A stretch of 64,000 nt of DNA from Acidobacteriota bacterium (GTDB lineage: Bacteria; Acidobacteriota; UBA890; WLXD01), in the NCBI GenBank assembly GCA_965248695.1, contig CBDFKD010000002.1:800001-864000 (forward strand). The letters are read 5' to 3'. The translations under genes and the position numbers were made by a program. Below, in pieces: positions 1 through 64,000 of the stretch; positions within the stretch are counted from its first letter, which is position 1, and each line of letters starts with the position of its first letter. A model generated the notes under the pieces. The model was given only the letters and a program-made list of their open reading frames with translations, did not search any database and was not told where the DNA came from.

Positions 1-28
1 AACAGCTCATCGCGTTGCCAGGCCGGCT

Positions 29-571
29 TCAGTTGCCGATCGTGTCTGCGACGCTGAGAAGCTGCGAACGGAACACGAGGCCCGCCTCTTCGCCGGTTCG
101 CCGGTTGATCTGCAAGCGGACCTTGTTCTTCCTGACGTATAGGCGCACGATGCCGCCGTCGACGGCGAACCCATCGAACTCGGCTACGGTCAGCACGCCA
201 GCGTCGGGGATCGACCCGAGCACGCTGCTCAGCTCGTCCTGACGAGATCGTCCGATGAACAGGATGTTGGCGTCTTGCAGCGCCGATAGCTCGGCTGACT
301 GCTGCACGCGGATGGTCCGCCCTCCCGCCCGTTTGCCGTCGTACGGAGCGATAGCGTCGCCGAAATCCTTGTCGCTCAGCACGCCTACGATCAAGTTGCC
401 GTCGTTTGGTCCGAATCCCCCAGCCGGCCACTCGACGAATTTGGCAATGTTGTAGAGGAAGGCAGCCTTGATACGAAGCTCGCGCTCAGGCGTATCGTCC
501 GCGGTCACCGTCCCGGCGGTCACCAGCAGCGCCGCCGTCAGGAGCGTGACTCCTACGATTCGCTGTTTCAT
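29..571 (-). CDS. YfiR family (DUF4154) periplasmic protein
   Basis: Start at MKQRIVGV (ATG 571), signal peptide, 'IKAAFLYNIAKFVEWP' and C-terminal 'RLQINRRTGEEAGLVFRSQLL' are typical YfiR/HmsC motifs. A further ATG at 8-10 suggests the operon continues out of the window. Confidence 0.9.
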   Translation of the reverse strand: MKQRIVGVTLLTAALLVTAGTVTADDTPERELRIKAAFLYNIAKFVEWPAGGFGPNDGNLIVGVLSDKDFGDAIAPYDGKRAGGRTIRVQQSAELSALQDANILFIGRSRQDELSSVLGSIPDAGVLTVAEFDGFAVDGGIVRLYVRKNKVRLQINRRTGEEAGLVFRSQLLSVADTIGN

Positions 572-582
572 GGTGAGCCTCA

Positions 583-1659
583 CTAGAACGTCCAGCTCCA
601 GGCGGCCTTCAAGTTGAAGTCCGTCTCGAGCTGAGGACCGCGGAGGTTCTGATAGACGGGAAAGCCCAAGCGCACGCCGAGCCGGTTGCCGTCGAGCCTG
701 CCGGTGGTGGAGAACATGTGCAGGCCTAGGGCCACTTCGATGCGCTCGCCAGCGCGCAGCAGCGGGTTGGCGGTGGGCACCATGCGCGGGTTCAGCATTG
801 CATCGGCACCGTCGATGTTCCCCCAGAAGAAACCATCGATCTGCAGAGCCGGTCCGAGTGAGTCGAGCCAGCGCCAGGCAAATCGCGCACTGGTGTGCAG
901 CTCGTTGCCGAGGCGATAGCCGTTGTCGTTCTGACCGAGTCGAACGGTGCCTTTGGCCTCGGCCGCCCAAGCGAACCTATCGCTCTCACCTAGGTACGTG
1001 ATCCCGGGTCGTAGGTCGAACGTCCCGGATCCGAGTTGCATCGGATACGGCAGGCGCATGTTGGTGCCCGCTGGCGTATCGCCGCGGACATCGATCGACC
1101 CCGTCGGCACGCGAACGCCGCCGTGCACCAAGAGCCATTGCTTGTCCCGGTTGACGTCACCCATGGCTCGGTAAATGCCGCCGACTTCGATGTCGCCCAG
1201 GCCCTCAGCGCGCGTCGCGAAGCGCATGCCCATTCGGGTCACGTGGTTCATCGAAGTCACGCGGTACGGCACCATGACGAGGAGCGTAAGGTCGTTGGAG
1301 GGCGCGTACATCAGGTGGCCCATGTGCATTCCCATCTGCATGTCGGTCGGCGTCACCATGAAGCCTTGCAGCACCTCGGAGGGCGCCAGGCGGGCTCGCC
1401 CGGAGCGGTTGTCCTCCATGCGCATGGTCATGTAGCTGTAGCCGATCATCACCTCCCCAGCGAGATGGGTATGTGTGCCGAGAACGTTGACCTGCAAGAC
1501 ATCGAGGCTGAGCAGCTGGCTGAGCGTCAGGGCGCTGAATCCGCCCGCCGAAGTCTGCCCCTGATCGAGTCCTTCCTCCGGGTTCGGACTCTGAGCGGCG
1601 GCTTCCGCCGGCGCGAGCAGCAATGCAGCCAGCATTGCAACTGCGAGTACGTTGCGCAT
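583..1659 (-). CDS. Outer-membrane beta-barrel 'transporter' (MetA-pathway-like), Met/His-rich
   Basis: Signal peptide MRNVLAVAML, 'GTHTHLAGEVMIGYSYMTMRM', 'PYPMQLGSGTFD', alternating beta strands, C-terminal Phe (WSWTF). Confidence 0.75.
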   Translation of the reverse strand: MRNVLAVAMLAALLLAPAEAAAQSPNPEEGLDQGQTSAGGFSALTLSQLLSLDVLQVNVLGTHTHLAGEVMIGYSYMTMRMEDNRSGRARLAPSEVLQGFMVTPTDMQMGMHMGHLMYAPSNDLTLLVMVPYRVTSMNHVTRMGMRFATRAEGLGDIEVGGIYRAMGDVNRDKQWLLVHGGVRVPTGSIDVRGDTPAGTNMRLPYPMQLGSGTFDLRPGITYLGESDRFAWAAEAKGTVRLGQNDNGYRLGNELHTSARFAWRWLDSLGPALQIDGFFWGNIDGADAMLNPRMVPTANPLLRAGERIEVALGLHMFSTTGRLDGNRLGVRLGFPVYQNLRGPQLETDFNLKAAWSWTF

Positions 1660-1744
1660 TGTGGGCTCTCTCCTACCGTTACGCTGCCGTCGCACCGAGA
1701 GTGCGCGTGCGGCGTTGTGCGCGGAACTTTCGGTTGAGATCAAT

Positions 1745-1860
1745 GGTAGGAGATCTTAAAAGTCACTGAAAAGCAGAAAAACACTGTAAACAATATTATT
1801 CGCTATAAATAAATAGTAAATATACTGAAATGTCCCTAAATGATTGATCATGGACACGTA
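1745..1860. promoter_or_regulatory. AT-rich promoter region of the barrel-YfiR operon
   Basis: About 110 bp strongly AT-rich stretch in a GC-rich background, upstream of the gene starting at 1659. Confidence 0.5.
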
Positions 1861-1980
1861 TGACCATCGAATCCGTCACGCTACTCCTCGTCCGAGGGTG
1901 GTCAGCGGGCACCACCTCCGCCCTGATCGGCGTGCCGGCCTGCCGTGAGGCAGCCGCGGAGGTTCACCGCCAGCGTTTGA

Positions 1981-2472
1981 TCACGGCCGCCTTCGAGATT
2001 CTCTCGGCGCTTGCGCGCCCAGCGTCGGCAGGAGCAGCAAGGTGATTACGATGAGGTTGGTGAGCGTGCCGAACGGAACGCACCAGAGGCCCAGACCGGC
2101 CATTGCCAGGACAAGCCACCTCGCCGCTGCGACGCCGAGGAGCAAGGCCGCCATCGACCCCATGTATGCAAGGCCGTAGATGATGAAGATGCTCTTCATC
2201 AGCGTCGAGCGCGGCGGAATGCCGACCGCATCGACGATCCCTGCCCAGGGACCGAGCGATCCTGCGAACTGACCCGTTGCCGGTGTGACGTAATCGCCGA
2301 AGATCAGCGCTCTGGCACCTTCGAACGCCATCCAACCTCCGCTCAGAACGACGAGGCCGGCGGCAATCCACGCGCTCCAGTGCAGACGGTTGTCGAACCG
2401 CGCGATTCCGAGGCGGTGCATCGCGGCCGTGACCAGCACCAGGGCTCCGACGATGACCCAGTACCACAGCAC
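1981..2472 (-). CDS. Hypothetical membrane protein
   Basis: 163-aa ORF with 4-5 hydrophobic helices, co-oriented with neighbours. Confidence 0.7.
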   Translation of the reverse strand: MLWYWVIVGALVLVTAAMHRLGIARFDNRLHWSAWIAAGLVVLSGGWMAFEGARALIFGDYVTPATGQFAGSLGPWAGIVDAVGIPPRSTLMKSIFIIYGLAYMGSMAALLLGVAAARWLVLAMAGLGLWCVPFGTLTNLIVITLLLLPTLGAQAPRESRRRP

Positions 2473-2475
2473 CGC

Positions 2476-2946
2476 TCAGCCGTCTGCCTTCTCACGGTTC
2501 TGGAGGCGTTCCTGCATGCCCATGAGGCGATAGCTTGTCCGTAGCCACGCTTGCAACTCCTCATCGAGCTGGTCGACCTCGGTGATGCGCAGATGGTGGG
2601 CCCACCAACCAGGAACGGCCTCCTCGACCTTGGTGAAGCGCGGCGAATCCAGCGGTCGCGGCAGACTGAAATTGCACGTCATGCCGCGCTCCGAGAGGCT
2701 GGTGATGCCGGCAAAACGCACCCGGCCCATGAATGCGATGCGGGTCTTGGCCGGTGCGACGTCATACGCACCGCACGCTGAGATCATCTGCTCGAAGCGT
2801 CGATAAAGCTTGCGCGCCTCGGGTCCCATACGCGCCTTCCAACCGGCCAGCGTGGCTTGCCCACAGGAGTGCCACTGATTCCTGGTGACGAACTTTGCGC
2901 CGCATTCGGGACACGTCCACAGGGGTCGGTGGCGGTTGGCGATCAT
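2476..2946 (-). CDS. DUF5655-like protein with N-terminal Zn-knuckle
   Basis: WTCPECG...HSC, 'KTRIAF..RVRFAG', 'LDEELQAWLRTSY'. Confidence 0.7.
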   Translation of the reverse strand: MIANRHRPLWTCPECGAKFVTRNQWHSCGQATLAGWKARMGPEARKLYRRFEQMISACGAYDVAPAKTRIAFMGRVRFAGITSLSERGMTCNFSLPRPLDSPRFTKVEEAVPGWWAHHLRITEVDQLDEELQAWLRTSYRLMGMQERLQNREKADG

Positions 2947-3002
2947 CGATCACCGCTTGCGATCGGGCTACGAGATAGCGAGTCCATCCGGACAAGCCTA
3001 GC

Positions 3003-3095
3003 TCAGTCTCGCAGCGCTCTCACCGGGTCGATCCGCACCGCCCGTCGCGTCGGAACCAGCGACGCCAGGAACGACATGGCCAGCAGCAGGGGGGC
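3003..3095 (-). pseudogene. C-terminal remnant of an ABC/ADOP (MacB/FtsX-type) permease
   Basis: Minus-strand translation LLLAMSFLASLVPTRRAVRIDPVRALRD* matches the characteristic P-x-RRA-x-R-x-DP-xx-ALR end; rest of the gene is absent. Confidence 0.7.
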
Positions 3096-3128
3096 CTCGT
3101 GGCAAGCGTTTGAGGCGTGTCTCGGGCG

Positions 3129-4514
3129 CTACGCCAACGGTTTCAGGTTCTGGAGCACCGTCGGGAGCAGCTCTGCCACGGTTGGATGAATATGGACCGC
3201 CCGCGAGACAACCGTGTAGGGGGACTTGGCGTACATCACCGCCAGCAGCGTATGGACGACCTCGTCGCCGCCGATTCCGAGGATCGCGGCGCCGAGGATT
3301 TCTTCGCTGTCCGCGTCGACCAGGATCTTGATGAACCCATCCGTCTCGCTGCGTTCCCGCGCACGCCCGACGTCCTTCATCAGTCGTTTGCCCACCAGCA
3401 CGCGACGTCCGGATGCGCGCGCCTCGACCTCGGTCATTCCGATGCGTCCCAGGGGCGGATCGATGAAGAGCCCGTAACAGAGAATTCGGTCGCTGATACG
3501 CCGTGTGTCACCGTCGAACAGGTTGGCGGCGACGATCTCGAAGTCGTTGTAGGACGTGTGGGTGAACGCTCCATGGCCATTGCAGTCACCGAGGGCCCAG
3601 ATGCCGGGTGCGTTGGTGCGCAGCTCATCATCCACGGTGATGAACCCACGCCCGTCGACCTCGACACCGGCGGCGTCCAGACCCAGGTCGCCGGTGTTGG
3701 GTACGCGTCCGATCGCCAGCAGCAGATGCGAGCCGATCACTTCAGGGGCCCCCTCATCGCAGGAGACACGTACCGCAACGCAGTCTCCGTGTTTCTCGAA
3801 GCTGATGCACTCGGCGCTCAGACGCACATCGACGCCTTCGCTCTCGAGGATCTCCCGCACTGCGTCGGATACGTCCTCGTCATCACGCTTGATGAGCCTG
3901 TTGCCGCGCTCGACGAGCGTCACTCGGCTGCCGAAACGTCGGAACATCTGCCCGAACTCGAGGCCGATGTAGCTGCCTCCGATGATGATGAGATGCTCCG
4001 GTAGGTGGTCCAACTCCATGATGCTGGAGTTGTTCAGGTAGTCGATCTCGTCGAGCCCGGGCATTTGCGGCGCCAGCGCGCGGGCGCCGACATTGAGGAA
4101 GATTCGTTCGGCGCGCAGTTGCTGGCCGTCGACGCTGACCGTGTCGGAGGCCAGGAAGCTCGCGTGTCCACGATACAGGGTCACGTTGTCCATGCCCTCG
4201 ATCCAGCGTGTCAGGTTCTCGTTGGATTGCCCCGAGATCGACTTCATGCGCTCGTGGACGCGTTTCATGTCGACCTGGAAGTTCTGGTCAACCATGACGC
4301 CGAACTCCGGGCCGCGACGCGCCATGTGGGCGGCCCGCGCGCTCGCGACCAGGGCCTTGGTCGGCACGCAGCCGACGTTCACGCAGGTGCCGCCGATCCT
4401 GTCGCGCTCGACCACGGCAACCCGGTGACCTTCTTGACTCAGCCGATTGGCGAGCGACGGGCCGGCCTGGCCCGTGCCGATGACGATGCTGTCGTACTCG
4501 AGCGCCATCTTCAT
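3129..4514 (-). CDS. FAD-dependent pyridine nucleotide-disulfide oxidoreductase (MerA/RclA/Lpd-like)
   Basis: GTGQAG, redox motif GGTCVNVGCVPTK, GGSYIG, C-terminal HPTVAE; no C-terminal Cys pair. Confidence 0.9.
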   Translation of the reverse strand: MKMALEYDSIVIGTGQAGPSLANRLSQEGHRVAVVERDRIGGTCVNVGCVPTKALVASARAAHMARRGPEFGVMVDQNFQVDMKRVHERMKSISGQSNENLTRWIEGMDNVTLYRGHASFLASDTVSVDGQQLRAERIFLNVGARALAPQMPGLDEIDYLNNSSIMELDHLPEHLIIIGGSYIGLEFGQMFRRFGSRVTLVERGNRLIKRDDEDVSDAVREILESEGVDVRLSAECISFEKHGDCVAVRVSCDEGAPEVIGSHLLLAIGRVPNTGDLGLDAAGVEVDGRGFITVDDELRTNAPGIWALGDCNGHGAFTHTSYNDFEIVAANLFDGDTRRISDRILCYGLFIDPPLGRIGMTEVEARASGRRVLVGKRLMKDVGRARERSETDGFIKILVDADSEEILGAAILGIGGDEVVHTLLAVMYAKSPYTVVSRAVHIHPTVAELLPTVLQNLKPLA

Positions 4515-4580
4515 GGCTCCGGTGAGCGCGCCGAGGTCGGTTTGCCGAGCGCTATAGCCGGCAATCCTCGGGGCGGAGGG

Positions 4581-6215
4581 TCATATCCGGCAGACGAGCT
4601 CGCCGAGCCTCTCGGTGAGCTTCATGTTCTCGGAGTAGTCCACCGGACAGTCGATGATCGACACCGTGGTTGATGCGATCGCCGCCTCGAGCGTCGGTCG
4701 CAGGTCGGCGACCTGCTCAACCCGGTAGCCGGTGGCCCCGAAGCTCTCGGCGTACTTGACGAAATCCGGGTTGGTGAACCCGATGTGGCTCGGCCGCCCG
4801 AAGTGTCGCATCTGGTGCCAGCGGATCAATCCGTATTCGGAATCGTTCCAGATCAACACGACGATGGGCACTCCGAGTCGAACGGCCGTCTCGATCTCCT
4901 GGGAGTTCATCAGGAAGCCAGCGTCGCCGGTGACCGCCACGGCGGCGCGATCCGGATGCGCCAGCTTGGCGGCGATGGCGCCCGGGACGGCGATGCCCAT
5001 CGAGGCGAAGCCGTTGGAGATGATGCAGGTGTTCGGGCGCTCGGCCTGGTACATGCGCGCCATCCACATCTTGTGAGCTCCTACATCACTGATCACGATG
5101 TCTTCGGCCGCTAGCGCCTGACGTAGGTCCCAGATGATCTTCTGTGGCTTCACCGGGAAGGCGGAGCTGTCCTGATGTTCTTCCATCTCCGCCACGATGG
5201 TCTGTCGCAGAGTGGAGTCGGCAGCCGAATCGGTCGGTGAAGTGACCTCCCCGATGGCGTCCAGTGACGCGCCGATATCTCCCAAGATGCCGGCCTCGAC
5301 GATGTAGTGCTCATCGACCTCTGCCGGCTCGGAGTCGATGTGGACGATCTGCTTGTCGCCCCCCGAGTTCCACAGGTAGGGATGATACTCAACGATGTCG
5401 TAGCCAACGCAGATCACTACATCGGCTCGATCGATGCCGCAGGAGATCAGGTCGCGTGCCTGCAGCCCGACGCTGCCGAGTGACAGCTCGTGCGAGAAGG
5501 GAATCGATCCCTTGGCCATGAACGTGGTTGCCACCGGGATGCGCAGGCGCTCGGCGAAACTCACAAGGGCTTCAGACGCGCCGGCCCGCACGACGCCGTT
5601 GCCGGCCAGGATGATCGGTGCCTGGGCGTTCGAGATCAGACGTCCCGCCTGCTCGACCTTTGCCGGTGGGGGAGCGGGTGGCGTGGCCTGTTGAACCTTG
5701 AGCGGCGACTTGGCATCGAGCTCCGCGCCGGCCACGTTCTCGGGCAGGGCGAGGAAGCTGGCACCTGGTTTTTCGGCCTCGGCGACCTTGAACGCTTTAC
5801 GCACGACCTCGGGGATGATCTCGGGGGCGCGGATCTCTGTGCTGTATTTCGAGATCGGCTCGAAGAGGTTCACCAGATCGAGGATCTGATGGCTCTCCTT
5901 GTGCATTCGCGTGGTAGCCCCCTGCCCGGCAATGGCGACCAGCGGAGCGCGGTCCATGTTGGCGTCGGCAACGCCGGTGACCAGGTTGGTCGCGCCGGGT
6001 CCGAGGGTTGCCAGACACACTCCCGCTCGGCCTGTGAGGCGGCCGTATACGTCCGCCATGAAAGCCGCACCCTGCTCATGGCGCGTGACCACGAACTGGA
6101 TGGAACTGTCGAGCAGCGCGTCCATGACGTCGATGTTTTCTTCGCCCGGGATGCCGAAGAGGTACTCGACCCCCTCGTTCTCCAGACACTGCACGAACAG
6201 TTCCGCAGCTTTCAT
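4581..6215 (-). CDS. Acetolactate synthase large subunit (TPP enzyme)
   Basis: FGIPGEEN, TRHEQGAAFMA, GPGATN, TPP motif GDAGF...ND. Confidence 0.9.
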   Translation of the reverse strand: MKAAELFVQCLENEGVEYLFGIPGEENIDVMDALLDSSIQFVVTRHEQGAAFMADVYGRLTGRAGVCLATLGPGATNLVTGVADANMDRAPLVAIAGQGATTRMHKESHQILDLVNLFEPISKYSTEIRAPEIIPEVVRKAFKVAEAEKPGASFLALPENVAGAELDAKSPLKVQQATPPAPPPAKVEQAGRLISNAQAPIILAGNGVVRAGASEALVSFAERLRIPVATTFMAKGSIPFSHELSLGSVGLQARDLISCGIDRADVVICVGYDIVEYHPYLWNSGGDKQIVHIDSEPAEVDEHYIVEAGILGDIGASLDAIGEVTSPTDSAADSTLRQTIVAEMEEHQDSSAFPVKPQKIIWDLRQALAAEDIVISDVGAHKMWMARMYQAERPNTCIISNGFASMGIAVPGAIAAKLAHPDRAAVAVTGDAGFLMNSQEIETAVRLGVPIVVLIWNDSEYGLIRWHQMRHFGRPSHIGFTNPDFVKYAESFGATGYRVEQVADLRPTLEAAIASTTVSIIDCPVDYSENMKLTERLGELVCRI

Positions 6216-6436
6216 TGCTGGCTCCCCTGAGGCCGTCTTCTAGGGTTGGGGGGAGATCCAGCATAGTCGACGCGTCGCAGCGATTGCCGTCAGTGCCTCC
6301 CGATCGGCGTTTCGCTACGCTCATCGAGTGCACCTCCCTAGGTCATAACCCGACGGCACCTCAGGCCGCGCAATGGGCATCGTTACCAAGTCACGTCGGT
6401 ACCGCAAGGCAGCCGAAGGATCGGCGCGCGACGCCA

Positions 6437-7666
6437 CTAGACCTGGAGCGTGATCTCGCTGAATCCGTCGATCAGCGGGTTGGGTTTCCGGATCCGATTG
6501 TCAACGAGCTTCTGCACGAACCCGAATCTCGTCACCGCACCCACGGCGGCCATCATCACGTCCAACCATCGTGCGCGACTGAGCAGGAAGAGCGGGACCT
6601 TCCGTTGCATGGCTTGTGTCTTCGTCACTTCCCGTAGGCGTGCAGATTGAAACTGCTTGGCGACGATATCGAGCGCGCTAGGGTCGACACCCTGGAGTAG
6701 CGGCGGGACGAAGTGGTTGGCCACTACTACGGCATCGCGCAAGGCGACGTTGATTCCCTGGGCGCCGACCGGAGACATGGGGTGGGCGGCGTCGCCGAGC
6801 ATCAGCATTCCGGGAGCCGACCAGTGCTCGTAGCAATCGCACACGACGTCGAGAAGAAACGGCTGCGTCGCATTGGTCGCATGGGCGCGCAGATGCTCCG
6901 CCATGTCCGTCGCCACATGGCGGGCGATCTCTTCGATCCATCCCTCTACACCCATTTCGCGAAACGCCCTGTAGCTACCCTTCTTGATCACCCAGCCGAG
7001 CTGCAAGAGACCATCATATGAGGGGATGCAAAGGCCGAAATGGCCGCTACCGAAGTAACCCCGTACGGTAGGCACCTGCCCGTCGCAGAAAGCCGGCATC
7101 GGTAGCTTGCACCACACGACGTCGAACGCCTCCGGCCGACGCGGCTGGTCCAGCCCGGACGCCTGTCGCATGGTGGAGAAGCGGCCGTCGCAAGCAAAGA
7201 TGTAGTCGGCTTCGATACGCTCCGGCCCATCCAAGCCACGTAGTTCGACGCCAACAACCCGGTCGCCGTCGTGTATTGGCCCGGCGACGCTCACGCCGCG
7301 GCGAAACGTGAACTCTGGATGAGCGGCGGCCTGCTCGATGAGCATCTCCAGCATTGCCGGCTGCGAGACGAATCGCGGCGGCAGTCGATCTTCCCAGTTG
7401 AGCCGGAGGCTGAGGAAACGGTGCCCCTTGAAGTGCACCTGTGCCCCGCCTAGCACCGTATGCGGCAGCGACAAGAACTCCTCCCAGAGGCCAGCCTCGT
7501 CGAACATCTTTTGTCCACCCGGTGCCAGTCCTTCGCCGCGGAACTCACGCGCGAAATCCGAGTGGCGTTCCACCAGAGTTACGGGAATACCTCGGCTGGC
7601 GAGGAGATAGGCCAGGAGGGCGCCTGCCGGACCGCCACCGACCACGACTGCGCTGTGTGCGGTCAC
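6437..7666 (-). CDS. FAD-dependent monooxygenase/oxidoreductase (UbiH-like)
   Basis: GGGPAG, CDGRFS, GDAAHPMSPVGAQGIN. Confidence 0.9.
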   Translation of the reverse strand: MTAHSAVVVGGGPAGALLAYLLASRGIPVTLVERHSDFAREFRGEGLAPGGQKMFDEAGLWEEFLSLPHTVLGGAQVHFKGHRFLSLRLNWEDRLPPRFVSQPAMLEMLIEQAAAHPEFTFRRGVSVAGPIHDGDRVVGVELRGLDGPERIEADYIFACDGRFSTMRQASGLDQPRRPEAFDVVWCKLPMPAFCDGQVPTVRGYFGSGHFGLCIPSYDGLLQLGWVIKKGSYRAFREMGVEGWIEEIARHVATDMAEHLRAHATNATQPFLLDVVCDCYEHWSAPGMLMLGDAAHPMSPVGAQGINVALRDAVVVANHFVPPLLQGVDPSALDIVAKQFQSARLREVTKTQAMQRKVPLFLLSRARWLDVMMAAVGAVTRFGFVQKLVDNRIRKPNPLIDGFSEITLQV

Positions 7667-7694
7667 CGGGCCCCTGGCGGGAGATTCCGCACCA

Positions 7695-8207
7695 CTACTC
7701 GCCTCGGAAATCGGGATTCGGCATGCTCTTGAAAATCATCTCGCGTGCTGTGAGGCGCAGTTCTTCCGGTGTCGGTCGTCCGACGAAGTACCAGCCGTTG
7801 AAGATCCGGTGGATGGTCAGATCGGGGAGCAGTGCGAAGGTGAAGGGGACGGGCAAGGGACCGTGATAGGTATCGGTTGTCTCACGAATCCCCAGGGCCT
7901 CAGTGAGTTGCAATTCTTGATCGCTCAGGAAGCTGAACTCCGCGCCGAGATCGGCTCTTAGCGCTGCTTGCGTCTCCGGGGGGTCGACCGAAACAGCGGC
8001 GATCCGGCAGTAGGCGACCTCAGCGGCACGTTGGAACTGGACCAGTTCCGACAGCTGTAGCTGTCACTTCGGTCACCAGGGGCCACGATAAAACGCCACG
8101 AACAACGGCAGCCGGCCCGCGAGGTCGGCGATCGAGACTATGTTGCCGGTGTGGTCCGAAAGGTTGTGGTCCGGGAACTTCTGGCCGACGTCGTACTGCA
8201 GAGGCAT
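7695..8207 (-). CDS. AhpC/TSA-type redoxin, putative selenoprotein with UxxU motif (UGA at codons 45 and 48)
   Basis: Continuous frame from ATG 8207 (GGAG RBS) to TAG 7695: MPLQYDVGQKFPDHNLSDHTG...VAFYRGPW*PK*QLQLSEL...AAVSVDPP...FSFLSD...GRPTPEELR. The only internal stops are TGA at 8073-8075 and 8064-8066. Confidence 0.8.
8033..8049 (-). promoter_or_regulatory. Putative bacterial SECIS hairpin
   Basis: mRNA GGAACUG-GUC-CAGUUCC perfect stem with GGUC at the apex, about 20 nt and 29 nt downstream of the two in-frame UGAs. Confidence 0.65.
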
Positions 8208-8243
8208 GGAGGATTCTCCCGCGAGCGTGCTGCGATGCCGATT

Positions 8244-9485
8244 CTAGGTGGACAGACCCCTCGCCGCGACAGGCCAGATTTCGTCGACGCGGTCGCCACG
8301 GATGGCGTACAGCTGATCGTAGAGGTTCACCACCGGGTCGCAGTGCGACACGATGAGCTCGAGCTTATCGCCGACGCGATAGGTGCGCGAAGGGTCGTCG
8401 TATCGCAGCACCCCGAACTCGTCGGAGCCCGAGCGGTACTGCATCCCGGACTCTCCCTTCACCATCGGCCAAGGCTGGTTGATGGTGCATGCCTTGGCGC
8501 CCGCGTCGGTGGTGACCTGCCCGTCGTACTGGTCGTTGAGCACCGTCGTGAGAATCGTCAGCGCGGGCTGGAAGTCGGAGTAAACCAGTGGGTCGGAGGT
8601 ACCGCCGATGGCCATGTACTGCGCATCCATGAATACGTAGCTACCCACCTGCACATCGGTGAGCCCGGGCGTCTCGTGGTCGATGTTGTAGGTACCGGTG
8701 CCGCCGCCGCTGAAGATCTCGGTGCTCAGGCCGGAGCTCTCGAAGAGCGTGGCTGTCTCGACCCCTGCCAACAGCCGCTGAAGGGTCTGTGCCCGTCGCG
8801 TGTCGAAGCCCTTCACATGCTGCGAGCCACCGTCGTAGCACAGCAGCCCCCGAAGCTGCAGCCCTGGTAGCCGGTCGATGCGCTGTGCCAGCTCGAGGGC
8901 CGGTTGACCCCCGGTGATGCCGGTGCGATGGGTTCCAGGGTCCACATCGACCACGACATCGGCGACGACGCCAATTGCTTGTGCAGCATCGGAAAGGTCC
9001 TGGGCGTTGTCGGGCGTGTCGGTGGCTTGAATGAAGCTCGAGCATTTCTTCCTCAGGCTCATCGCTCGGTTGATCTTGAACGGCGTCACGTTGCTGGTGG
9101 TCATCAAGATCTGCTCGATGCGGTGCTCGAACATCACCTCGGCCTCGCTCACCTTGGCGGTGCAGATGCCCACCGACCCTGAGTCGAGCTGCCTGCGAGC
9201 GATGGTCGGGCACTTGTGCGTCTTGGCATGCGGGCGGCTGGCGATCCCGTTGCCCGAGACGGCGCGCTGGCAGGTCGCCAGATTGGCCTCCAGCGCTTCC
9301 AGGTCAACGCAGAGCGCCGGCGTGTCCAGCTCCGACTTGGAAACACCGGCTTGATGCATTGACCTGTTGGCGGCCATCGACCGCATTTCCTCAGGTGAGT
9401 ATCCCTTCACGGACGTAGGAACCCATACGCCGGCGGCCCCGGCGGTCTGCAGGAAACGGCGGCGGGACAGCGGCGTGTTGCTCAC
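8244..9485 (-). CDS. DSD1/D-threonine aldolase family PLP enzyme (alanine racemase fold) with Tat signal
   Basis: SRRRFL Tat motif, LDTPALCVD, RPHAKTHK (PLP Lys), SGGGTGT, GSYVFMD, SHCDPVVNLYD. GTG start at 9485 is chosen; the ORF extends to 9590. Confidence 0.85.
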   Translation of the reverse strand: MSNTPLSRRRFLQTAGAAGVWVPTSVKGYSPEEMRSMAANRSMHQAGVSKSELDTPALCVDLEALEANLATCQRAVSGNGIASRPHAKTHKCPTIARRQLDSGSVGICTAKVSEAEVMFEHRIEQILMTTSNVTPFKINRAMSLRKKCSSFIQATDTPDNAQDLSDAAQAIGVVADVVVDVDPGTHRTGITGGQPALELAQRIDRLPGLQLRGLLCYDGGSQHVKGFDTRRAQTLQRLLAGVETATLFESSGLSTEIFSGGGTGTYNIDHETPGLTDVQVGSYVFMDAQYMAIGGTSDPLVYSDFQPALTILTTVLNDQYDGQVTTDAGAKACTINQPWPMVKGESGMQYRSGSDEFGVLRYDDPSRTYRVGDKLELIVSHCDPVVNLYDQLYAIRGDRVDEIWPVAARGLST

Positions 9486-9601
9486 AGGGTTCTCCGTATT
9501 CGGGGCAGACGAAGCCGAAGCGCGGATAGTAGCGCGGGCGTCCGACCACGACCACGGAGGGTCAGTCCGTGTCACCTGCTCGACACTCACTGCCGCCGCC
9601 G

Positions 9602-9865
9602 TCAGACCACGCGCACCGACCCCTGGTTGACCTTGGCCGCCGGGCGGCCGCGAATCATCTGGAGGGTTGCCACGCGGCTATCGCAGGCCGGACAGCGGAT
9701 CTCGTGGTGGAGCTCGAGCGGAGGCTCGGTCAAGAAGACCCCGGCCCGGTCGGCAGCGATCTTATGGAGGAACATCTTGACCAGCCGCCCTTTGCCGCGC
9801 TTCCGGTAGCGAGCCAGCGGGTTACCGCAGGTGCACGCGACGTCGATGTACTGGCGCTGCGCCAC
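9602..9865 (-). CDS. Small basic zinc-ribbon protein
   Basis: CTCG...YRKRGKGRLVK...CPAC; 87 aa, in a co-oriented run. Confidence 0.65.
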   Translation of the reverse strand: MAQRQYIDVACTCGNPLARYRKRGKGRLVKMFLHKIAADRAGVFLTEPPLELHHEIRCPACDSRVATLQMIRGRPAAKVNQGSVRVV

Positions 9866-9877
9866 AGATCGCCTACG

Positions 9878-10141
9878 TCAGTCGCGGCTGCGCCAGCGCA
9901 TCTTCATGTACCGGTTGCCGGCCTCGAGCTCGGTCAGCATCTGCCCGAGGCGACGCGACCGCGTGTCGTTGCGCTTCGCCCGGGTGATCCAGCCGACGTA
10001 GTCGTTGCGCTGGTACGGGGGGCGTTCCTGGTACGCGGACATCAGCTGACGATCGACGAGGGCGTCACGAACGTAGGCCGGCATGGGATGTCGTGGCCGT
10101 TTGAGATTGGTAGGTTTTCCCTGCCTGCTCATGTCGTTCAT
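9878..10141 (-). CDS. YdeI/OmpD-associated family protein
   Basis: 'PPYQRNDYVGWITRAKRNDTRSRRLGQML'. Confidence 0.85.
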   Translation of the reverse strand: MNDMSRQGKPTNLKRPRHPMPAYVRDALVDRQLMSAYQERPPYQRNDYVGWITRAKRNDTRSRRLGQMLTELEAGNRYMKMRWRSRD

Positions 10142-10150
10142 TGAACCAGG

Positions 10151-10660
10151 CTACGGTGCGATCCGTCGAGCCAGACGGGAGACGAGAAAGGGCAAGAGAC
10201 GCCGATGCCCCTGCTTGACAGGGGTGAAGTAGACAGCGCCCAGCCAGGAGTCGTAGACCACGACGGTGCTCATCGTGAAGTCGGTCGACCCGAGGCGGGA
10301 TTCGACGTGATAGGAAACGAAAAACCGTAGACCTGGCGCGCGCCCCTGGACCACGACCTCATTGTCGGCACGGCCGGCGTCAACCCCGTCCAAGCGGGGT
10401 CCTGGGGCTCCGATCAGACGCTCCATTACCTCGCTCAACGAAACCGGACCCTCGGCAACCGTAGCCCGGTAGGCGTCGGAGTAGTCGCTCTTGCGCGAGA
10501 GCGCTTCGATCTTGCTGCCGTGCGGCAGCGCCACCTCGACCACTCCGGCGCGGGTTCCGATGAAGCGCACCGCCTCCAATGCAAGCAAGCCGAGCAGCAG
10601 GAGCACGGCACCGACGATCCCGACGCGCTTGAGCCACGTCTGCGCCCGGTCGGAACTCAC
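10151..10660 (-). CDS. DUF2867-like membrane-anchored protein
   Basis: N-terminal TM helix, 'DYSDAY', 'STVV...WLGAVYFTPVKQGHR'. Confidence 0.65.
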   Translation of the reverse strand: MSSDRAQTWLKRVGIVGAVLLLLGLLALEAVRFIGTRAGVVEVALPHGSKIEALSRKSDYSDAYRATVAEGPVSLSEVMERLIGAPGPRLDGVDAGRADNEVVVQGRAPGLRFFVSYHVESRLGSTDFTMSTVVVYDSWLGAVYFTPVKQGHRRLLPFLVSRLARRIAP

Positions 10661-10839
10661 GCTGGGCCCTGCTGACTACCGAGTATCTCCACGACGTTCT
10701 CACTGGCGGTGTGGCTGATCGCCTGACAACAACGATCGGCGTCGAGGTAAGCTGACGGCGCCTTTTCGTGCGGCTGCTACGTTCTTACTCCTGGTTTAGC
10801 AGGGTTGGGTGCCCTCTGGGTAGTCGCGAGGTCGAATCC

Positions 10840-11301
10840 GTGCGCCGAACCGCCGTCACTGTCTATGTCGTGTTCCTGATCGTCGTCGCTACCGTAGGTG
10901 TCGGGGTGGCGGCAGAGGCCGGTGTGCTGATTCCGGTAGCCGTGCCCTTCGCCGGGATCCTGGTCGTGGCGCTCAGGATTCTGGGACCGGACCCAGAACA
11001 GATCGGTTGGGCAGCGTTCACTGGTTGGCTGGGAATGACCTATCTCCAGGTGGGTGGGCCAATCGAGGTCGTCGCTTTCTTCACTTTGGTGACGCTTGGC
11101 GCGTTGGGTATCTTTCGCTCGTCCTGGTATCTGGCCGGCGCTTGGGCGGTGCATATTGCGTGGGACTTCTTGCCGCGGCAACTGCCCGAGCTGATGGTGG
11201 ACGTGCCGGTCGCTTGCATCGGCTTCGATGGCCTGATTGCCGCGTATCTGATCTGGTGCACACGGGCAGACCGCTGGTCGCCCTTCGAGAAGCGCGGCTG
11301 A
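10840..11301 (+). CDS. Hypothetical membrane protein (DUF6010-like)
   Basis: Multiple TM helices, 'WAVHIAWD...PVACIGFD'. Confidence 0.65.
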   Translation: MRRTAVTVYVVFLIVVATVGVGVAAEAGVLIPVAVPFAGILVVALRILGPDPEQIGWAAFTGWLGMTYLQVGGPIEVVAFFTLVTLGALGIFRSSWYLAGAWAVHIAWDFLPRQLPELMVDVPVACIGFDGLIAAYLIWCTRADRWSPFEKRG

Positions 11302-11326
11302 CCGAGCGTGTGCCGTGGAGGCGAGG

Positions 11327-12676
11327 ATGACGACGACCGATAGGAAGCCTCAGGTCACCCACCGCTATCTGGACGAAGATTCGTGCTCGCGCCACCTCTA
11401 CGACCGCGCCCTCAAGGTGATGCCGGGAGGCAACAGCCGGCACACCCTGATCATGGATCCGTATCCGATCTATGCCGCCAGCGGCGAGGGCTGCCGTGTC
11501 ACCGATGTGGAAGGGGAGGAGCGCATCGACTTCATCAACAACTACACGGCGCTGATCCGGGGCCACGCTGATCCGGAAGTTACCGCGACGGTGCGCGATT
11601 TGGTCGGCCGCGGTACGGCGTTCGCGATGCCGACCGAAAGCGACATTCGCCTCGCCGAGTTGCTCGTCGACCGAGTGCCCGGCATGCAGCAGATACGCTT
11701 CGCAAACTCTGGTAGCGAGGGCGTTCTGCTGACGATCCGCGCCGCGCGCGCCTTCACCGGTCGTTCCAAGGTGGCCAAGTTCGAGGGTTGCTACCACGGC
11801 GTGTACGACTACGCCCAGGCGAGCGACAGCTCGCGGCCGCGCAACTGGGGCGATGCGCAGCGCCCGCGCACGACGTTGGAACCAAGTATGGCGCGCAGCC
11901 TGCTCGATGATGTCGTGACGCTGCCCTGGAACGATATCGAGGCTTGTCGAGAGCTGATTGTTGGCAACGCCGACGAGCTTTCAGCGGTGGTCTTCGATCC
12001 ACTCCCTGCCGCACTTGGCTTTGTCGCACCGGAGCAGGACTTCGTCGAATTCCTCCGTGGGGTAACCGAGCAACACGGCATTCTGCTGATTGCCGACGAG
12101 GTGCTGTCGTTCCGGGTTGGCTACGAGGGCGCCTGCGCAGCTCACGGCGTCGAGCCCGATCTGGTGTCCCTGGGCAAGATCATTGGCGGTGGGTTCCCGG
12201 TTGGCGCGGTCATGGGCAAGAAGGCAGTGATGGAGGTGTTCGATCACCGCCTGGGGGAGAAGGTGCACCACGGTGGGACCTACAACGGCAATCCGGTCAC
12301 CATGACGGCTGGATACGAGACCATGCGGCAGATGACGCGGGAAGCCTATGACCAGATGGCGGCCCTCGCCGATCGATTGCGAGCCGGAGTGGCGGATACC
12401 GTCCATCGTCACGGGATCCCGTGCCAGGTAACCGGGCGCGGCTCGCTATTCGGTCTGCTGATCACGGATTCGCCCATTCGCAACTTCCGCGGCCTGGTAG
12501 CCAGCCTTTCGACAAAGCCCGAGTCGACTACGCTGGCAGCGGAAATGTTGAACCACGGCGTCCTTCTGGGAGTGCGCGGAGTGCTGGGATGCCTGTCGAC
12601 GCCGATGGGTGACGATGAGGTCGACGCCTTCGTCGCCGCGCTCGACGAATCGTTGCGCGCCGTCGCGGCCCGCTAG
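11327..12676 (+). CDS. Class III aminotransferase (glutamate-1-semialdehyde aminomutase-like)
   Basis: RFANSGSE, KFEGCYHG, LIADEV, GKIIGGGFPVGA, GTYNGNP. Confidence 0.9.
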   Translation: MTTTDRKPQVTHRYLDEDSCSRHLYDRALKVMPGGNSRHTLIMDPYPIYAASGEGCRVTDVEGEERIDFINNYTALIRGHADPEVTATVRDLVGRGTAFAMPTESDIRLAELLVDRVPGMQQIRFANSGSEGVLLTIRAARAFTGRSKVAKFEGCYHGVYDYAQASDSSRPRNWGDAQRPRTTLEPSMARSLLDDVVTLPWNDIEACRELIVGNADELSAVVFDPLPAALGFVAPEQDFVEFLRGVTEQHGILLIADEVLSFRVGYEGACAAHGVEPDLVSLGKIIGGGFPVGAVMGKKAVMEVFDHRLGEKVHHGGTYNGNPVTMTAGYETMRQMTREAYDQMAALADRLRAGVADTVHRHGIPCQVTGRGSLFGLLITDSPIRNFRGLVASLSTKPESTTLAAEMLNHGVLLGVRGVLGCLSTPMGDDEVDAFVAALDESLRAVAAR

Positions 12677-12707
12677 AGTCCTTCAGGAACCGCGGGTTCC
12701 CGTTTGC

Positions 12708-14111
12708 GAGATATAACCGGAAGTTGTGGATGGGAGGAAAAAGAAAGGCGGCGTAACCTTCGCTGGGATCATCAACAACCAGCAGCCGGCTGTGGAGGCC
12801 GGGAAGGAGACGCCACCCGTGCTCAAGATTATCGGTGGATCGGACGCGGAGGAAGGACAGCTGACACTGGACGTCGATGAGCTCGCCCGGCAGGGCGCGC
12901 TGCAGATGCTGGCAACAGCACTGGAGTGGGAGGTTCAGGAGTATATCCAGAGCCACGCCGGGCAACTGGATGAAGCCGGCCGTCGGCAAGTGGTACGCAA
13001 CGGTCGGGCTCGCGCACGCAAGATCACGTTGGGGTGCGGGACGGTGCAAGTAGCCGCGCCACGGGTCAACGACAAGCGGCTCGACGAGCAGGGACTGAGG
13101 CAGCGGTTCAGCAGTCGGATCCTGCCGCCCTACATGCGGCGCTCGCCGAAGGTGGCGGAGGTGCTGCCGGTGCTGTACCTGCGGGGCCTGTCGACGGGCG
13201 ACTTCAAGGAGGCGCTGCCGATCTTACTGGGACAGGAAGCCAGCGGGCTGTCGGCATCGGCGATCTGCCGGCTGACGAACGCCTGGAGCACGGAGTACGA
13301 GGCATTCCGGAAGCTGGATCTGTCCACCAAGCAGTACGTATACGTGTGGGCGGACGGTGTGCACTTCAACATTCGACTCGAGGATGATCGGCTGTGCACG
13401 CTGGTGATCCTGGGCGTTTTGCCGGACGGAACCAAGGAGCTCATCGCGGTCGAGGACGGGTATCGAGAGAGCACCGAGAGCTGGGCGTTCGTGCTCCGGG
13501 AGCTGAAGCGTCGAGGCATGCGGGCGCCGCTCGTGGCAGTGGGTGATGGGGCGCTGGGGTTCTGGGCGGCGGTGCGGGATGTATGGCCCCAGACTCGAGA
13601 GCAACGATGCTGGGTGCATCGGCTTGGCAACGTGCTCGACAAGCTACCGAGGCGGCTGCAGGCCAAAGCCAAGCGCGCGCTGCACGAGATCATCGGTGCG
13701 CCAACGCGCGAGGATGCTCAGGAGGGCATGGCGCGGTTCGCAGCCGACTACGGCGCCAAGTACTCCAAGGCCGTGGCGTCGTTGCAACGCGACTCCGACA
13801 AGCTGCTGACGTTCTACGACTTCCCCGCCGACCACTGGGTTCATCTGCGCACGGCCAACCCGATCGAGTCGGCGTTCGCCACCGTACGCCTGAGACAACG
13901 CGTCACCAAGGGCGCCGGCTCACGCACCAAGGCGCTGACGATGGCATTCAAGCTCCTGGAGATGGCACAGCAACGATGGCGCCGCATCAACGCTCCTCAC
14001 CTCACTGCCCTCGTACTCGAGGGCGCCACATTCGTCGATGGAGTTCACCTGATCGCTAGCGAAGACGCCGCCTGAACAAATCCACCGATCCACAACATTT
14101 GCAAATAACTC
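12708..14111 (+). mobile_element. IS256 family insertion sequence with 9-bp target duplication
   Basis: Imperfect TIRs GAGATATAACCGGAAGTTGTGGAT / (rc) GAGTTATTTGCAAATGTTGTGGAT; CCCGTTTGC at 12699-12707 and 14112-14120. Confidence 0.92.
12726..14075 (+). CDS. IS256 family transposase
   Basis: YLRGLSTGDF, YVWADG, GDGALGFW, QRCWVH, TANPIESAF (DDE). True start may be the GTG near 12819. Confidence 0.95.
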   Translation: MDGRKKKGGVTFAGIINNQQPAVEAGKETPPVLKIIGGSDAEEGQLTLDVDELARQGALQMLATALEWEVQEYIQSHAGQLDEAGRRQVVRNGRARARKITLGCGTVQVAAPRVNDKRLDEQGLRQRFSSRILPPYMRRSPKVAEVLPVLYLRGLSTGDFKEALPILLGQEASGLSASAICRLTNAWSTEYEAFRKLDLSTKQYVYVWADGVHFNIRLEDDRLCTLVILGVLPDGTKELIAVEDGYRESTESWAFVLRELKRRGMRAPLVAVGDGALGFWAAVRDVWPQTREQRCWVHRLGNVLDKLPRRLQAKAKRALHEIIGAPTREDAQEGMARFAADYGAKYSKAVASLQRDSDKLLTFYDFPADHWVHLRTANPIESAFATVRLRQRVTKGAGSRTKALTMAFKLLEMAQQRWRRINAPHLTALVLEGATFVDGVHLIASEDAA

Positions 14112-15102
14112 CCCGTTTGCTCCCACTGGTCCTGTTCGGGGTAGCTCTGCACGAGCCTCGTCAGAGCATCGAGAACCACCGACCAGGCGGAGGACCCGGG
14201 CACGGAAGGCTCGAAGTGGCCGGCGCCGGGAATGATATTGACGCGCACGTCATCCCCGGCTGCCGCCGCCGCCTGCGCGAAGGCGCGCACTCCATCGGCG
14301 GAGACGATGGGATCGGCGGCGCCGTTCACCAGGACGATCGGCGTGCCGAGGGGTAGCCGAGCCGCGGGTGAGCCGTCTGCGTAGCGCTCGGGACGGGCCT
14401 CGGGGCCGCCGCCCATCAACCGATCAACGGCGCCGTGGCAACTCTGCGCCGGACCGATGCGATAGGCCGCGAGATCCGTGATCGGTGCCAGGGCGACGAC
14501 GCCACGAATGGCCACGGGAGATGGGCGGTATAGCTCGCTCTGCTGATCGAGTCGAGCGCGGGTAGCGCTCCAGAGGGCGAGATGTCCGCCAGCCGAGTGG
14601 CCAGCGACGGCGACCCGGGCGAGGTCCAGCGGATGGGACTCACTGAGGCTGCGGAGATGGTCGATGGCGTCGGCGATGTCGAGGAAGGTCATCGGCCAGC
14701 CCCCGTCGCCTGCGACGCGCCGATACTCGATTGTCCAGGTGGCGATGCCCGCCTCAGCGACGGCTGCAGCCAGGTGGCGGAAGTACGAGTAGTCGAAGTC
14801 TTGCAGCCAGCAGCCCCCATGGATCAGGACGGCGACCGGATGTGGCCCTGGACCGGGTGGTACGCGTAACTCACCAAACTGGTCGGGGTGCTCGCCGTAC
14901 TCGATCCGGGGCGCCGGTTCTGGCAATGGTAGCGACTGAACTTCCGACCACGTCAACGGGACGCCAGGTGACAGGTGTTCCGGCGTCCTTTCGGGGTTGG
15001 CTGGCGCAGAGTGGCCGTTGGAGGCGCCGGCGATGAGATACACCCTCCGAGCGCACAGATCCAGGTGGTTGCCGCCAGGACTGCCAATCTCCTGTTTCCC
15101 AT
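14045..15102 (-). CDS. Alpha/beta hydrolase (esterase/lipase), probable lipoprotein; 5' frameshift and IS-altered C-terminus
   Basis: HGGCW, GHSAGG, D and GAGHF. A separate frame from ATG 15102 gives a lipoprotein signal MGNRRLAVLAATTWICALGGC. Confidence 0.8.
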
Positions 15103-15276
15103 GAGGACGCTCTTGGGTCGCGATGCTGTTGCGCTTGCAGAAGCTACCCATCGGAATGAGTCGCGGCGAATCGAGCAGGAGCGCTAGCGGCATCCGAATC
15201 GCAGCGCTTCCCGGCGTTCGAGATGCCAACGGCGGTCTGGGGAACCGAGGGGAGTGCAGCGGGTTCGGGCTTCAGG

Positions 15277-16293
15277 TCAGTACTCGGCCCCCATGTCGTC
15301 GTTCTTTGTTGTTGCCTCGATCACGAAACGTGGCCTCTTGCGCGCCTCGTCGAGGGCGCGCCACAAGTACTCACCGAGGACTCCTAGCATCAGCATCTGC
15401 ATTCCTCCGAGCACCAGGACGGCGACCATTAGTGATGCGTAGCCTTGGACCGGTGACCCTCGTACCAGGGCGTTGAACGCGACGAACCCGCCGTACGCGA
15501 TACCGGACGCGCCGACGACGACGCCTGCGTACGTCATGATCCGGATCGGCTTGTAGGTGAAGGCCGTGATCGAATCAACGAGGATCTTCAGCTTTCGCTC
15601 CAAGCTCCAGCCCGAGGTGCCGTGTTGCCTTTGGCTCTTGTCGTACGCAACTACCTCCTGACGGAAGCCGAGCCAAGTAAGAAGCCCCATCGTAGTCACA
15701 TTCGCTTCGCTGAACTTCTCGAAGGCGCGAACGACCTGATGGTCGACCAGGAAGAAGTCAGAGCCGGTCGGGGGCATCTGATCCAATCCCACGAAATTAC
15801 GCATGAGGTAGAAATAGAGCCTGGAGAAACCGCGTGTCATCGCGCTGTCACCTGGCCGCCCACGCCTGATTCCCCAGACGATTTGCGCACCGTCACGCCA
15901 CTGGTCGATCAGATCCGGAATCAGCTCGGGGGGGTCCTGGAGGTCTGCGGCCAGGATCACCGCGCAGTCGCCGGTCGCTCTGGAAAGGCCACACGCGAGT
16001 GCCAGGTGTGCACCGACGTTGCGCGCCAGTCGGACCCCGCAGATGCTGGGATTGGAAGCCGCAAGCGCCTGCAGCGCACGAAACGTCCCGTCTGAAGAAT
16101 GGTCGTCTATGACAATCCACTCCCACGTACAGTCAATACCGCCGAGCGTTCGCATCAGCCGCTCGTGCAGGATCGGGAGGTTCTCCTCCTCGTTGTACGC
16201 GGGAGTGATCACCGAAAGCCGGATCGGTCGGGATGCCATTGCTGATCCGTCAGAAGACCGGTCCATCGACAAGCTTCTATTCTCTCGCTGCAA
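15277..16293 (-). CDS. Glycosyltransferase family 2 (GtrB/ArnC-like polyprenyl-phosphate GT)
   Basis: PAYNEEEN, DDHSSDGT, ADLQDPPE, two C-terminal TM helices, GEYLWR...RPRF. Confidence 0.92.
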   Translation of the reverse strand: MQRENRSLSMDRSSDGSAMASRPIRLSVITPAYNEEENLPILHERLMRTLGGIDCTWEWIVIDDHSSDGTFRALQALAASNPSICGVRLARNVGAHLALACGLSRATGDCAVILAADLQDPPELIPDLIDQWRDGAQIVWGIRRGRPGDSAMTRGFSRLYFYLMRNFVGLDQMPPTGSDFFLVDHQVVRAFEKFSEANVTTMGLLTWLGFRQEVVAYDKSQRQHGTSGWSLERKLKILVDSITAFTYKPIRIMTYAGVVVGASGIAYGGFVAFNALVRGSPVQGYASLMVAVLVLGGMQMLMLGVLGEYLWRALDEARKRPRFVIEATTKNDDMGAEY

Positions 16294-17137
16294 GCGGTTT
16301 TGCCGCTGTCAGCTTGAAGTACTTGAACAGACGCCCCGACATTGGAAGCGCGGCAGTGAGATAGTCATCGATGATCGTCTCGGATTCGACACCTGCGTTC
16401 TTGCGCAGCGAGGCCTCGCCCAGAAACCATCGGTGCTGTACGCGCACGTCGACGAACCCGATTTTGACGAAGAGGTCGCGAGTCGCTCGCGGGTCCATGC
16501 CACCTTTGGTCATCTTCTGGAACTCGGCTAATCGGGTGATTTCCTCGTCGACGCCAAAGTCCTCCTGTATCTGACGAGCCTTGCCAAGCACGTTGTCACG
16601 CTCTGCCGTTACAAGATCGGAGCTGACGGCCGGGTCGCTGTCAACACGATGGAGAAACTCGAAGTACTCCTCGTTGGGGTCTTCGTCAGAGTAGAAAGTG
16701 CCGCCGGGCTTGAGGACTCGATACACCTCGGCCACGACAGCTTGCAGATGCTCAATGTGGTGAAGCACGCCGTACGCGGTGCAGACATTGGCCGTCGAAT
16801 CGTCGAGAGGAATCCGACGAATGTCACCCAGAGCGACCTTAATATTGGGCGCAGGCTCGACTAGTGAGAGCATGCGCGGCGTCGCGTCAACGCCGACTAT
16901 TCTGTCAAAGTGGCTCCTCGCAAGCGAACAGATGAACCCTGTTCCGCATCCGAGATCGAGCAGTACCTGGTTGCCTGATCGTTCGGCACTGCGCTCGATG
17001 ATCCCCGTAACGCGAGCTCTATTGATGTCGTCGTCGAAGTACGGTTGTGAGCCAGCGTAGTGCTGCGCCAACTCCGAGTGGAAGCGAACGTTCGCCTCGA
17101 GTACATCGTCCCGGGAACCGGACATCCCGTGAGTCAT
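16277..17137 (-). CDS. Class I SAM-dependent methyltransferase
   Basis: LLDLGCGTG, LHHI, RVLKPGG. Confidence 0.9.
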   Translation of the reverse strand: MTHGMSGSRDDVLEANVRFHSELAQHYAGSQPYFDDDINRARVTGIIERSAERSGNQVLLDLGCGTGFICSLARSHFDRIVGVDATPRMLSLVEPAPNIKVALGDIRRIPLDDSTANVCTAYGVLHHIEHLQAVVAEVYRVLKPGGTFYSDEDPNEEYFEFLHRVDSDPAVSSDLVTAERDNVLGKARQIQEDFGVDEEITRLAEFQKMTKGGMDPRATRDLFVKIGFVDVRVQHRWFLGEASLRKNAGVESETIIDDYLTAALPMSGRLFKYFKLTAAKPLAARE

Positions 17138-17844
17138 CGATTACCTCCTCCTGCTCGAAGCCCAGCCGAGCTGGGCTTCGGATCACAGGCTTGTTCGCGG
17201 CTGGAGGATTGGATGCACTCGATGGGAGTCGGAGGGTCGCAGGACGCGTTGCGAAAGTCCACGCGGCGAGTTTTCGTATCGAGAATCGCGTACGGGGCTC
17301 CCGGGCTCCCGTCTCGGGGCTGTCCACAGCTCCCCGGATTGACGATGATCTTGTCGCCGACAAGTCGGTGCAACGCGTGGTGCGTGTGGCCGAGCACGAT
17401 TACCTCCGCATCGACGCACGCGAAGCGATCGAATCCTGAGAAATCTGGATAAACATATTCCTCGAGGTGGTCCCAGGGGCTGCCATGGCATACGTGGAAC
17501 CGAAGGCCGCCGAACGAGCGCTCTATCATTGTCGGGAGCGCCCGCAGAAAGGCCCCGTGCTCCTCGGTGAGGCGTGACTTGGTGTACGAGACGGAGCGTC
17601 TCAAGACCGTTCCTGCACCAGGCGGCAAGGCCTCCAGATACGCATCGTGGTTGCCTTTGACGCATTCGACGCCACGTCGCACCAGATCCCGGATCACCCC
17701 GTTGGGTTCAGTGTAGTACCCCGTAATGTCGCCCGCACAGAGCACCCGATCAACGCCGCGTAGATCATGCAACACCGCCCGGAGGGCGGGCCTGTTCGCG
17801 TGGACATCGGAGATCAGCCCGACTTTCACTCGCCATCCCACCAT
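17134..17844 (-). CDS. Metallophosphoesterase (YfcE-like)
   Basis: SDVHAN, AGD, GNHD, HGSP, GHTH, NPGSCGQPRDG. Confidence 0.9.
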   Translation of the reverse strand: MVGWRVKVGLISDVHANRPALRAVLHDLRGVDRVLCAGDITGYYTEPNGVIRDLVRRGVECVKGNHDAYLEALPPGAGTVLRRSVSYTKSRLTEEHGAFLRALPTMIERSFGGLRFHVCHGSPWDHLEEYVYPDFSGFDRFACVDAEVIVLGHTHHALHRLVGDKIIVNPGSCGQPRDGSPGAPYAILDTKTRRVDFRNASCDPPTPIECIQSSSREQACDPKPSSAGLRAGGGNR

Positions 17845-18719
17845 CGAAACGGTCTATCGCCCGAGCGGGAAAAAGCGATGTAATCTGCGAGACCAGCCTC
17901 GAGTGAAGCCAGTGGCGAGTATCCGAGCGCTTCTTGGCTCGAAGTCGGATCGACCTCCGATCGAGAAGCTTCCTGCGGATCCGGTCTCTCACCGACAACG
18001 ATCCTGCTTCGGCATCCCGGAACGAGTCGGACGACCATCTTGGCGAGCTCAGACATCGATACCGATGCGCCACCGCCGATTTCGAAGACGCCCGACGCCG
18101 TGGACGCCGCCCCGCGGAGGCAGGCCCGGGCAGCGTCGCATACGTGTACGAAGTTCTGCGTTCGTGAACCTGAACCGTACACATTGAGATCCACGGATGA
18201 GATGGCTGCGTTGACGAACATCGGAAGCACGGTGTCTTGGTGCATCCCTGGTCCGTACGGTGCGGCTAGACGCAGAGACACCACTCGACAGTTCGATGAT
18301 CGTCGCGAGTACTCTCCAAGCAGCTCGGCGGCCAGTTTGCTGATGGCGTATGGATGCCCGGGGGTTGCCACGCTGATGCTCGACATGTTGATGAATACCG
18401 GTACATGCAGCCGGATTGCAGCGTCCAGCAGTATCGCTGAGCCCAGCGTGTTGGCTTGTACGTATTGCTCAGCGCTGTTCTCGGAATGACTCGGTATGAG
18501 TGCCGCCAAATGAAATACGGCGTCGATTTTCTCGATCGAGTCCGGCTCGACGCGCAGCGTATCGGGCAGCAGTAGGTCCCCGAACCTGCAGGTTACTCGA
18601 GGGCTGATCGGTCGGATCTTTCTCCGCGTCAAGCACTCTACTTCCCACCCGGCATCGAGCAACGACTTGACGACGTACCGGCCAATGAAACCGGTGCCGC
18701 CGGTAACGAGTGCGCGCAT
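17826..18719 (-). CDS. NAD-dependent epimerase/dehydratase
   Basis: Start at MRALVTGGTGFIG, HLAA, YAISK, NFVHVCD. Confidence 0.9.
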   Translation of the reverse strand: MRALVTGGTGFIGRYVVKSLLDAGWEVECLTRRKIRPISPRVTCRFGDLLLPDTLRVEPDSIEKIDAVFHLAALIPSHSENSAEQYVQANTLGSAILLDAAIRLHVPVFINMSSISVATPGHPYAISKLAAELLGEYSRRSSNCRVVSLRLAAPYGPGMHQDTVLPMFVNAAISSVDLNVYGSGSRTQNFVHVCDAARACLRGAASTASGVFEIGGGASVSMSELAKMVVRLVPGCRSRIVVGERPDPQEASRSEVDPTSSQEALGYSPLASLEAGLADYIAFSRSGDRPFRWWDGE

Positions 18720-18735
18720 TGACTCCGTAGGGGCT

Positions 18736-19794
18736 CTATGCGGTGGGAACGCTGTTGAGAATTTCGCTAGGCACGATGATGCTGCGAAACGCCCGAACTG
18801 CCGCGACGTTGGAGCGATAGCCAATCCTCCCGAACTTCTCGCCGCCGAGGAAGTTCCTGAGCAGGATATCCGGCTCATTGAAGCCGACGTCCGCACGGAT
18901 CGAGCTCGTGCCGGAGAAGCGCGCGTGGACCTCGAAAACGGCAACGTTGCCCTGAACCAGGCGACATTGGATATTCGCCGGGCCGCGAACTCCGATCTCG
19001 CAAGCGAGCCGCTCGCAGCAGTCCTGTATTTGCCGATGGCGTATCACGACCCCCTGCGAGTAGCCGGTCGAAAGTTCGTACCGCGTGTCCCCAACGACTC
19101 GGGTCGAGCCGAGCGACAGACCGATGAGCTTCCGGTGGAGGACGATCGAGTCGATGACGTCACCCGCTCTCGAAATCAGCACGCCTACGGTGTACTCGTC
19201 GTTCGGAGTTCCGATGTACTCCTGGAACAGGACGTTGCCGGGACGCGAGGTACTGTCGAGATATGTCTCGAGCTCGTCCTCGTCGGTGAGGATGGCGACG
19301 CCGCGCGACCCCCCCGTGTCTTGCGTAGGCTTGACGACAATCGGGAAACCGACCTCGGCGACGAGACCCCGCCAATCGGTAGCGCTTGCAGATCGCGGTG
19401 CGTGGAACCCATTGGAATCGAGCCAGCTCTGGAGCGCCGCTTTGTCGCTGCATAGCCGGATCGTTTCGACTGGGCTACCGATGACGGCGCACCCCATGGA
19501 AGCGAAGACATCTCTGGTCTCCGCCAGCATGAGGTTCTCGACCTCTGTCCCGGGGAGAATCGCGTTGAGCCTCTCACGCTCGATGAGACGCTCGATCGCG
19601 GGCGTGTACGCGGGGTCCGCTGCCGGGGGCACGAGGTATCTGTTCGGTGTCTCGAACAACCCGAAGGAGAACGAGTCCGAATCTGTCGCGACCACGTGAT
19701 ACTTGTCGCCTAGTAGCGAGAGCCCATGCAAAACCTGATTGCCCACAGACCGACCGCCGACGCCCGTCACCATCACCCGCGTCTTGCCGCTCAA
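18736..19794 (-). CDS. ATP-grasp protein (short CPS-large-like)
   Basis: VMVTGVGG, LCSDK, FPIVVKP..GGSRGV, FQEYI, FEVHARFSG. Start inferred at TTG 19794. Confidence 0.85.
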   Translation of the reverse strand: MSGKTRVMVTGVGGRSVGNQVLHGLSLLGDKYHVVATDSDSFSFGLFETPNRYLVPPAADPAYTPAIERLIERERLNAILPGTEVENLMLAETRDVFASMGCAVIGSPVETIRLCSDKAALQSWLDSNGFHAPRSASATDWRGLVAEVGFPIVVKPTQDTGGSRGVAILTDEDELETYLDSTSRPGNVLFQEYIGTPNDEYTVGVLISRAGDVIDSIVLHRKLIGLSLGSTRVVGDTRYELSTGYSQGVVIRHRQIQDCCERLACEIGVRGPANIQCRLVQGNVAVFEVHARFSGTSSIRADVGFNEPDILLRNFLGGEKFGRIGYRSNVAAVRAFRSIIVPSEILNSVPTA

Positions 19795-20070
19795 TAGGCT
19801 CCGCCGCGTTGTCGCCGGGTTGGGCGCTGATGTGGCTCGAAGCGACCTGGTGACCGTGCTTGGTCGCGAACTCCAGCGTAATGGTACTGGAGTAGCCTGT
19901 TTCGGTGGACCGTTGAACGCCCGGACCAGCGCGACGTCAAGTTTCCTTCGGACGCACCGCGCGTTCCACGCCGGGGAGGTCAGCGAAGGGCGACAGCATG
20001 CTATCGTCGCACGCCAACACGGTCGAACCCTCGCTGCCGTCGCCGACCCAAACAGCTTCGGTCCTAGAAC

Positions 20071-21630
20071 ATGAGTCGGAGTCCCTCTTCGAATCGGATG
20101 CTCTTCACAGCATCCTTTATTGCCCTCGTCACGACCGCCTTCGCGTTCATGCTGCGCATCAATCTGATGGGTGTGTGGGAGAGTGCCTACGCTCTCGACA
20201 AGACGCAGGTAGGGACGATCTTCGGAGCCGGCTTCTGGCCCTTCGGCGCCAGCATCATCCTCTTCAGCCTGATCATCGACAGGGTGGGCTACGGCAAGGC
20301 GATGGCGTTCGCGTTCGCCTGCCACGTGCTCTTCGCGGTGCTGACGATCACCGCCACCGGCTACCAGATGCTGTACTGGGCCAGCGTCATCGGCGCTCTC
20401 GGTAACGGTGCTGTCGAGGCGGTGATCAATCCCCTGATCGCCACCGTGTACGCCAAGGACAAGACGAAGTGGCTCAACATCCTGCACGCTGGATGGCCGG
20501 GCGGGCTGGTGATCACGGGGATCGTGGTTCTGAGCGTCGGCGACGCGGTGCCGTGGCAGTGGCAGATCGCGATGATCCTCATTCCGACGTTCATCTATGG
20601 CGCGATGATGCTGCGGATGGAGTTTCCGGTGAGTGAACGGGTGGCGGCCGGCGTCTCGTATCGCGACATGCTGGCCGAGGTAGGCTGGGGAGGCGCGTTC
20701 GTTGCCTTCCTGCTCATCGTGATGGAGCTGACGACCAACGTTCTGGGCATCGAAGCCCTGATGAGTCTCGGCGCCCAGGTAGCGATTGCCGCCGCGATGG
20801 CAGCGGCATACGGCTTCTACGCCCGCTCGTTCGGCCGACCGTTGTTCGTCTTCATGCTGGTGCTCATGCTCTTCCTCGCCACCACCGAGCTCGGCACCGA
20901 CAGCTGGGTCAAGGATCTGCTCGGGCCGGCGATCGGCAGCACGCTCGGCATCGATGCGGGCTGGGTGCTGGTCTACACCGCCCTGATCATGATGGTGCTG
21001 CGCTTCCGGTGCGGTCCGCTGGTGCAGCGCCTGCAGCCGCTCGGAGTCCTGGCGATTAGCGCCGCGCTGGTGGCGGCGGGCATCTTCTGGCTGTCGGTAC
21101 TTGGCGGCGACCCTGACACGACCGCCCTGGTGGTCATCATTGCGGCAACCGTCTACGGGGTCGGACAGACTTTCTTCTGGCCGACCACCCTGGGCTTCGT
21201 CTCGGAACAGTTTCCCCGCGGCGGCGCTATGACCCTCAACGTTATCGCCGGCGCCGGCATGCTCGGCGTGGGTGTTCTCGGTAACGTTTGGCTGGGTAAT
21301 CTCCAGGACACCAACGTTGTCGACGCCCTGGAAGCGAGTCGTCCGGAGCTCGTCGCTCGTTACGTAGAGGATCGCCCACCGAGCATCTTCGGCGACTATC
21401 GCGCCCTCACCGATGAGGCCGTGGCTCTGCGGGACGCCGGTGTGGCCCCAGATGCCGACGTGCTGGCATCGGTTACCAACGAGGGGAAGATGACGGCCCT
21501 GCGCAAGGTCGTGATCCTGCCGGTCATCATGTTGGTGGCCTACCTGGGGCTCTTGCTCTTGTTCCGCGCCAGGGGCGGCTATCGCCCCGTCGAGTTCGAC
21601 CGTCTCGCAACGGACTCTGACTCCCCGTAG
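20071..21630 (+). CDS. MFS transporter (sugar/fucose permease-like)
   Basis: 12+ TM helices, DRVGYG, GNGAVEAVINP, LHAGWPGG, FFWPTTLG. Confidence 0.9.
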   Translation: MSRSPSSNRMLFTASFIALVTTAFAFMLRINLMGVWESAYALDKTQVGTIFGAGFWPFGASIILFSLIIDRVGYGKAMAFAFACHVLFAVLTITATGYQMLYWASVIGALGNGAVEAVINPLIATVYAKDKTKWLNILHAGWPGGLVITGIVVLSVGDAVPWQWQIAMILIPTFIYGAMMLRMEFPVSERVAAGVSYRDMLAEVGWGGAFVAFLLIVMELTTNVLGIEALMSLGAQVAIAAAMAAAYGFYARSFGRPLFVFMLVLMLFLATTELGTDSWVKDLLGPAIGSTLGIDAGWVLVYTALIMMVLRFRCGPLVQRLQPLGVLAISAALVAAGIFWLSVLGGDPDTTALVVIIAATVYGVGQTFFWPTTLGFVSEQFPRGGAMTLNVIAGAGMLGVGVLGNVWLGNLQDTNVVDALEASRPELVARYVEDRPPSIFGDYRALTDEAVALRDAGVAPDADVLASVTNEGKMTALRKVVILPVIMLVAYLGLLLLFRARGGYRPVEFDRLATDSDSP

Positions 21631-21669
21631 CCATTCCACACTTCCACCATGGCCTGCTAGCCCAGACTC

Positions 21670-23174
21670 ATGCGCGAAGCTGACGAGGCCCTGCTGCTCG
21701 GTCTCGACCTCGGCACCGGGGGAGCGCGGGCGGTAATCGCGAGTGCCGCGGGCGACGTCGTGGCGACGAGCGCGGCGGAACTGGAGCCGGATGCCGCTTC
21801 GGGCCATCCTGCCCCGAGTCGCCCGGTTGGCACGAGCAGCGGCCGGAGCTCTGGTGGGATGCCGCCCGGCGGGCGATCCGCGGCGTCATGGAGGAGGCCG
21901 AGGGTGCCACCGATGTAACCCGGAGGCTGCGCGCCATGTGCGTCGACGGTACGTCGGGAACCGTGGTCGGAATCGACCGTGACGGCAACTCCACGACGCC
22001 CGCGCTGATGTACAACGATGCGCGCGCCGCCGACGAGGCGCTCGAGCTCGACGCGGTAGCGCTCGGTTCCGACCAGGCTGCCGCACCGCGTATCAGCGCG
22101 ACCTTCGGCATCGCCAAGATGCTCTGGCTAGCACGGAACCGGCCGCGGGAGCTCGCCGCCACCCACGTCTTCGCGCACCAGGCCGATTTCGTAGTCGCTC
22201 GTCTGACCGGACAGGTCGGTACGACCGACACCAGCAACGCGCTCAAGTCCGGTTTCGATCTCCACACAGCGTCGTGGGCCAGCTGGATCGACGCGTACCC
22301 GGAGCTGCGTGGCCGGTTACCCCGGGTGGTCGCGCCGGGTACCCGGCTCGGTCGCGTGTCCGAAGCCGCCGCTGCCGCGCTCGGGCTCCCCACCGGCGTC
22401 CGTGTGGTGGCGGGGGTCACCGACGGTACCGCCGCCTTCCTGGCCTCCGGCGCGAGTCGGGTCGGAGACAGCAACACGACGCTGGGCACGACGCTCGTGT
22501 TCAAGCGCATCGCCGATCACCACGTAGCGGATCCGGAGGGCCTGGTCTATTGCCACCGGCTACCCGGCGGCGTCTGGCTGCCCGGGGCAGCCAGCAATGT
22601 GGGCGGAGATTGGATTCGGAAGGATTTCGCCGACGCCGACCTCGGGCAGCTCGACGATGCAGCGGTTGCATGGCTCCCGTCGGAGCAGCTCGCCTACCCG
22701 TTACGTGGAAGCGGCGAGCGATTCCCGTTCAGGTGTGCCGACGCTGTGGGCTTCATCGAACCGGCGGCCGCCGGGCGGGCTGCATGCTACGCGGCGAACC
22801 TACAGGGCACTGCCCTCGTCGAGCGTCTCGGCTACGAGACGCTCGATCGGGTTGCGGACGGCGGTGGAGCTGTCGCGGCGGGGCCTGTCTACGCCACCGG
22901 TGGCGGCAGTCGCAGCGACGTCTGGATGCAGCTTCGCGCCGATGCGTGCGGTCGTACCTATCACCGGCCAAGGTGCCCTGAATCGGCTTTTGGCTGCGCG
23001 ATCGTGGCCGCCGCGGGTACGATTCACCACAACTTGTGGGACGCGAGCCGAGCCATGACTAGAATCGTCGCGACGTTTCGACCTGACCCGTCTCGTCATG
23101 CAGCGTACGAGGAGCTCTATGAGCGATTCCTGCGGCTGCTTGAACGGCGTGGCTTTCTCGACCGGTGGCACTGA
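21670..23174 (+). CDS. FGGY family carbohydrate kinase, frameshifted near 21810
   Basis: N-terminal LGLDLGTGGARA in one frame; GWHEQRPELWW, DGTSGT, TDG, GGGSRS in another. Confidence 0.85.
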
Positions 23175-23863
23175 TGACCCAGATTGTGACCGAGTTAGTA
23201 GCAGCGGCCCGAGAGCTCGTGACGTCGGGCCTGGTGACAGGCGCCGGCGGCAATGTCAGCGTACGGCAACACGATCGGATGTGGATCTCGCCGAGCGGAT
23301 TCTCGCTCCAGGACGCCGGCGAGGAACACTATCCGTGCATCTCGGTGGCCACCGGTGAGATCGTCTCGGGCGCCCAGCGCCCCTCGTCGGAAGTGCTCAT
23401 GCACCTGTACATCTATCGGGCGCGCGCGGACGTGAATGCAGTGATTCACGCCCATCCGAAGATGACGATTGCCCTCTGTTCTGCAGGTCACGATCTACGC
23501 GCGATGTTCGCCGACTACTACGTGTACCTGGGCCCGAACGTTCCGCACGTTCCCTATGTCACCGTGACTACGCCGGAGCTGGCGCGGGTCGTCGAGCGCG
23601 AGGTCGAAGCTCCGTCCTGTCACGGCATGGTGCTACGGAATCACGGGACGATCACCGTCGGCGCGTCGGTCAAGGAGGCTGCTTTTCGCGCCTATGCGAT
23701 GGAAGAACAGGCGTTCATCCAGTGGCACGCCCTACAGGTCGGTGAGCCTACCTATCTGACCGACGAGGAGTGCGCCAAGCTCGATTCACTCGACAGCGAG
23801 GAATACCGACGACGGCTCCTGGGGGAGATGAAGTCGACGCGCACGACCCTGACCCCATCCTGA
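23174..23863 (+). CDS. Class II aldolase/adducin family protein
   Basis: GGNVSVR, PSSE..MH, HAH, LRNHG; TGATG overlap with the kinase. Confidence 0.9.
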   Translation: MTQIVTELVAAARELVTSGLVTGAGGNVSVRQHDRMWISPSGFSLQDAGEEHYPCISVATGEIVSGAQRPSSEVLMHLYIYRARADVNAVIHAHPKMTIALCSAGHDLRAMFADYYVYLGPNVPHVPYVTVTTPELARVVEREVEAPSCHGMVLRNHGTITVGASVKEAAFRAYAMEEQAFIQWHALQVGEPTYLTDEECAKLDSLDSEEYRRRLLGEMKSTRTTLTPS

Positions 23864-23886
23864 GGCGACGGAGCCCCGTCGATCAA

Positions 23887-24630
23887 ATGTTCCGCGCGCT
23901 GCTGTTCGATCTCGACGACACGCTCTACGGGTTCGCTCCATGTGATGAAGTGGGGTTGGTCGCCGCACATACTGTCCTTGCCCGCCACTTTGACATCGGG
24001 GCACCAGATTTTCGCGCCCTCCATGACCGGGTACGGCGCGATGTTGCGGAGCGGCTCAGCGGTCAGGCGGCGTCGCACAGCCGCACCCTTTTCTTCAAGT
24101 CGATGCTCGAAGAGCTCACCGGCGGCTGCCGCGGCGATCTCGCGGTGCGAATGACAGATGGCTACTGGGACGCCTTCTTGGACCACATGACACCGGGTCC
24201 ACATACCCACGATGTGCTCGCCAGGCTCGGGGCAACCTGCGAGCTGGCCCTGGTGACCAACCAGACCGCCGACGTTCAGCTCAGGAAGATCCGTAAGCTC
24301 GGGTTAGAGCCCTACTTCGCGGTGGTGGTTACCAGTGAGGAGTGCGGCATCGAGAAACCGGACGCACGCGTGTTTCAACGAGCCCTGACGGCGCTGGGTG
24401 TTGCGGCCGAGGAAGCGGTCATGGTCGGCGACGATCCTGAGCGCGACATCCGCGGCGCCTCGGAGCTCGGCCTGTACACCGTCCAGACGACGGAGTTCGC
24501 CTCCACCTGTGTAGGAGGCCATGAGGTTCCGCCGACTGCCGGCGTGGACGGTGTGTCGGGGTCGGCGGCGGCCGACGTCGTCGTGGGGGCGTTGCACGAG
24601 CTCCCGGACGCGCTGGCGGTGCTGCGCTGA
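23887..24630 (+). CDS. HAD family hydrolase
   Basis: FDLDDTL, TN, EKPD, MVGDD..RDI. Confidence 0.9.
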   Translation: MFRALLFDLDDTLYGFAPCDEVGLVAAHTVLARHFDIGAPDFRALHDRVRRDVAERLSGQAASHSRTLFFKSMLEELTGGCRGDLAVRMTDGYWDAFLDHMTPGPHTHDVLARLGATCELALVTNQTADVQLRKIRKLGLEPYFAVVVTSEECGIEKPDARVFQRALTALGVAAEEAVMVGDDPERDIRGASELGLYTVQTTEFASTCVGGHEVPPTAGVDGVSGSAAADVVVGALHELPDALAVLR

Positions 24631-24639
24631 CCGCTTCGC

Positions 24640-25860
24640 TCAGCTCTCGATGAGCGCAATGAGCCGGTCGACGGCCTCCTTCACGAAGGCCGGGTCTTCA
24701 GCATGCAGGTCCCTCTCGAGCAGCTCGATGTTGTCCGGCAGGCCTGACTTGATCTCGGCCAGGAACGCCGCGTCGCCCTCGGGGTCGTGCAGCTCGGCGC
24801 CTTCGACCCCGTACCGGCTCGTGCCGCGGTTGGGCATCATGAAGTAGGCCTTGTCTGTCGTGTGCGAGAGGCGTCTGTTGACCTCCCTGGCGACCTCGAC
24901 CATCTCGGAAGCCTTGAGTCGGATAGCCAGGATGATGGGGTTGTGGAAGGCGACGTCGTAGCCTTCGTAGCGCGCCGGAATCGTGTTGGGCTCGGTCAGC
25001 AGACCGATGTGTTCCAAGCCCCCCGGGCAGATCACCTGCGGCAATCCCAGCTTCCCGGCTACCGTCAGCCGCTCCGGGCCGGCGGCGCGCAGACCGTCGT
25101 ACATCTCGTCCGGAATCTCGCCTAGGCCGTAATCGAAGACGGCGCCGATGAGACCGTCCTTCATCATCTGCTCCATCGCCCGCCCGCCGGAGCCGACGGC
25201 GTGGAAGACGATCACCTCATAGCCGGCGTCGTGGAAGTACTGGACGGCAAGCATGGCTCCATCCGTGAGCACGCCCAGGTTCGTCATGCCGATGAGCGGC
25301 TTGGCGCCCGGGGCGATGTCGAGCTTGACCTCCGAACAGGCCATGCCATGCACGGCCGCAGCGGCGTTGGCGAGGATCTTCCTGGTGACCGGGTTGAGCC
25401 CCAGGATGTCGCCGACGCTGAACATCATCGTGATGTCCTTGATGCCCACGAACGCCGAGGTGTCGCCGGAGGCCGCCGTCGACACCATCACCTTGGGGAA
25501 GCCGTACGGCAGTCCCTGCATGACGTCGGCGCAGTTCGAGGTGCCCTGGGTGCCGCCGAGGCCGACAACACCATCGACCGTTCCCTGTGCGATGGCATCC
25601 AACACCAGGCGCATGGCGCCGGCGATCATCACCGGCGAGGCCGCTTGCCGTGTGGGAGCCTCGAGGATCTCCTGCAGCGACGTTCCGCCGGCTGCCGCGA
25701 CCTCCGCCCGTGATACGTGCGGTTCGGTGGTCGGATCTCCCACCACGCCGATATCCACCAGCATCGTTGCGCTGCCCAGCGACTCGATCTGGTCGGCCAG
25801 GAAACGAGCCTCGGGTCCCTTGGTGTCGAGGGTGGCCAGCACCGCGATGGTCGTGGTCAT
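24640..25860 (-). CDS. Tm-1-like ATP-binding domain protein (UPF0261)
   Basis: ATLDTKG, GGTQGT, LPYGFPKVMVST, SVGDILGLN, FHAVGSGGRAME. Confidence 0.9.
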   Translation of the reverse strand: MTTTIAVLATLDTKGPEARFLADQIESLGSATMLVDIGVVGDPTTEPHVSRAEVAAAGGTSLQEILEAPTRQAASPVMIAGAMRLVLDAIAQGTVDGVVGLGGTQGTSNCADVMQGLPYGFPKVMVSTAASGDTSAFVGIKDITMMFSVGDILGLNPVTRKILANAAAAVHGMACSEVKLDIAPGAKPLIGMTNLGVLTDGAMLAVQYFHDAGYEVIVFHAVGSGGRAMEQMMKDGLIGAVFDYGLGEIPDEMYDGLRAAGPERLTVAGKLGLPQVICPGGLEHIGLLTEPNTIPARYEGYDVAFHNPIILAIRLKASEMVEVAREVNRRLSHTTDKAYFMMPNRGTSRYGVEGAELHDPEGDAAFLAEIKSGLPDNIELLERDLHAEDPAFVKEAVDRLIALIES

Positions 25861-25869
25861 GTCACGGGC

Positions 25870-26727
25870 TCAAGCGTTGAAGGCCAGCTGGCGGAACTCG
25901 GCCGCGGTGGCCAGCACGGCGCGCTCGATGGGCAGACGCTCGGTCGACGAGCCGGTCCAGAACCCGTGCCCAGTGGTGTGGTCGAGCATGTATTGCGCGT
26001 CCTCCGGGTTTTCCATGGCAGCGCCGTGCGCGATCAGGATGGTCTCCGGATTGATCTCGCGGACCCTGGCGTACACTTCCTCGGTGCGCTCCGCGGTGAC
26101 GTCGATCGTCTCGCCGGAGTCGTAGCCGCGGATGCCGCCCTTGGTCGTTCCGGCGTGGAAGCAGAAGACATCCGGCGCGGCCGCCTCGATCATGCGGACG
26201 CTATCTTCCATGTCGAAGGCGAGACCGACGCTCACCATGTCCATCTCTCGGGTCAGCTTGAGCATGTCGATCTCTACCTGAAAGGTGATGCCGCTCTGCC
26301 GCAGCACGTTGCGTAGGTTGGAGTCCTTGTCGACGTAGCTTACCGACGGGCCGATGTTGGAGGCGCTCTCGACGCCCATGTTCTTGAGGTCCTGCAGCAC
26401 CGTGCGCATGTCGCGCAGCGGATCGTTCGGGTTGAGACAGGCGCAGATAAAAGCGTCGCCCTTGATCGCCGGCAGGATGTCCTGCCGGGTGTAGTCGAGC
26501 GTCTGCTTGTTGGAGTCGATGTTGGGCCACATCATCGACATCGTTCCCCAACCGTTGGACCGCAGGCGCGCGCCACAGAACGTATTGATGCAATCGACGC
26601 CGGCCTGCTCGAGCAACTTGGCCACCAGCCCACTACCGGCGCTCGAGATCATGATCGGTGTGCGTGCGTCGAGCTTCTTCTGCAGCTTCTGGAGGATTTC
26701 CTGGCGCGAAGTACGAGGCGAGATCAT
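25870..26727 (-). CDS. PEP hydrolase-like / TIM-barrel signal transduction family protein
   Basis: SAGSGLVAK, HAGTTKGG, AHG, GFWTGSSTERLP; usual partner of UPF0261. Confidence 0.85.
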   Translation of the reverse strand: MISPRTSRQEILQKLQKKLDARTPIMISSAGSGLVAKLLEQAGVDCINTFCGARLRSNGWGTMSMMWPNIDSNKQTLDYTRQDILPAIKGDAFICACLNPNDPLRDMRTVLQDLKNMGVESASNIGPSVSYVDKDSNLRNVLRQSGITFQVEIDMLKLTREMDMVSVGLAFDMEDSVRMIEAAAPDVFCFHAGTTKGGIRGYDSGETIDVTAERTEEVYARVREINPETILIAHGAAMENPEDAQYMLDHTTGHGFWTGSSTERLPIERAVLATAAEFRQLAFNA

Positions 26728-26818
26728 GTCGGGTCCCTTTCGTCGTCGGTGGGTACGGCTGGAGCTTTGCGAGAGTATTCGATCACGTGTCAGATGCAAC
26801 GCGCTGGCTGCCGATGGC

Positions 26819-27004
26819 TCAGATCCGTAGGATCCGCGCCCACGATGGCCAGAGAGGCGTTGGGGCGCTCCGACCACGGGCGTCTTTGTCGGAGGTCACG
26901 CCGTGGCCGATGACGACGATGTCGCTCGCGTGCGCGGCCCCGGGAGTGAAGGAGAAGGCCAACCGCTTGCCCTGTGTATTCTCGATCCGCTGCGGGATAT
27001 TCAT
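26819..27004 (-). pseudogene. N-terminal remnant of an alpha/beta hydrolase
   Basis: IENTQGKRLAFSFTPG...IVVIGHGVTSDKD, then the sequence degenerates. Confidence 0.55.
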
Positions 27005-27107
27005 GATTGACGGCATGCTATCGTCCGCCGATATGGAGGACGCTGGCGACGAGACGCACGCTCAGGACGATGCGAGCAGGCGCAACCGGCTTTCGGGAGA
27101 GGGAGTC

Positions 27108-27710
27108 ATGGCAGAGGCCGCACGCAGGATCAGGAAGCTCGAGGATCTGACCGAGGCGGATATCCAGCGCATGGACGAGCTTTCGGAGCAGATGCGCCCC
27201 CCGCCGGGGGAGATCTTGCTCGAGCTGCTCAGGCAGATGGAAACGGCGGGGACCGGCGAGTACACCGAGCTCGACATGGTGACGGTGTACGAGCACAGCC
27301 TGCAGGCGGCAACTCGAGCCCATCATGCCGGCGAGGACGAGGAGATGATCGTCGTCGCGCTGCTGCACGACGTTGCCGACCAGCTATCGCCCTACAATCA
27401 CGATGATGTCGGTGCCGAGATCCTGCGCCCGTATGTCTCCGACAATCACTATTGGATGCTCAAGCACCACGGCATCTTCCAGCTGTTCCACATTCGCAAG
27501 GGCACGGACCAGGATCGCAACGCACGTGATGAGTATCGCGATCATCCGGCCTACAAGCAGACGGTGCGGTTCTGTGCCAAGTACGACCAGACCGCGTTCG
27601 ATCCCGATTACGAATCGCTGCCGCTGAGCTTTTTCGAGCCCATGGTGATGCGGGTGATCAATCCAGAGCGCGCCCGGGCATTCGAGTCGTCGCGGTTCGG
27701 TGACGCCTGA
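27108..27710 (+). CDS. HD-domain protein (PhnZ/TmpB-like)
   Basis: EHSLQAAT, ALLHD, NH, HH, YDQTAFDP. Confidence 0.8.
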   Translation: MAEAARRIRKLEDLTEADIQRMDELSEQMRPPPGEILLELLRQMETAGTGEYTELDMVTVYEHSLQAATRAHHAGEDEEMIVVALLHDVADQLSPYNHDDVGAEILRPYVSDNHYWMLKHHGIFQLFHIRKGTDQDRNARDEYRDHPAYKQTVRFCAKYDQTAFDPDYESLPLSFFEPMVMRVINPERARAFESSRFGDA

Positions 27711-27734
27711 GGATTTTCATCTTGCCTATCGCCG

Positions 27735-29249
27735 CTAGCGCCGGCTCACCGACGCCCAGTGGGTCAGTGCGTTACCCACCCGGACCGCCGGCGTAGAAAG
27801 GGCCGTCAGGGACCCGTTCATAACGTTGTCCCGCAAGCGCAGCTCGAGGCTTAGAAGGTGGGGTGTGCGGTTGGCGTCCTCGGTGCCGAGGTCGCCGCTG
27901 AACGAGCCCCGCAGGGTACCGGCGTCGAAGCGGGAGCGGTTGAGCAACGTCCATAACTGCGTGCCGAGCTTCACGTGAACGTGTCCTTGCGGGGTGATAG
28001 CTAGCCGCAGCGGGATCGAACCCAGATAGGTGACGACCTCACCGGCCCAGCTACCCTCGATGGCGCGTTTCGGGGTAGCGGGCGGCGACTCTGGGCCCCA
28101 CGGCGGTGGGCCGCTGCGATCGCCCGTCGGTGGCGGAGTTGTTGGCCGGACGCGGCGCGGGAAAAGAGTGGCCCAGATCATGTTGCTGATGTAGTCGGTC
28201 AACGGGACAGCGGCGTTGATCAACACCACCAACGCGGCATTCTCGTCGGGTGCGATCGCCAGCTCGGTGCGGACGCCGCCCATGCCGCCGCCGTGGCGCG
28301 CAACGCGGATGCCGCCGGGTAGCTCCCGGATCGTCCAGCCGAGGCCGTATTCCGTCCGCGGCGAGGATCGTGCCACAGGATCATGCGTCAGATCGATGGA
28401 CTCGTCCGAGAGAATTGGACGCTGTTCCGGCAAACGGTTCTTGAGGTGGAACATCCCGAATCGAATCAGATCGTGGGCGCTGCTGAAAACGGCCGACCCC
28501 CCCGGGTGATCGAAGTCGTAAAACGGGATGCGGCTCTGGTCGCTGGCGTAGCGGGTTGCAGCGAACAATTCCATGCCATCGCCGATGTGGATGGAGGTTC
28601 GGGTTAGCCCCAGGGGTGTGAACACTTCGTCGCGCATGTAGTCGGGGTAGGAGCGGCCGGAGACCCGCTCGATGATGGTGTCGAGGATGCCGTAGCCGAG
28701 GTTGGAGTAGTGCCAGCGCTCGTCGGGCGCGGTGACGAGGTTTGCGTAGCGGCGGATCGTCTCGTCCATTGGCGGCCGTCGGTACGGCTGGTCGCGGTAG
28801 AAGAACTGGTAGTGGAGCGGCAGGCCAGCGGTGTGGGCGGCGACGCGTCGGACGGTCGCCAGGCGGGCGTCGAAGGCTCGGCCGTTGATCTTGGCGTCGC
28901 CGAGATAGTCGTTCACCGGGACGTCCAGATCGACGAGGCCTCGCTCCACCAAGATCATCAGACCGGTGGCGGTGATCGGCTTGGAGATCGATGCCAGCGA
29001 GTACATCGTGTGCTCCGTGGCCGCAATGCGCCCCTCGCGATCGGCCCATCCGAATCCCTGCTCCCATGCGATCTCACCATCTCTAGCGACGGCCACGGCG
29101 ATCGACGGCACGTCGTAGTCGACGAGCGCACGCTCGATCGCGTCAGCGACGTCCTCGAACTCGGCGGCAGTTTGCGCCACGGTTGGCACGGACATCGAGA
29201 AGATTGGCGCCGCGACAAGCAGCGCCAACAGTGCCGAGAAACGTCGCAT
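27735..29249 (-). CDS. Secreted serine hydrolase (class C beta-lactamase-like)
   Basis: Signal peptide, SISK, YSN, HGGG. Confidence 0.9.
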   Translation of the reverse strand: MRRFSALLALLVAAPIFSMSVPTVAQTAAEFEDVADAIERALVDYDVPSIAVAVARDGEIAWEQGFGWADREGRIAATEHTMYSLASISKPITATGLMILVERGLVDLDVPVNDYLGDAKINGRAFDARLATVRRVAAHTAGLPLHYQFFYRDQPYRRPPMDETIRRYANLVTAPDERWHYSNLGYGILDTIIERVSGRSYPDYMRDEVFTPLGLTRTSIHIGDGMELFAATRYASDQSRIPFYDFDHPGGSAVFSSAHDLIRFGMFHLKNRLPEQRPILSDESIDLTHDPVARSSPRTEYGLGWTIRELPGGIRVARHGGGMGGVRTELAIAPDENAALVVLINAAVPLTDYISNMIWATLFPRRVRPTTPPPTGDRSGPPPWGPESPPATPKRAIEGSWAGEVVTYLGSIPLRLAITPQGHVHVKLGTQLWTLLNRSRFDAGTLRGSFSGDLGTEDANRTPHLLSLELRLRDNVMNGSLTALSTPAVRVGNALTHWASVSRR

Positions 29250-29656
29250 CAGATCTTCTCGTTACGTGGCGGGGGCTGGGGAGCCGGTCGAGCAGGGTCG
29301 CTGCTTGGGGCTTCGAGCTTGGCGAGGCTCTTCTTCGGAGCGATGAGCCGATAGCTCTCCAGAATGAGCTCGCGCACATCGTCCCAGTCCTCGACGTCGG
29401 TGGCGTCCATCGATACCCAGCCATGCTTGCCGACGTATGGTGCCGGCCAGAAATTCGGGTCCTCGACGATCTGGCGCGCGGTGTCCTTCTCGAGCTTGAA
29501 GCCGATGACGGTCTTGCCCTTCTCGTCGCCATAGCCGGCGAAGATCTTGTCGCCGACGCGGAAATACGGCTCGCCCCAGGTCTCGGTCTCCTTGGTGTCG
29601 GGCAGGGCGAGACAGATCTCTCGTAACCTGGTCAGCGACGCGGGGGCATCGGTCAT
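29249..29656 (-). CDS. MmcQ/YjbR family protein
   Basis: WGEPYFRVGDKIF, APYVGKHGWV, ESYRL. Confidence 0.9.
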   Translation of the reverse strand: MTDAPASLTRLREICLALPDTKETETWGEPYFRVGDKIFAGYGDEKGKTVIGFKLEKDTARQIVEDPNFWPAPYVGKHGWVSMDATDVEDWDDVRELILESYRLIAPKKSLAKLEAPSSDPARPAPQPPPRNEKI

Positions 29657-29665
29657 CGATCTATC

Positions 29666-30970
29666 TCAGGCTCCGGCGGCGCTGGCCCTCGATTGGCGAG
29701 CCACGTAGAACAGCGTAGCGGCGCCAATCATCGCCCCCACCGCGATCCAATCGGCGAGGGCCGCCTGCCACAGGAGCCACAGAATCACTGCTGCTGCCAG
29801 GCCCGGGATCAGCGGACCCCCTGGGAGCTTGAACACTCTGTCTGAGGCCCGCACGTCGCGACGTCGGAGCTCAACCGTAGTAGCGACTGTCGCCAGGTAG
29901 ACGAGCAGGACGGCCACTGTCGACAGGATCGCGAGGGATTGAAAGGCACCAGTCGCGGCGAATGCGAACGCCATCAGACCGTAGAACGCGATCGCCACAT
30001 GTGGTGTGCGGAAGGTCGGGTGAATGGCGGCAAGCCGTGTCGGCAGGATCCCGTCGCGCGCCGAGGCGTACACTGCTCGCGGCGATCCGAGGAGGTCTCC
30101 CACGCAGGTAGCGAACATGGAAATCGCGGCACCAGCGAGCAGGATTGTTGCTCCCAGACCGCCGACCATGGTTTGCGCCGTGACCGCGAGCGGTGCCTCC
30201 GTCTCGTTCGCCAGCTGCGCTCCGAGCACGCCCTGGGCGACGATTTGAAGGCCGAGGTAAAGGGCAAGGATCCCCGCTACGCCGGAGAGGAGGCCGAGGG
30301 GAACCGTGCGCGCCGGATCGCGGATCTCGCCGCTCGGTGTGAGGGACGCTTCCGCACCCCCGAAAGCGAAGAACAGCATCAGCGTTGCGGCACCGAAAGT
30401 GCCAAGGGACGGAACTGTATCGATCGCCAGGTTCTCGGCGCGAATAAAGAACGACCCGATCAGAACCAGGCCGACGAGGGGCAGGAGCTTTATGAGGGTC
30501 AGAATCTCGACCGCTCGCGCACCGCGCTTGGCTCCACGGATGTTGATCCAGGCCAGCCCCGTGAACATCGCGCCGAGAAAAGCGAGGCGCGGAACTTGCT
30601 GGTGCAGCACCGGCACGACGCTGCTCAACGTGTCGAGCAGCCCGTTCGCAACCGCGGCGATGGAGACGGTCGCATATGCCAGCCAGTACAGCGTGCTGAC
30701 CAGGAAGCCGGCTAACGGGCCGAACGCGGCTTCGACGTAGGCACATGCTCCGCCGGATTCGAACACGCGACTCCCGGACTCCGCGAAGCACAGCAGGATG
30801 AGGAACATCGCCGCACCGCAGACTAGATATGCCAATACTGCGGCCGTGCCGAGCTGAGCGGCCACCAGTGCCGGTAGCAGAAAAATCCCGGCGCCAACGG
30901 TCATGTTGATCGTGTTCGCCGCCAGCGCACGTACGCCGATGACGCGCTGAAGCGACGGCCGATCCGTCAT
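29666..30970 (-). CDS. APC family amino acid permease
   Basis: VGAGIF, FAFGGAE, GEIRDP; about 12 TM helices. Confidence 0.9.
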   Translation of the reverse strand: MTDRPSLQRVIGVRALAANTINMTVGAGIFLLPALVAAQLGTAAVLAYLVCGAAMFLILLCFAESGSRVFESGGACAYVEAAFGPLAGFLVSTLYWLAYATVSIAAVANGLLDTLSSVVPVLHQQVPRLAFLGAMFTGLAWINIRGAKRGARAVEILTLIKLLPLVGLVLIGSFFIRAENLAIDTVPSLGTFGAATLMLFFAFGGAEASLTPSGEIRDPARTVPLGLLSGVAGILALYLGLQIVAQGVLGAQLANETEAPLAVTAQTMVGGLGATILLAGAAISMFATCVGDLLGSPRAVYASARDGILPTRLAAIHPTFRTPHVAIAFYGLMAFAFAATGAFQSLAILSTVAVLLVYLATVATTVELRRRDVRASDRVFKLPGGPLIPGLAAAVILWLLWQAALADWIAVGAMIGAATLFYVARQSRASAAGA

Positions 30971-31437
30971 GTGGCCTGCCCGCCAGCCCGCCCTAGGAAA
31001 TCGAGTGCCTCCGTGGCGGCTTCGAGGACGCCGAGCTCGGACTCGTCCAGACGCTCGAGCTCCGCAGCAATCCGCTCGAGGCGGCGCCGGCGGGCGGCAT
31101 CCATCATCCTGCGCCCTTTCGCTGTGGCATGAACGATTACTCGGCGACGGTCCGAGGTGGCGCGCTCTCTACGGACCAGACCGGCTTCCTCGAGCGGGTT
31201 GAGGATCCGGGAGATGGCGGGCGCCGAGACCATCTCGGCTCCGGCGAGCTCCCCGACAGTTCTGGCTCCCGCGAAGCACAGGACCGAAAGCAGGGAGAGG
31301 CGCTCCGGACTCAAACCGGTCGTCTGGTCGGCGGTTCGGGCTCGACGCAGCAGGTGAATGGCGGCGGAGTGAAGCCGGTTGGCGATCCGGGTTACCCGAG
31401 TGTCGGCGAGGCCGGTCGGGATCGGCGGGCTTGACAT
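30967..31437 (-). CDS. MarR family transcriptional regulator
   Basis: wHTH with DRRRV motif. Confidence 0.9.
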   Translation of the reverse strand: MSSPPIPTGLADTRVTRIANRLHSAAIHLLRRARTADQTTGLSPERLSLLSVLCFAGARTVGELAGAEMVSAPAISRILNPLEEAGLVRRERATSDRRRVIVHATAKGRRMMDAARRRRLERIAAELERLDESELGVLEAATEALDFLGRAGGQAT

Positions 31438-31443
31438 GTGTAG

Positions 31444-31456
31444 TTAACATTGTTAA
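31444..31456. promoter_or_regulatory. Putative MarR operator
   Basis: TTAACA-T-TGTTAA inverted repeat in the AT-rich gap between divergent marR and VOC genes. Confidence 0.6.
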
Positions 31457-31525
31457 TGATTAATAGTGTTATTGATTGTAGTCCGTTCATGTCCCTCGCT
31501 ACAACCCGGAGCTTGGGGAGAGACC

Positions 31526-31909
31526 GTGGCCAACGACCTGCGCATCGACACCATCGGGCAGATCCACATCAGCGTCGACGACGTTCAACGCGCCGTCGTG
31601 TTCTATCGCGACGTGCTGGGGATGAAGCTCCTCTTCGAGGTGCCCGGACAGCCGATGGCGTTCTTCGACTGTGGCGGCGTGCGCCTGTATCTGGGGCGGC
31701 CAGAGAATCCCGACTTCCATTCCAGCCCGTTGATTTATTACCGCGTGGACTCGATCGGCGAGGCGCACGAAACGTTGAGGCAGCGTGGCGTGAATTTCGA
31801 CGGCGAGCCGCGCGTCGTGCACCGTACCGAGGACAGCGAGCTGTGGCTGGTGGGCTTCAAGGACCCCGACGGCAACAACGCGTGTTTGATGTGTGAGCGC
31901 CCGCGCTAG
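31526..31909 (+). CDS. VOC (glyoxalase) family protein
   Basis: IGQIHISVDD..RA..FYRDVLG, FKDPDGN. Confidence 0.9.
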   Translation: MANDLRIDTIGQIHISVDDVQRAVVFYRDVLGMKLLFEVPGQPMAFFDCGGVRLYLGRPENPDFHSSPLIYYRVDSIGEAHETLRQRGVNFDGEPRVVHRTEDSELWLVGFKDPDGNNACLMCERPR

Positions 31910-33237
31910 CGGTGATGCTTTTCCACCGTCTGCGACGACCTGGCAGGTGCGGCCGCTAGCTTGACGCCGCGAAGCGATCGTCTATGGCTCGACGATCTTG
32001 GCCTCGGTGAGCTGCGCGACTCCGGCAACGTTGTTTGCGCGGCGTTCAGGCCGAGGCGGAAATCGTTGTCGCTGAACGTCGAGAAGCGATCGGTGGGCTG
32101 ATGCCAATTCGGATCCCAGCCTGCCCCGATCTGCGCACCGCGCTCGTTTTCTCGCAGGCTGATCGCAGGCACTACATCCATGAAGGGCGTGGAGTCCGTG
32201 TTGGTCATGTGCGGACCCACGGTTGCCGGATAGTCGGTCGCGTACGCGTCGCTGGCTGCCTTGAGTAGAAATGCCAGCTGGCGAGATTCCGCCGCCATCG
32301 CGGAGTCCGATTGATACTCGATGTTGACGTCTGCCTCGGGACGCTGATCTCGACTCACTGTACCGTCAGCGCGCGGCGCGCCGTGGTCAAATAGCATCAT
32401 GTCGTGCTGGATCATCCGCAGCCAACGCGGCTCCGGATAGCGGCCCGATCCGGCCGGCTCCTCCTGGCCCTGCAGTGCCTGGCGCTGCTCCACATAGGCG
32501 CGGCTGCCGTTGAGGCCGGTCTCTTCGTTGTTCCACAGGGCGAAGCGGATCGAGCGCTCGGTGCGCACGTCGGGCGCGTTGAAGACGCGTGCCAGTTCCA
32601 TGACGATGGCGGTCCCCGAGCCGTCGTCGTTGGCCGCCTCGCCCCAGCCGTGTCCGTCCATATGCGCACCGACGATGTACATCTCTTCCGGGTGCGTGGC
32701 GCCGACCTTGGTGCAGTAGACCTCCTGGCGTTCCCCGTCCACGGCCGGTTCACGGTTCAGCTGGCGCAGTTCCTCGTCGGGCTGTGCCATCGGGTCGTTG
32801 TTCACGCCAGTGTGGCCACGATAGCCGAAGATCGAGCTGCCGCCGGGGCCGGACCCGTTCCGTCCGACCAGACCTCCAGTCGAGGTCTTGAGGCCAGGAT
32901 CGTCGTCGGCCTGCGGCCAGCGTCGCCGCCGCCGTTCTGGAGCGTTCTCCGGCGGAAAGACGTAGGTGACACGTCCGGTGAGCGTGCACCCGTACGACTT
33001 TAGCTCCTCCTCGATCCAATCGATCGCGTCGCGGTTGCGCTGGGTTCCCTGTCGTCGATCGCCGAACTTCGTCAGGCCCTGGAGGGTGGCTTTGTACTGG
33101 GTCAGGTCGAGCCTGCTGACGAGCATCCGGACCGGGTCGTTGTCGGACTCGACGCCTTGCTCTTGTGCCGGACTGGCGCTGCCCGCGCTCGCCGCCAGTA
33201 GGAGACTCGCTGTCAGAAACGGGAGTTTCGCTCGCAT
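31906..33237 (-). CDS. Secreted M28 family peptidase (probable 1-nt frameshift near the C-terminus)
   Basis: GAHMD, ANDDGSG, EE, HDM, WHQPTD. The alternate frame gives the natural end AGVAQLTEAKIVEP* at about 31982. Confidence 0.88.
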   Translation of the reverse strand: MRAKLPFLTASLLLAASAGSASPAQEQGVESDNDPVRMLVSRLDLTQYKATLQGLTKFGDRRQGTQRNRDAIDWIEEELKSYGCTLTGRVTYVFPPENAPERRRRRWPQADDDPGLKTSTGGLVGRNGSGPGGSSIFGYRGHTGVNNDPMAQPDEELRQLNREPAVDGERQEVYCTKVGATHPEEMYIVGAHMDGHGWGEAANDDGSGTAIVMELARVFNAPDVRTERSIRFALWNNEETGLNGSRAYVEQRQALQGQEEPAGSGRYPEPRWLRMIQHDMMLFDHGAPRADGTVSRDQRPEADVNIEYQSDSAMAAESRQLAFLLKAASDAYATDYPATVGPHMTNTDSTPFMDVVPAISLRENERGAQIGAGWDPNWHQPTDRFSTFSDNDFRLGLNAAQTTLPESRSSPRPRSSSHRRSLRGVKLAAAPARSSQTVEKHHR

Positions 33238-33319
33238 ATCGTGTCTCCGGATTGGTCGGGTTCTAGAGATCCACGCCGACTCGGCATGTGTGGCTGTGGG
33301 TACGGTGGCTGGTCTCCGG

Positions 33320-33679
33320 TCAGTTCGTCTTCTTCACATAGGATTGTCGACGGCCCGTCAACACGATTGCCGGTACCGTCAGCAGCAGCGTCCCCAATTT
33401 GTACCAGGAGGGTTCGGCGCCGAGCTGCATGGCGAGGTTCGCCAGCGTCGCCAGGGCAACCAACCCGCCGACGATTGCGCTCGCCAGCCTGCCGTGGGGG
33501 CCAGCGATCACCGTTGTCGCCAGACCTGAGCCCAGCCCGATCAGAAGCAGGCCGACCAGCGCCACCAGCGCTCTCACTGCTCCCGCGCCCGCCATTGCCG
33601 TCCCGACCAGCAGCATACTTGCCGCGGCGAACGACAAGTACCCGACCACGATCCCGACGATGGTACGTAGAGCGCTCAC
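33320..33679 (-). CDS. Hypothetical membrane protein
   Basis: 4 TM helices, 'EPSWY'. Confidence 0.7.
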   Translation of the reverse strand: MSALRTIVGIVVGYLSFAAASMLLVGTAMAGAGAVRALVALVGLLLIGLGSGLATTVIAGPHGRLASAIVGGLVALATLANLAMQLGAEPSWYKLGTLLLTVPAIVLTGRRQSYVKKTN

Positions 33680-33813
33680 GAAGGACCTCTCCGATTGGTT
33701 GGACGCCGAGCGCGATCGCTGGCGTGACGGCCGTCCGTCGACGCCCTGCCTCGAAGAAACGAGCGACTCGAACGGCGGATGGTGATGGTCACCGGCGACG
33801 ACTTCCGTCGCCG

Positions 33814-34221
33814 TCAGCCGCTAGCGACGATCAACCGCCGCACTGTCCAGGCTGAAAGCGGAAAGTAAATGGCCTCGGCTGCGACGCCCGCTCCCGCTTC
33901 TTGCCATGAGTAGCCGGGAGCGATCGCCTGCCCCACCTCGACGACGGCATACATCAGCCACCAGGCTCCGGCGTAGCCGAGCCAGCGATCGCGCAGCGAA
34001 TCGCGCCCCAGGTGGAAGATCGCCACGAATCCGAAGGCGACGCCCACCTTCATCACGATGACACCGGTCAGGAAGGACCCGGACCCGTCGCTAGGTGGCT
34101 CGAGGCCCGTCAAGACGGCAAGAGCTCCGTACGGGATCAGCGGCGCGACAAACATGATTGCGAACGTGGCCAGGAACGCCAGAATCAACTGCTGGGTGCC
34201 TGGCGTCGAGTCGTGGCTCAT
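33814..34221 (-). CDS. Hypothetical membrane protein
   Basis: 4 TM helices, 'EAIYFPLS'. Confidence 0.7.
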   Translation of the reverse strand: MSHDSTPGTQQLILAFLATFAIMFVAPLIPYGALAVLTGLEPPSDGSGSFLTGVIVMKVGVAFGFVAIFHLGRDSLRDRWLGYAGAWWLMYAVVEVGQAIAPGYSWQEAGAGVAAEAIYFPLSAWTVRRLIVASG

Positions 34222-34366
34222 TCTGGCCTGCCTGTCGTTGCGTCGTTGCTCGCTGCACCCCAACGTATGCTGCAGCGCCTTCTCACGCGGACCCCTCCGT
34301 GTCCTGCAAGCCTTTCACAGCATGTGGCACGCGGCGACCGATGACGACGCCACCGGCGAGGATAAG

Positions 34367-35626
34367 TGACCTGACCCCGCGGTTAGTACCATGTCTTATC
34401 TCAGTAACTCGGTGCTGACAAGAGGTTGTTGAGGCCGGCGAAGCGGAGCGCAGCCGGCTTCAACAACGTCGCTTCGGGTGCGGGCGGCCGATAGCTCAGC
34501 GAGCTGTGCGGTCGCATGCGGTTGTAGTGCTGACGCCATCTCTCGATCAGAACCTTTGCCTCCTTGAGCGTGTAGAAGATCTCTCCATCCAGCAGCTCGT
34601 CGCGTAGCTTGCCGTTGAAGCTCTCCACGTAACCGTTCTCCCACGGCGAGCCCGGCTCGATGAACAGCGTCCCCACGCCCAACCGGCCCAGCCAGTCGCG
34701 AACCGCCTCGGCGGTGAACTCTGGTCCGTTATCCGACCGGATGTGCTCAGGTATGCCCCGGTGTACGAACAACCTCCCGAGCTGCTCCAGCACGTCCTCA
34801 GAGTTGAGCTTCCGTGCTACATGGATCGCCAGGCTTTCTCGTGTGTACTCATCGACGATCGTCAGCAGCCTCATAGCCCGACCGTCGTGCGTCCGGTGGT
34901 GCAGGAAGTCATACGCCCAGACATGATCCCGGTGCTGTGGGCGCAGCCGGATGCAGGAGCCATCGCTCAGCCACAGCCGTGCTCGTTTGGGCTGTTTTCT
35001 CGGTACTTTCAGCCCTTCGCGCCGCCAGATACGCTGCACTCGTTTGTGGTTCACGGACCAGCCCTCCATGCGCAGCAACGCTGTCACCCTCCGATATCCG
35101 TAGCGCCCGTACTGTCGGGCTAAATCCACGATCCGCTCCGTCAAAATCTGCTCCTGTTGCGGCTCTCTTGGCACGTACCGGTGTGTCGTGCGTGGTTGTT
35201 TCAGTACCCGACACGCCCGCCTCTCCGAGACGCCCAGCCGCCCCCGTACATGTGCCACCGCCTCTCGCCGCCGAGCTGGGCTCAGAAGTTTCCCTCCGCC
35301 ACTTCCTTCAGGATCGACAGGTCGAGTTCCTTTTCCGCCACCAGCCTCTTGAGCCGGGCATTCTCCTTCTCCAGTTGCTTGAGCTTTCTGGCCTGGTTGA
35401 GCTTCAGTCCGCCGTACTCTCGCCGCCACCGGTAGTAGGTGTGCTCGGTGATTGCTAGCTTGCGGCAGGCATCCTTGACCGTCGCCCCTCGAGCCAGCTC
35501 CACCTCAGCCTCCCGGAGCTTGCGTACGATCTGCTCGGCGCTGTGCCTCTTACTCGGCATTCTGACCTCCCGTTCTTGACCCAGATCGTGAGATTACATC
35601 CGGATCCGTTTTCGGGGGTCAGGTCA
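34367..35626 (-). mobile_element. IS3 family insertion sequence (IS407-like)
   Basis: TG...CA ends with TIR TGACCTGACCCC at both termini; orfA/orfB arrangement; no target duplication visible. Confidence 0.92.
34401..35560 (-). CDS. IS3 transposase OrfA (35282-35560) + OrfB (to 34401) via -1 frameshift
   Basis: OrfA HTH 'YYRWRREYGG'; OrfB 'WAYDF', 'SDNGPEF', 'ESFNGKLRDE'; slippery GGGAAAC at 35294-35288. Confidence 0.93.
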
Positions 35627-35638
35627 CAGGCTGGTCTG

Positions 35639-35675
35639 TTGACTGTGGATAGAACTGTGGAAGATACTCCACATC
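35639..35675 (+). promoter_or_regulatory. TA promoter/operator (possibly leaderless)
   Basis: TTGACT-18-GATACT ending 7 nt before the ATG; TGTGGA twice and inverted TCCACA. Confidence 0.55.
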
Positions 35676-35909
35676 ATGGCTACAATTCAGATCGTTCTGG
35701 ACGAAGAGCTGTTGCGCGCCGCCGACGAGGCGGCCGAGCGCCGGAAGGTGAATCGTTCGGCGCTTATTCGCCGGGCCTTGAGGGACTTGGTACGCGGCGA
35801 TCGGCTGAGCGACCTGGAACGCCGAGATCGTGCGGGTTACGACAGCCTCCCTGACGGCGGGGCGGATCTGGCGGTCTGGGAGGACATTCTCGAGTGGCCG
35901 GTAGATTAG
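35676..35909 (+). CDS. Ribbon-helix-helix antitoxin
   Basis: TIQIVLDEELL...NRSALIRRAL, acidic tail, upstream of toxin. Confidence 0.85.
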   Translation: MATIQIVLDEELLRAADEAAERRKVNRSALIRRALRDLVRGDRLSDLERRDRAGYDSLPDGGADLAVWEDILEWPVD

Positions 35910-36244
35910 TGTCGCGGCTCCAGCGCGGCGAGATCCGACTTGTCAGTTTCGCCTCGCCGGACAAAGTCCGACCGGCCCTCGTCATCACCCGCGACAGCGC
36001 CCTGGGCTACCTGAACACCGTAACCGTGGCCCCGATCACGTCGTCGATCAGAGGGGTGCCGTCCGAGGTCCGGCTCGGAGTCGACGATGGCATGAAGCGC
36101 GAATGCGTCGTCAACCTGCACCACCTGGCGACAATTTCCCGTGATCGGCTCGGGCGCCGCCTTGTGAGCCTCACGGACGAGCGGATGCGCTCCGTATGCC
36201 GGGCGATCGGCTTCGCGCTGGGGTGTGAGGACCGGTCGAGGTAA
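35909..36244 (+). CDS. mazF: PemK/MazF family toxin
   Basis: RGEI...KVRPALVI...VTVAPITS. Confidence 0.88.
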   Translation: MSRLQRGEIRLVSFASPDKVRPALVITRDSALGYLNTVTVAPITSSIRGVPSEVRLGVDDGMKRECVVNLHHLATISRDRLGRRLVSLTDERMRSVCRAIGFALGCEDRSR

Positions 36245-36447
36245 AGCTCGTATCTGTGCGGATCGATGATCAGCGACCATCCGATATCCGGGCGGCCGCC
36301 TTAGAGTGAACGGTTAACGCCTACGGCGCTCCCGGCGCGTCCTTCGCACACCTGAAACCGGTGTCCGGGTAGCTGTTGGACTGCAGGTCGCTGGTGCGCC
36401 GCGAGGCGCGATCAGCCCTGGCCTCCCGTCCCAGGAGTTGTCACGCA

Positions 36448-36654
36448 TCACCCTGCGTTCGCCGGGATCATCGTTCCTGGGGTGACGACCTCGTCCGCGG
36501 CCAAGTCGGGATGGTGCTGTCGTAGTCGGCTCGCCACGTCCGCGTAAATGCGGACTTCGCGGCCGCTGTTGCGAATGGCGAGGTCAGCAAGATCGGCCGC
36601 CGCCTCGGTCAGGTTGCTCCGTGCCTGCTCGTAGGTCCTCGGGATGGCCCTCAG
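36448..36654 (-). pseudogene. Internal gene remnant (DUF885-like)
   Basis: LRAIPRTYEQARSNLTEAAADLADLAIR...HHPDLAAD with coding-like codon bias and no start codon. Confidence 0.45.
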
Positions 36655-36756
36655 AGTCGCCCCTCGGTACGGGCTAGCGAACGAGCGCGGCCTGGATTCG
36701 CGCCGGGTTTCCTGCCAAGTTCATCCTGTCGTTCTCTCACCTGAGAAAACTGCGCC

Positions 36757-38139
36757 ATGACCTCGACGCGAAGAGCCTTCCTCATCGGAGCGGCAGCAGT
36801 GGGACAGATCGCCGCGCTGGGACGGCGCGTCGCGGCCGCTGTGAGCGGACGATCGATGCCCGCGAGTGCTGCCCCCGCGCCGACGCGCACTGTCCAGCTC
36901 CCCCGTACCCACGAGCCGTTCGTGTCCCACGGGCCATTCGTGGGACACCTCACGCACACCAGTGCTGCGGTGTGGGCACGGTGTTCGGAGCCGGGTGTCT
37001 ATCGCCTCACTGCCCGGGGCGGCAGCACGAAGGAGCCCCGGATGGCGACAGCCGAGGCGACGGTCGAGAACGATCTGTGCGTCGTGTGGCAACTGACAGG
37101 ACTACGGTCACAAACGAGATACGCGTACGAGGTTGCCTATCAAGATCAGCCGATCTTCGGCGACGACGACGCCTTCTTCGTGACACCCGCCCCCGAGGAC
37201 ACGCCGACGATCGTCCGACTAGCGGTCGGATCGTGCGCCTTTGAAGACAGTGGATCGGCTGCGGTTTGGCGTCGAATGTCCGCTACGGATCCACATGCCG
37301 TCGTGCTCCTGGGAGATACGCCCTATATCGACACGACAGCGCTGGATGTTCAGCGCACTCGATATGGTGAGTTCGCCGCGATAGCGGATTTCGCCGACCT
37401 GCTTCGCAACAGATCGCTCTACGCCACCTGGGACGACCACGATTTCGGCCAGAACGACACCGATGGACGACTCGACGGCAAGGTGAACGCGCGTCGGGCA
37501 TTCGTCGAATATCATGCCAACCCGTCGTACGGAGACGGCAGCGAAGGGATCTACACGAAGTTCCGGCGTGGTGGCGTGGAGGTGTTCTTGCTCGACACCC
37601 GATACTTCGCCGGCACCGAGCCCTCGCCGGCCTCTGCCGACCATCCGACGCTACTCGGCCAGCAACAGTGGGAGTGGTTGCGCCAGGAGCTACGAGCCTC
37701 GACCGCCCCCTTCAAGCTACTGGCGTCGGGAATGATCTGGAATGGAGCCGTGCGCCCAGGCAAGCCCGATCACTGGGGAAGCTATCATCGGCATGAGCGG
37801 GAGGCGCTATTTCGTTTCATCGGCGAAGAGCGAATCCCGGGAGTGGTGCTGGTCGGCGGCGATATCCATCGCACCCGCGTCCTGCAACACCGAACCACCG
37901 GAACGGCCGGCTACCCGCTCACGGAGCTCATCACCTCGCCTATCCATGACAGCATCATCGACACCGCCAACGCACCGCACCCCGCTCTGGTCCATGACTC
38001 GGGTGAGCCGCATGCGTTTCTTCTCGTAACGGTCGACACGACGGTGACACCCCCGATCCTCGTCGCCCAGTTCCAGAACGCGGCGGGACGCGAGCTGTAC
38101 TCGCTGACGCTGAACACCAAGCAGTTGTCAACGGAGTAG
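36757..38139 (+). CDS. phoD: PhoD-like alkaline phosphatase (Tat signal)
   Basis: TRRAFL, GSC, LGDTPY, WDDHD, LDTRY, GDIH. Confidence 0.88.
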   Translation: MTSTRRAFLIGAAAVGQIAALGRRVAAAVSGRSMPASAAPAPTRTVQLPRTHEPFVSHGPFVGHLTHTSAAVWARCSEPGVYRLTARGGSTKEPRMATAEATVENDLCVVWQLTGLRSQTRYAYEVAYQDQPIFGDDDAFFVTPAPEDTPTIVRLAVGSCAFEDSGSAAVWRRMSATDPHAVVLLGDTPYIDTTALDVQRTRYGEFAAIADFADLLRNRSLYATWDDHDFGQNDTDGRLDGKVNARRAFVEYHANPSYGDGSEGIYTKFRRGGVEVFLLDTRYFAGTEPSPASADHPTLLGQQQWEWLRQELRASTAPFKLLASGMIWNGAVRPGKPDHWGSYHRHEREALFRFIGEERIPGVVLVGGDIHRTRVLQHRTTGTAGYPLTELITSPIHDSIIDTANAPHPALVHDSGEPHAFLLVTVDTTVTPPILVAQFQNAAGRELYSLTLNTKQLSTE

Positions 38140-38151
38140 GTGCTCGGCGAG

Positions 38152-39846
38152 CTACTCCGCTCGGTAGCGGACCAGGCCATCGATGATGGTCGCCTCGACC
38201 TGCATATCCATGAGGCGTTCGGGGTCGGTGAGCGGATCCCCCGTCAAGACCACCAGATCCGCCAGCTTGCCGGGCTCGATGGAGCCCTTGACGTCGTCCT
38301 CGAATCCGGCCCGGGCGGCCCAGATCGTGTGCATGCGGATCGCGTCCAACGGCGAGATTGCCTGTTCAGGCTCGATTTGTTCGCCATCACGGTTGGTACG
38401 AAGCACCTCGCGGGCGAAGCTGAAGAGCGGGTTGATCGAGAACGTCTGAGTACCTGCCGAGTCGGCGTTGCCGGGCGGCCGAAACCCCATCTCCAGCAGC
38501 TTGGCATACGGGTAACGAATGTTCTCCGATGGTGGGCGCGGTCGACTTCCCCACATGAACGAGGCGGTGGGGACGGCGATGACGCCAAGCTCGCGCGCAC
38601 GGGTAAGTGCCGCTTCACCCACCTCTCCCGCCATGTAGTTGCCCAAGTGCTCGATGCGGTGACGGTGGTCCTGATCCGGCCGCGCGATGAGCGCCGCCTC
38701 CACCGCATCAAGCGCCAGATCCTGCGCTTTGTCGCCGATCGCGTGGATCCAGAGTTGCCAGCCGGCCTCGTGGGCTGCGGCAACGTCGCTGTTGAGCTGC
38801 GCGACGCTCCGCGTGAGCCCGAAGTTCGGGATCCCCTCCCGTTCCCGACCGTAGGTCGCCGACGCCTCGCCGTCGCCGTCGACGAACATCTTGATCGCAC
38901 CGACACGCAGCCATTCGTCGCCCATGCCCGAACGCACCCCGAGCGCCAGGATGGTCGCCATGTCACCGAACGGCTGGTGGCCGGGCGCGGCGGTGAAGTT
39001 CAGATGGATCCGTACCGGCAACTCTCCGTCGTCGTGCAGCTGCTGGTAGGCACGAACTCCTCCGGTCGTCGCCGGCAGGGCGTAGACGGTCGTTACGCCG
39101 GTTTTCATCCACACGTCTGCGAGCGTGTCCCGGATGGCCTCGCGCAGCTCGTCGTAGGGCAGCGGCGGCATCGGGAACACATCGAAGGCCTCCCGGAAGA
39201 TCCCGGTTGGCTGGCCGTCGGGACCACGATCGATGCGACCGCCCGGCGGATCCTGGAAGTCCCCGTCGATGCCGCTCATCTCGATTGCCTTCTGATTGGC
39301 GACCTGGCGGTGCATGCTCCAGCGCAGCACCACCGGATGGTCCGGCGCAACGCGGTCCAGCTCCTGCTTGCTGGGCATCTCCTGGCCGTACGTCCCTTGC
39401 CCCAGGATCCAGGAGCCAGCAGGTAGCTCGGCCACCTGCTCGGCGACCTTGTCGAGGACGTCAGCGCTGGATTCGAGCGGCGGGCTGTGCACCCGCAGGA
39501 TGAGGTGCTCGGAGCGCGCCGTGTGCTCGACGTGATTGTGGGAATCGATGAAGCCGGGCAACAGGCTCTGGCCGTCGAGCTCGATGACCTCGGTCGACGA
39601 CCCGATCCAGGGCTCGATGTCCCCGCTGGAGCCTACGGCGGCGATCCGGTTGCCGACGATCGCCACCGCCTCATGGAGGCTCCCCTGATCGTCCACGGTG
39701 ATAACGTTGCCACCCCGGAGGACCAGATCGGCGCGCTGGACGTCCCCTTGCCCCGCAGTGCAGGCGCCGCCGGCGCCGAGAACGACAGACAGCAGAAGCA
39801 GCACACTTCGAGCGTCTCTGCGATTTGCAGTCAATGGCATCCCCAA
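38152..39846 (-). CDS. YtcJ-like amidohydrolase, probable lipoprotein
   Basis: PGFIDSHNH, HAIGD, RIEH, GSIEPGKLADLVVL. Confidence 0.9.
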   Translation of the reverse strand: MGMPLTANRRDARSVLLLLSVVLGAGGACTAGQGDVQRADLVLRGGNVITVDDQGSLHEAVAIVGNRIAAVGSSGDIEPWIGSSTEVIELDGQSLLPGFIDSHNHVEHTARSEHLILRVHSPPLESSADVLDKVAEQVAELPAGSWILGQGTYGQEMPSKQELDRVAPDHPVVLRWSMHRQVANQKAIEMSGIDGDFQDPPGGRIDRGPDGQPTGIFREAFDVFPMPPLPYDELREAIRDTLADVWMKTGVTTVYALPATTGGVRAYQQLHDDGELPVRIHLNFTAAPGHQPFGDMATILALGVRSGMGDEWLRVGAIKMFVDGDGEASATYGREREGIPNFGLTRSVAQLNSDVAAAHEAGWQLWIHAIGDKAQDLALDAVEAALIARPDQDHRHRIEHLGNYMAGEVGEAALTRARELGVIAVPTASFMWGSRPRPPSENIRYPYAKLLEMGFRPPGNADSAGTQTFSINPLFSFAREVLRTNRDGEQIEPEQAISPLDAIRMHTIWAARAGFEDDVKGSIEPGKLADLVVLTGDPLTDPERLMDMQVEATIIDGLVRYRAE

Positions 39847-39874
39847 ATTGTCTTGCTCGCAGAACGGTCGACTA

Positions 39875-41194
39875 TCACACCACCGAGATCTCGATCGGCA
39901 ACTCGGAGAGCAAGCGAGCCCCTTCGGGCTCGAAGACGAACGACTGCATCAGCGACTGGCCCATCAGGCTCTCGTAGTTGGTGACCATACGATCCTGGAA
40001 CACCCAGCCATCCGGGTCGTCGCCCAGGCCGATGACGCTGAAGGTGTCACCGTCGTTACGGCGCCCGAACGACCACACGAAGGGACCGACCCAGTCGGGC
40101 GGGAAGCTGATGCCCAGGTCGTAGCCGAAGCCCCGCGGATCCAGACCGACTTCGTCGTAGTACTCCCTGAGCGCGTTGCAGACATCCGCAATCGGGGTAC
40201 CAGCGCGGCCGTGCTCGCTGATCACCGCGAACGAACCGGCGTTCTTGGCATACGCCTCGACGGCCTCGGCGGGTGGCTCTCCGATCCAGTAGGTGCGAGA
40301 CGTGTTGGCGTGATAGCGGTGTGCAACGCCGCACAGATCGGCGAACAGTGCGTCGCCCTGCTTCAGGACCTTGCGCGACGGACACGCATGCGAGCCTCTG
40401 GGGTTTCTGACCCCGCAGATCAACGCCGGCGTTCCACCTCCGGCCGCAAACATCCCCCGCAGGGCCTCACCGTACATCTCCAGCTCGGTGACCCCTGGGT
40501 GCAGGGCGGCACGGATGGCCTCGTGGCCGGCGTCGCAGATTCGCCCGGCGTCGTCCATGACGGCGATCTCCTCGGCCGACTTGACGAGCCGAACGTCGCG
40601 CATCACGTCGCTGCTGTCGACGACCGTACAGCCAGCGTTGGTGAAAGCCGCCTCGAGGGGCTCCGCCAGCACCGGAGGGGGCCTGTAGCTCCACCGGTCG
40701 ATGCCCACCGTGCCTCCGAGCCATCCTTCCGCCCGCAGCTCATCGATGACGAAGTCGATGCCGCCTTGGAGGACGCGAAAGTCCTTGACCACCGTGATGG
40801 CGTCCATCGTGCCTTGATGGCTGCCGCTGTCGAAGTGAATCAGCTTGTCGTGGTCTACATGTACGGCGGTCCCGGAGCGCGGCAGCCAGCCCTTCGGCGA
40901 GTTGCCCTGGTACCAGTTCAGGATCATGCCGTGCAAGTAGCACATCCCCTCCGGCAGCATCACCCACATCATATCGATGTTGTCCTGCGCCATACGCTCG
41001 CGCACGCGCCGCAACCGATCCTGGTATTCAGCCTCCGAGAACGCCGGCTGCAGCTCATCGACACCCACCGGATTGCGTTCTTGCGCCGCTGCGGGCAGGC
41101 CGCTGACGGACCCTGAATCGCCGCACCCGGCCGCCATCGCTGCTGCTGCGGACGAGCCCAAGAAAGCCCGACGGTTGATTGCACTCTTGGTCAT
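39875..41194 (-). CDS. M24/creatinase-like hydrolase (DoeA-like) with Tat-lipoprotein signal
   Basis: NRRAFL...AAGC, 'FSEAEYQDRL', RLVKS..EI, GYDLGISFPPDW. Confidence 0.8.
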   Translation of the reverse strand: MTKSAINRRAFLGSSAAAAMAAGCGDSGSVSGLPAAAQERNPVGVDELQPAFSEAEYQDRLRRVRERMAQDNIDMMWVMLPEGMCYLHGMILNWYQGNSPKGWLPRSGTAVHVDHDKLIHFDSGSHQGTMDAITVVKDFRVLQGGIDFVIDELRAEGWLGGTVGIDRWSYRPPPVLAEPLEAAFTNAGCTVVDSSDVMRDVRLVKSAEEIAVMDDAGRICDAGHEAIRAALHPGVTELEMYGEALRGMFAAGGGTPALICGVRNPRGSHACPSRKVLKQGDALFADLCGVAHRYHANTSRTYWIGEPPAEAVEAYAKNAGSFAVISEHGRAGTPIADVCNALREYYDEVGLDPRGFGYDLGISFPPDWVGPFVWSFGRRNDGDTFSVIGLGDDPDGWVFQDRMVTNYESLMGQSLMQSFVFEPEGARLLSELPIEISVV

Positions 41195-41496
41195 TGGCTG
41201 AACCTCCCCAGATCGTTGGGCCGCCATCACGATCGCCGAGGTCTCCGTAGTTGTGGAGGAAGCTGATGGCGACGCCGACCAGACATTGCGGCGATTTAAT
41301 TCGACCGGGGCTGCGGTGTCCAGGGATCGAGCCGGGGGTGGGTCAAATACTCACCGCGGCAATGAGGACTGCTAGCCTTGGCCGGCGAAGGGTCGCTCCC
41401 GATATGGGGCGACCAATTGGCTGAAACAGGGACCCCGTCGAGGGATCTTGTTGACGCGATGACGAAGTACAGAAATGGAATAACCAGGAGATCTCC

Positions 41497-42864
41497 ATGC
41501 TCAACCGCCTGGCGTTGCTAACGGCGCTTTGCTGCCTCACTGTTCCCGCTCACGCCCAAACGATCGCGGACGAAGCCCTGGCCTGGCTACAGAACTTCAT
41601 ACGCGTCGATACGATCAACCCACCCGGCAACGAGACTCGCGCGGTCGAGTTCATTGCTGACATCCTTGAAGCCGAAGGGATTGCCTATCAAACGGCAGAA
41701 AGCGCACCGGGTCGCGGCAACCTGTGGGCACGCCTGGAGGGTGGTGACGAGCGTGCACTGATCATGCTGCAGCACACGGATGTCGTTCCGGCCGATCCTG
41801 CGTACTGGACGACCGATCCTCTATCCGGCGAGATCAACGACGGCTATCTCTGGGGACGCGGTGCACTCGACATGAAGGGCACCGGCATCTCGCAGCTGGC
41901 AACCTTCATAAGCCTGCATCGGGCGGGAGTTCCGCTGAATCGCGATGTCGTTCTGGTCGCCACTGCTGATGAAGAAGCCGGTGGTTTCTTCGGTGCTGGC
42001 TGGCTCACCGAGAACCACCCCGAAATATTCGAAGGCGCCGGTTTGCTGATCAACGAGGGCGGCTACGGAGAGCAGAATGACAAAGCACTCGTATTCAACG
42101 TCGAGGTAACTCAAAAGGTCCCTGTCTGGTTGCGCCTGACTGCTGTCGACACGCCGGGACACGGCTCAATGCCGAACGCGACCTCCTCGGTCACGCGTAT
42201 TGTCGATGCGCTCAGCATCGTCAAAGACAATCCGTCACCGCCCCGTATCGTCCCGGCTGTCGACGCGATGTTCCAGTCACTCTCGGGAGCCGCCGCCCCC
42301 GAATGGGCCGCTGCCTATGCCGATATGTCCGCTGCCGTCACGGATCCTGAGTTCATGACGCGGTTCCAGGAACACTCCGCCGTCTTGCATGCGCTGACGC
42401 GCGACACCTGCTCAATCACGCGATTCGACGCGTCCAACAAGATCAATGTCGTGCCTCCAGAGGCTTGGGCCGAAATTGATTGCCGCATACTTCCAGACAG
42501 ACCAGCCGATGTGTTCGTGAACGAAATGCGTCAGCTCACAAAAGACACTGGCGTGGAAATCTCGGTCATCATGGCATTCACGCCGGCCGTGTCCTCTACC
42601 GAGTCCAGGCTCTACAGCGCCATCGAAACCGTGACCAGCGAGCGCTATCCGGGATCGAGAGTAATGCCCTATGTTAGCACAGGCTTCACCGACAGCCATT
42701 TCACTAGGGACCTAGGCATTGTCAGCTACGGCTTCGACCCCACCATCGTGCCGGAATCGGAGTTCTCCAGAATTCATGGCAATGATGAACGCATCAGCGT
42801 GGGGGCGTTCAAGCGCGGTGTGATGGACCACCTGGCGATCATCCAGACCGTCGTTTACGACTGA
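41497..42864 (+). CDS. Secreted M20/M25/M40 metallopeptidase
   Basis: HTDVVP, GRGALDMKG, DEE, GFTDS, HGNDE. Confidence 0.9.
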   Translation: MLNRLALLTALCCLTVPAHAQTIADEALAWLQNFIRVDTINPPGNETRAVEFIADILEAEGIAYQTAESAPGRGNLWARLEGGDERALIMLQHTDVVPADPAYWTTDPLSGEINDGYLWGRGALDMKGTGISQLATFISLHRAGVPLNRDVVLVATADEEAGGFFGAGWLTENHPEIFEGAGLLINEGGYGEQNDKALVFNVEVTQKVPVWLRLTAVDTPGHGSMPNATSSVTRIVDALSIVKDNPSPPRIVPAVDAMFQSLSGAAAPEWAAAYADMSAAVTDPEFMTRFQEHSAVLHALTRDTCSITRFDASNKINVVPPEAWAEIDCRILPDRPADVFVNEMRQLTKDTGVEISVIMAFTPAVSSTESRLYSAIETVTSERYPGSRVMPYVSTGFTDSHFTRDLGIVSYGFDPTIVPESEFSRIHGNDERISVGAFKRGVMDHLAIIQTVVYD

Positions 42865-42979
42865 ACGACGCCGTCGCCGCCTACTCCTCGACAGGCCCCT
42901 GGGCGTTGGGCATGGTGGCGCGGTACGAGCTGTGAACTTCGGTCATCGAGAGCCTCGGTGCTTGGGACGCCTGCAGAGC

Positions 42980-43011
42980 AATTATTCTTGCTATTAATAG
43001 CAAGAATAATT
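42980..43011. promoter_or_regulatory. 32-bp perfect palindrome overlapping a sigma70-like promoter
   Basis: AATTATTCTTGCTATT|AATAGCAAGAATAATT; TTGCTA(42988)-17-TACTAT(43011). Confidence 0.8.
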
Positions 43012-43064
43012 ACTATTAATCATAACTTTCTGTTCCATTCAACCCCGTTGAGAGCGCCTCTGTC

Positions 43065-43451
43065 ATGAGCCCTTCCCTCGACGACCGGCCGGCGTCGGGA
43101 TCGTCCGACCTCCCCTGGAGACCGTCAGCATCTCGGTTGCTGGGGAGTGCACGGCGCACGCAGATTCTCCTCCTGGTCGCTTTGCTCGAGGAGACCTACG
43201 CCTCGGAGCTTGCGCGGCTCCTCGAGGTGACTCCCTTTCAAGTCCGCAGGATTGTCGATGACCTGGAGTCGGAAGGCGTCCTGGCGGCACGAACCAGGGG
43301 CCGCATGCGCTTCGTCCGTCTGGACCCCCGGTTCTTCGCTGCCAAGGAGTTCAAGGCGCTCCTGAAGAAGCTGGCCCAGGCGAATCCCGAGCTACTCGAG
43401 ACCGCCGAGAAGCGGCGCTCCCGACCGCGACGACGAGGCAAGCCGATCTGA
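43065..43451 (+). CDS. Winged HTH protein (ArsR-like), putative antitoxin/regulator
   Basis: 'YASELARLL...VRRIVDDLESEGVL', basic tail RPRRRGKPI. Confidence 0.75.
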   Translation: MSPSLDDRPASGSSDLPWRPSASRLLGSARRTQILLLVALLEETYASELARLLEVTPFQVRRIVDDLESEGVLAARTRGRMRFVRLDPRFFAAKEFKALLKKLAQANPELLETAEKRRSRPRRRGKPI

Positions 43452-43987
43452 CGATAACGGCCGCATCGACGCTGACCGACGTTGCCTTCGAGGTGTGCAC
43501 CGCCCTCGAGAGCGTCGGCGTTACGGCGGTGCTCACCGGCGGCAGCGCGGCGACCTTCTATGCGCCGGAGGCGTATCAGTCTCGCGATCTGGACTTCGTG
43601 ATCGTGCTCGTCTCCATGCCGGGCAAGCATGAAGCGGCGCTCCGGAAGCTCGGGTATCACCGCAAAGGCAACTACTACCGGCATGACGAGAGCCAGTTCG
43701 TGCTCGACTTCGTGCCGCCTCCTCTGGCCGTCGGCGGCGACACCGTTCGTGGCTACGCCACAGAGCACCGGGCCGACCAGACCCTCCACGTCCTGACGCC
43801 GACCGACTGCTGCAGAGATCGACTTTCCGGCTTCTACCACTGGGCGGATCTGGGCAGCCTTGCCCAGGCCGTCGCGGTCGCGCGAGCCCGAGCCGACGAA
43901 GTCGACCTCGCTCGAATCGAGCGTTGGTCGACCGACGAAGGGATGGCAGACAAGTTCGACGACTTTGCGACCCGGCTCGACGTGTGA
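43448..43987 (+). CDS. Nucleotidyltransferase-fold protein (AbiEii/DUF6036-like)
   Basis: VLTGGSAA...SRDLDFV motif. The reading frame extends to a CTG overlapping the upstream TGA. Confidence 0.7.
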   Translation: MTITAASTLTDVAFEVCTALESVGVTAVLTGGSAATFYAPEAYQSRDLDFVIVLVSMPGKHEAALRKLGYHRKGNYYRHDESQFVLDFVPPPLAVGGDTVRGYATEHRADQTLHVLTPTDCCRDRLSGFYHWADLGSLAQAVAVARARADEVDLARIERWSTDEGMADKFDDFATRLDV

Positions 43988-44221
43988 CCGGTCGCGGCGG
44001 AAGCTCGCAAGAAGCTCTACAAGCTGGTCGACGAGGTACAGGAATCGCACGAGCCGGTGCAAATCACCGGCAAGCGCGGCAACGCGGTTCTGATCGCCGA
44101 AGATGACTGGCGTGCGATCGAGGAGACCCTGTATCTCGTATCGATCCCCGGCATGCGCGAGTCAATCCGCGAGGGCCCGGAGACACCTGTCGACGAGCTA
44201 GAGGAACAGCTCGACTGGTGA
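43988..44221 (+). pseudogene. yefM: Phd/YefM antitoxin lacking an in-frame start
   Basis: AEARKKLYKLVDEVQESHEPVQITGKRGNAVLIAEDDWRAIEETLYL...PGMRESIREG; absent from the ORF track. Confidence 0.85.
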
Positions 44222-44483
44222 GCTGGCGGCTCGTCTACACCAAGGCGGCAAAGAAGGACGCCAGGAAGCTCGCAGCGGCCGGCCTCAAGCCCCGCGCCGC
44301 GGCGCTGCTCGAGATCCTCGCGCGGGACCCGTACCAGTCGCCGCCCCGCTTCGAGAAGCTCGTCGGCGACTTGGAGGGAGCCTACTCACGCAGAATCAAC
44401 ATCCAGCAACGACTTGTCTACCAGGTCGTCAAACGACGAGAAGGCGGTCAAGGTGCTCCGGATGTGGATTGCACTACGAGTAG
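44218..44483 (+). pseudogene. yoeB: Txe/YoeB toxin with two frameshifts
   Basis: PPRFEKLVGDLEGAYSRRINIQQRLVYQV; VKVLRMW and HYE* lie in shifted frames. Confidence 0.85.
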
Positions 44484-44519
44484 CCCTGGACACCACCGGC
44501 AACACACGTGCGACGGGTA

Positions 44520-47500
44520 TTAGGCACTTTCGCCGGGAAGGTCGGTCTTCGGGGCTCCATAGCGCGAATACAGGGCGGGAACGAGCAGGACGTTCAGCAG
44601 CGTCGAGGTCACCAGGCCGCCGATGATCACGACTGCCATCGGGTGCTCGATCTCATGGCCCGGGCGGTTCCCTCCGGCGACGATCGGCACGAGCGCCAGC
44701 ATGGTCGTGAGCGCGGTCATGAGGATCGGTGCGAGCCGTTCTTCGGCCCCGCGGGTGATGAGCTCCGGGCCGAACGGGACTCCCTCCTCGAACTGCAGGT
44801 GCCGGTAGTGGCTGATCAACATGATGCCGTTGCGCCCGGCAATGCCGAGGACCGTCACGAAGCCGACCAGTGATCCGAGCGACAAGACCCCGCCGGTTAC
44901 CAACACAGCTGCGACGCTCCCGATGAGCGCAAACGGCAGGCTGGCGAAGATGAGCCCGGCGACACGGAACGAGCCGAAGTCGGCGTGCAGTATCAGGAGG
45001 ATGCCCAGAGCCGACAAGAGCGACAGCGCCAGCAATCGATTTCGTGCCGCGCGCTGCTCGACGTACTCGCCGAGGAACTCCGGGTGGTAGCCCTGGTCGA
45101 AGACCACGTTGCCGACGGCCGCCTCGACGTCGGTGGCCACGGCGCCGAGAGCGCGCCCGACGACGTTGCAGGTGATGTCGATCCGCCTCGACGAGCCCTC
45201 GCGCAGAATGGCGTTGGGGCTCGGCGCGATACGTACCTCGGCCAGGTCACCAAGGGGCACGTGCGCCCCGCCGGGGGTGTCGATCCGCAGCCGGCGCAGG
45301 TCCTCGACATCATTGCGAATCGACTCCGCGCCCCAGACGACCACGTCGAGGGTCATCTGCTGTTCGTAGATCTCGCCTACCTTGACGCCGGCTATCAACG
45401 TCGTCGCGGCTCTGCGCACCTCACCAGCGGTGAGCCCATACTGAGACAGCACCGCCTGGCGCGGACGCACGACCAGCTGCGGAACCTCCTCTTGCTGCTC
45501 GACGTGCAGATCCGCCACCCCGGCCACCGTCGCCATCGCCTGTTGAACACGATCGGCGTGGTCGCGAAGCCCGTCGAGATCCGGTCCGTAGACGCGCACC
45601 ACGATCGTGGCGCTGGCGCCCGTCAGCACCTCCTTGATGCGCTCCTTGAGATAGGTGAGCACATCGCGGAACAGGCCCGGGTAACCGTTCACCACTTCCT
45701 GGATCTGACCCAACGTGGCGTCATAGTCGACGTCGGGATCCATGCTGATCCACAGCTCGGTGAAGTTCGGGCCCACCACCTCGTCGGCAACCTCCGCGCG
45801 CCCAATGTGTGCGCCGAAGTTACGCACCCCCTCGATCGCGCGCAGCTCGCGGCTGGCACGCACGGTGATGCGGCGCATCGCCTCCAGCGACGTGCCCGGC
45901 TTTTCCACCCAGTGCATCAGGAAGTCGTACTCCTTGAAATCGGGCAGGAACTCCTCCCCCAGAAAAGGGACGACCGACAGGGCCGCGACAATGACGATCA
46001 CCATCGCCGGCACCACCAAGCGTCTGGCTGCCAGAATCCTCGGCAGGATGCGTCGATAGCGCCGTTTGAGCCATCCGACGACCGGCGCGTCGCCTGCCGT
46101 CCCGACGGCGCCCGGCAACAGCAACAGCGACAGCGCCGGCGTCACGGTCAGCGCCACCGCAAGCGACGCCAGAATCGCGAGCACGTAGGACAGCGCCAGC
46201 GGCCGGAAGAACGACCCGGACAGTCCGCCGAGGAAGAACACCGGGACAAACACCAGGACGACGATCATGCTGCCGTACACAACCGCGCTGCGCACCTCGA
46301 GCGAAGCATCGAGCACGACCCGGTGGGCCGGGCGCGGATTTGGAGCGCTGGCCTCCAAACGCAGACGTCGCACGATGTTCTCGACGTCGATGATGGCATC
46401 GTCAACGACCTCGCCGAGGGCGATGATCAACCCGGCCAGGATCATCGTGTTGATCGTTCCACCCCGGTAGTAGAGGACGGTGGCGGCGGCCAAGAGCGAC
46501 AGCGGGATGGCAACGACGCTGATCGCGGCAGTGCGCCACTCGTACAGGAACGCGAACAGCACCATCACGACGAGCACGATGCCGAGCGACAGCGCGCTCC
46601 GCAGGTTCTCGAGCGACATGCGGATGAAGGTCGCCGGGCGAAAGATGGTGGAATCGAGCTCGACGCCCGCCAGCCCGGGACGAAGCGCGTCGAGCGCCGC
46701 CTCGACGTCGCGCGTCACCTCGAACGTGTTTCCCCACGGTTGCTTTTCGACGATGAGCAACAGTCCCGGGCCGTCGTTGATGATCGCGTCGCCGATCATC
46801 GGTTGATGACCCTCGACGACATCGCTGACATCGCCTACCCGGATCACCGCTCCGTTTCGATAGGCAACGACAACATCCGCCAAGTCGGCTGGCGTCTGGA
46901 CCGGCTGGCGTTGCAGTACGGCGAGCCGTTGATTGGCCGTGTCGACGAAGCCGCCGGCGCCCACGAACAGCGCCCGCTGTCCGGCAGACACCACTTCGTC
47001 GAGCGTCACGCCGCCGGCGCGCAGCCGGTCAGGCTCTACGAGTGCTTGCAGCTGACGGTCCTGCTGCCCCCAGATGGCGACGTTGGCCACGCCGGGTACC
47101 GCCATCAGCCGCGGGCGGATCGTCCAGACGGCGAGCGTCGAGAGCTCCATCTGCGTGAGCGTCGACGACGACATGCCGATCTTGAGCATGCGGCTGGTCG
47201 CCGAAAGCGGTGGGAGCACCACCGGGGTGCTCGCGACGTCGGGAAGCAGTGTGGTGATCGCCGCCACTCGCTCCTGAACGATCTGCCGGGCGCGCCAAAG
47301 GTCGGTGCCTTCCTCGAAGATCAGCACCACCGACGACAGGCCGAGCACCGTCTTGGACCGTATCGTCGCCAGGAACGAGATCCCGTTCAGGACGTTCTCG
47401 ATCGGAATCGTGACGAGGTTCTCGACCTCGGGCGTCGACAGGCCCGGCGCCTCGATTTGGATCTCCACGAGCGTCGGCGCGAACTCGGGAAAGACATCGA

Positions 47501-47603
47501 ACGGCGCGTCCTCGGCGATGCGCGCTCCGATGACGATCAGTATCGCCGCCAGCGCGACGACCACGACCCGGTAGGTGAGCGCCTTATCGACGAGCCGGCG
47601 CAT
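44520..47603 (-). CDS. CusA/CzcA family RND efflux permease
   Basis: [35 protein letters not shown]; 1027 aa. Confidence 0.92.
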
Positions 47604-47623
47604 CGGTCAACGGTCAGCGCGCA

Positions 47624-48799
47624 CTAGTGCGCGACTCCGAACTCCGTTCCGTATAGCTCCGCTGCGCCGTCGACGACGACGACCGTTCCCGGCTCCGGCC
47701 CCCTCGACAGCACCGCAAGGTCGCCGGCGACACGCTCGACCTCGACTCGATGGCGCGCGAACACGCCGGTCCCGAGCTGCTCATACACCCAGGTACCGCC
47801 GTGCACGTCGTATAGCAGCGCCGTGCGGCTCACGGTCAACTCGGGTCCATCCGTCGACTCGCTACGCAGGGACAGCGTCACCTAGACTCGCTGACCGGGC
47901 ATCAGGGCTCGGTCCTGGTTGGCGATGACGTAGAACAGGTCGACCGTGCCGGCCTCCGAATCGGCGGCCGGTGGCGCCAGCACCGGATCTGCGGTCTGCG
48001 CACCGGAGCCGACAACTGCCGGGGCGGATCGGTCGACGGACTCGAGGTCGCCTACGTAGACCGGTACTCGAACCCACAACGGATCTTCGTCTTCGATTCT
48101 GAAGAGCGGGCTACCCTGACTTACCGTCTGACCAGCGCCGACGTGCAGCTCGCTGAGGCGGCCGCCGATGGGCGTGACGATCGCCAGCCCGGCGTCGACT
48201 CCATCACCCCGACGATTCAGCCGCTCGAGCTGCGAGCGCACACCGCGGAGCATCGCCTCGGCAACCTCGAGCTCCGCTTGCGCCTGTTCCACCTCACGTT
48301 GCGAACCGGCTCCGTCTCGCAAGAGTTGCCGCGCGCGATCGGCCTGGGACCGCGCGGCGGTGGCGCGCGCCAGCGCCTCGGCTTCGAGCCGGATCAGGTC
48401 CTGGTCCGGAGCTACGTTGGGCATCAGAAGAAGGACCTCGAATCCGGAGCGCAGACGCCGACCCGGCTGAGGGATCCCACCGGCGGGGGCTACCAGCGTC
48501 CCGGTGAGCGGCGCGGGGACGACGATCGATCGGCCGGGCGGCACCCTCAGGGCGCCGCCGTACAGACGGTTCGCCGGAACTCGCCGCGATTCGACCGCCT
48601 GCGTCGTGATTCCGAGCCGCTGAACGGCCTGTGGAGTCAAGGTCAGATGCGCTGCCCCGCCTGCCTCCGATGCCGGCTCGACGTGCGCCGGCTCTTCGGC
48701 GGGCACCGGTTGCTCGCTGCCCGTACGCGCACAGGCGCCCGCCCAGCAACCCGCAGTCAGCATGAGGGCCATCGCGGATCTCGACGCGCGCCCTGTCAT
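47624..48799 (-). pseudogene. RND membrane fusion protein with in-frame TAG
   Basis: ...LMPGQRV-TAG-VTLSLR...WVYEQ...GAAELYGTEFG; stop at 47882-47884. Confidence 0.8.
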
Positions 48800-48822
48800 C
48801 GTGTGCGGTCGTGCCACGGGTA

Positions 48823-50088
48823 TCAGGTCTCCTGCTCGAGCAGATCGCGGCCCAGCGCGCTTTCCAGCACGGCGAGCCTCTTTCGGACCGCATCGAGAGC
48901 TCCGAACTCCGCCAGCCGCGCGGCAGCCAGCTCCGACTCCGCGGCGAGTACCAGGAGATAGGAGATCTGACCGGCGCGATGTGCCAGCTCGTTGCGACGC
49001 ACTCTCTCGTGCGATGCCGGCACGAGCTCGTCGCGCCAGGCGAGCCACTCTGCGACCGCAGCGAGGTACTCAGCGTGAGCTTCACGAAGCGTCGAATCGA
49101 TACGCGCACGGACGGCGAGGTAGTCGAGCGCCGCCCTCTCCATCTGCGCCTCGGCGCCGGCGACGGCTCCTTGGCCGCGATCGAAGATCGGGATTGCCAG
49201 ATCCAGGCCCGGACCCAGCTCGAATCCCTCATCGCCCCCGCCGTTGGCATCGAGCACCGCGGCTACCTTCCAGAACTCCGTCTGCTCGATCCCCAGCCGC
49301 CGTGCCGCAGCCTCGACGCCAATCTCGGCGACGCGGACATCCGGGCGAGCGGCCAGCGCATCTTCGACGAGTGCTTCGATCGGCGGCAGCTGCTCAGGCG
49401 GCGCCGATTGCGCAAGCTCCGCACTCGGCGGGCGATCGAGTCCGATGAGCGCGCGGAGCCGTTCACGAGCGGGCACGACCCGATGTCCGGCCTCGGCCGC
49501 GCCGCCGCGAACCTCCGCTGCGCGCTGCATGAGCTCCGCCCGGCGCGTGGCAGCAGCCAGCTCGGCGTGAGCGATCTTCACATCGCGGGCCAGGCTGAGG
49601 CCGGCCTCGATGAGGGCGTTGGCGACCGCTTCGAGCTGCCGCTGAGCGAGCTCGACGCGCTTGGGCCGTTGCCAGAGAGCCTCCACCGGCCACCGCAGCG
49701 TCGCCTCCAGCTGCTTCGGCCCCCAGGGAAACAGTAGCGAGAGCACTGGATTGGGCAGGATGCCCGCCGCCGCCAGGTCGGCGGTCGCCACTCCCAGGGT
49801 CGCCAGCTGCGCGCGGAAACGCGGGTTGTTCCACAGGGCGATCGCCACGGCGTCGGCGCGCGACAAGCCATCGTCGAGGCGGATCCCGTCGGGAACGCGC
49901 GGTGCTATTTCGGCCGAGCGTTCCGACGCTGGCCGAAGGTCGCTCCCCGATCGTTCACGGAGGCCGGCGGAAACGTCCTGGAGGCCCGTCCGAGGCTCCG
50001 CGCTGACGCACCCCGCGCCGAAAAGAGCCATCGCGGCCAACCCGGCCGTGCCACGAACAGGCAAGCGGCCCGCACTACAGCAGCCCAT
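48823..50088 (-). CDS. TolC family outer-membrane efflux lipoprotein
   Basis: GAGC lipobox, ALWNNP, LPNP, IPIFDRGQG; possible internal deletion near 49500. Confidence 0.85.
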   Translation of the reverse strand: MGCCSAGRLPVRGTAGLAAMALFGAGCVSAEPRTGLQDVSAGLRERSGSDLRPASERSAEIAPRVPDGIRLDDGLSRADAVAIALWNNPRFRAQLATLGVATADLAAAGILPNPVLSLLFPWGPKQLEATLRWPVEALWQRPKRVELAQRQLEAVANALIEAGLSLARDVKIAHAELAAATRRAELMQRAAEVRGGAAEAGHRVVPARERLRALIGLDRPPSAELAQSAPPEQLPPIEALVEDALAARPDVRVAEIGVEAAARRLGIEQTEFWKVAAVLDANGGGDEGFELGPGLDLAIPIFDRGQGAVAGAEAQMERAALDYLAVRARIDSTLREAHAEYLAAVAEWLAWRDELVPASHERVRRNELAHRAGQISYLLVLAAESELAAARLAEFGALDAVRKRLAVLESALGRDLLEQET

Positions 50089-50148
50089 GTCCCCCCCTGG
50101 ACTCGAGGATTATGAGGCCGCCCCGGACCGACCGTCAACAGCCCACGA

Positions 50149-52095
50149 CTACTCGGGCCGTACGACCGCCGGCAACAGCACGTGTGACGGATACTCTGCC
50201 GAGTGATGCACCGTGTTGCGCGCCGGGACGCCCTCCACCTCATCGTAGTTGTTGCCGCCGGTGTTCAGGTTGCGGTCCCAGCGCGGGAAGTTGGAGCTGG
50301 AGACCTCCAGCCGGATGCGGTGCCCTTCGCCGAAGTAGTTGGCGGTGGCCTCGAGATCGAGGCGGATCTCGTAGACCTCGCCCGCTTCCATCCACACCGG
50401 GCGCCGCAGGTCTTCGCGGTAGCGCATGCGCAGCACGCCTTCCTGCAGGTTGAACGCCCGACCGTCCGGATAGACGTCGACCAGCTTGGCGGTGAAGTCG
50501 GTGTCCCTGGCATCGGAGGACACGTACAGGACGACTTGCAGGAACCCCGCGACCTCGATGCCCTCGTCCAGCGGCGGTGACGTGTACACCAGCACGTCGT
50601 TGCGCATCTCGATCGCCGACTGGTCGTAGCCGCCCGCGGCCGCCTCCAAGCCGGTACAGCACGCTTGTCCACCGCGCCCGAGCACGGGGGTGGTGGGGTC
50701 GTAGACGTAGGTGTCGGCGGCGCTTGGATCTGGGGCGTCTGAATCGGGGGCATCCCCGGTCGGCATCGACCGCGACAGCGTGCCGTCGCCGAAGCGACTG
50801 TTCGCCCGGCCGCCGCTGTCCAGGTACCACTCCTGGGTGACGGTTCCCTCGACCGGCCAGGACTCGGCGCCGCGCCACTCGTTGGCGCCCATGAGGTAGT
50901 ACTGCACCCGCGGCATGTCGGTGACGCCGTTGTCGACGCCCTTCAGCCAGCGCTCGAACCACCTCAGGTACAGGTCGACGAAGTCCTTGCGCGCATCGCC
51001 GAGGTCGCGCTCGCCGACCATCGTGTTCTCGGTTGCTGAGCCCCAGTTGCAGTGTGTGCTCGGCGCCACGATGACGAACTGGTTGTCGCGCGCCTCCCGG
51101 CTCGGCGCGTTGGCCCGCATCTGGTTGAACAGCTTCAACACGTTGCCCGGCCCGTAGTCGTACCAGGAGTCGATGTACAGCGCCGGCGTATCGAACGCAT
51201 CGTCGGGCCACACCAGGTCGGCCAGGCTGTCGAAGTAATCCGACTCCGGGGTGCTCGGCGCGTAGTCCTCGTAGTCGGTATGCGGCATGCCGGCGTTGCG
51301 AACCGCGTCGGCGACCGGCAGCGCCTCGTAGATCGCCATGATTTCCTCGCGGCTCATCCCGCCCCGCGGCGCCCTGTAGCCCGTGCTGAAGAAATCCGAC
51401 TGCTCCGACTGAAACCACTCCTGCCGGTCGATCCACTCGGGCGGGCCGTGAAACACCTTGCTGCCGGAGTCGAGGAACCAGCCCACCGTCTCCGCCAACT
51501 CCATCGCGCCGCCGTTGAACGAGGCGAACGGACGCCCGCCCCTGTTGTACGAGGCCGTGCTCGCCTGCGGGATCATCGCGGCGTGACTCGGATGCTGGGC
51601 GGCCCCGAGGACGAGCTGTACATCGCCCGAGTAGGAGCACCCGAACGTCCCGACCTTCCCGTTGGACCACCGCTGATCGACCAGCCAATCGACCGTGTCG
51701 TAGCCGTCGTTCCGATCCGCGTTCTTGGACTGATACCGGCCCTCCGACTCGTACCGCCCGCGCGTGTCCTGGATCGCGACCACGTAGCCCTGCTGCACGA
51801 ACAGCGGAACCGTGCCCTCGGTAGTGGAGAACCGGTGCTTGCCGTAGGGGGTCCGGATCATGACGATCGGCAGCTTGCCCGCCACGCCTTCCGGGAAATA
51901 GAGGTCAGTGGAGAGACGGACGCCGTCGCGCATAGGTACGAAGATGCTCTTTTCCTTACGGATCTCCGTCGTGCTTTGCGGCGCTCGGGGGCCGGGCTCG
52001 GTCGGATCCCTCGCCTCCGCCGACGCCATCAGCGGGATCAAGAGGATCACGCCGAAGACGCGCCACCTGACGGAATCGCTCCTGTTCTTGTTCAT
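50149..52095 (-). CDS. CocE/NonD family hydrolase (secreted)
   Basis: MRDGVRLSTD, RTPY, GCSYSG, WYD, SSSNFPRWDRN. Confidence 0.92.
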   Translation of the reverse strand: MNKNRSDSVRWRVFGVILLIPLMASAEARDPTEPGPRAPQSTTEIRKEKSIFVPMRDGVRLSTDLYFPEGVAGKLPIVMIRTPYGKHRFSTTEGTVPLFVQQGYVVAIQDTRGRYESEGRYQSKNADRNDGYDTVDWLVDQRWSNGKVGTFGCSYSGDVQLVLGAAQHPSHAAMIPQASTASYNRGGRPFASFNGGAMELAETVGWFLDSGSKVFHGPPEWIDRQEWFQSEQSDFFSTGYRAPRGGMSREEIMAIYEALPVADAVRNAGMPHTDYEDYAPSTPESDYFDSLADLVWPDDAFDTPALYIDSWYDYGPGNVLKLFNQMRANAPSREARDNQFVIVAPSTHCNWGSATENTMVGERDLGDARKDFVDLYLRWFERWLKGVDNGVTDMPRVQYYLMGANEWRGAESWPVEGTVTQEWYLDSGGRANSRFGDGTLSRSMPTGDAPDSDAPDPSAADTYVYDPTTPVLGRGGQACCTGLEAAAGGYDQSAIEMRNDVLVYTSPPLDEGIEVAGFLQVVLYVSSDARDTDFTAKLVDVYPDGRAFNLQEGVLRMRYREDLRRPVWMEAGEVYEIRLDLEATANYFGEGHRIRLEVSSSNFPRWDRNLNTGGNNYDEVEGVPARNTVHHSAEYPSHVLLPAVVRPE

Positions 52096-52203
52096 CGTCC
52101 GGACCTCCGGTGGGTATCGACTACCGAATACAGTTGTACGTGCTTTGGTGTTGCTCATCCAGGGTGACTTCTCAAGCATCGCGTCGAGGTCTTGATCCTC
52201 GCC

Positions 52204-53361
52204 TCAGTCGGAAAACAGACCGTCCCCGATACCCGCGACGATCGAGGGCACGCACTCGACGTGGTCGGCCAGGCTGTATCGCTTCTCTCCGGGGTACACG
52301 ACGACGACCCGGTCGAGCTCCAGATCCTCCAGCGAGATTCGAATCGACTTCGTTAGCCGAGGGCTGTCGGTTCGCTTGCACTCGATCCCCACGAGCTGGT
52401 CCCCGCGACGCAGGACGAGGTCCATCTCCGCTCCCTGATGCGTCGCCCAGAAGAAAGCCTCGTCGTGTGGCGTCGTGGACAGGATGTGCTCGATAACAAA
52501 CCCCTCCCAGGACGCCCCGACCTTCGGATGCGTCAGCAGGCGTTTCTCGCTGTCGATCCCGAGCAGTTGGTGCAGCAGGCCGCTGTCGCGAACGTAGATC
52601 TTCGGCGACTTCACCTGTCGTTTTCGCAGATTCGCGTGGAAGGGCTGCAGTTGCCGGATCATGAATGCGTCGGTGAGCAAATCCAGATGGCGTCGGGCGG
52701 TCGATTCACCCACGCCGAGCGCGCGAGCGGACTCCGCAGCATTCCATATTTGTCCGTGATAGTGCGCGACCGTCGCCCAGAAGCGTTGGAGCGCGACCGC
52801 GGGCACTCGCACGCCCCATTGGGGGAAGTCGCGTTCCAGCAGTGCTTGGATAAAGCCCTTCCGCCAGGCGAGGCTATCGTCATGGTCGGCGGCCAGATAC
52901 GACAGTGGGAATCCGCCCCTGAGCCACAGGTCTCTCTCCGAGGCGGCTCCGAGCTCGGCCGTTGTGAACCCGCCCATGACGATCTGCTCGACACGGCCAG
53001 CGAGGCTCTCCGACGACTGGCGAAGCAGGTCGCCGGAAGCGCTTCCAAGTATGAGGAATCGGGCCGGTGTGCCGGGGCGGTCAGCCAACACTCGTAGAAC
53101 AGGATAAAGGTCAGGCCGGCGCTGCACCTCGTCGATCACAACCAGTCCCTGCAGCGGCCGCAGGGCGGTCATCGGTTCGTCCAGACGCGCCAGATCCGCC
53201 GGATCCTCGAGGTCGAAGTAGTTGACGGAGTCCGCCTCCAGGAGCTTTCGGACGAGCGTTGTCTTGCCGCACTGGCGTGGGCCAAGGAGGACCACGACGC
53301 GACTGCGTCCGAGGGCTCGCTCCAGCTCTGCGACGAGGCGGGAACGGTCGATCATTTTCAC
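52204..53361 (-). CDS. AAA+ ATPase with DUF4143 domain
   Basis: GPRQCGKT, IDEVQ, SESLAGR, GGFP, PKIYVRDSG, EMD...IECK. Confidence 0.9.
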   Translation of the reverse strand: MKMIDRSRLVAELERALGRSRVVVLLGPRQCGKTTLVRKLLEADSVNYFDLEDPADLARLDEPMTALRPLQGLVVIDEVQRRPDLYPVLRVLADRPGTPARFLILGSASGDLLRQSSESLAGRVEQIVMGGFTTAELGAASERDLWLRGGFPLSYLAADHDDSLAWRKGFIQALLERDFPQWGVRVPAVALQRFWATVAHYHGQIWNAAESARALGVGESTARRHLDLLTDAFMIRQLQPFHANLRKRQVKSPKIYVRDSGLLHQLLGIDSEKRLLTHPKVGASWEGFVIEHILSTTPHDEAFFWATHQGAEMDLVLRRGDQLVGIECKRTDSPRLTKSIRISLEDLELDRVVVVYPGEKRYSLADHVECVPSIVAGIGDGLFSD

Positions 53362-53364
53362 AGA

Positions 53365-53407
53365 TTACCATGAAAATCAATTGTTGATCGAATGATATTC
53401 ATGGTAA
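53365..53407. promoter_or_regulatory. 15-bp inverted repeat at the AAA-DUF4143 promoter
   Basis: TTACCATGAAAATCA-13-TGATATTCATGGTAA (14/15 match). Confidence 0.7.
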
Positions 53408-53434
53408 CTGGCTGAGACGGTCACGCATCCCCCT

Positions 53435-54469
53435 CTAGGTATGGAGGTGGCAGGCCACGTGGTGACCAGGAGTCGGTTCGAGCAGTTCGGGCTCGACGAT
53501 GTCGCAATCGACGCTGTGCTCGGTCAGGACCTGGCTCTTGAGCGGGCATCGGGTGCAGAAGTTGCAGCCCGCCGGTGGGTCGGTCGGGCTCGGCACTTCG
53601 CCTTCGGCGGCGGTGGCGCGCGCCTGCCGTGCGCGCTCTGGATCGGGGATCGGAACGGCCGACAGCAGCGCATCGGTATAGGGGTGGCGGGGGTTGTCGA
53701 AGAGCTCATCGCGCGGGGCGCACTCGACCAACTTGCCGAGATACATCACCGCGACGCGGTCGCTGATCTGCCGCACGACGCCCAGATCGTGGGTGATGAG
53801 CAGGTAGGAGAGCTCCAGGCGCTGCTGGAGGTCCTGCAACAACTCGACGATCTGCGCCTGGATCGATAGATCGAGCGCCGAGGTGGGTTCGTCGCACACC
53901 AGCAGCTCGGGCTCGAGCGCCAAGGCGCGCGCAATCCCCACGCGCTGTCGCTGGCCGCCGGAGAGCTCGCGCGGTAACCGCGCGCCCAGCGCCAGGTCGA
54001 GCCCGACGGTCTCGAGTAGCGAGTCGACCTTTCGCTTGAGGGCGTCGCCGGCGAGCTGGCGGTGGATCTCCAGGGGCTCGGCGATAAGGCGCTCGATGCG
54101 CCATCGCGGGTTGAGCGCCGCGCCGGCATCCTGGAACACCAGCTGCATGCGCGGTCGCAACTTGGTCATCTCGGCTCGTCCGAGCCCGCCGATCTCGTGG
54201 CCGTCGAAGCGCACGCTTCCCGAGGTTGCCGGCACCAGTCGCAGCACGGCACGACCCAGCGTGCTCTTGCCGCAGCCGCTCTCCCCTACCAGGCCCAGCG
54301 TTTCGCCGCGGGCGAGCGTCAGTGAGACCCCATCGACCGCCCGCACCATGGTGCTGTCGCGGCGCCAGGAAGTCCCCCCGCGGCGTGGAAAATGTACTCG
54401 CAGGTCGGAGATCTCGAGCAGAGGCGCGCCGTTGCCGTTGGCTCCGGCGTTGTCGCCAGCGCCGCTCAT
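53435..54469 (-). CDS. Oligopeptide ABC transporter ATP-binding protein (OppF-like)
   Basis: GESGCGKS, LSGGQRQR, HPYT, C-terminal Cys cluster. Confidence 0.9.
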   Translation of the reverse strand: MSGAGDNAGANGNGAPLLEISDLRVHFPRRGGTSWRRDSTMVRAVDGVSLTLARGETLGLVGESGCGKSTLGRAVLRLVPATSGSVRFDGHEIGGLGRAEMTKLRPRMQLVFQDAGAALNPRWRIERLIAEPLEIHRQLAGDALKRKVDSLLETVGLDLALGARLPRELSGGQRQRVGIARALALEPELLVCDEPTSALDLSIQAQIVELLQDLQQRLELSYLLITHDLGVVRQISDRVAVMYLGKLVECAPRDELFDNPRHPYTDALLSAVPIPDPERARQARATAAEGEVPSPTDPPAGCNFCTRCPLKSQVLTEHSVDCDIVEPELLEPTPGHHVACHLHT

Positions 54470-54518
54470 GACCGACGGCTCCCGACTGCGCGGCTCATGC
54501 CGCTCCCGATCGCGCCGC

Positions 54519-55391
54519 TCATGACTGCGTCCCCGCCGAGGCGCCATCAGGACCGGCGCCCTTCGGCACCTTGCGTCGCGCCAGCGCCATGAGCTCGCGC
54601 GTGTACGGGTGCTCCGGCTGTGCATACAGCTGTACCGCCGGCGCCGCCTCGACGATCTTGCCGGATTGCATCACCACCACGCGGTCGGCGAGACCGGCGA
54701 CAACACCGAGATCGTGGCTAATCCAGATCAGCGCCATTCCGAGGTCGTCACGCAGCTGACGCATCAGATCGACAATCTGAGCCTGAACCGTCACGTCGAG
54801 GGCCGTCGTCGGCTCATCGGCAATCAACAACTCCGGCTCACCGGCCAGCGCCATCGCGATCATGGCGCGCTGCCGCATGCCACCCGACAGCTGATGTGGG
54901 TAAGCACCTACCAGCTCGTCGGGCTGCGGGATTCCCACACGCCCCAGCCATTGGACAATCTGCGGCCGGATCTCGGCGGCGCCGCCACCGAGATGGCGCT
55001 CGATGACCTCTCCTATCTGGCGGCCCACGGTCATCACCGGGTTGAGGGCCGACAGCGAGTCCTGGAAGACCAGGCCGATGCGCTTGCCCCGGACGGCGGA
55101 AAGCGCCGCCTCGTCGAGCCCCAGGAGATCGACCCCGTCGAGCCACACACGCTCCGCCGACACACGCGCCGGCGGAGTGGGCACGAGGCCGAGCAGCGAC
55201 ATCGCTGTCACGCTCTTGCCGGAGCCGGACTCTCCGACGATGCCGAGGGTTTCCCCGGCATCGACGTTGAACGAGATTCCGTCCACGGCGCGCACCACGC
55301 CGGCGGCCGTATCGAACTCGACGTGCAGGTCGCGCACTTCGAGCAGCGATCGGGCCCCGGCGTCGGGTTGCGCCGCAGAATCGGCCATCAC
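54519..55391 (-). CDS. Oligopeptide ABC transporter ATP-binding protein (OppD-like)
   Basis: GESGSGKS, YPHQLSGGMRQR, DEPTTALD. Confidence 0.9.
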   Translation of the reverse strand: MMADSAAQPDAGARSLLEVRDLHVEFDTAAGVVRAVDGISFNVDAGETLGIVGESGSGKSVTAMSLLGLVPTPPARVSAERVWLDGVDLLGLDEAALSAVRGKRIGLVFQDSLSALNPVMTVGRQIGEVIERHLGGGAAEIRPQIVQWLGRVGIPQPDELVGAYPHQLSGGMRQRAMIAMALAGEPELLIADEPTTALDVTVQAQIVDLMRQLRDDLGMALIWISHDLGVVAGLADRVVVMQSGKIVEAAPAVQLYAQPEHPYTRELMALARRKVPKGAGPDGASAGTQS

Positions 55392-55443
55392 GTTACCGGG
55401 AATTGCCGTGGCGCAAGCGTTGCCGGTTCCACTACCACCACCC

Positions 55444-55765
55444 TCAGTCCTCGAACCCCATCTCGGGGTTGAACGCGCCGCCGCCGCTCATCTCCTTGCC
55501 GTCGAGGATGACGGTCGGCGTCGCCAGCATGATGTCCATGTGAAAGTCGCTCAGCCCGACGGTGCCACCCATATCGGGATTCTGGTATCCGAAGCCGAAG
55601 TCGACCGCCGCGAGCTTGCGCTCGTCCTCGATCATGCGGCCGGAGATGCCGGCCTGCGGATTGAGGCCGAGGCTGAAGTGGCAGAGCTTGTAAATGGTCG
55701 GGTCGTTGCAGCTCGCCAGCCACTCGCGCATGTTGTCGGCCTCGGAGCCGCCCTCGACCTGGGGT
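55444..55765 (-). pseudogene. C-terminal remnant of an aminopeptidase T/leucyl aminopeptidase-like protein
   Basis: VEGGSEA...HFSLGLNP...EDER...HMD...PTVILDG; the 5' part is missing. Confidence 0.65.
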
Positions 55766-55895
55766 ACTCCGGAACACGATGGCAGATCGTATATCGTATC
55801 CAGTCTTGTGAGCCACAGGCGAAAGAGCAGCGTAGAACGGCCGTGAGACGACAACGCCGCCGCAAAGAGATGATTGAACAGTGAGGGAGCTGTCC

Positions 55896-57068
55896 ATGTC
55901 TTCGTTTCTGACATCGGACGAGATCGAAGCGCTCGAACGGCCAACAGGCAAAGCTCGCGGCCTTCCAGGCAGGGTCTATGGAGCGGAGTTTTTCGAGCTG
56001 GAACAAGAGCGGTTGTTCCCACGAAGTTGGTGCGCCGTAGGTTTCGCCAGCGATGTTCCGAACCCGGGCGATATCAAGCCGGTGGAGTTGGCCGGCTGGC
56101 CTGTCCTGCTCGTCAGGGGCGGGGACGGGCGCCTGCGGGCTTTCCTGAACATATGCCGCCATCGAGCCATGCGGGTGGTGTCGGACCCCTGTAAGAATGT
56201 GCGGTCTATCTCGTGTCCTTGGCACAAGTGGACCTACGACCTGGAAGGCACGCTGATCGGCACGCCGAGGATCGGTGGCCAGCAGTGCAACGTGGATCCA
56301 GAAATAGACTTGTCGGATCTGTCATTGCAAAGCATCGCGGTGGCGCAGTGGCAAGATCTGGTTTTCGTGAATCTGGATGGCCGGGCGCCCCCATTCGAAG
56401 CACACATTGCCCCCTGGGTTGAACTGGTCAGCGACTATGATCTGGAGGCGCTAAACCCGTCCGGTGGGTTCGAGCTCGACTATCCGGGCAACTGGAAGAT
56501 CACCGTCGAGGGCGCGGTGGAGGACTATCACCTCTTTGCATGCCATCCCCAGATCCTGAGCGACGTCCTGGATTCGGAGCCCGCTACCCATTGGTCGCCC
56601 CGCTGCTTCTATGCCGTCTCATCGACGCGTCGCTATGAGGCCGACGCGGATGCGACTGAGAAGCATGGTGTGCACGACCGGCTCCCTAGCATTCGTTCGG
56701 CCAATGAGGGCATCGCGGAAACCACCTACTTCGCCGGGCTCTTCCCAACCGGTTTCGTGCAACTCAGGTTGCACTACTTGATCCTTGCAACGGCCCTGCC
56801 GGACGGTCCGGATCGGACCAGGCTGGTGTTCAAGTTCTTCTACAAGGGGGACGCGGCCGCCGACCCGTCACTGGCCGAGACGAGAGACAACATCGTGAAT
56901 GAATGGCAGCTGATCTTCGAGCAGGACATCCCGTACATGAAGTACGTGCACCTGAATCACAAGTGCCCCGATATCCGTCGACACCTCGGTGGCACGCGCT
57001 ATGCTCCGGCCTGGGAAAAGAACGTGCATCGCTTCGACCGAGATGTAGTTGCGGTCATGGAAGATTAG
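55896..57068 (+). CDS. Rieske non-heme oxygenase alpha subunit (choline monooxygenase-like)
   Basis: CRHR...CPWH, NWK...EDYH...H, EQD. Confidence 0.9.
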   Translation: MSSFLTSDEIEALERPTGKARGLPGRVYGAEFFELEQERLFPRSWCAVGFASDVPNPGDIKPVELAGWPVLLVRGGDGRLRAFLNICRHRAMRVVSDPCKNVRSISCPWHKWTYDLEGTLIGTPRIGGQQCNVDPEIDLSDLSLQSIAVAQWQDLVFVNLDGRAPPFEAHIAPWVELVSDYDLEALNPSGGFELDYPGNWKITVEGAVEDYHLFACHPQILSDVLDSEPATHWSPRCFYAVSSTRRYEADADATEKHGVHDRLPSIRSANEGIAETTYFAGLFPTGFVQLRLHYLILATALPDGPDRTRLVFKFFYKGDAAADPSLAETRDNIVNEWQLIFEQDIPYMKYVHLNHKCPDIRRHLGGTRYAPAWEKNVHRFDRDVVAVMED

Positions 57069-57072
57069 CGCC

Positions 57073-57594
57073 GTGCGACGACCAACCCTCCTCGCAGCCC
57101 TCATCCCTTGTCTGCTGATCCCCGGTCTGCTGTCGGCCGCTCCGGCGAGCAGTCAGGAGGACGGCCGCATCCTCGACGCCCGGGCGCGCTACGAGACGCT
57201 CAATCTGATCCGCAACGACAAGTTCGACCTGATCCTGCCCGGCGCCATGCGCGACAACGACGTCGACATGTGGATCCACGTGATCCGCCTGGGCAACCAG
57301 GACCCGCTGGAGTTGGATCTGGGCGCCGAGTTCGGCACCTTCGTGTTCTCCGATCGCGGCGGCGATCGCCAGGCCTTCGGCAACGACGAGTACCTGACCC
57401 ACAACGTCAACGCCTGGTTCGATCTGAACGAGTCGCTGCCGGGACCCTGGGTCGACGTGCAGATCGGCGACAGCGGACCGCGATCCGGTACGCGCGAGCA
57501 ACTGCGCCAGCGCGATCCGACGCTGTACGCGCTGATCGACCGGTTCCTACCCGCCTCGCTGGGCGATCTGATGGAAGGCTGTGTTGGTAGCTAG
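57073..57594 (+). CDS. Chimeric secreted ORF (Xaa-Pro peptidase-like N-terminus + unrelated C-terminus)
   Basis: Signal peptide, 'DKFDLILPGAMRDNDVDMWI...DRGGDR' joined to 'EYL..NVNAWFDLN...TREQLRQRDP'. Confidence 0.5.
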   Translation: MRRPTLLAALIPCLLIPGLLSAAPASSQEDGRILDARARYETLNLIRNDKFDLILPGAMRDNDVDMWIHVIRLGNQDPLELDLGAEFGTFVFSDRGGDRQAFGNDEYLTHNVNAWFDLNESLPGPWVDVQIGDSGPRSGTREQLRQRDPTLYALIDRFLPASLGDLMEGCVGS

Positions 57595-59593
57595 AGCGCC
57601 GTTCGTGTGCGTGCTGGCGCTGGCCCTCTCGCTGGCGACCGAGCCGGCCCTAGCCTGGGGGGCGCAGGAGGAGCCCGGGCAGGCCGGGTCCGAGCAGACC
57701 GGCGATACAGATCCGCCCGAGCTTCAGCGTGTCTACTCCACCGCCACCGTCATCGGCGGCCGCCCCATCTCCTCGAGCACCTCGGCCGTGTTCGTCCTCG
57801 ACCGCGCGGCCGTGGAGTCGCTGGTGGCGCGATCGGCCGCCGACTTGCTGCGCTTCGTGCCCGGCGTGCAGTTGCTCACCAACGGCTCGCGTGGCGGCGC
57901 CACGGCGGCGCAGATTCGTGGCGGCGACCCGAACTTCACGCTCGTGCTGCTCGACGGCGTGCCGCTCAACGACTCCAACGATCAGCAGGGCGGCGCCGTC
58001 AGCCTCAACAGCCTGCCCACGGAGACCATCGAGCGCATCGAGGTGGTGTCGGGACCGCTATCGGCCCACTACGGGTCAACCGGGCTGGCGGGCGCCATCA
58101 ACATCATCACGCGCACCGGGGCCTCTGGTGCTGGAGCGCCAGGACCGGACGGGGCGGACCCGGCTCTGGCAAGCGAGCCGCCGTCGATCCACGCCTCGAT
58201 CGAGAGTGGTTCCGCTTCGTTGTTCAGAGCCTCGGCAGGCATCAGCAGCTACTGGCGGCCGAGCCACGACTACTCGGCGACCGTGCAGTACGAGCGCGAG
58301 GAAGGCCGCATCGGCGAAGACCGATTCGAGCAGCTCGACGCTCAGGCGCGGCTCGGTCTGCGACCCGGCGACACCACCGATCTGCGGTTCGTGGGCCGTT
58401 TCACGACTTGGGAGGCCGACGACTATCCGGTCGCATCCGGAGGTCCGACCCTAGGGTCGGGCGAGCTCCGCACATCGAGCCACGACGAGCTCAGCGTCGG
58501 CGTCGATCTAACGATGGAGCCTGACGATCGGCATCAGATCCGCATCAATGGCTCCGTCTACCGTCACACGCTGGAACGAACCAGCCCGGCAATTCCGCCG
58601 CTGGTACCGCCGTTGGTCGAGGACGCCCGCTTCACCCGCGCCCGGTTCGGCGGCTCGGCGCTGCTGCGCATCTCCGACATCGGCTTCCTGAGCGTCGGCG
58701 CCGACGTGAATGTCGAGCGCGGCGACGTACAGAGCATCCTGTCGCTACCGCCGTTCTTCGGCGGCGACATCGCCGGCGACTACGACATCAGCCGGACAAT
58801 CGGCGGACCGTTCGCCGAGCTGGTCCTGGATCTCGACAGGGTCGCGTTGGAGGTGGGCACGCGCCTCGATTTCGTCGAGGGCAGCGATCCGCAGTTCAGC
58901 CCGCGGTTCGGGATCAATTACCGGGCCGGTGAGGCGACACAGATCCGCGCTTCGGTGGGCCGCGCCTTCAAGCTCCCCAGCTTCTTCGCCATCGCCAGCC
59001 CCCGGGCTCTCGGAGGCAACCCGGCGTTGCGGCCAGAATCCTCCTGGGGCGGCGACCTCGGCGTGCAGCACGAGTGGCGGCAAGCCGGCGTACGGCTCGG
59101 CCTCACGGCCTTCTACAACCGCTTCACGGACCTGGTCGACTTCGATTTCGCCACCTTCTTGAACGTCAACCGCAACGCTGTGGAGACGCGCGGCGTGGAG
59201 GCGCACATCGGATGGCGTAGCGACTCGCGCTTCGGCATCGATGCCACCGTCACGCGCCAGAGCGTCGAGGATCTCAGCTCTCCCGAGCCGCTGCTGCAGC
59301 GTCCGGAGTGGCTAGCCAACCTCCGCGCCACCTGGCAGGCGCACGAGCGTGTATTGCTAGCGGCCGACGCTGAATACGTTGCGGGGTTCTTCGATCGGCA
59401 GCTGCCAGTGCCCGACCGCGACTGCGTCGACGGTCGTACGCTGCTGGGAATCAGCGGATCGTGGAAAGCCGCTCCCGGCCTCGATCTGGTGGCCCGCGCC
59501 GACAACCTCGCCGACGCCAGCTACGAGACGCTGATCGGCTTTCCGGGGCCCTCGCGATCGATCCGTATCGGGCTCCGGTACAACGGTCGCTAG
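57581..59593 (+). CDS. TonB-dependent receptor
   Basis: Plug 'LRFVPGV...IRGG...LLDGVP...IERIEV...GAINIIT', barrel, 'DNLAD..Y...GFPGPSR'. Confidence 0.92.
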   Translation: MLVARAPFVCVLALALSLATEPALAWGAQEEPGQAGSEQTGDTDPPELQRVYSTATVIGGRPISSSTSAVFVLDRAAVESLVARSAADLLRFVPGVQLLTNGSRGGATAAQIRGGDPNFTLVLLDGVPLNDSNDQQGGAVSLNSLPTETIERIEVVSGPLSAHYGSTGLAGAINIITRTGASGAGAPGPDGADPALASEPPSIHASIESGSASLFRASAGISSYWRPSHDYSATVQYEREEGRIGEDRFEQLDAQARLGLRPGDTTDLRFVGRFTTWEADDYPVASGGPTLGSGELRTSSHDELSVGVDLTMEPDDRHQIRINGSVYRHTLERTSPAIPPLVPPLVEDARFTRARFGGSALLRISDIGFLSVGADVNVERGDVQSILSLPPFFGGDIAGDYDISRTIGGPFAELVLDLDRVALEVGTRLDFVEGSDPQFSPRFGINYRAGEATQIRASVGRAFKLPSFFAIASPRALGGNPALRPESSWGGDLGVQHEWRQAGVRLGLTAFYNRFTDLVDFDFATFLNVNRNAVETRGVEAHIGWRSDSRFGIDATVTRQSVEDLSSPEPLLQRPEWLANLRATWQAHERVLLAADAEYVAGFFDRQLPVPDRDCVDGRTLLGISGSWKAAPGLDLVARADNLADASYETLIGFPGPSRSIRIGLRYNGR

Positions 59594-59612
59594 GCGATAC
59601 GGCGCGGGCGCA

Positions 59613-59856
59613 CCTGCCCGACGACGCCAGCATCCAGCCCACGAGCGCGGCAAAGACCATGCCTCCGAACGCCCCGGCCGATCGCGGCGCGGCGGTGGGC
59701 GTCTGGAACCTCAGCCGCGGCACCGGCCCGCTCGGTAGCCTGGAAACCGGAGCCGTTGCCGGCGCGCTCGGCGCACCGATGGCCCAGGTGATCAACGCCG
59801 CTGCTTTCTTGGTCGTAGTCGCAGGCGCTGCGCCGCTGCAGCGAACCGCTCGCTGA
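59613..59856. pseudogene. Two back-to-back MFS C-terminal remnants
   Basis: Plus 59680-59856: DRGAAVGVWNLSRGTGPLGSLETGAVAGALGAP...*; minus 59681-59613: SAGAFGGMVFAALVGWMLASSG. Confidence 0.5.
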
Positions 59857-59921
59857 CGTATAGAGTCGACATAGTGCGCCACGCACAGCGGACGTCTGCG
59901 TGAACCTCGAGGAGTAAGCGA

Positions 59922-60380
59922 ATGGCTCTCGACCTGCCGAGCGTGATGATCCTGCTGGCGTTGCAGCTCCTGGCACTCGCGTGGCGGGTGCGGCGCGAAA
60001 TCGACGGCCACGAGGCGCATCCGTTCCCCTGGGTCCCTGTGCCCGACAACGTCAACGTAGCGGCCATGCTGGTGGTGCTGTACTTCTGCATCGTGGCGCC
60101 GCTGACCACCACCGGCCTGCGGCTCTACTCCGTCAGCGTGCTAGCGCGAGCATGCTTCGCAGCCGCGTGCCTTCTGATCGTCGCGCACCCGTTGATCGTC
60201 GCCGCCCACTATCGCGTCTGGGGTGGAGACCGCGGTGGGACCAGCCCGGAAGGGGATCAGCCGTATTGCACGCGTCAGGAGGCGGTCTTGCAAGTGATCG
60301 CGCTCATCGGTGCCACGGTGGTTTTCCTGTGGGTCTTGCGGGCCGCCAGCGCCCCGACCGTCACGTTGCCGCCAAACTGA
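59922..60380 (+). CDS. Hypothetical membrane protein
   Basis: GAGGAG RBS, 4 TM helices. Confidence 0.75.
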   Translation: MALDLPSVMILLALQLLALAWRVRREIDGHEAHPFPWVPVPDNVNVAAMLVVLYFCIVAPLTTTGLRLYSVSVLARACFAAACLLIVAHPLIVAAHYRVWGGDRGGTSPEGDQPYCTRQEAVLQVIALIGATVVFLWVLRAASAPTVTLPPN

Positions 60381-60534
60381 TCCACCGCGATGGGTCCGCG
60401 GCATGGCGACGGTAACTGCGGTTCCCTGAGGACCGTCTCATCGATAAGTGGAAGCATGATTGGTGAGCCAGTTGCTGTACGCGAAGATATATGTTACGAT
60501 ATATTTATGAATATATTCCTGGCAGAGGATACCT

Positions 60535-60771
60535 ATGGGCAAGCCGTTGACGATCCAGGCCGAAGACGATCGACGGATTGAGAATCTGAAAGACCGTCTC
60601 GGTGTATCCACCAAGATCGGGGTAGTCCGGGCCGGGCTGGAACTGTTGGAAAAAGAGGCGGAGCGGCGTACTCGGGTGGCCCGCTGGCGCAGCGCCGCCC
60701 AGCTAGCTGCACCGACGAGCCGAGAAGTGAACGCGGAGTTCCGCGCTCGCACCAGACTGAAGACGCTGTGA
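60535..60771 (+). CDS. Putative antitoxin (RHH-like)
   Basis: 78 aa, GTGA overlap with toxin; TTGCTG-17-TACGAT promoter at 60472-60500. Confidence 0.75.
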   Translation: MGKPLTIQAEDDRRIENLKDRLGVSTKIGVVRAGLELLEKEAERRTRVARWRSAAQLAAPTSREVNAEFRARTRLKTL

Positions 60772-61121
60772 AGTCCGTTCCGCGGCGCTGGGATATTCAC
60801 GTGGTCGATCTGGAGCCGCAGGTCGGAACCAAGCCGGGAAAGCAGCGCCCGTGCCTGGCGATCCAGCCCACCGAGCTCAGTCAGGCCGGATTGGAGAGCA
60901 CCGTCGTCCTTCCTTTGACAACCAAGACAACCGCGCAGGAAGCGTTCCCACTCCGTGTCCGGATCCCGGCCGGCACCGCGGGCATCCGCCACGACAGCGA
61001 TATCCTGATAGATCAGATGCTGGCCTGGGACAACGCGTTGTTCCGGCAGAGACTCGGCGCGCTTCCCGACGCGCTGCGGGAAGAGGTCAAGGCAGCGTTA
61101 TCCGACTTCCTCGATCTCTAG
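60768..61121 (+). CDS. mazF: PemK/MazF family toxin
   Basis: DLEPQVGTKPGKQRPCL, VLPLTT, DILIDQM. Confidence 0.88.
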   Translation: MKSVPRRWDIHVVDLEPQVGTKPGKQRPCLAIQPTELSQAGLESTVVLPLTTKTTAQEAFPLRVRIPAGTAGIRHDSDILIDQMLAWDNALFRQRLGALPDALREEVKAALSDFLDL

Positions 61122-61270
61122 CCGTCACGCCGATGTCGGTCTGGCGCGGCTAGTGAATCAACAAAACCCGTTCGTTGGGCGGGTAGACTCGTTCTTCGCT
61201 CATGTTTCCTGGCCCATCGTTGGTGCTCCGACCTGCCCCGTTATCTCATGCGTCCATTCATCGGTGTCGG

Positions 61271-62341
61271 TCAATCGTCCGCGCCGCCCCAGATATCCCC
61301 CACCGTAAAACCGTCGGGGAAGGGGTCGTCGTCGTCGACTACGTACTGCGCCGTGCCAGTGATCCACGCGGTACCGCGGATCGTCGGCACGACGGCCTTG
61401 TGCTCACCGAGGGTCGTTTCGCGCACCAGGCGCCCAGTGAACGTCGTGCCGAGAATCCCTTCGTGGACGAAGTCCTGATCCAGCGGCAGCTCGCCCTTGG
61501 CCCACATGGCGACCATTTTGGCGCACGTACCGGTTCCACAGGGCGAGCGGTCGAGCACGCCCTTCCAGGTGCCGGGGCGGTTCCAGTCGAGCTTGCCGCT
61601 GGAGACGATCACGGTGTTCTTGCGATGCGCGCCCGGCACGCTCGGAGGCGCCGACAGCTGGCCGATCGTCACCCCGCGGATGTCCGGATTCACCGGGTGC
61701 ACCGGAGCATCGAGCTGCTCCTGGGTGGCGGCCTTGATCATCTCGCCGACACGCGTGATCTCACCGGCCTCATCGGCCGCCAGCGTCAGCCCCACCTGGT
61801 CGGCGTCGGCGATGACGTAGAACATGCCGCCGTATGCGACGTCAACGACCACCTTGCCGAGCTCCGGAACATCGACCTCGGCATCGAGGTGCACTGCAAA
61901 CGCGGGCACGTTCTCGAAGGTCACCCCCTTCACCTTGCCGCCTTCGACCTCGGCGATCACCTTGATCAGCCCCGCCGGCGACTCCAGCGTCAGCTCGGTG
62001 ATCGGCTCGGTGCAGGGCACCATGCCGGTCTCGATCAGCACGGTAGTCACAGCGATGGTGTTGGTGCCCGACATGCCGGGGTACTCGACCTGCTCCATGA
62101 TCACGTAGCCGGCGGCGGCTCGCGGATCGGTGGCCGGCAAGATCAGGTTGCAGTTGGCTGCCGGATAGCCCCGCGGCTCACGCAGCATGCGCTTGCGGAT
62201 ATGGTCGGCCTCGGTCGACAGGTAGACCATCTTCTCGAACATCGTGTTGCCGGGAACGTCCAGCACCCCGCCGACGATGACGCGGCCGGGCTCGCCGCAC
62301 ACATGGGTATCGACGGCATGGATGACGTTGGAGATTCGCAT
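61271..62341 (-). CDS. Proline racemase family protein (Ser/Cys type)
   Basis: HVCGEPGR, REPRG, YPGMSGTNTI, DVAYGG, DRSPCGTGT. Confidence 0.9.
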   Translation of the reverse strand: MRISNVIHAVDTHVCGEPGRVIVGGVLDVPGNTMFEKMVYLSTEADHIRKRMLREPRGYPAANCNLILPATDPRAAAGYVIMEQVEYPGMSGTNTIAVTTVLIETGMVPCTEPITELTLESPAGLIKVIAEVEGGKVKGVTFENVPAFAVHLDAEVDVPELGKVVVDVAYGGMFYVIADADQVGLTLAADEAGEITRVGEMIKAATQEQLDAPVHPVNPDIRGVTIGQLSAPPSVPGAHRKNTVIVSSGKLDWNRPGTWKGVLDRSPCGTGTCAKMVAMWAKGELPLDQDFVHEGILGTTFTGRLVRETTLGEHKAVVPTIRGTAWITGTAQYVVDDDDPFPDGFTVGDIWGGADD

Positions 62342-62411
62342 CGTTATTCGGTTTCCTGTTTCACGGTTCGTTTCATCGTCTCGAGAGTGGGCTCGGAGCG
62401 TTGCGCGCGTG

Positions 62412-63464
62412 CTAGGCGCCAACCACCGTCTTCATCCAGTCAGCGGTGTTGTGAAAATCAGCGACCACACTGCCGGGCGGCACTAGCTCATCGCACGCCT
62501 GACGCGCCGCGTCGCTGAGCTCCATCTCGAGCACCGGCAGCAGAGGCTCCAGATATTCCATCGTTCGCGGCCCGATCAGCGGCGCGGTGATCCCAGGTTG
62601 GTCTTTGCACCAGAGGATGGCTAGCTGCGCGGCGCTGAGGCCGTCGGATTCGGCGATCTTACTGAACTCGATGCCGACCTCGACGCCTCGACGAGTCACG
62701 CGGTCGGCGTAGAAGCCGCCGCGCAGCGCGGCACGCGACTCGGCCGGGTAGTCGTCGTGGCTCTTGTACCGCCCCGCCAGGACGCCCATCGCCATCGGCG
62801 CCCAGGCAATCAGTCCGACGCCGTGACGCTGGCACATCGGCACGAGCTCGTTCTCGATGCGCCGGTCCAGCAGGTTGTATGGCGGCTGCTCGGAGACGTA
62901 ACGCGCCCAGCCGCGCGCCTTGCTCACGCCGATGGATTCCATGGCCATCCAAGCGGGGTGCGTGGAGCAGCCGATGTAGCGGATCTTGCCCTGCGTCACC
63001 AGGTCGTGAAGTGCTCCCAAGGTCTCGTCGAAGGGAACGTCGGGCGACGGCCGGTGCATCTGATACAGGTCGATGTAGTCGGTGTCTAACCGCTTCAGAG
63101 ACGCTTCACAGGCGCGGATGATGTTGAGCCGCGAGTGCCCGTACTCGTTCGGTCCGACCTGGTCAGGGTAATCCTCCAGCTTCATCCCCACCAGGCGCCG
63201 GCCGTGATCGCACTTGGTGCCAATCAAGACCTGGTGGCGACGACCGCGGCGCTTGAGTATCCGACCCAGAACACGCTCGCCCTCGCCGTCGGCGTAAACA
63301 TCGCCGGTGTCGACCAGGTTGATTCCCGCGTCCATGGCGGTCAGCAGGATGCGCTCGCACTCATCTTCAGGGCTCGGATCCATGAAGTTGTCGGTGCCAA
63401 GCGCCAGCGGTGAGACCTTGGCGCCCGTTCGTCCCAGACTTCGGTAGTCCATCACTTGTGCCAC
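62412..63464 (-). CDS. Aldo/keto reductase
   Basis: DTGDVY, SLKRLDTDYIDLYQMH, GKIRYIGCS, QPPYNLL. Confidence 0.92.
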   Translation of the reverse strand: MAQVMDYRSLGRTGAKVSPLALGTDNFMDPSPEDECERILLTAMDAGINLVDTGDVYADGEGERVLGRILKRRGRRHQVLIGTKCDHGRRLVGMKLEDYPDQVGPNEYGHSRLNIIRACEASLKRLDTDYIDLYQMHRPSPDVPFDETLGALHDLVTQGKIRYIGCSTHPAWMAMESIGVSKARGWARYVSEQPPYNLLDRRIENELVPMCQRHGVGLIAWAPMAMGVLAGRYKSHDDYPAESRAALRGGFYADRVTRRGVEVGIEFSKIAESDGLSAAQLAILWCKDQPGITAPLIGPRTMEYLEPLLPVLEMELSDAARQACDELVPPGSVVADFHNTADWMKTVVGA

Positions 63465-63622
63465 CGTCGTCCGTTGTTCAGGCCGTCTGCGTGTGGGTAG
63501 GAGCCCGCGCGCGTCGCGGCGTGAATGGCAAAGCTCGCCAGGACTACGGCCGCTTGCTGAAGATCCTCCTCAACAAGCCCGTTGAAGAACTCCAGGTCGT
63601 CCTGGATGAACTGGAAGCCGGG
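63452..63622 (-). pseudogene. C-terminal remnant of an M28/carboxypeptidase Q-like peptidase
   Basis: PGFQFIQDDLEF...LVEEDLQQAAVVLASFAIHAATR; the usual His-containing segment appears deleted. Confidence 0.55.
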
Positions 63623-64000
63623 ACATCTCATTCCACACCAATATGGATGTCTACGACCGAGCGGTTGCCGCCCGGATTCCTCCGACACATTCGCCGCGGA
63701 GAGCGGGACACCGCGGCCTCGTCTCCAAAATGTCTCCATGACTGGGGTCGATCACGAGTGAATCGAGTGGACTCCAGGGGACTCGTTTGGTCGGCGTAAG
63801 GTGTTTGGAACCAAACCCTTGAGGCCGAAAGTCGTGCGCCATCAGTGAGTTAGGGCGTGGCCTCAATTAGGGTTCAATTTCCGCTGCCTCCACTTCCAAG
63901 TTGTTCTATTCGTGGAACCGCTGCGTGGTTGAACTCGCCAGGCTCGTCTACTGCCCCGCCGCAGAGTTGCCCGCAGCGCCCTCATCGGCGATCGGCGGAC

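What the first reader, a model, noticed from the sequence alone, without database searches (positions are those of the whole stretch)
7695..8207. Hidden redoxin with two in-frame UGA codons: candidate UxxU di-selenoprotein
Seen: one frame from ATG 8207 to TAG 7695 encodes a complete 170-aa AhpC/TSA-like protein. Its only interruptions are two TGA codons, exactly at the CxxC positions (FYRGPW-U-PK-U-QLQL). The ORF track shows only the last 72 aa. Known: bacteria recode UGA as selenocysteine, and UxxU motifs are very rare (selenoprotein L is the classic case, forming a diselenide). Inference: two independent nonsense errors landing 3 codons apart in the active site are unlikely, so this is probably a UxxU selenoprotein of a family other than SelL. 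From memory (unverified), relatives read C-P-K-[D/E], so the second Sec may be an innovation.
Basis: partly seen in the sequence, partly recalled or inferred. Interest (0 to 1): 0.92.

Follow-up and report, generated by a model that had tools for sequence, protein, structure and literature searches.

The report
Two-selenocysteine peroxiredoxin-like redox protein gene
A small redox-protein gene that looks broken by two stop codons is intact and widely conserved, and both stops very probably encode selenocysteine; the type is rare but already catalogued, and the public database entries examined here hold it only as truncated fragments.

Summary
Window 7695-8207 (-) is a 170-codon AhpC/TSA-fold frame whose only interruptions are TGA at codons 45 and 48 (W-U-P-K-U). 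It is very probably a real two-selenocysteine protein.

- The genome has selA, selB, selD and a tRNA-Sec(UCA), plus at least eight other selenoprotein genes.
- 27 of 32 orthologous loci, with record titles naming several phyla, keep both TGAs. Four have TGC/TGT at the second site and one has TCA at the first.
- dN/dS downstream of the second TGA is 0.08 between the two UxxU congeners.
- A 6-7 bp hairpin with an invariant GU in its loop follows both TGAs. It shows compensatory changes and is absent from Cys-type relatives.
- Independent contigs of public runs show the same letters.

On the tree UxxU looks ancestral for this clade, and UxxC (including two congeners) looks secondary.

The kind is already catalogued: reviews list "Prx-like thiol:disulfide oxidoreductase, PF00578, UxxC/UxxU". 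SelL and Lokiarchaeal PrxL.1 are other two-Sec precedents, and this scan found the same family before on other DNA. It is a new member of a known kind. All 120 best database proteins are C-terminal fragments. No protein or RNA evidence exists.

The parts
7695..8207 (-). Coding sequence of the 170-residue AhpC/TSA-fold (Prx-like) selenoprotein, ATG 8207 to stop TAG 7695-7697
   Evidence: translation. (PF00578, 69 bits, residues 7-126). (dN/dS 0.17 over the whole gene and 0.078 after codon 48, against the 91%-identical congener). (AlphaFold2 pLDDT 88.8, thioredoxin-like fold).
8073..8075 (-). First in-frame UGA, codon 45 (Sec45). It aligns with the first Cys of CxxC, CPKE and CPRD relatives and with the Thr/Ser of the peroxiredoxin T/SxxC motif.
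   Evidence: TGA in 31 of 32 orthologous loci, TCA in one. It is Cys in all 61 more distant relatives (under 52% identity) whose motif was readable; one further row, L093, could not be read there. One search gives the alignment to PDB peroxiredoxins.
8064..8066 (-). Second in-frame UGA, codon 48 (Sec48). It aligns with the second Cys of CxxC relatives and with the peroxidatic Cys of PrxQ/BCP.
   Evidence: TGA in 28 of 32 orthologous loci and TGC/TGT in 4 (a Sec/Cys pair). One search gives the alignment to 2cx3 and 2ywn.
8033..8049 (-). SECIS-like hairpin GGAACUG-GUC-CAGUUCC: stem 8043-8049 with 8033-8039, loop 8040-8042. Read with 6 bp, the loop is GGUCC. The G at 8042 and U at 8041 are invariant.
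   Evidence: The hairpin energy is -9.1 kcal/mol. 94.9% of cells are paired over 28 distinct sequences, and 3 of 7 pairs show compensatory changes. It lies 29-30 nt after UGA1 and 20-21 nt after UGA2. The equivalent stretch in 10 Cys-type relatives folds at only -1.1 to -5.3 kcal/mol.
8216..8220 (-). Shine-Dalgarno-like GGGAG, 8 nt upstream of the ATG
   Evidence: Read directly from the sequence. Not tested further.

Best explanation
This is an intact gene for a small, apparently cytoplasmic, thioredoxin-fold 'Prx-like' redox protein with the active site W-U-P-K-U.

Decoding (inferred from the anatomy). Both UGA codons are read as selenocysteine by the bacterial SelB/tRNA-Sec system, directed by a single hairpin inside the coding region (window 8033-8049). 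SelB carrying Sec-tRNA binds the GU-containing loop and delivers Sec when the ribosome is at codon 45, with the loop 29-30 nt ahead. A second SelB complex does the same three codons later at codon 48, with the loop 20-21 nt ahead. Both UGAs are followed by C. From recall, that is a weak termination context.

Chemistry (inferred, about 50% confidence). Sec45 sits at the N-cap of the active-site helix and acts as the nucleophile. Sec48, in the first helical turn, resolves the intermediate by forming an intramolecular diselenide, as reported for SelL. The protein would then be a very low-potential selenol/diselenide oxidoreductase rather than a classical peroxidase, because the position of the peroxiredoxin catalytic Arg appears to hold an invariant thioredoxin-type cis-Pro motif (P-V-P-F-T-F).

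Shown here: the gene is conserved, is under purifying selection beyond both UGAs, and carries a conserved, covarying SECIS-like hairpin, and the genome has the Sec machinery. Not shown: selenium in the protein, the diselenide, the substrate and the reductant.
For: 1. Sec machinery in the same genome. selA scores 521.8 bits and selD 319.1 bits. selB scores 330.4 bits, or 354.3 with its C-terminal piece. tRNA-Sec matches RF01852 at 70.2 bits with anticodon UCA.

2. The genome uses Sec elsewhere. Eight further TGA-containing genes have a Pfam domain across the TGA: an FdhA-type molybdopterin enzyme, two AhpD-like CxxU proteins, three AhpC/TSA UxxC proteins, a DUF3179 protein and a GrdB-like protein. 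TGA is still the ordinary stop, ending 1456 of 2678 long open frames.

3. Conservation. Both TGAs are kept in 27 of 32 orthologous loci at 61% identity or more (24 of 29 after collapsing three identical pairs). Their record titles name Acidobacteriota, Latescibacterota, Binatia, Acidimicrobiales, SAR324, Pseudomonadota and others. Four loci have Cys codons at site 48.

4. Purifying selection after the second TGA. Between the two UxxU congeners there are 15 synonymous and 4 non-synonymous differences in codons 49-170, giving dN/dS 0.078. The binomial P is 1e-6 against neutrality.

5. The hairpin fits the published bSECIS model as quoted in PMC13188914, passages seen: loop 3-9 nt, G in the first two loop positions, spacing 16-37 nt, energy -7.5 kcal/mol or lower. 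The hairpin scores -9.1 kcal/mol. Its G and U are invariant in 29 sequences. Compensatory changes occur at 3 of 7 pairs, including synonymous CUG/CAG to UUG/CAA. It is retained in the UxxC orthologues and absent from 10 CxxE/CxxD relatives.

6. The spacing from UGA2 (20-21 nt) lies within the 16-24 nt seen in the eight other selenoprotein genes of this genome.

7. The letters are real. Run contigs covering both codons show no difference.

8. Fold. The AlphaFold2 model has pLDDT 88.8, and residue 45 comes just before helix 46-61. The best PDB matches are PrxQ/BCP, AhpE and ResA, with TM-score up to 0.83.
Against: - There is no protein-level or RNA-level evidence.
- The spacing from UGA1 to the loop (29-30 nt) is outside the 16-24 nt seen in the eight other selenoprotein genes of this genome. 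It is inside the published 16-37 range, and the UxxC orthologues rely on that same spacing for their only Sec.
- The hairpin lies in codons for a conserved E-L-V-Q/E-F, so part of its conservation is protein constraint. The shuffle control is not a probability.
- The second Sec is dispensable in evolution. Four orthologues use Cys there, one has Ser at the first site, and one locus (L082) has lost the active-site region.
- Two successive recoding events should lower the yield.
- A second tRNA(UCA)-like gene exists. It looks like a 3' partial duplicate of selC with a poor acceptor stem and D arm, and it scores below the Rfam cut-off, but its activity is not excluded.
- The functional reading (oxidoreductase, diselenide) rests on analogy and on motifs recalled from memory.
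Confidence: 0.85

Rival explanations
1. Mixed decoding. Codon 45 is Sec, but codon 48 (or either codon) is at least partly read as Cys by a SelB-dependent tRNA of the tRNA-ReC (selC*) type, or as Trp by near-cognate read-through. The mature protein would then be UxxC-like or heterogeneous.
For: PMC13582414 (passages seen) reports that genomes with UxxU hydrogenases are enriched in tRNA-ReC-like genes, and says that one or both UGAs may be read otherwise there. This genome has a second tRNA(UCA)-like gene at C2:4678307-4678404. Four orthologues carry a Cys codon at site 48, so Cys works there.
Against: The second tRNA copy shares only the 3' ~75 nt with selC. Its acceptor stem has an A-C mismatch and several G-U pairs, and its D arm is weak. 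Its discriminator is G; a Cys acceptor would be expected to have U (that rule is recalled, not tested). It scores 44.9 bits against the Rfam cut-off of 47. ARAGORN found no other tRNA with a UCA anticodon among the 59 tRNA genes it listed. TGA at site 48 is kept in 28 of 32 loci although a one-base change would give Cys.
Confidence: 0.08
2. The gene is a pseudogene with two nonsense mutations, or the TGAs are sequencing or assembly errors.
For: Under table 11 the frame is broken twice, and gene callers cut it. All 120 best database proteins are C-terminal fragments. One related locus (L082) really has lost the active-site region.
Against: The same two TGAs occur in 27 of 32 loci from independent assemblies. 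dN/dS is 0.078 downstream. The SECIS-like hairpin is conserved and covaries. Run contigs agree with the window.
Confidence: 0.01
3. Same gene and same decoding, but a different job. One option is a true peroxidase in which Sec48, aligned with the peroxidatic Cys of PrxQ/BCP, reduces peroxides and Sec45 resolves. Another is a metal- or metalloid-binding protein that uses two selenolates.
For: Site 48 aligns with the peroxidatic Cys of BCP/PrxQ structures, and the best structural matches are peroxiredoxins. Other catalogued UxxU selenoproteins include a putative metal-binding protein (table seen in PMC13188914).
Against: In the sister clades site 48 is Glu or Asp while site 45 stays Cys, so the first position is the conserved reactive one. 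NCBIfam peroxidase models are far below their cut-offs: 34.4 against 140 bits, and 17.2 against 260. The position of the peroxiredoxin Arg appears to hold an invariant Pro motif; this is an inference from the alignment and from recalled motifs. No metal-handling neighbours are conserved.
Confidence: 0.3

Closest known systems
Prokaryotic 'Prx-like thiol:disulfide oxidoreductase' selenoproteins (pfam00578; motif UxxC or UxxU; 1-2 Sec). Listed in the tables of PMC9312934 and PMC13188914; 'Prx-like 1' of the GOS survey, PMC2398784.
   Same: PF00578 domain, thioredoxin-like W-[U/C]-x-x-[U/C] redox box, first position Sec, in-frame bacterial SECIS just downstream. The UxxU variant is explicitly listed.
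   Different: This is a distinct orthologous clade with W-U-P-K-U. It is 26-32% identical to this genome's own W-U-P-Y-C paralogues. Here UxxU is the majority state and looks ancestral. I found no text that describes this clade itself. Supplements could not be read and may list members.
Selenoprotein L (SelL) of aquatic eukaryotes (Shchedrina et al. 2007, PNAS). The paper is not held. It is known to me from recall and from citations seen in PMC2398784 and PMC4989117.
   Same: Prx-like thioredoxin fold, a UxxU redox box thought to form a diselenide, and one SECIS serving two UGAs two codons apart (stated in PMC4989117).
   Different: SelL is eukaryotic and its SECIS is in the 3'UTR. Here the hairpin is bacterial and lies inside the coding region. 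The NCBIfam SelL-related model scores only 30.8 bits against a cut-off of 120.
Lokiarchaeota PrxL.1 (Mariotti et al. 2016, PMC4989117; passages seen)
   Same: A Prx-like protein with both redox-box Cys replaced by Sec, next to relatives with one Sec. A diselenide is proposed.
   Different: PrxL.1 is archaeal, with a eukaryote-like SECIS downstream of the gene. No sequence comparison was made here.
PrxQ/BCP and AhpE peroxiredoxins and ResA (solved structures 3hjp, 5epf, 1xxu, 2cx3, 1su9)
   Same: The overall fold: TM-score 0.83 to 3hjp_A, with 16-21% identity. Site 48 aligns with the peroxidatic Cys and site 45 with the motif's Ser/Thr.
   Different: Sec replaces Thr/Ser at site 45. The curated peroxidase models are not met. 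The C-terminal half does not align by sequence.
UxxU-type Group 4 [NiFeSe] hydrogenases (PMC13582414; passages seen)
   Same: Two UGAs three codons apart in bacteria. The authors propose that a single downstream SECIS decodes both.
   Different: An unrelated protein in which the Sec residues are metal ligands. The authors link UxxU to tRNA-ReC-like genes, for which I found no convincing candidate here.

Membership tests
Bacterial SelB/SECIS-dependent selenoprotein | In-frame UGA at a position that is Cys in homologues (Sec/Cys pair) | tested here: met
   Site 48 is TGC/TGT in 4 of 32 orthologous loci. Site 45 is Cys in the CPKE, CPRD and CP[YF]C relatives.
Bacterial SelB/SECIS-dependent selenoprotein | [quoted passage not shown] | tested here: met
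   Stem of 6-7 bp, loop GUC or GGUCC, -9.1 kcal/mol, 29-30 nt after UGA1 and 20-21 nt after UGA2. The GU is invariant and 3 pairs show compensatory changes. bSECISearch itself was not run.
Bacterial SelB/SECIS-dependent selenoprotein | selA, selB, selC and selD in the genome | tested here: met
   All four are over the curated cut-offs, and the tRNA-Sec anticodon is UCA.
Bacterial SelB/SECIS-dependent selenoprotein | Selenium actually incorporated at the UGA positions | not testable with these tools
   Needs 75Se labelling or mass spectrometry.
Prx-like thiol:disulfide oxidoreductase selenoproteins (pfam00578, UxxC/UxxU) | PF00578 domain over Pfam's gathering score | tested here: met
   69 bits against a cut-off of 26, residues 7-126.
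Prx-like thiol:disulfide oxidoreductase selenoproteins (pfam00578, UxxC/UxxU) | Thioredoxin-type redox box with Sec at the first position (UxxC or UxxU), at the start of the active-site helix | tested here: met
   W-U-P-K-U. The predicted helix 46-61 begins right after residue 45.
Prx-like thiol:disulfide oxidoreductase selenoproteins (pfam00578, UxxC/UxxU) | Sequence relationship to the family's named representative (WP_010940744.1 in the reviews' tables) | not tested
Only the genome's own W-U-P-Y-C paralogues were compared, at 26-32% identity.
SelL / SelL-related redox proteins | Match to NCBIfam NF040769 (SelL_rel_redox) over its cut-off | tested here: not met
   30.8 bits against a cut-off of 120.
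SelL / SelL-related redox proteins | UxxU redox box that forms a diselenide | tested here: inconclusive
   The motif is present. The diselenide cannot be tested here.
Peroxiredoxin PrxQ/BCP | Match to the curated equivalog models (NF006960, NF053650) and the P-x-x-x-T/S-x-x-C motif | tested here: not met
   34.4 against 140 bits, and 17.2 against 260 bits. The Thr/Ser position is Sec.

The most novel reading that the evidence does not exclude
This W-U-P-K-U clade is a separate, phylum-spanning orthologous family in which the diselenide-capable UxxU box is ancestral and selected. One in-frame bacterial SECIS hairpin programmes two Sec insertions 9 nt apart. The hairpin sits at the usual distance from the second UGA and about 9 nt beyond this genome's usual distance from the first. 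If shown at the bench, it would be a natural bacterial system that relaxes the strict UGA-to-SECIS spacing rule derived from E. coli fdhF. It also comes with natural UxxC orthologues, in the same genus, as built-in controls for what a second Sec adds to a redox box.
Probability: 0.3. Interest if true: 0.55.

Novelty: new member of a known kind. Interest (0 to 1): 0.4.

Why it matters
Practically, gene callers cut this family at the TGAs. The 120 best database proteins are all 97-137-residue C-terminal fragments covering at most 71% of the protein. They are named 'peroxiredoxin', 'hypothetical protein' or 'redoxin domain-containing protein'. No NCBIfam model reaches its cut-off. A dedicated model would correct what are probably hundreds of entries: 281 proteins at E 1e-10 or below, and 543 confirmed relatives of all clades in the capped metagenome scan.

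Scientifically, the clade offers natural UxxU/UxxC pairs at 75-77% identity within one genus. These can be used to ask what a diselenide adds over a selenenylsulfide. It also offers a compact natural case for testing whether one bacterial SECIS can serve two UGAs.

It does not open a new category. Two-Sec Prx-like proteins are already in reviews, and SelL and Lokiarchaeal PrxL.1 are published precedents.

Tried and rejected
- **Conserved neighbours.** The upstream D-Ser-dehydratase-like gene is shared only by the four congeners. The downstream FAD monooxygenase is shared only by G000 and G003. No neighbour recurs across the other loci. The clustering was dominated by overlapping shadow frames of the gene itself, so it gave no functional lead from context.
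- **A first hairpin for UGA1.** A hairpin right after UGA2 (A2 columns 14-19 with 24-29) is 6 bp long in this genome but only 66% paired over the family, and only 3 bp are conserved. Its loop has no G here. I rejected it as a family feature.
- **Global UGA reassignment.** Rejected: TGA ends 1456 of 2678 long frames.
- **Genome-wide search for other UxxU genes by pattern.** One search gave 202 hits. By eye only the target looked coding. This was not a rigorous census.
- **De novo selenoprotein scan.** One search gave 24 candidates. I sent 9 to Pfam: 8 were selenoprotein families and 1 (L154) was a junction of two genes. The other 15 were not examined.
- **Expression.** No RNA holder was listed among the public runs.
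- **The SelL paper.** PMC1955791 is not held, so statements about SelL chemistry are recalled or second-hand.
- **Supplements.** Supplements of the selenoproteome papers were not readable and may list members of this clade.
- **Complex prediction.** Not attempted, because no partner is claimed.

Full report
**Observation.** The minus-strand frame from ATG 8207 to TAG 7695-7697 translates to 170 residues. Its only interruptions are TGA at codon 45 (window 8073-8075) and codon 48 (8064-8066), in the context FYRGPW-U-PK-U-QLQL. Under table 11 only a 72-aa tail and a 53-aa head appear as ORFs. Pfam AhpC-TSA (PF00578) matches residues 7-126, across both TGAs, at 69 bits (cut-off 26). Redoxin scores 46.4 bits.

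An open frame with two close TGAs is not rare in itself in this 65% G+C genome. I found 202 such frames, almost all in shadow-frame composition. The case therefore rests on homology and conservation, not on openness.

**Can the organism make selenoproteins?** Yes.
- The genome (5.89 Mb, 2 contigs, 96% complete) encodes selA at 521.8 bits, selD at 319.1 bits and selB at 330.4 bits (354.3 with its C-terminal piece).
- It has a tRNA-Sec at 70.2 bits with anticodon UCA.
- TGA is still the usual stop, ending 1456 of 2678 long open frames, so this is local recoding and not a changed code.
- A composition-and-hairpin scan gave 24 candidate in-frame TGAs. I sent nine to Pfam. Eight have a known selenoprotein-type domain across the TGA: an FdhA-type molybdopterin enzyme, two AhpD-like CxxU proteins, three AhpC/TSA UxxC proteins, a DUF3179 protein and a GrdB-like protein. 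The ninth is a gene junction. The other 15 were not examined.

**Are the TGAs real and conserved?** Contigs of public runs cover both codons without a difference (X1 record 4, X2 record 7). Two ~90%-identical relatives from other studies (X5, X6) show no listed difference between 7996 and 8095. However, 26 of 66 difference rows were not shown, and X1 and X2 may be the source sample.

Among 61 genomes searched (G000 and 60 relatives), orthologues at 75% identity or more occur only in the genus. G003 is 91% identical and has both TGAs. G004 and G002 (two copies) are 77% and 75% identical and read TGA...TGC. G001 has none (92% complete).

Scans of public genome and metagenome contigs added 13 and 80 loci. 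One of the two metagenome search patterns required a Cys codon at site 45, so it could not find Sec forms; they were found through the other pattern.

I counted loci at 61% identity or more whose motif region was readable (32 loci). Three loci were dropped:
- L053, the same record as G003.
- L101, a C-terminal fragment.
- L082, which has the active-site region deleted.

Of the 32, 27 read W-U-P-K-U, 4 read W-U-P-K-C and 1 reads W-S-P-K-U. Three pairs are identical in the 102-nt segment compared, so the count is 24 of 29 distinct. The record titles name Acidobacteriota, Latescibacterota, Binatia, Acidimicrobiales, SAR324, Pseudomonadota, Spirochaetales and 'Enterobacteriaceae'. Some of these labels on metagenome bins may be unreliable.

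**Is it translated through both TGAs?** Between the two UxxU congeners, codons 49-170 differ by 15 synonymous and 4 non-synonymous changes, giving dN/dS 0.078. The whole gene gives 0.17. Under neutrality about three quarters of the changes would be non-synonymous; the binomial P is 1e-6. Across 15 orthologues, 63 columns are invariant, most of them after site 48. A pseudogene is excluded.

**SECIS.**
- *Structure.* A hairpin GGAACUG-GUC-CAGUUCC (window 8049-8033, -9.1 kcal/mol) follows the motif.
- *Conservation.* In 29 orthologous sequences (28 distinct) it is 94.9% paired. Three of seven pairs show compensatory changes: G-C to A-U, A-U to G-C, and C-G to U-A. The last arises through synonymous CUG/CAG to UUG/CAA. 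No shuffle reached the observed covariation score, and slid partners pair in only 24-40% of cells. RNAalifold predicts the same helix. The loop G and U are invariant.
- *Fit to the model.* This fits the bSECIS model quoted in PMC13188914 (passages seen). The loop starts 29-30 nt after UGA1 and 20-21 nt after UGA2.
- *Comparison within the genome.* The eight other selenoprotein genes here have 16-24 nt, and two W-U-P-Y-C paralogues have GGUCG and CGGGC loops 20 nt after their UGA. So the hairpin sits at the usual distance from the second UGA and about 9 nt further from the first. The UxxC orthologues keep the same hairpin for their single Sec, which shows that the longer spacing works.
- *Cys-type relatives.* The equivalent stretch in ten relatives folds at only -1.1 to -5.3 kcal/mol, and several of them use TTT where the Sec clade always has TTC.
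- *Caveat.* The hairpin codes for a conserved E-L-V-Q/E-F, so part of its conservation is protein constraint.
- *Rejected alternative.* A first hairpin right after UGA2 is 6 bp long here but is not conserved (66% paired).

**Which tRNA reads the UGAs?** ARAGORN lists two tRNA(UCA) genes among the 59 tRNA genes it finds. The second shares only the 3' ~75 nt, plus some downstream sequence, with selC. Its acceptor stem is mismatched, its D arm is weak and its discriminator is G. It scores 44.9 bits, below the cut-off of 47. It looks like a partial duplicate, not a Cys-inserting tRNA-ReC of the kind that PMC13582414 links to UxxU hydrogenases. Mixed decoding cannot be fully excluded.

**Evolution.** The tree used 40 rows, with motif residues counted as gaps and the four CxxD rows as outgroup.
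- The Sec clade (32 rows) is one branch with 100/99 support.
- Its sister is a CPKE clade with 87/65 support. One of its four rows, L027, comes from the unpublished genome G047; the claim also rests on L083, L084 and L088.
- UxxU occupies the deep branches.
- UxxC forms two nested groups, G004+G002 and L065+L080. This needs 2 changes.
- The basal forks are poorly supported.

By parsimony UxxU is ancestral for the clade and UxxC is secondary. This is an inference. The second Sec is an innovation of the clade, not of this genome.

**Protein.** AlphaFold2 on the 15-sequence alignment gives pLDDT 88.8 and pTM 0.87. The fold is thioredoxin/peroxiredoxin-like, and residue 45 lies immediately before helix 46-61. 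The best solved matches are S. solfataricus Bcp4 (TM-score 0.83), other PrxQ/BCP proteins, AhpE and ResA, at 16-21% identity. Profile alignment puts site 48 on the peroxidatic Cys and site 45 on the Ser/Thr of the peroxiredoxin motif. Curated NCBIfam models are all far below their cut-offs: PrxQ-type 34.4 against 140 bits, SelL-related 30.8 against 120, ResA 20.5 against 170.

Three observations bear on function:
- Site 45 is the position kept reactive (Cys or Sec) in every clade.
- Site 48 varies among U, C, E and D.
- The invariant P-V-P-F-T-F looks like a thioredoxin-type cis-Pro where peroxiredoxins have Arg (motifs recalled).

On this basis I favour a selenol/diselenide oxidoreductase with Sec45 as nucleophile and Sec48 as resolving residue, at about 50%. 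A peroxidase or metal-binding role has about 30% together.

The neighbours give no help. The upstream D-Ser-dehydratase-like gene is shared only within the genus, the downstream FAD monooxygenase is shared only with G003, and nothing recurs in the other loci.

**What is known.**
- The GOS survey reports UxxU in its 'Prx-like 2' family, a different family with weak SelP-N similarity (PMC2398784).
- Mariotti et al. 2016 describe Lokiarchaeal PrxL.1 with two Sec. They recall SelL as the one earlier diselenide case, with one SECIS for two UGAs (PMC4989117).
- Text searches for the motif itself found nothing on this clade. Supplements were not readable.
- This scan has met the same family before on other DNA: e1-2138069 (UxxU) and e1-2162534 (UxxC), with the same conclusion.
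- In the large protein database the 120 best hits are all fragments of 97-137 residues covering at most 71% of the query. None reaches the motif.

**Verdict.** The gene is a real two-Sec redoxin (confidence 0.85) and a new member of a known kind. Its value lies in annotation repair and as a natural UxxU/UxxC test pair. Interest 0.4.

Noticed in passing
G000:C2:4678307-4678404 (L017, about 1498-1595); outside the window: A second tRNA-SeC(UCA) call. It is identical to selC (C2:5559422-5559519) over the 3' ~75 nt and partly beyond, but has a different, poorly pairing 5' acceptor strand and D arm. It scores 44.9 bits against RF01852, below the cut-off of 47. It looks like a partial duplication of selC, for example an old attachment-site remnant, about 880 kb away on the other strand.
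   Followed up: partly
G000 loci L146-L153; outside the window: At least eight further probable selenoprotein genes in this genome: an FdhA-type molybdopterin enzyme (U-H-G-P), two AhpD-like CxxU proteins, three AhpC/TSA UxxC proteins, a DUF3179 UxxC protein and a GrdB-like UxxC protein. Each has a hairpin 16-24 nt after the UGA. Fifteen more scan candidates were not examined.
   Followed up: partly
G000:C2:1557914-1558828 (L003); outside the window: The selD match lies in a 794-codon open frame, so it may be fused to another domain. The GOS paper mentions Ndh-SelD fusions.
   Followed up: no
L082:370-817: An orthologue in which the stretch coding the active site (about residues 32-48) is missing and the frame shifts. 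It is either a real degraded copy or a mis-assembly.
   Followed up: partly
L063:1-471: An orthologue that reads W-S-P-K-U (TCA instead of the first TGA). It also lacks its stop codon at the usual place. It could be an inactive variant or an error.
   Followed up: no
L057:3809-4771 (-): Next to a UxxU orthologue lies a paralogous Cys-type redoxin (F-C-R-R-D) with a C-terminal extension of about 80 residues. The extension resembles a cold-shock-type domain; this is an impression from the sequence and was not tested.
   Followed up: no
window 8032-8109: In runs X2, X5 and X6, extra contigs of other organisms lie only on this short stretch (active-site codons plus the hairpin) at under 90% identity. 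This shows how strongly this piece is conserved at the nucleotide level.
   Followed up: no
G000:C2:3177552-3177645 and C2:4157204-4157301; outside the window: ARAGORN calls two oversized tRNAs with poor stems: tRNA-Cys(ACA) of 94 nt and tRNA-Pro(GGG) of 98 nt. They are probably false calls.
   Followed up: no
window 4581-7666 and 8244-9590 (-): The redoxin lies in a same-strand row of genes: a D-Ser-dehydratase-like gene (Ala_racemase_N + D-ser_dehydrat), then the redoxin, then an FAD_binding_3 monooxygenase 28 nt downstream, then a TPP enzyme. The row is conserved only within the genus.
   Followed up: partly
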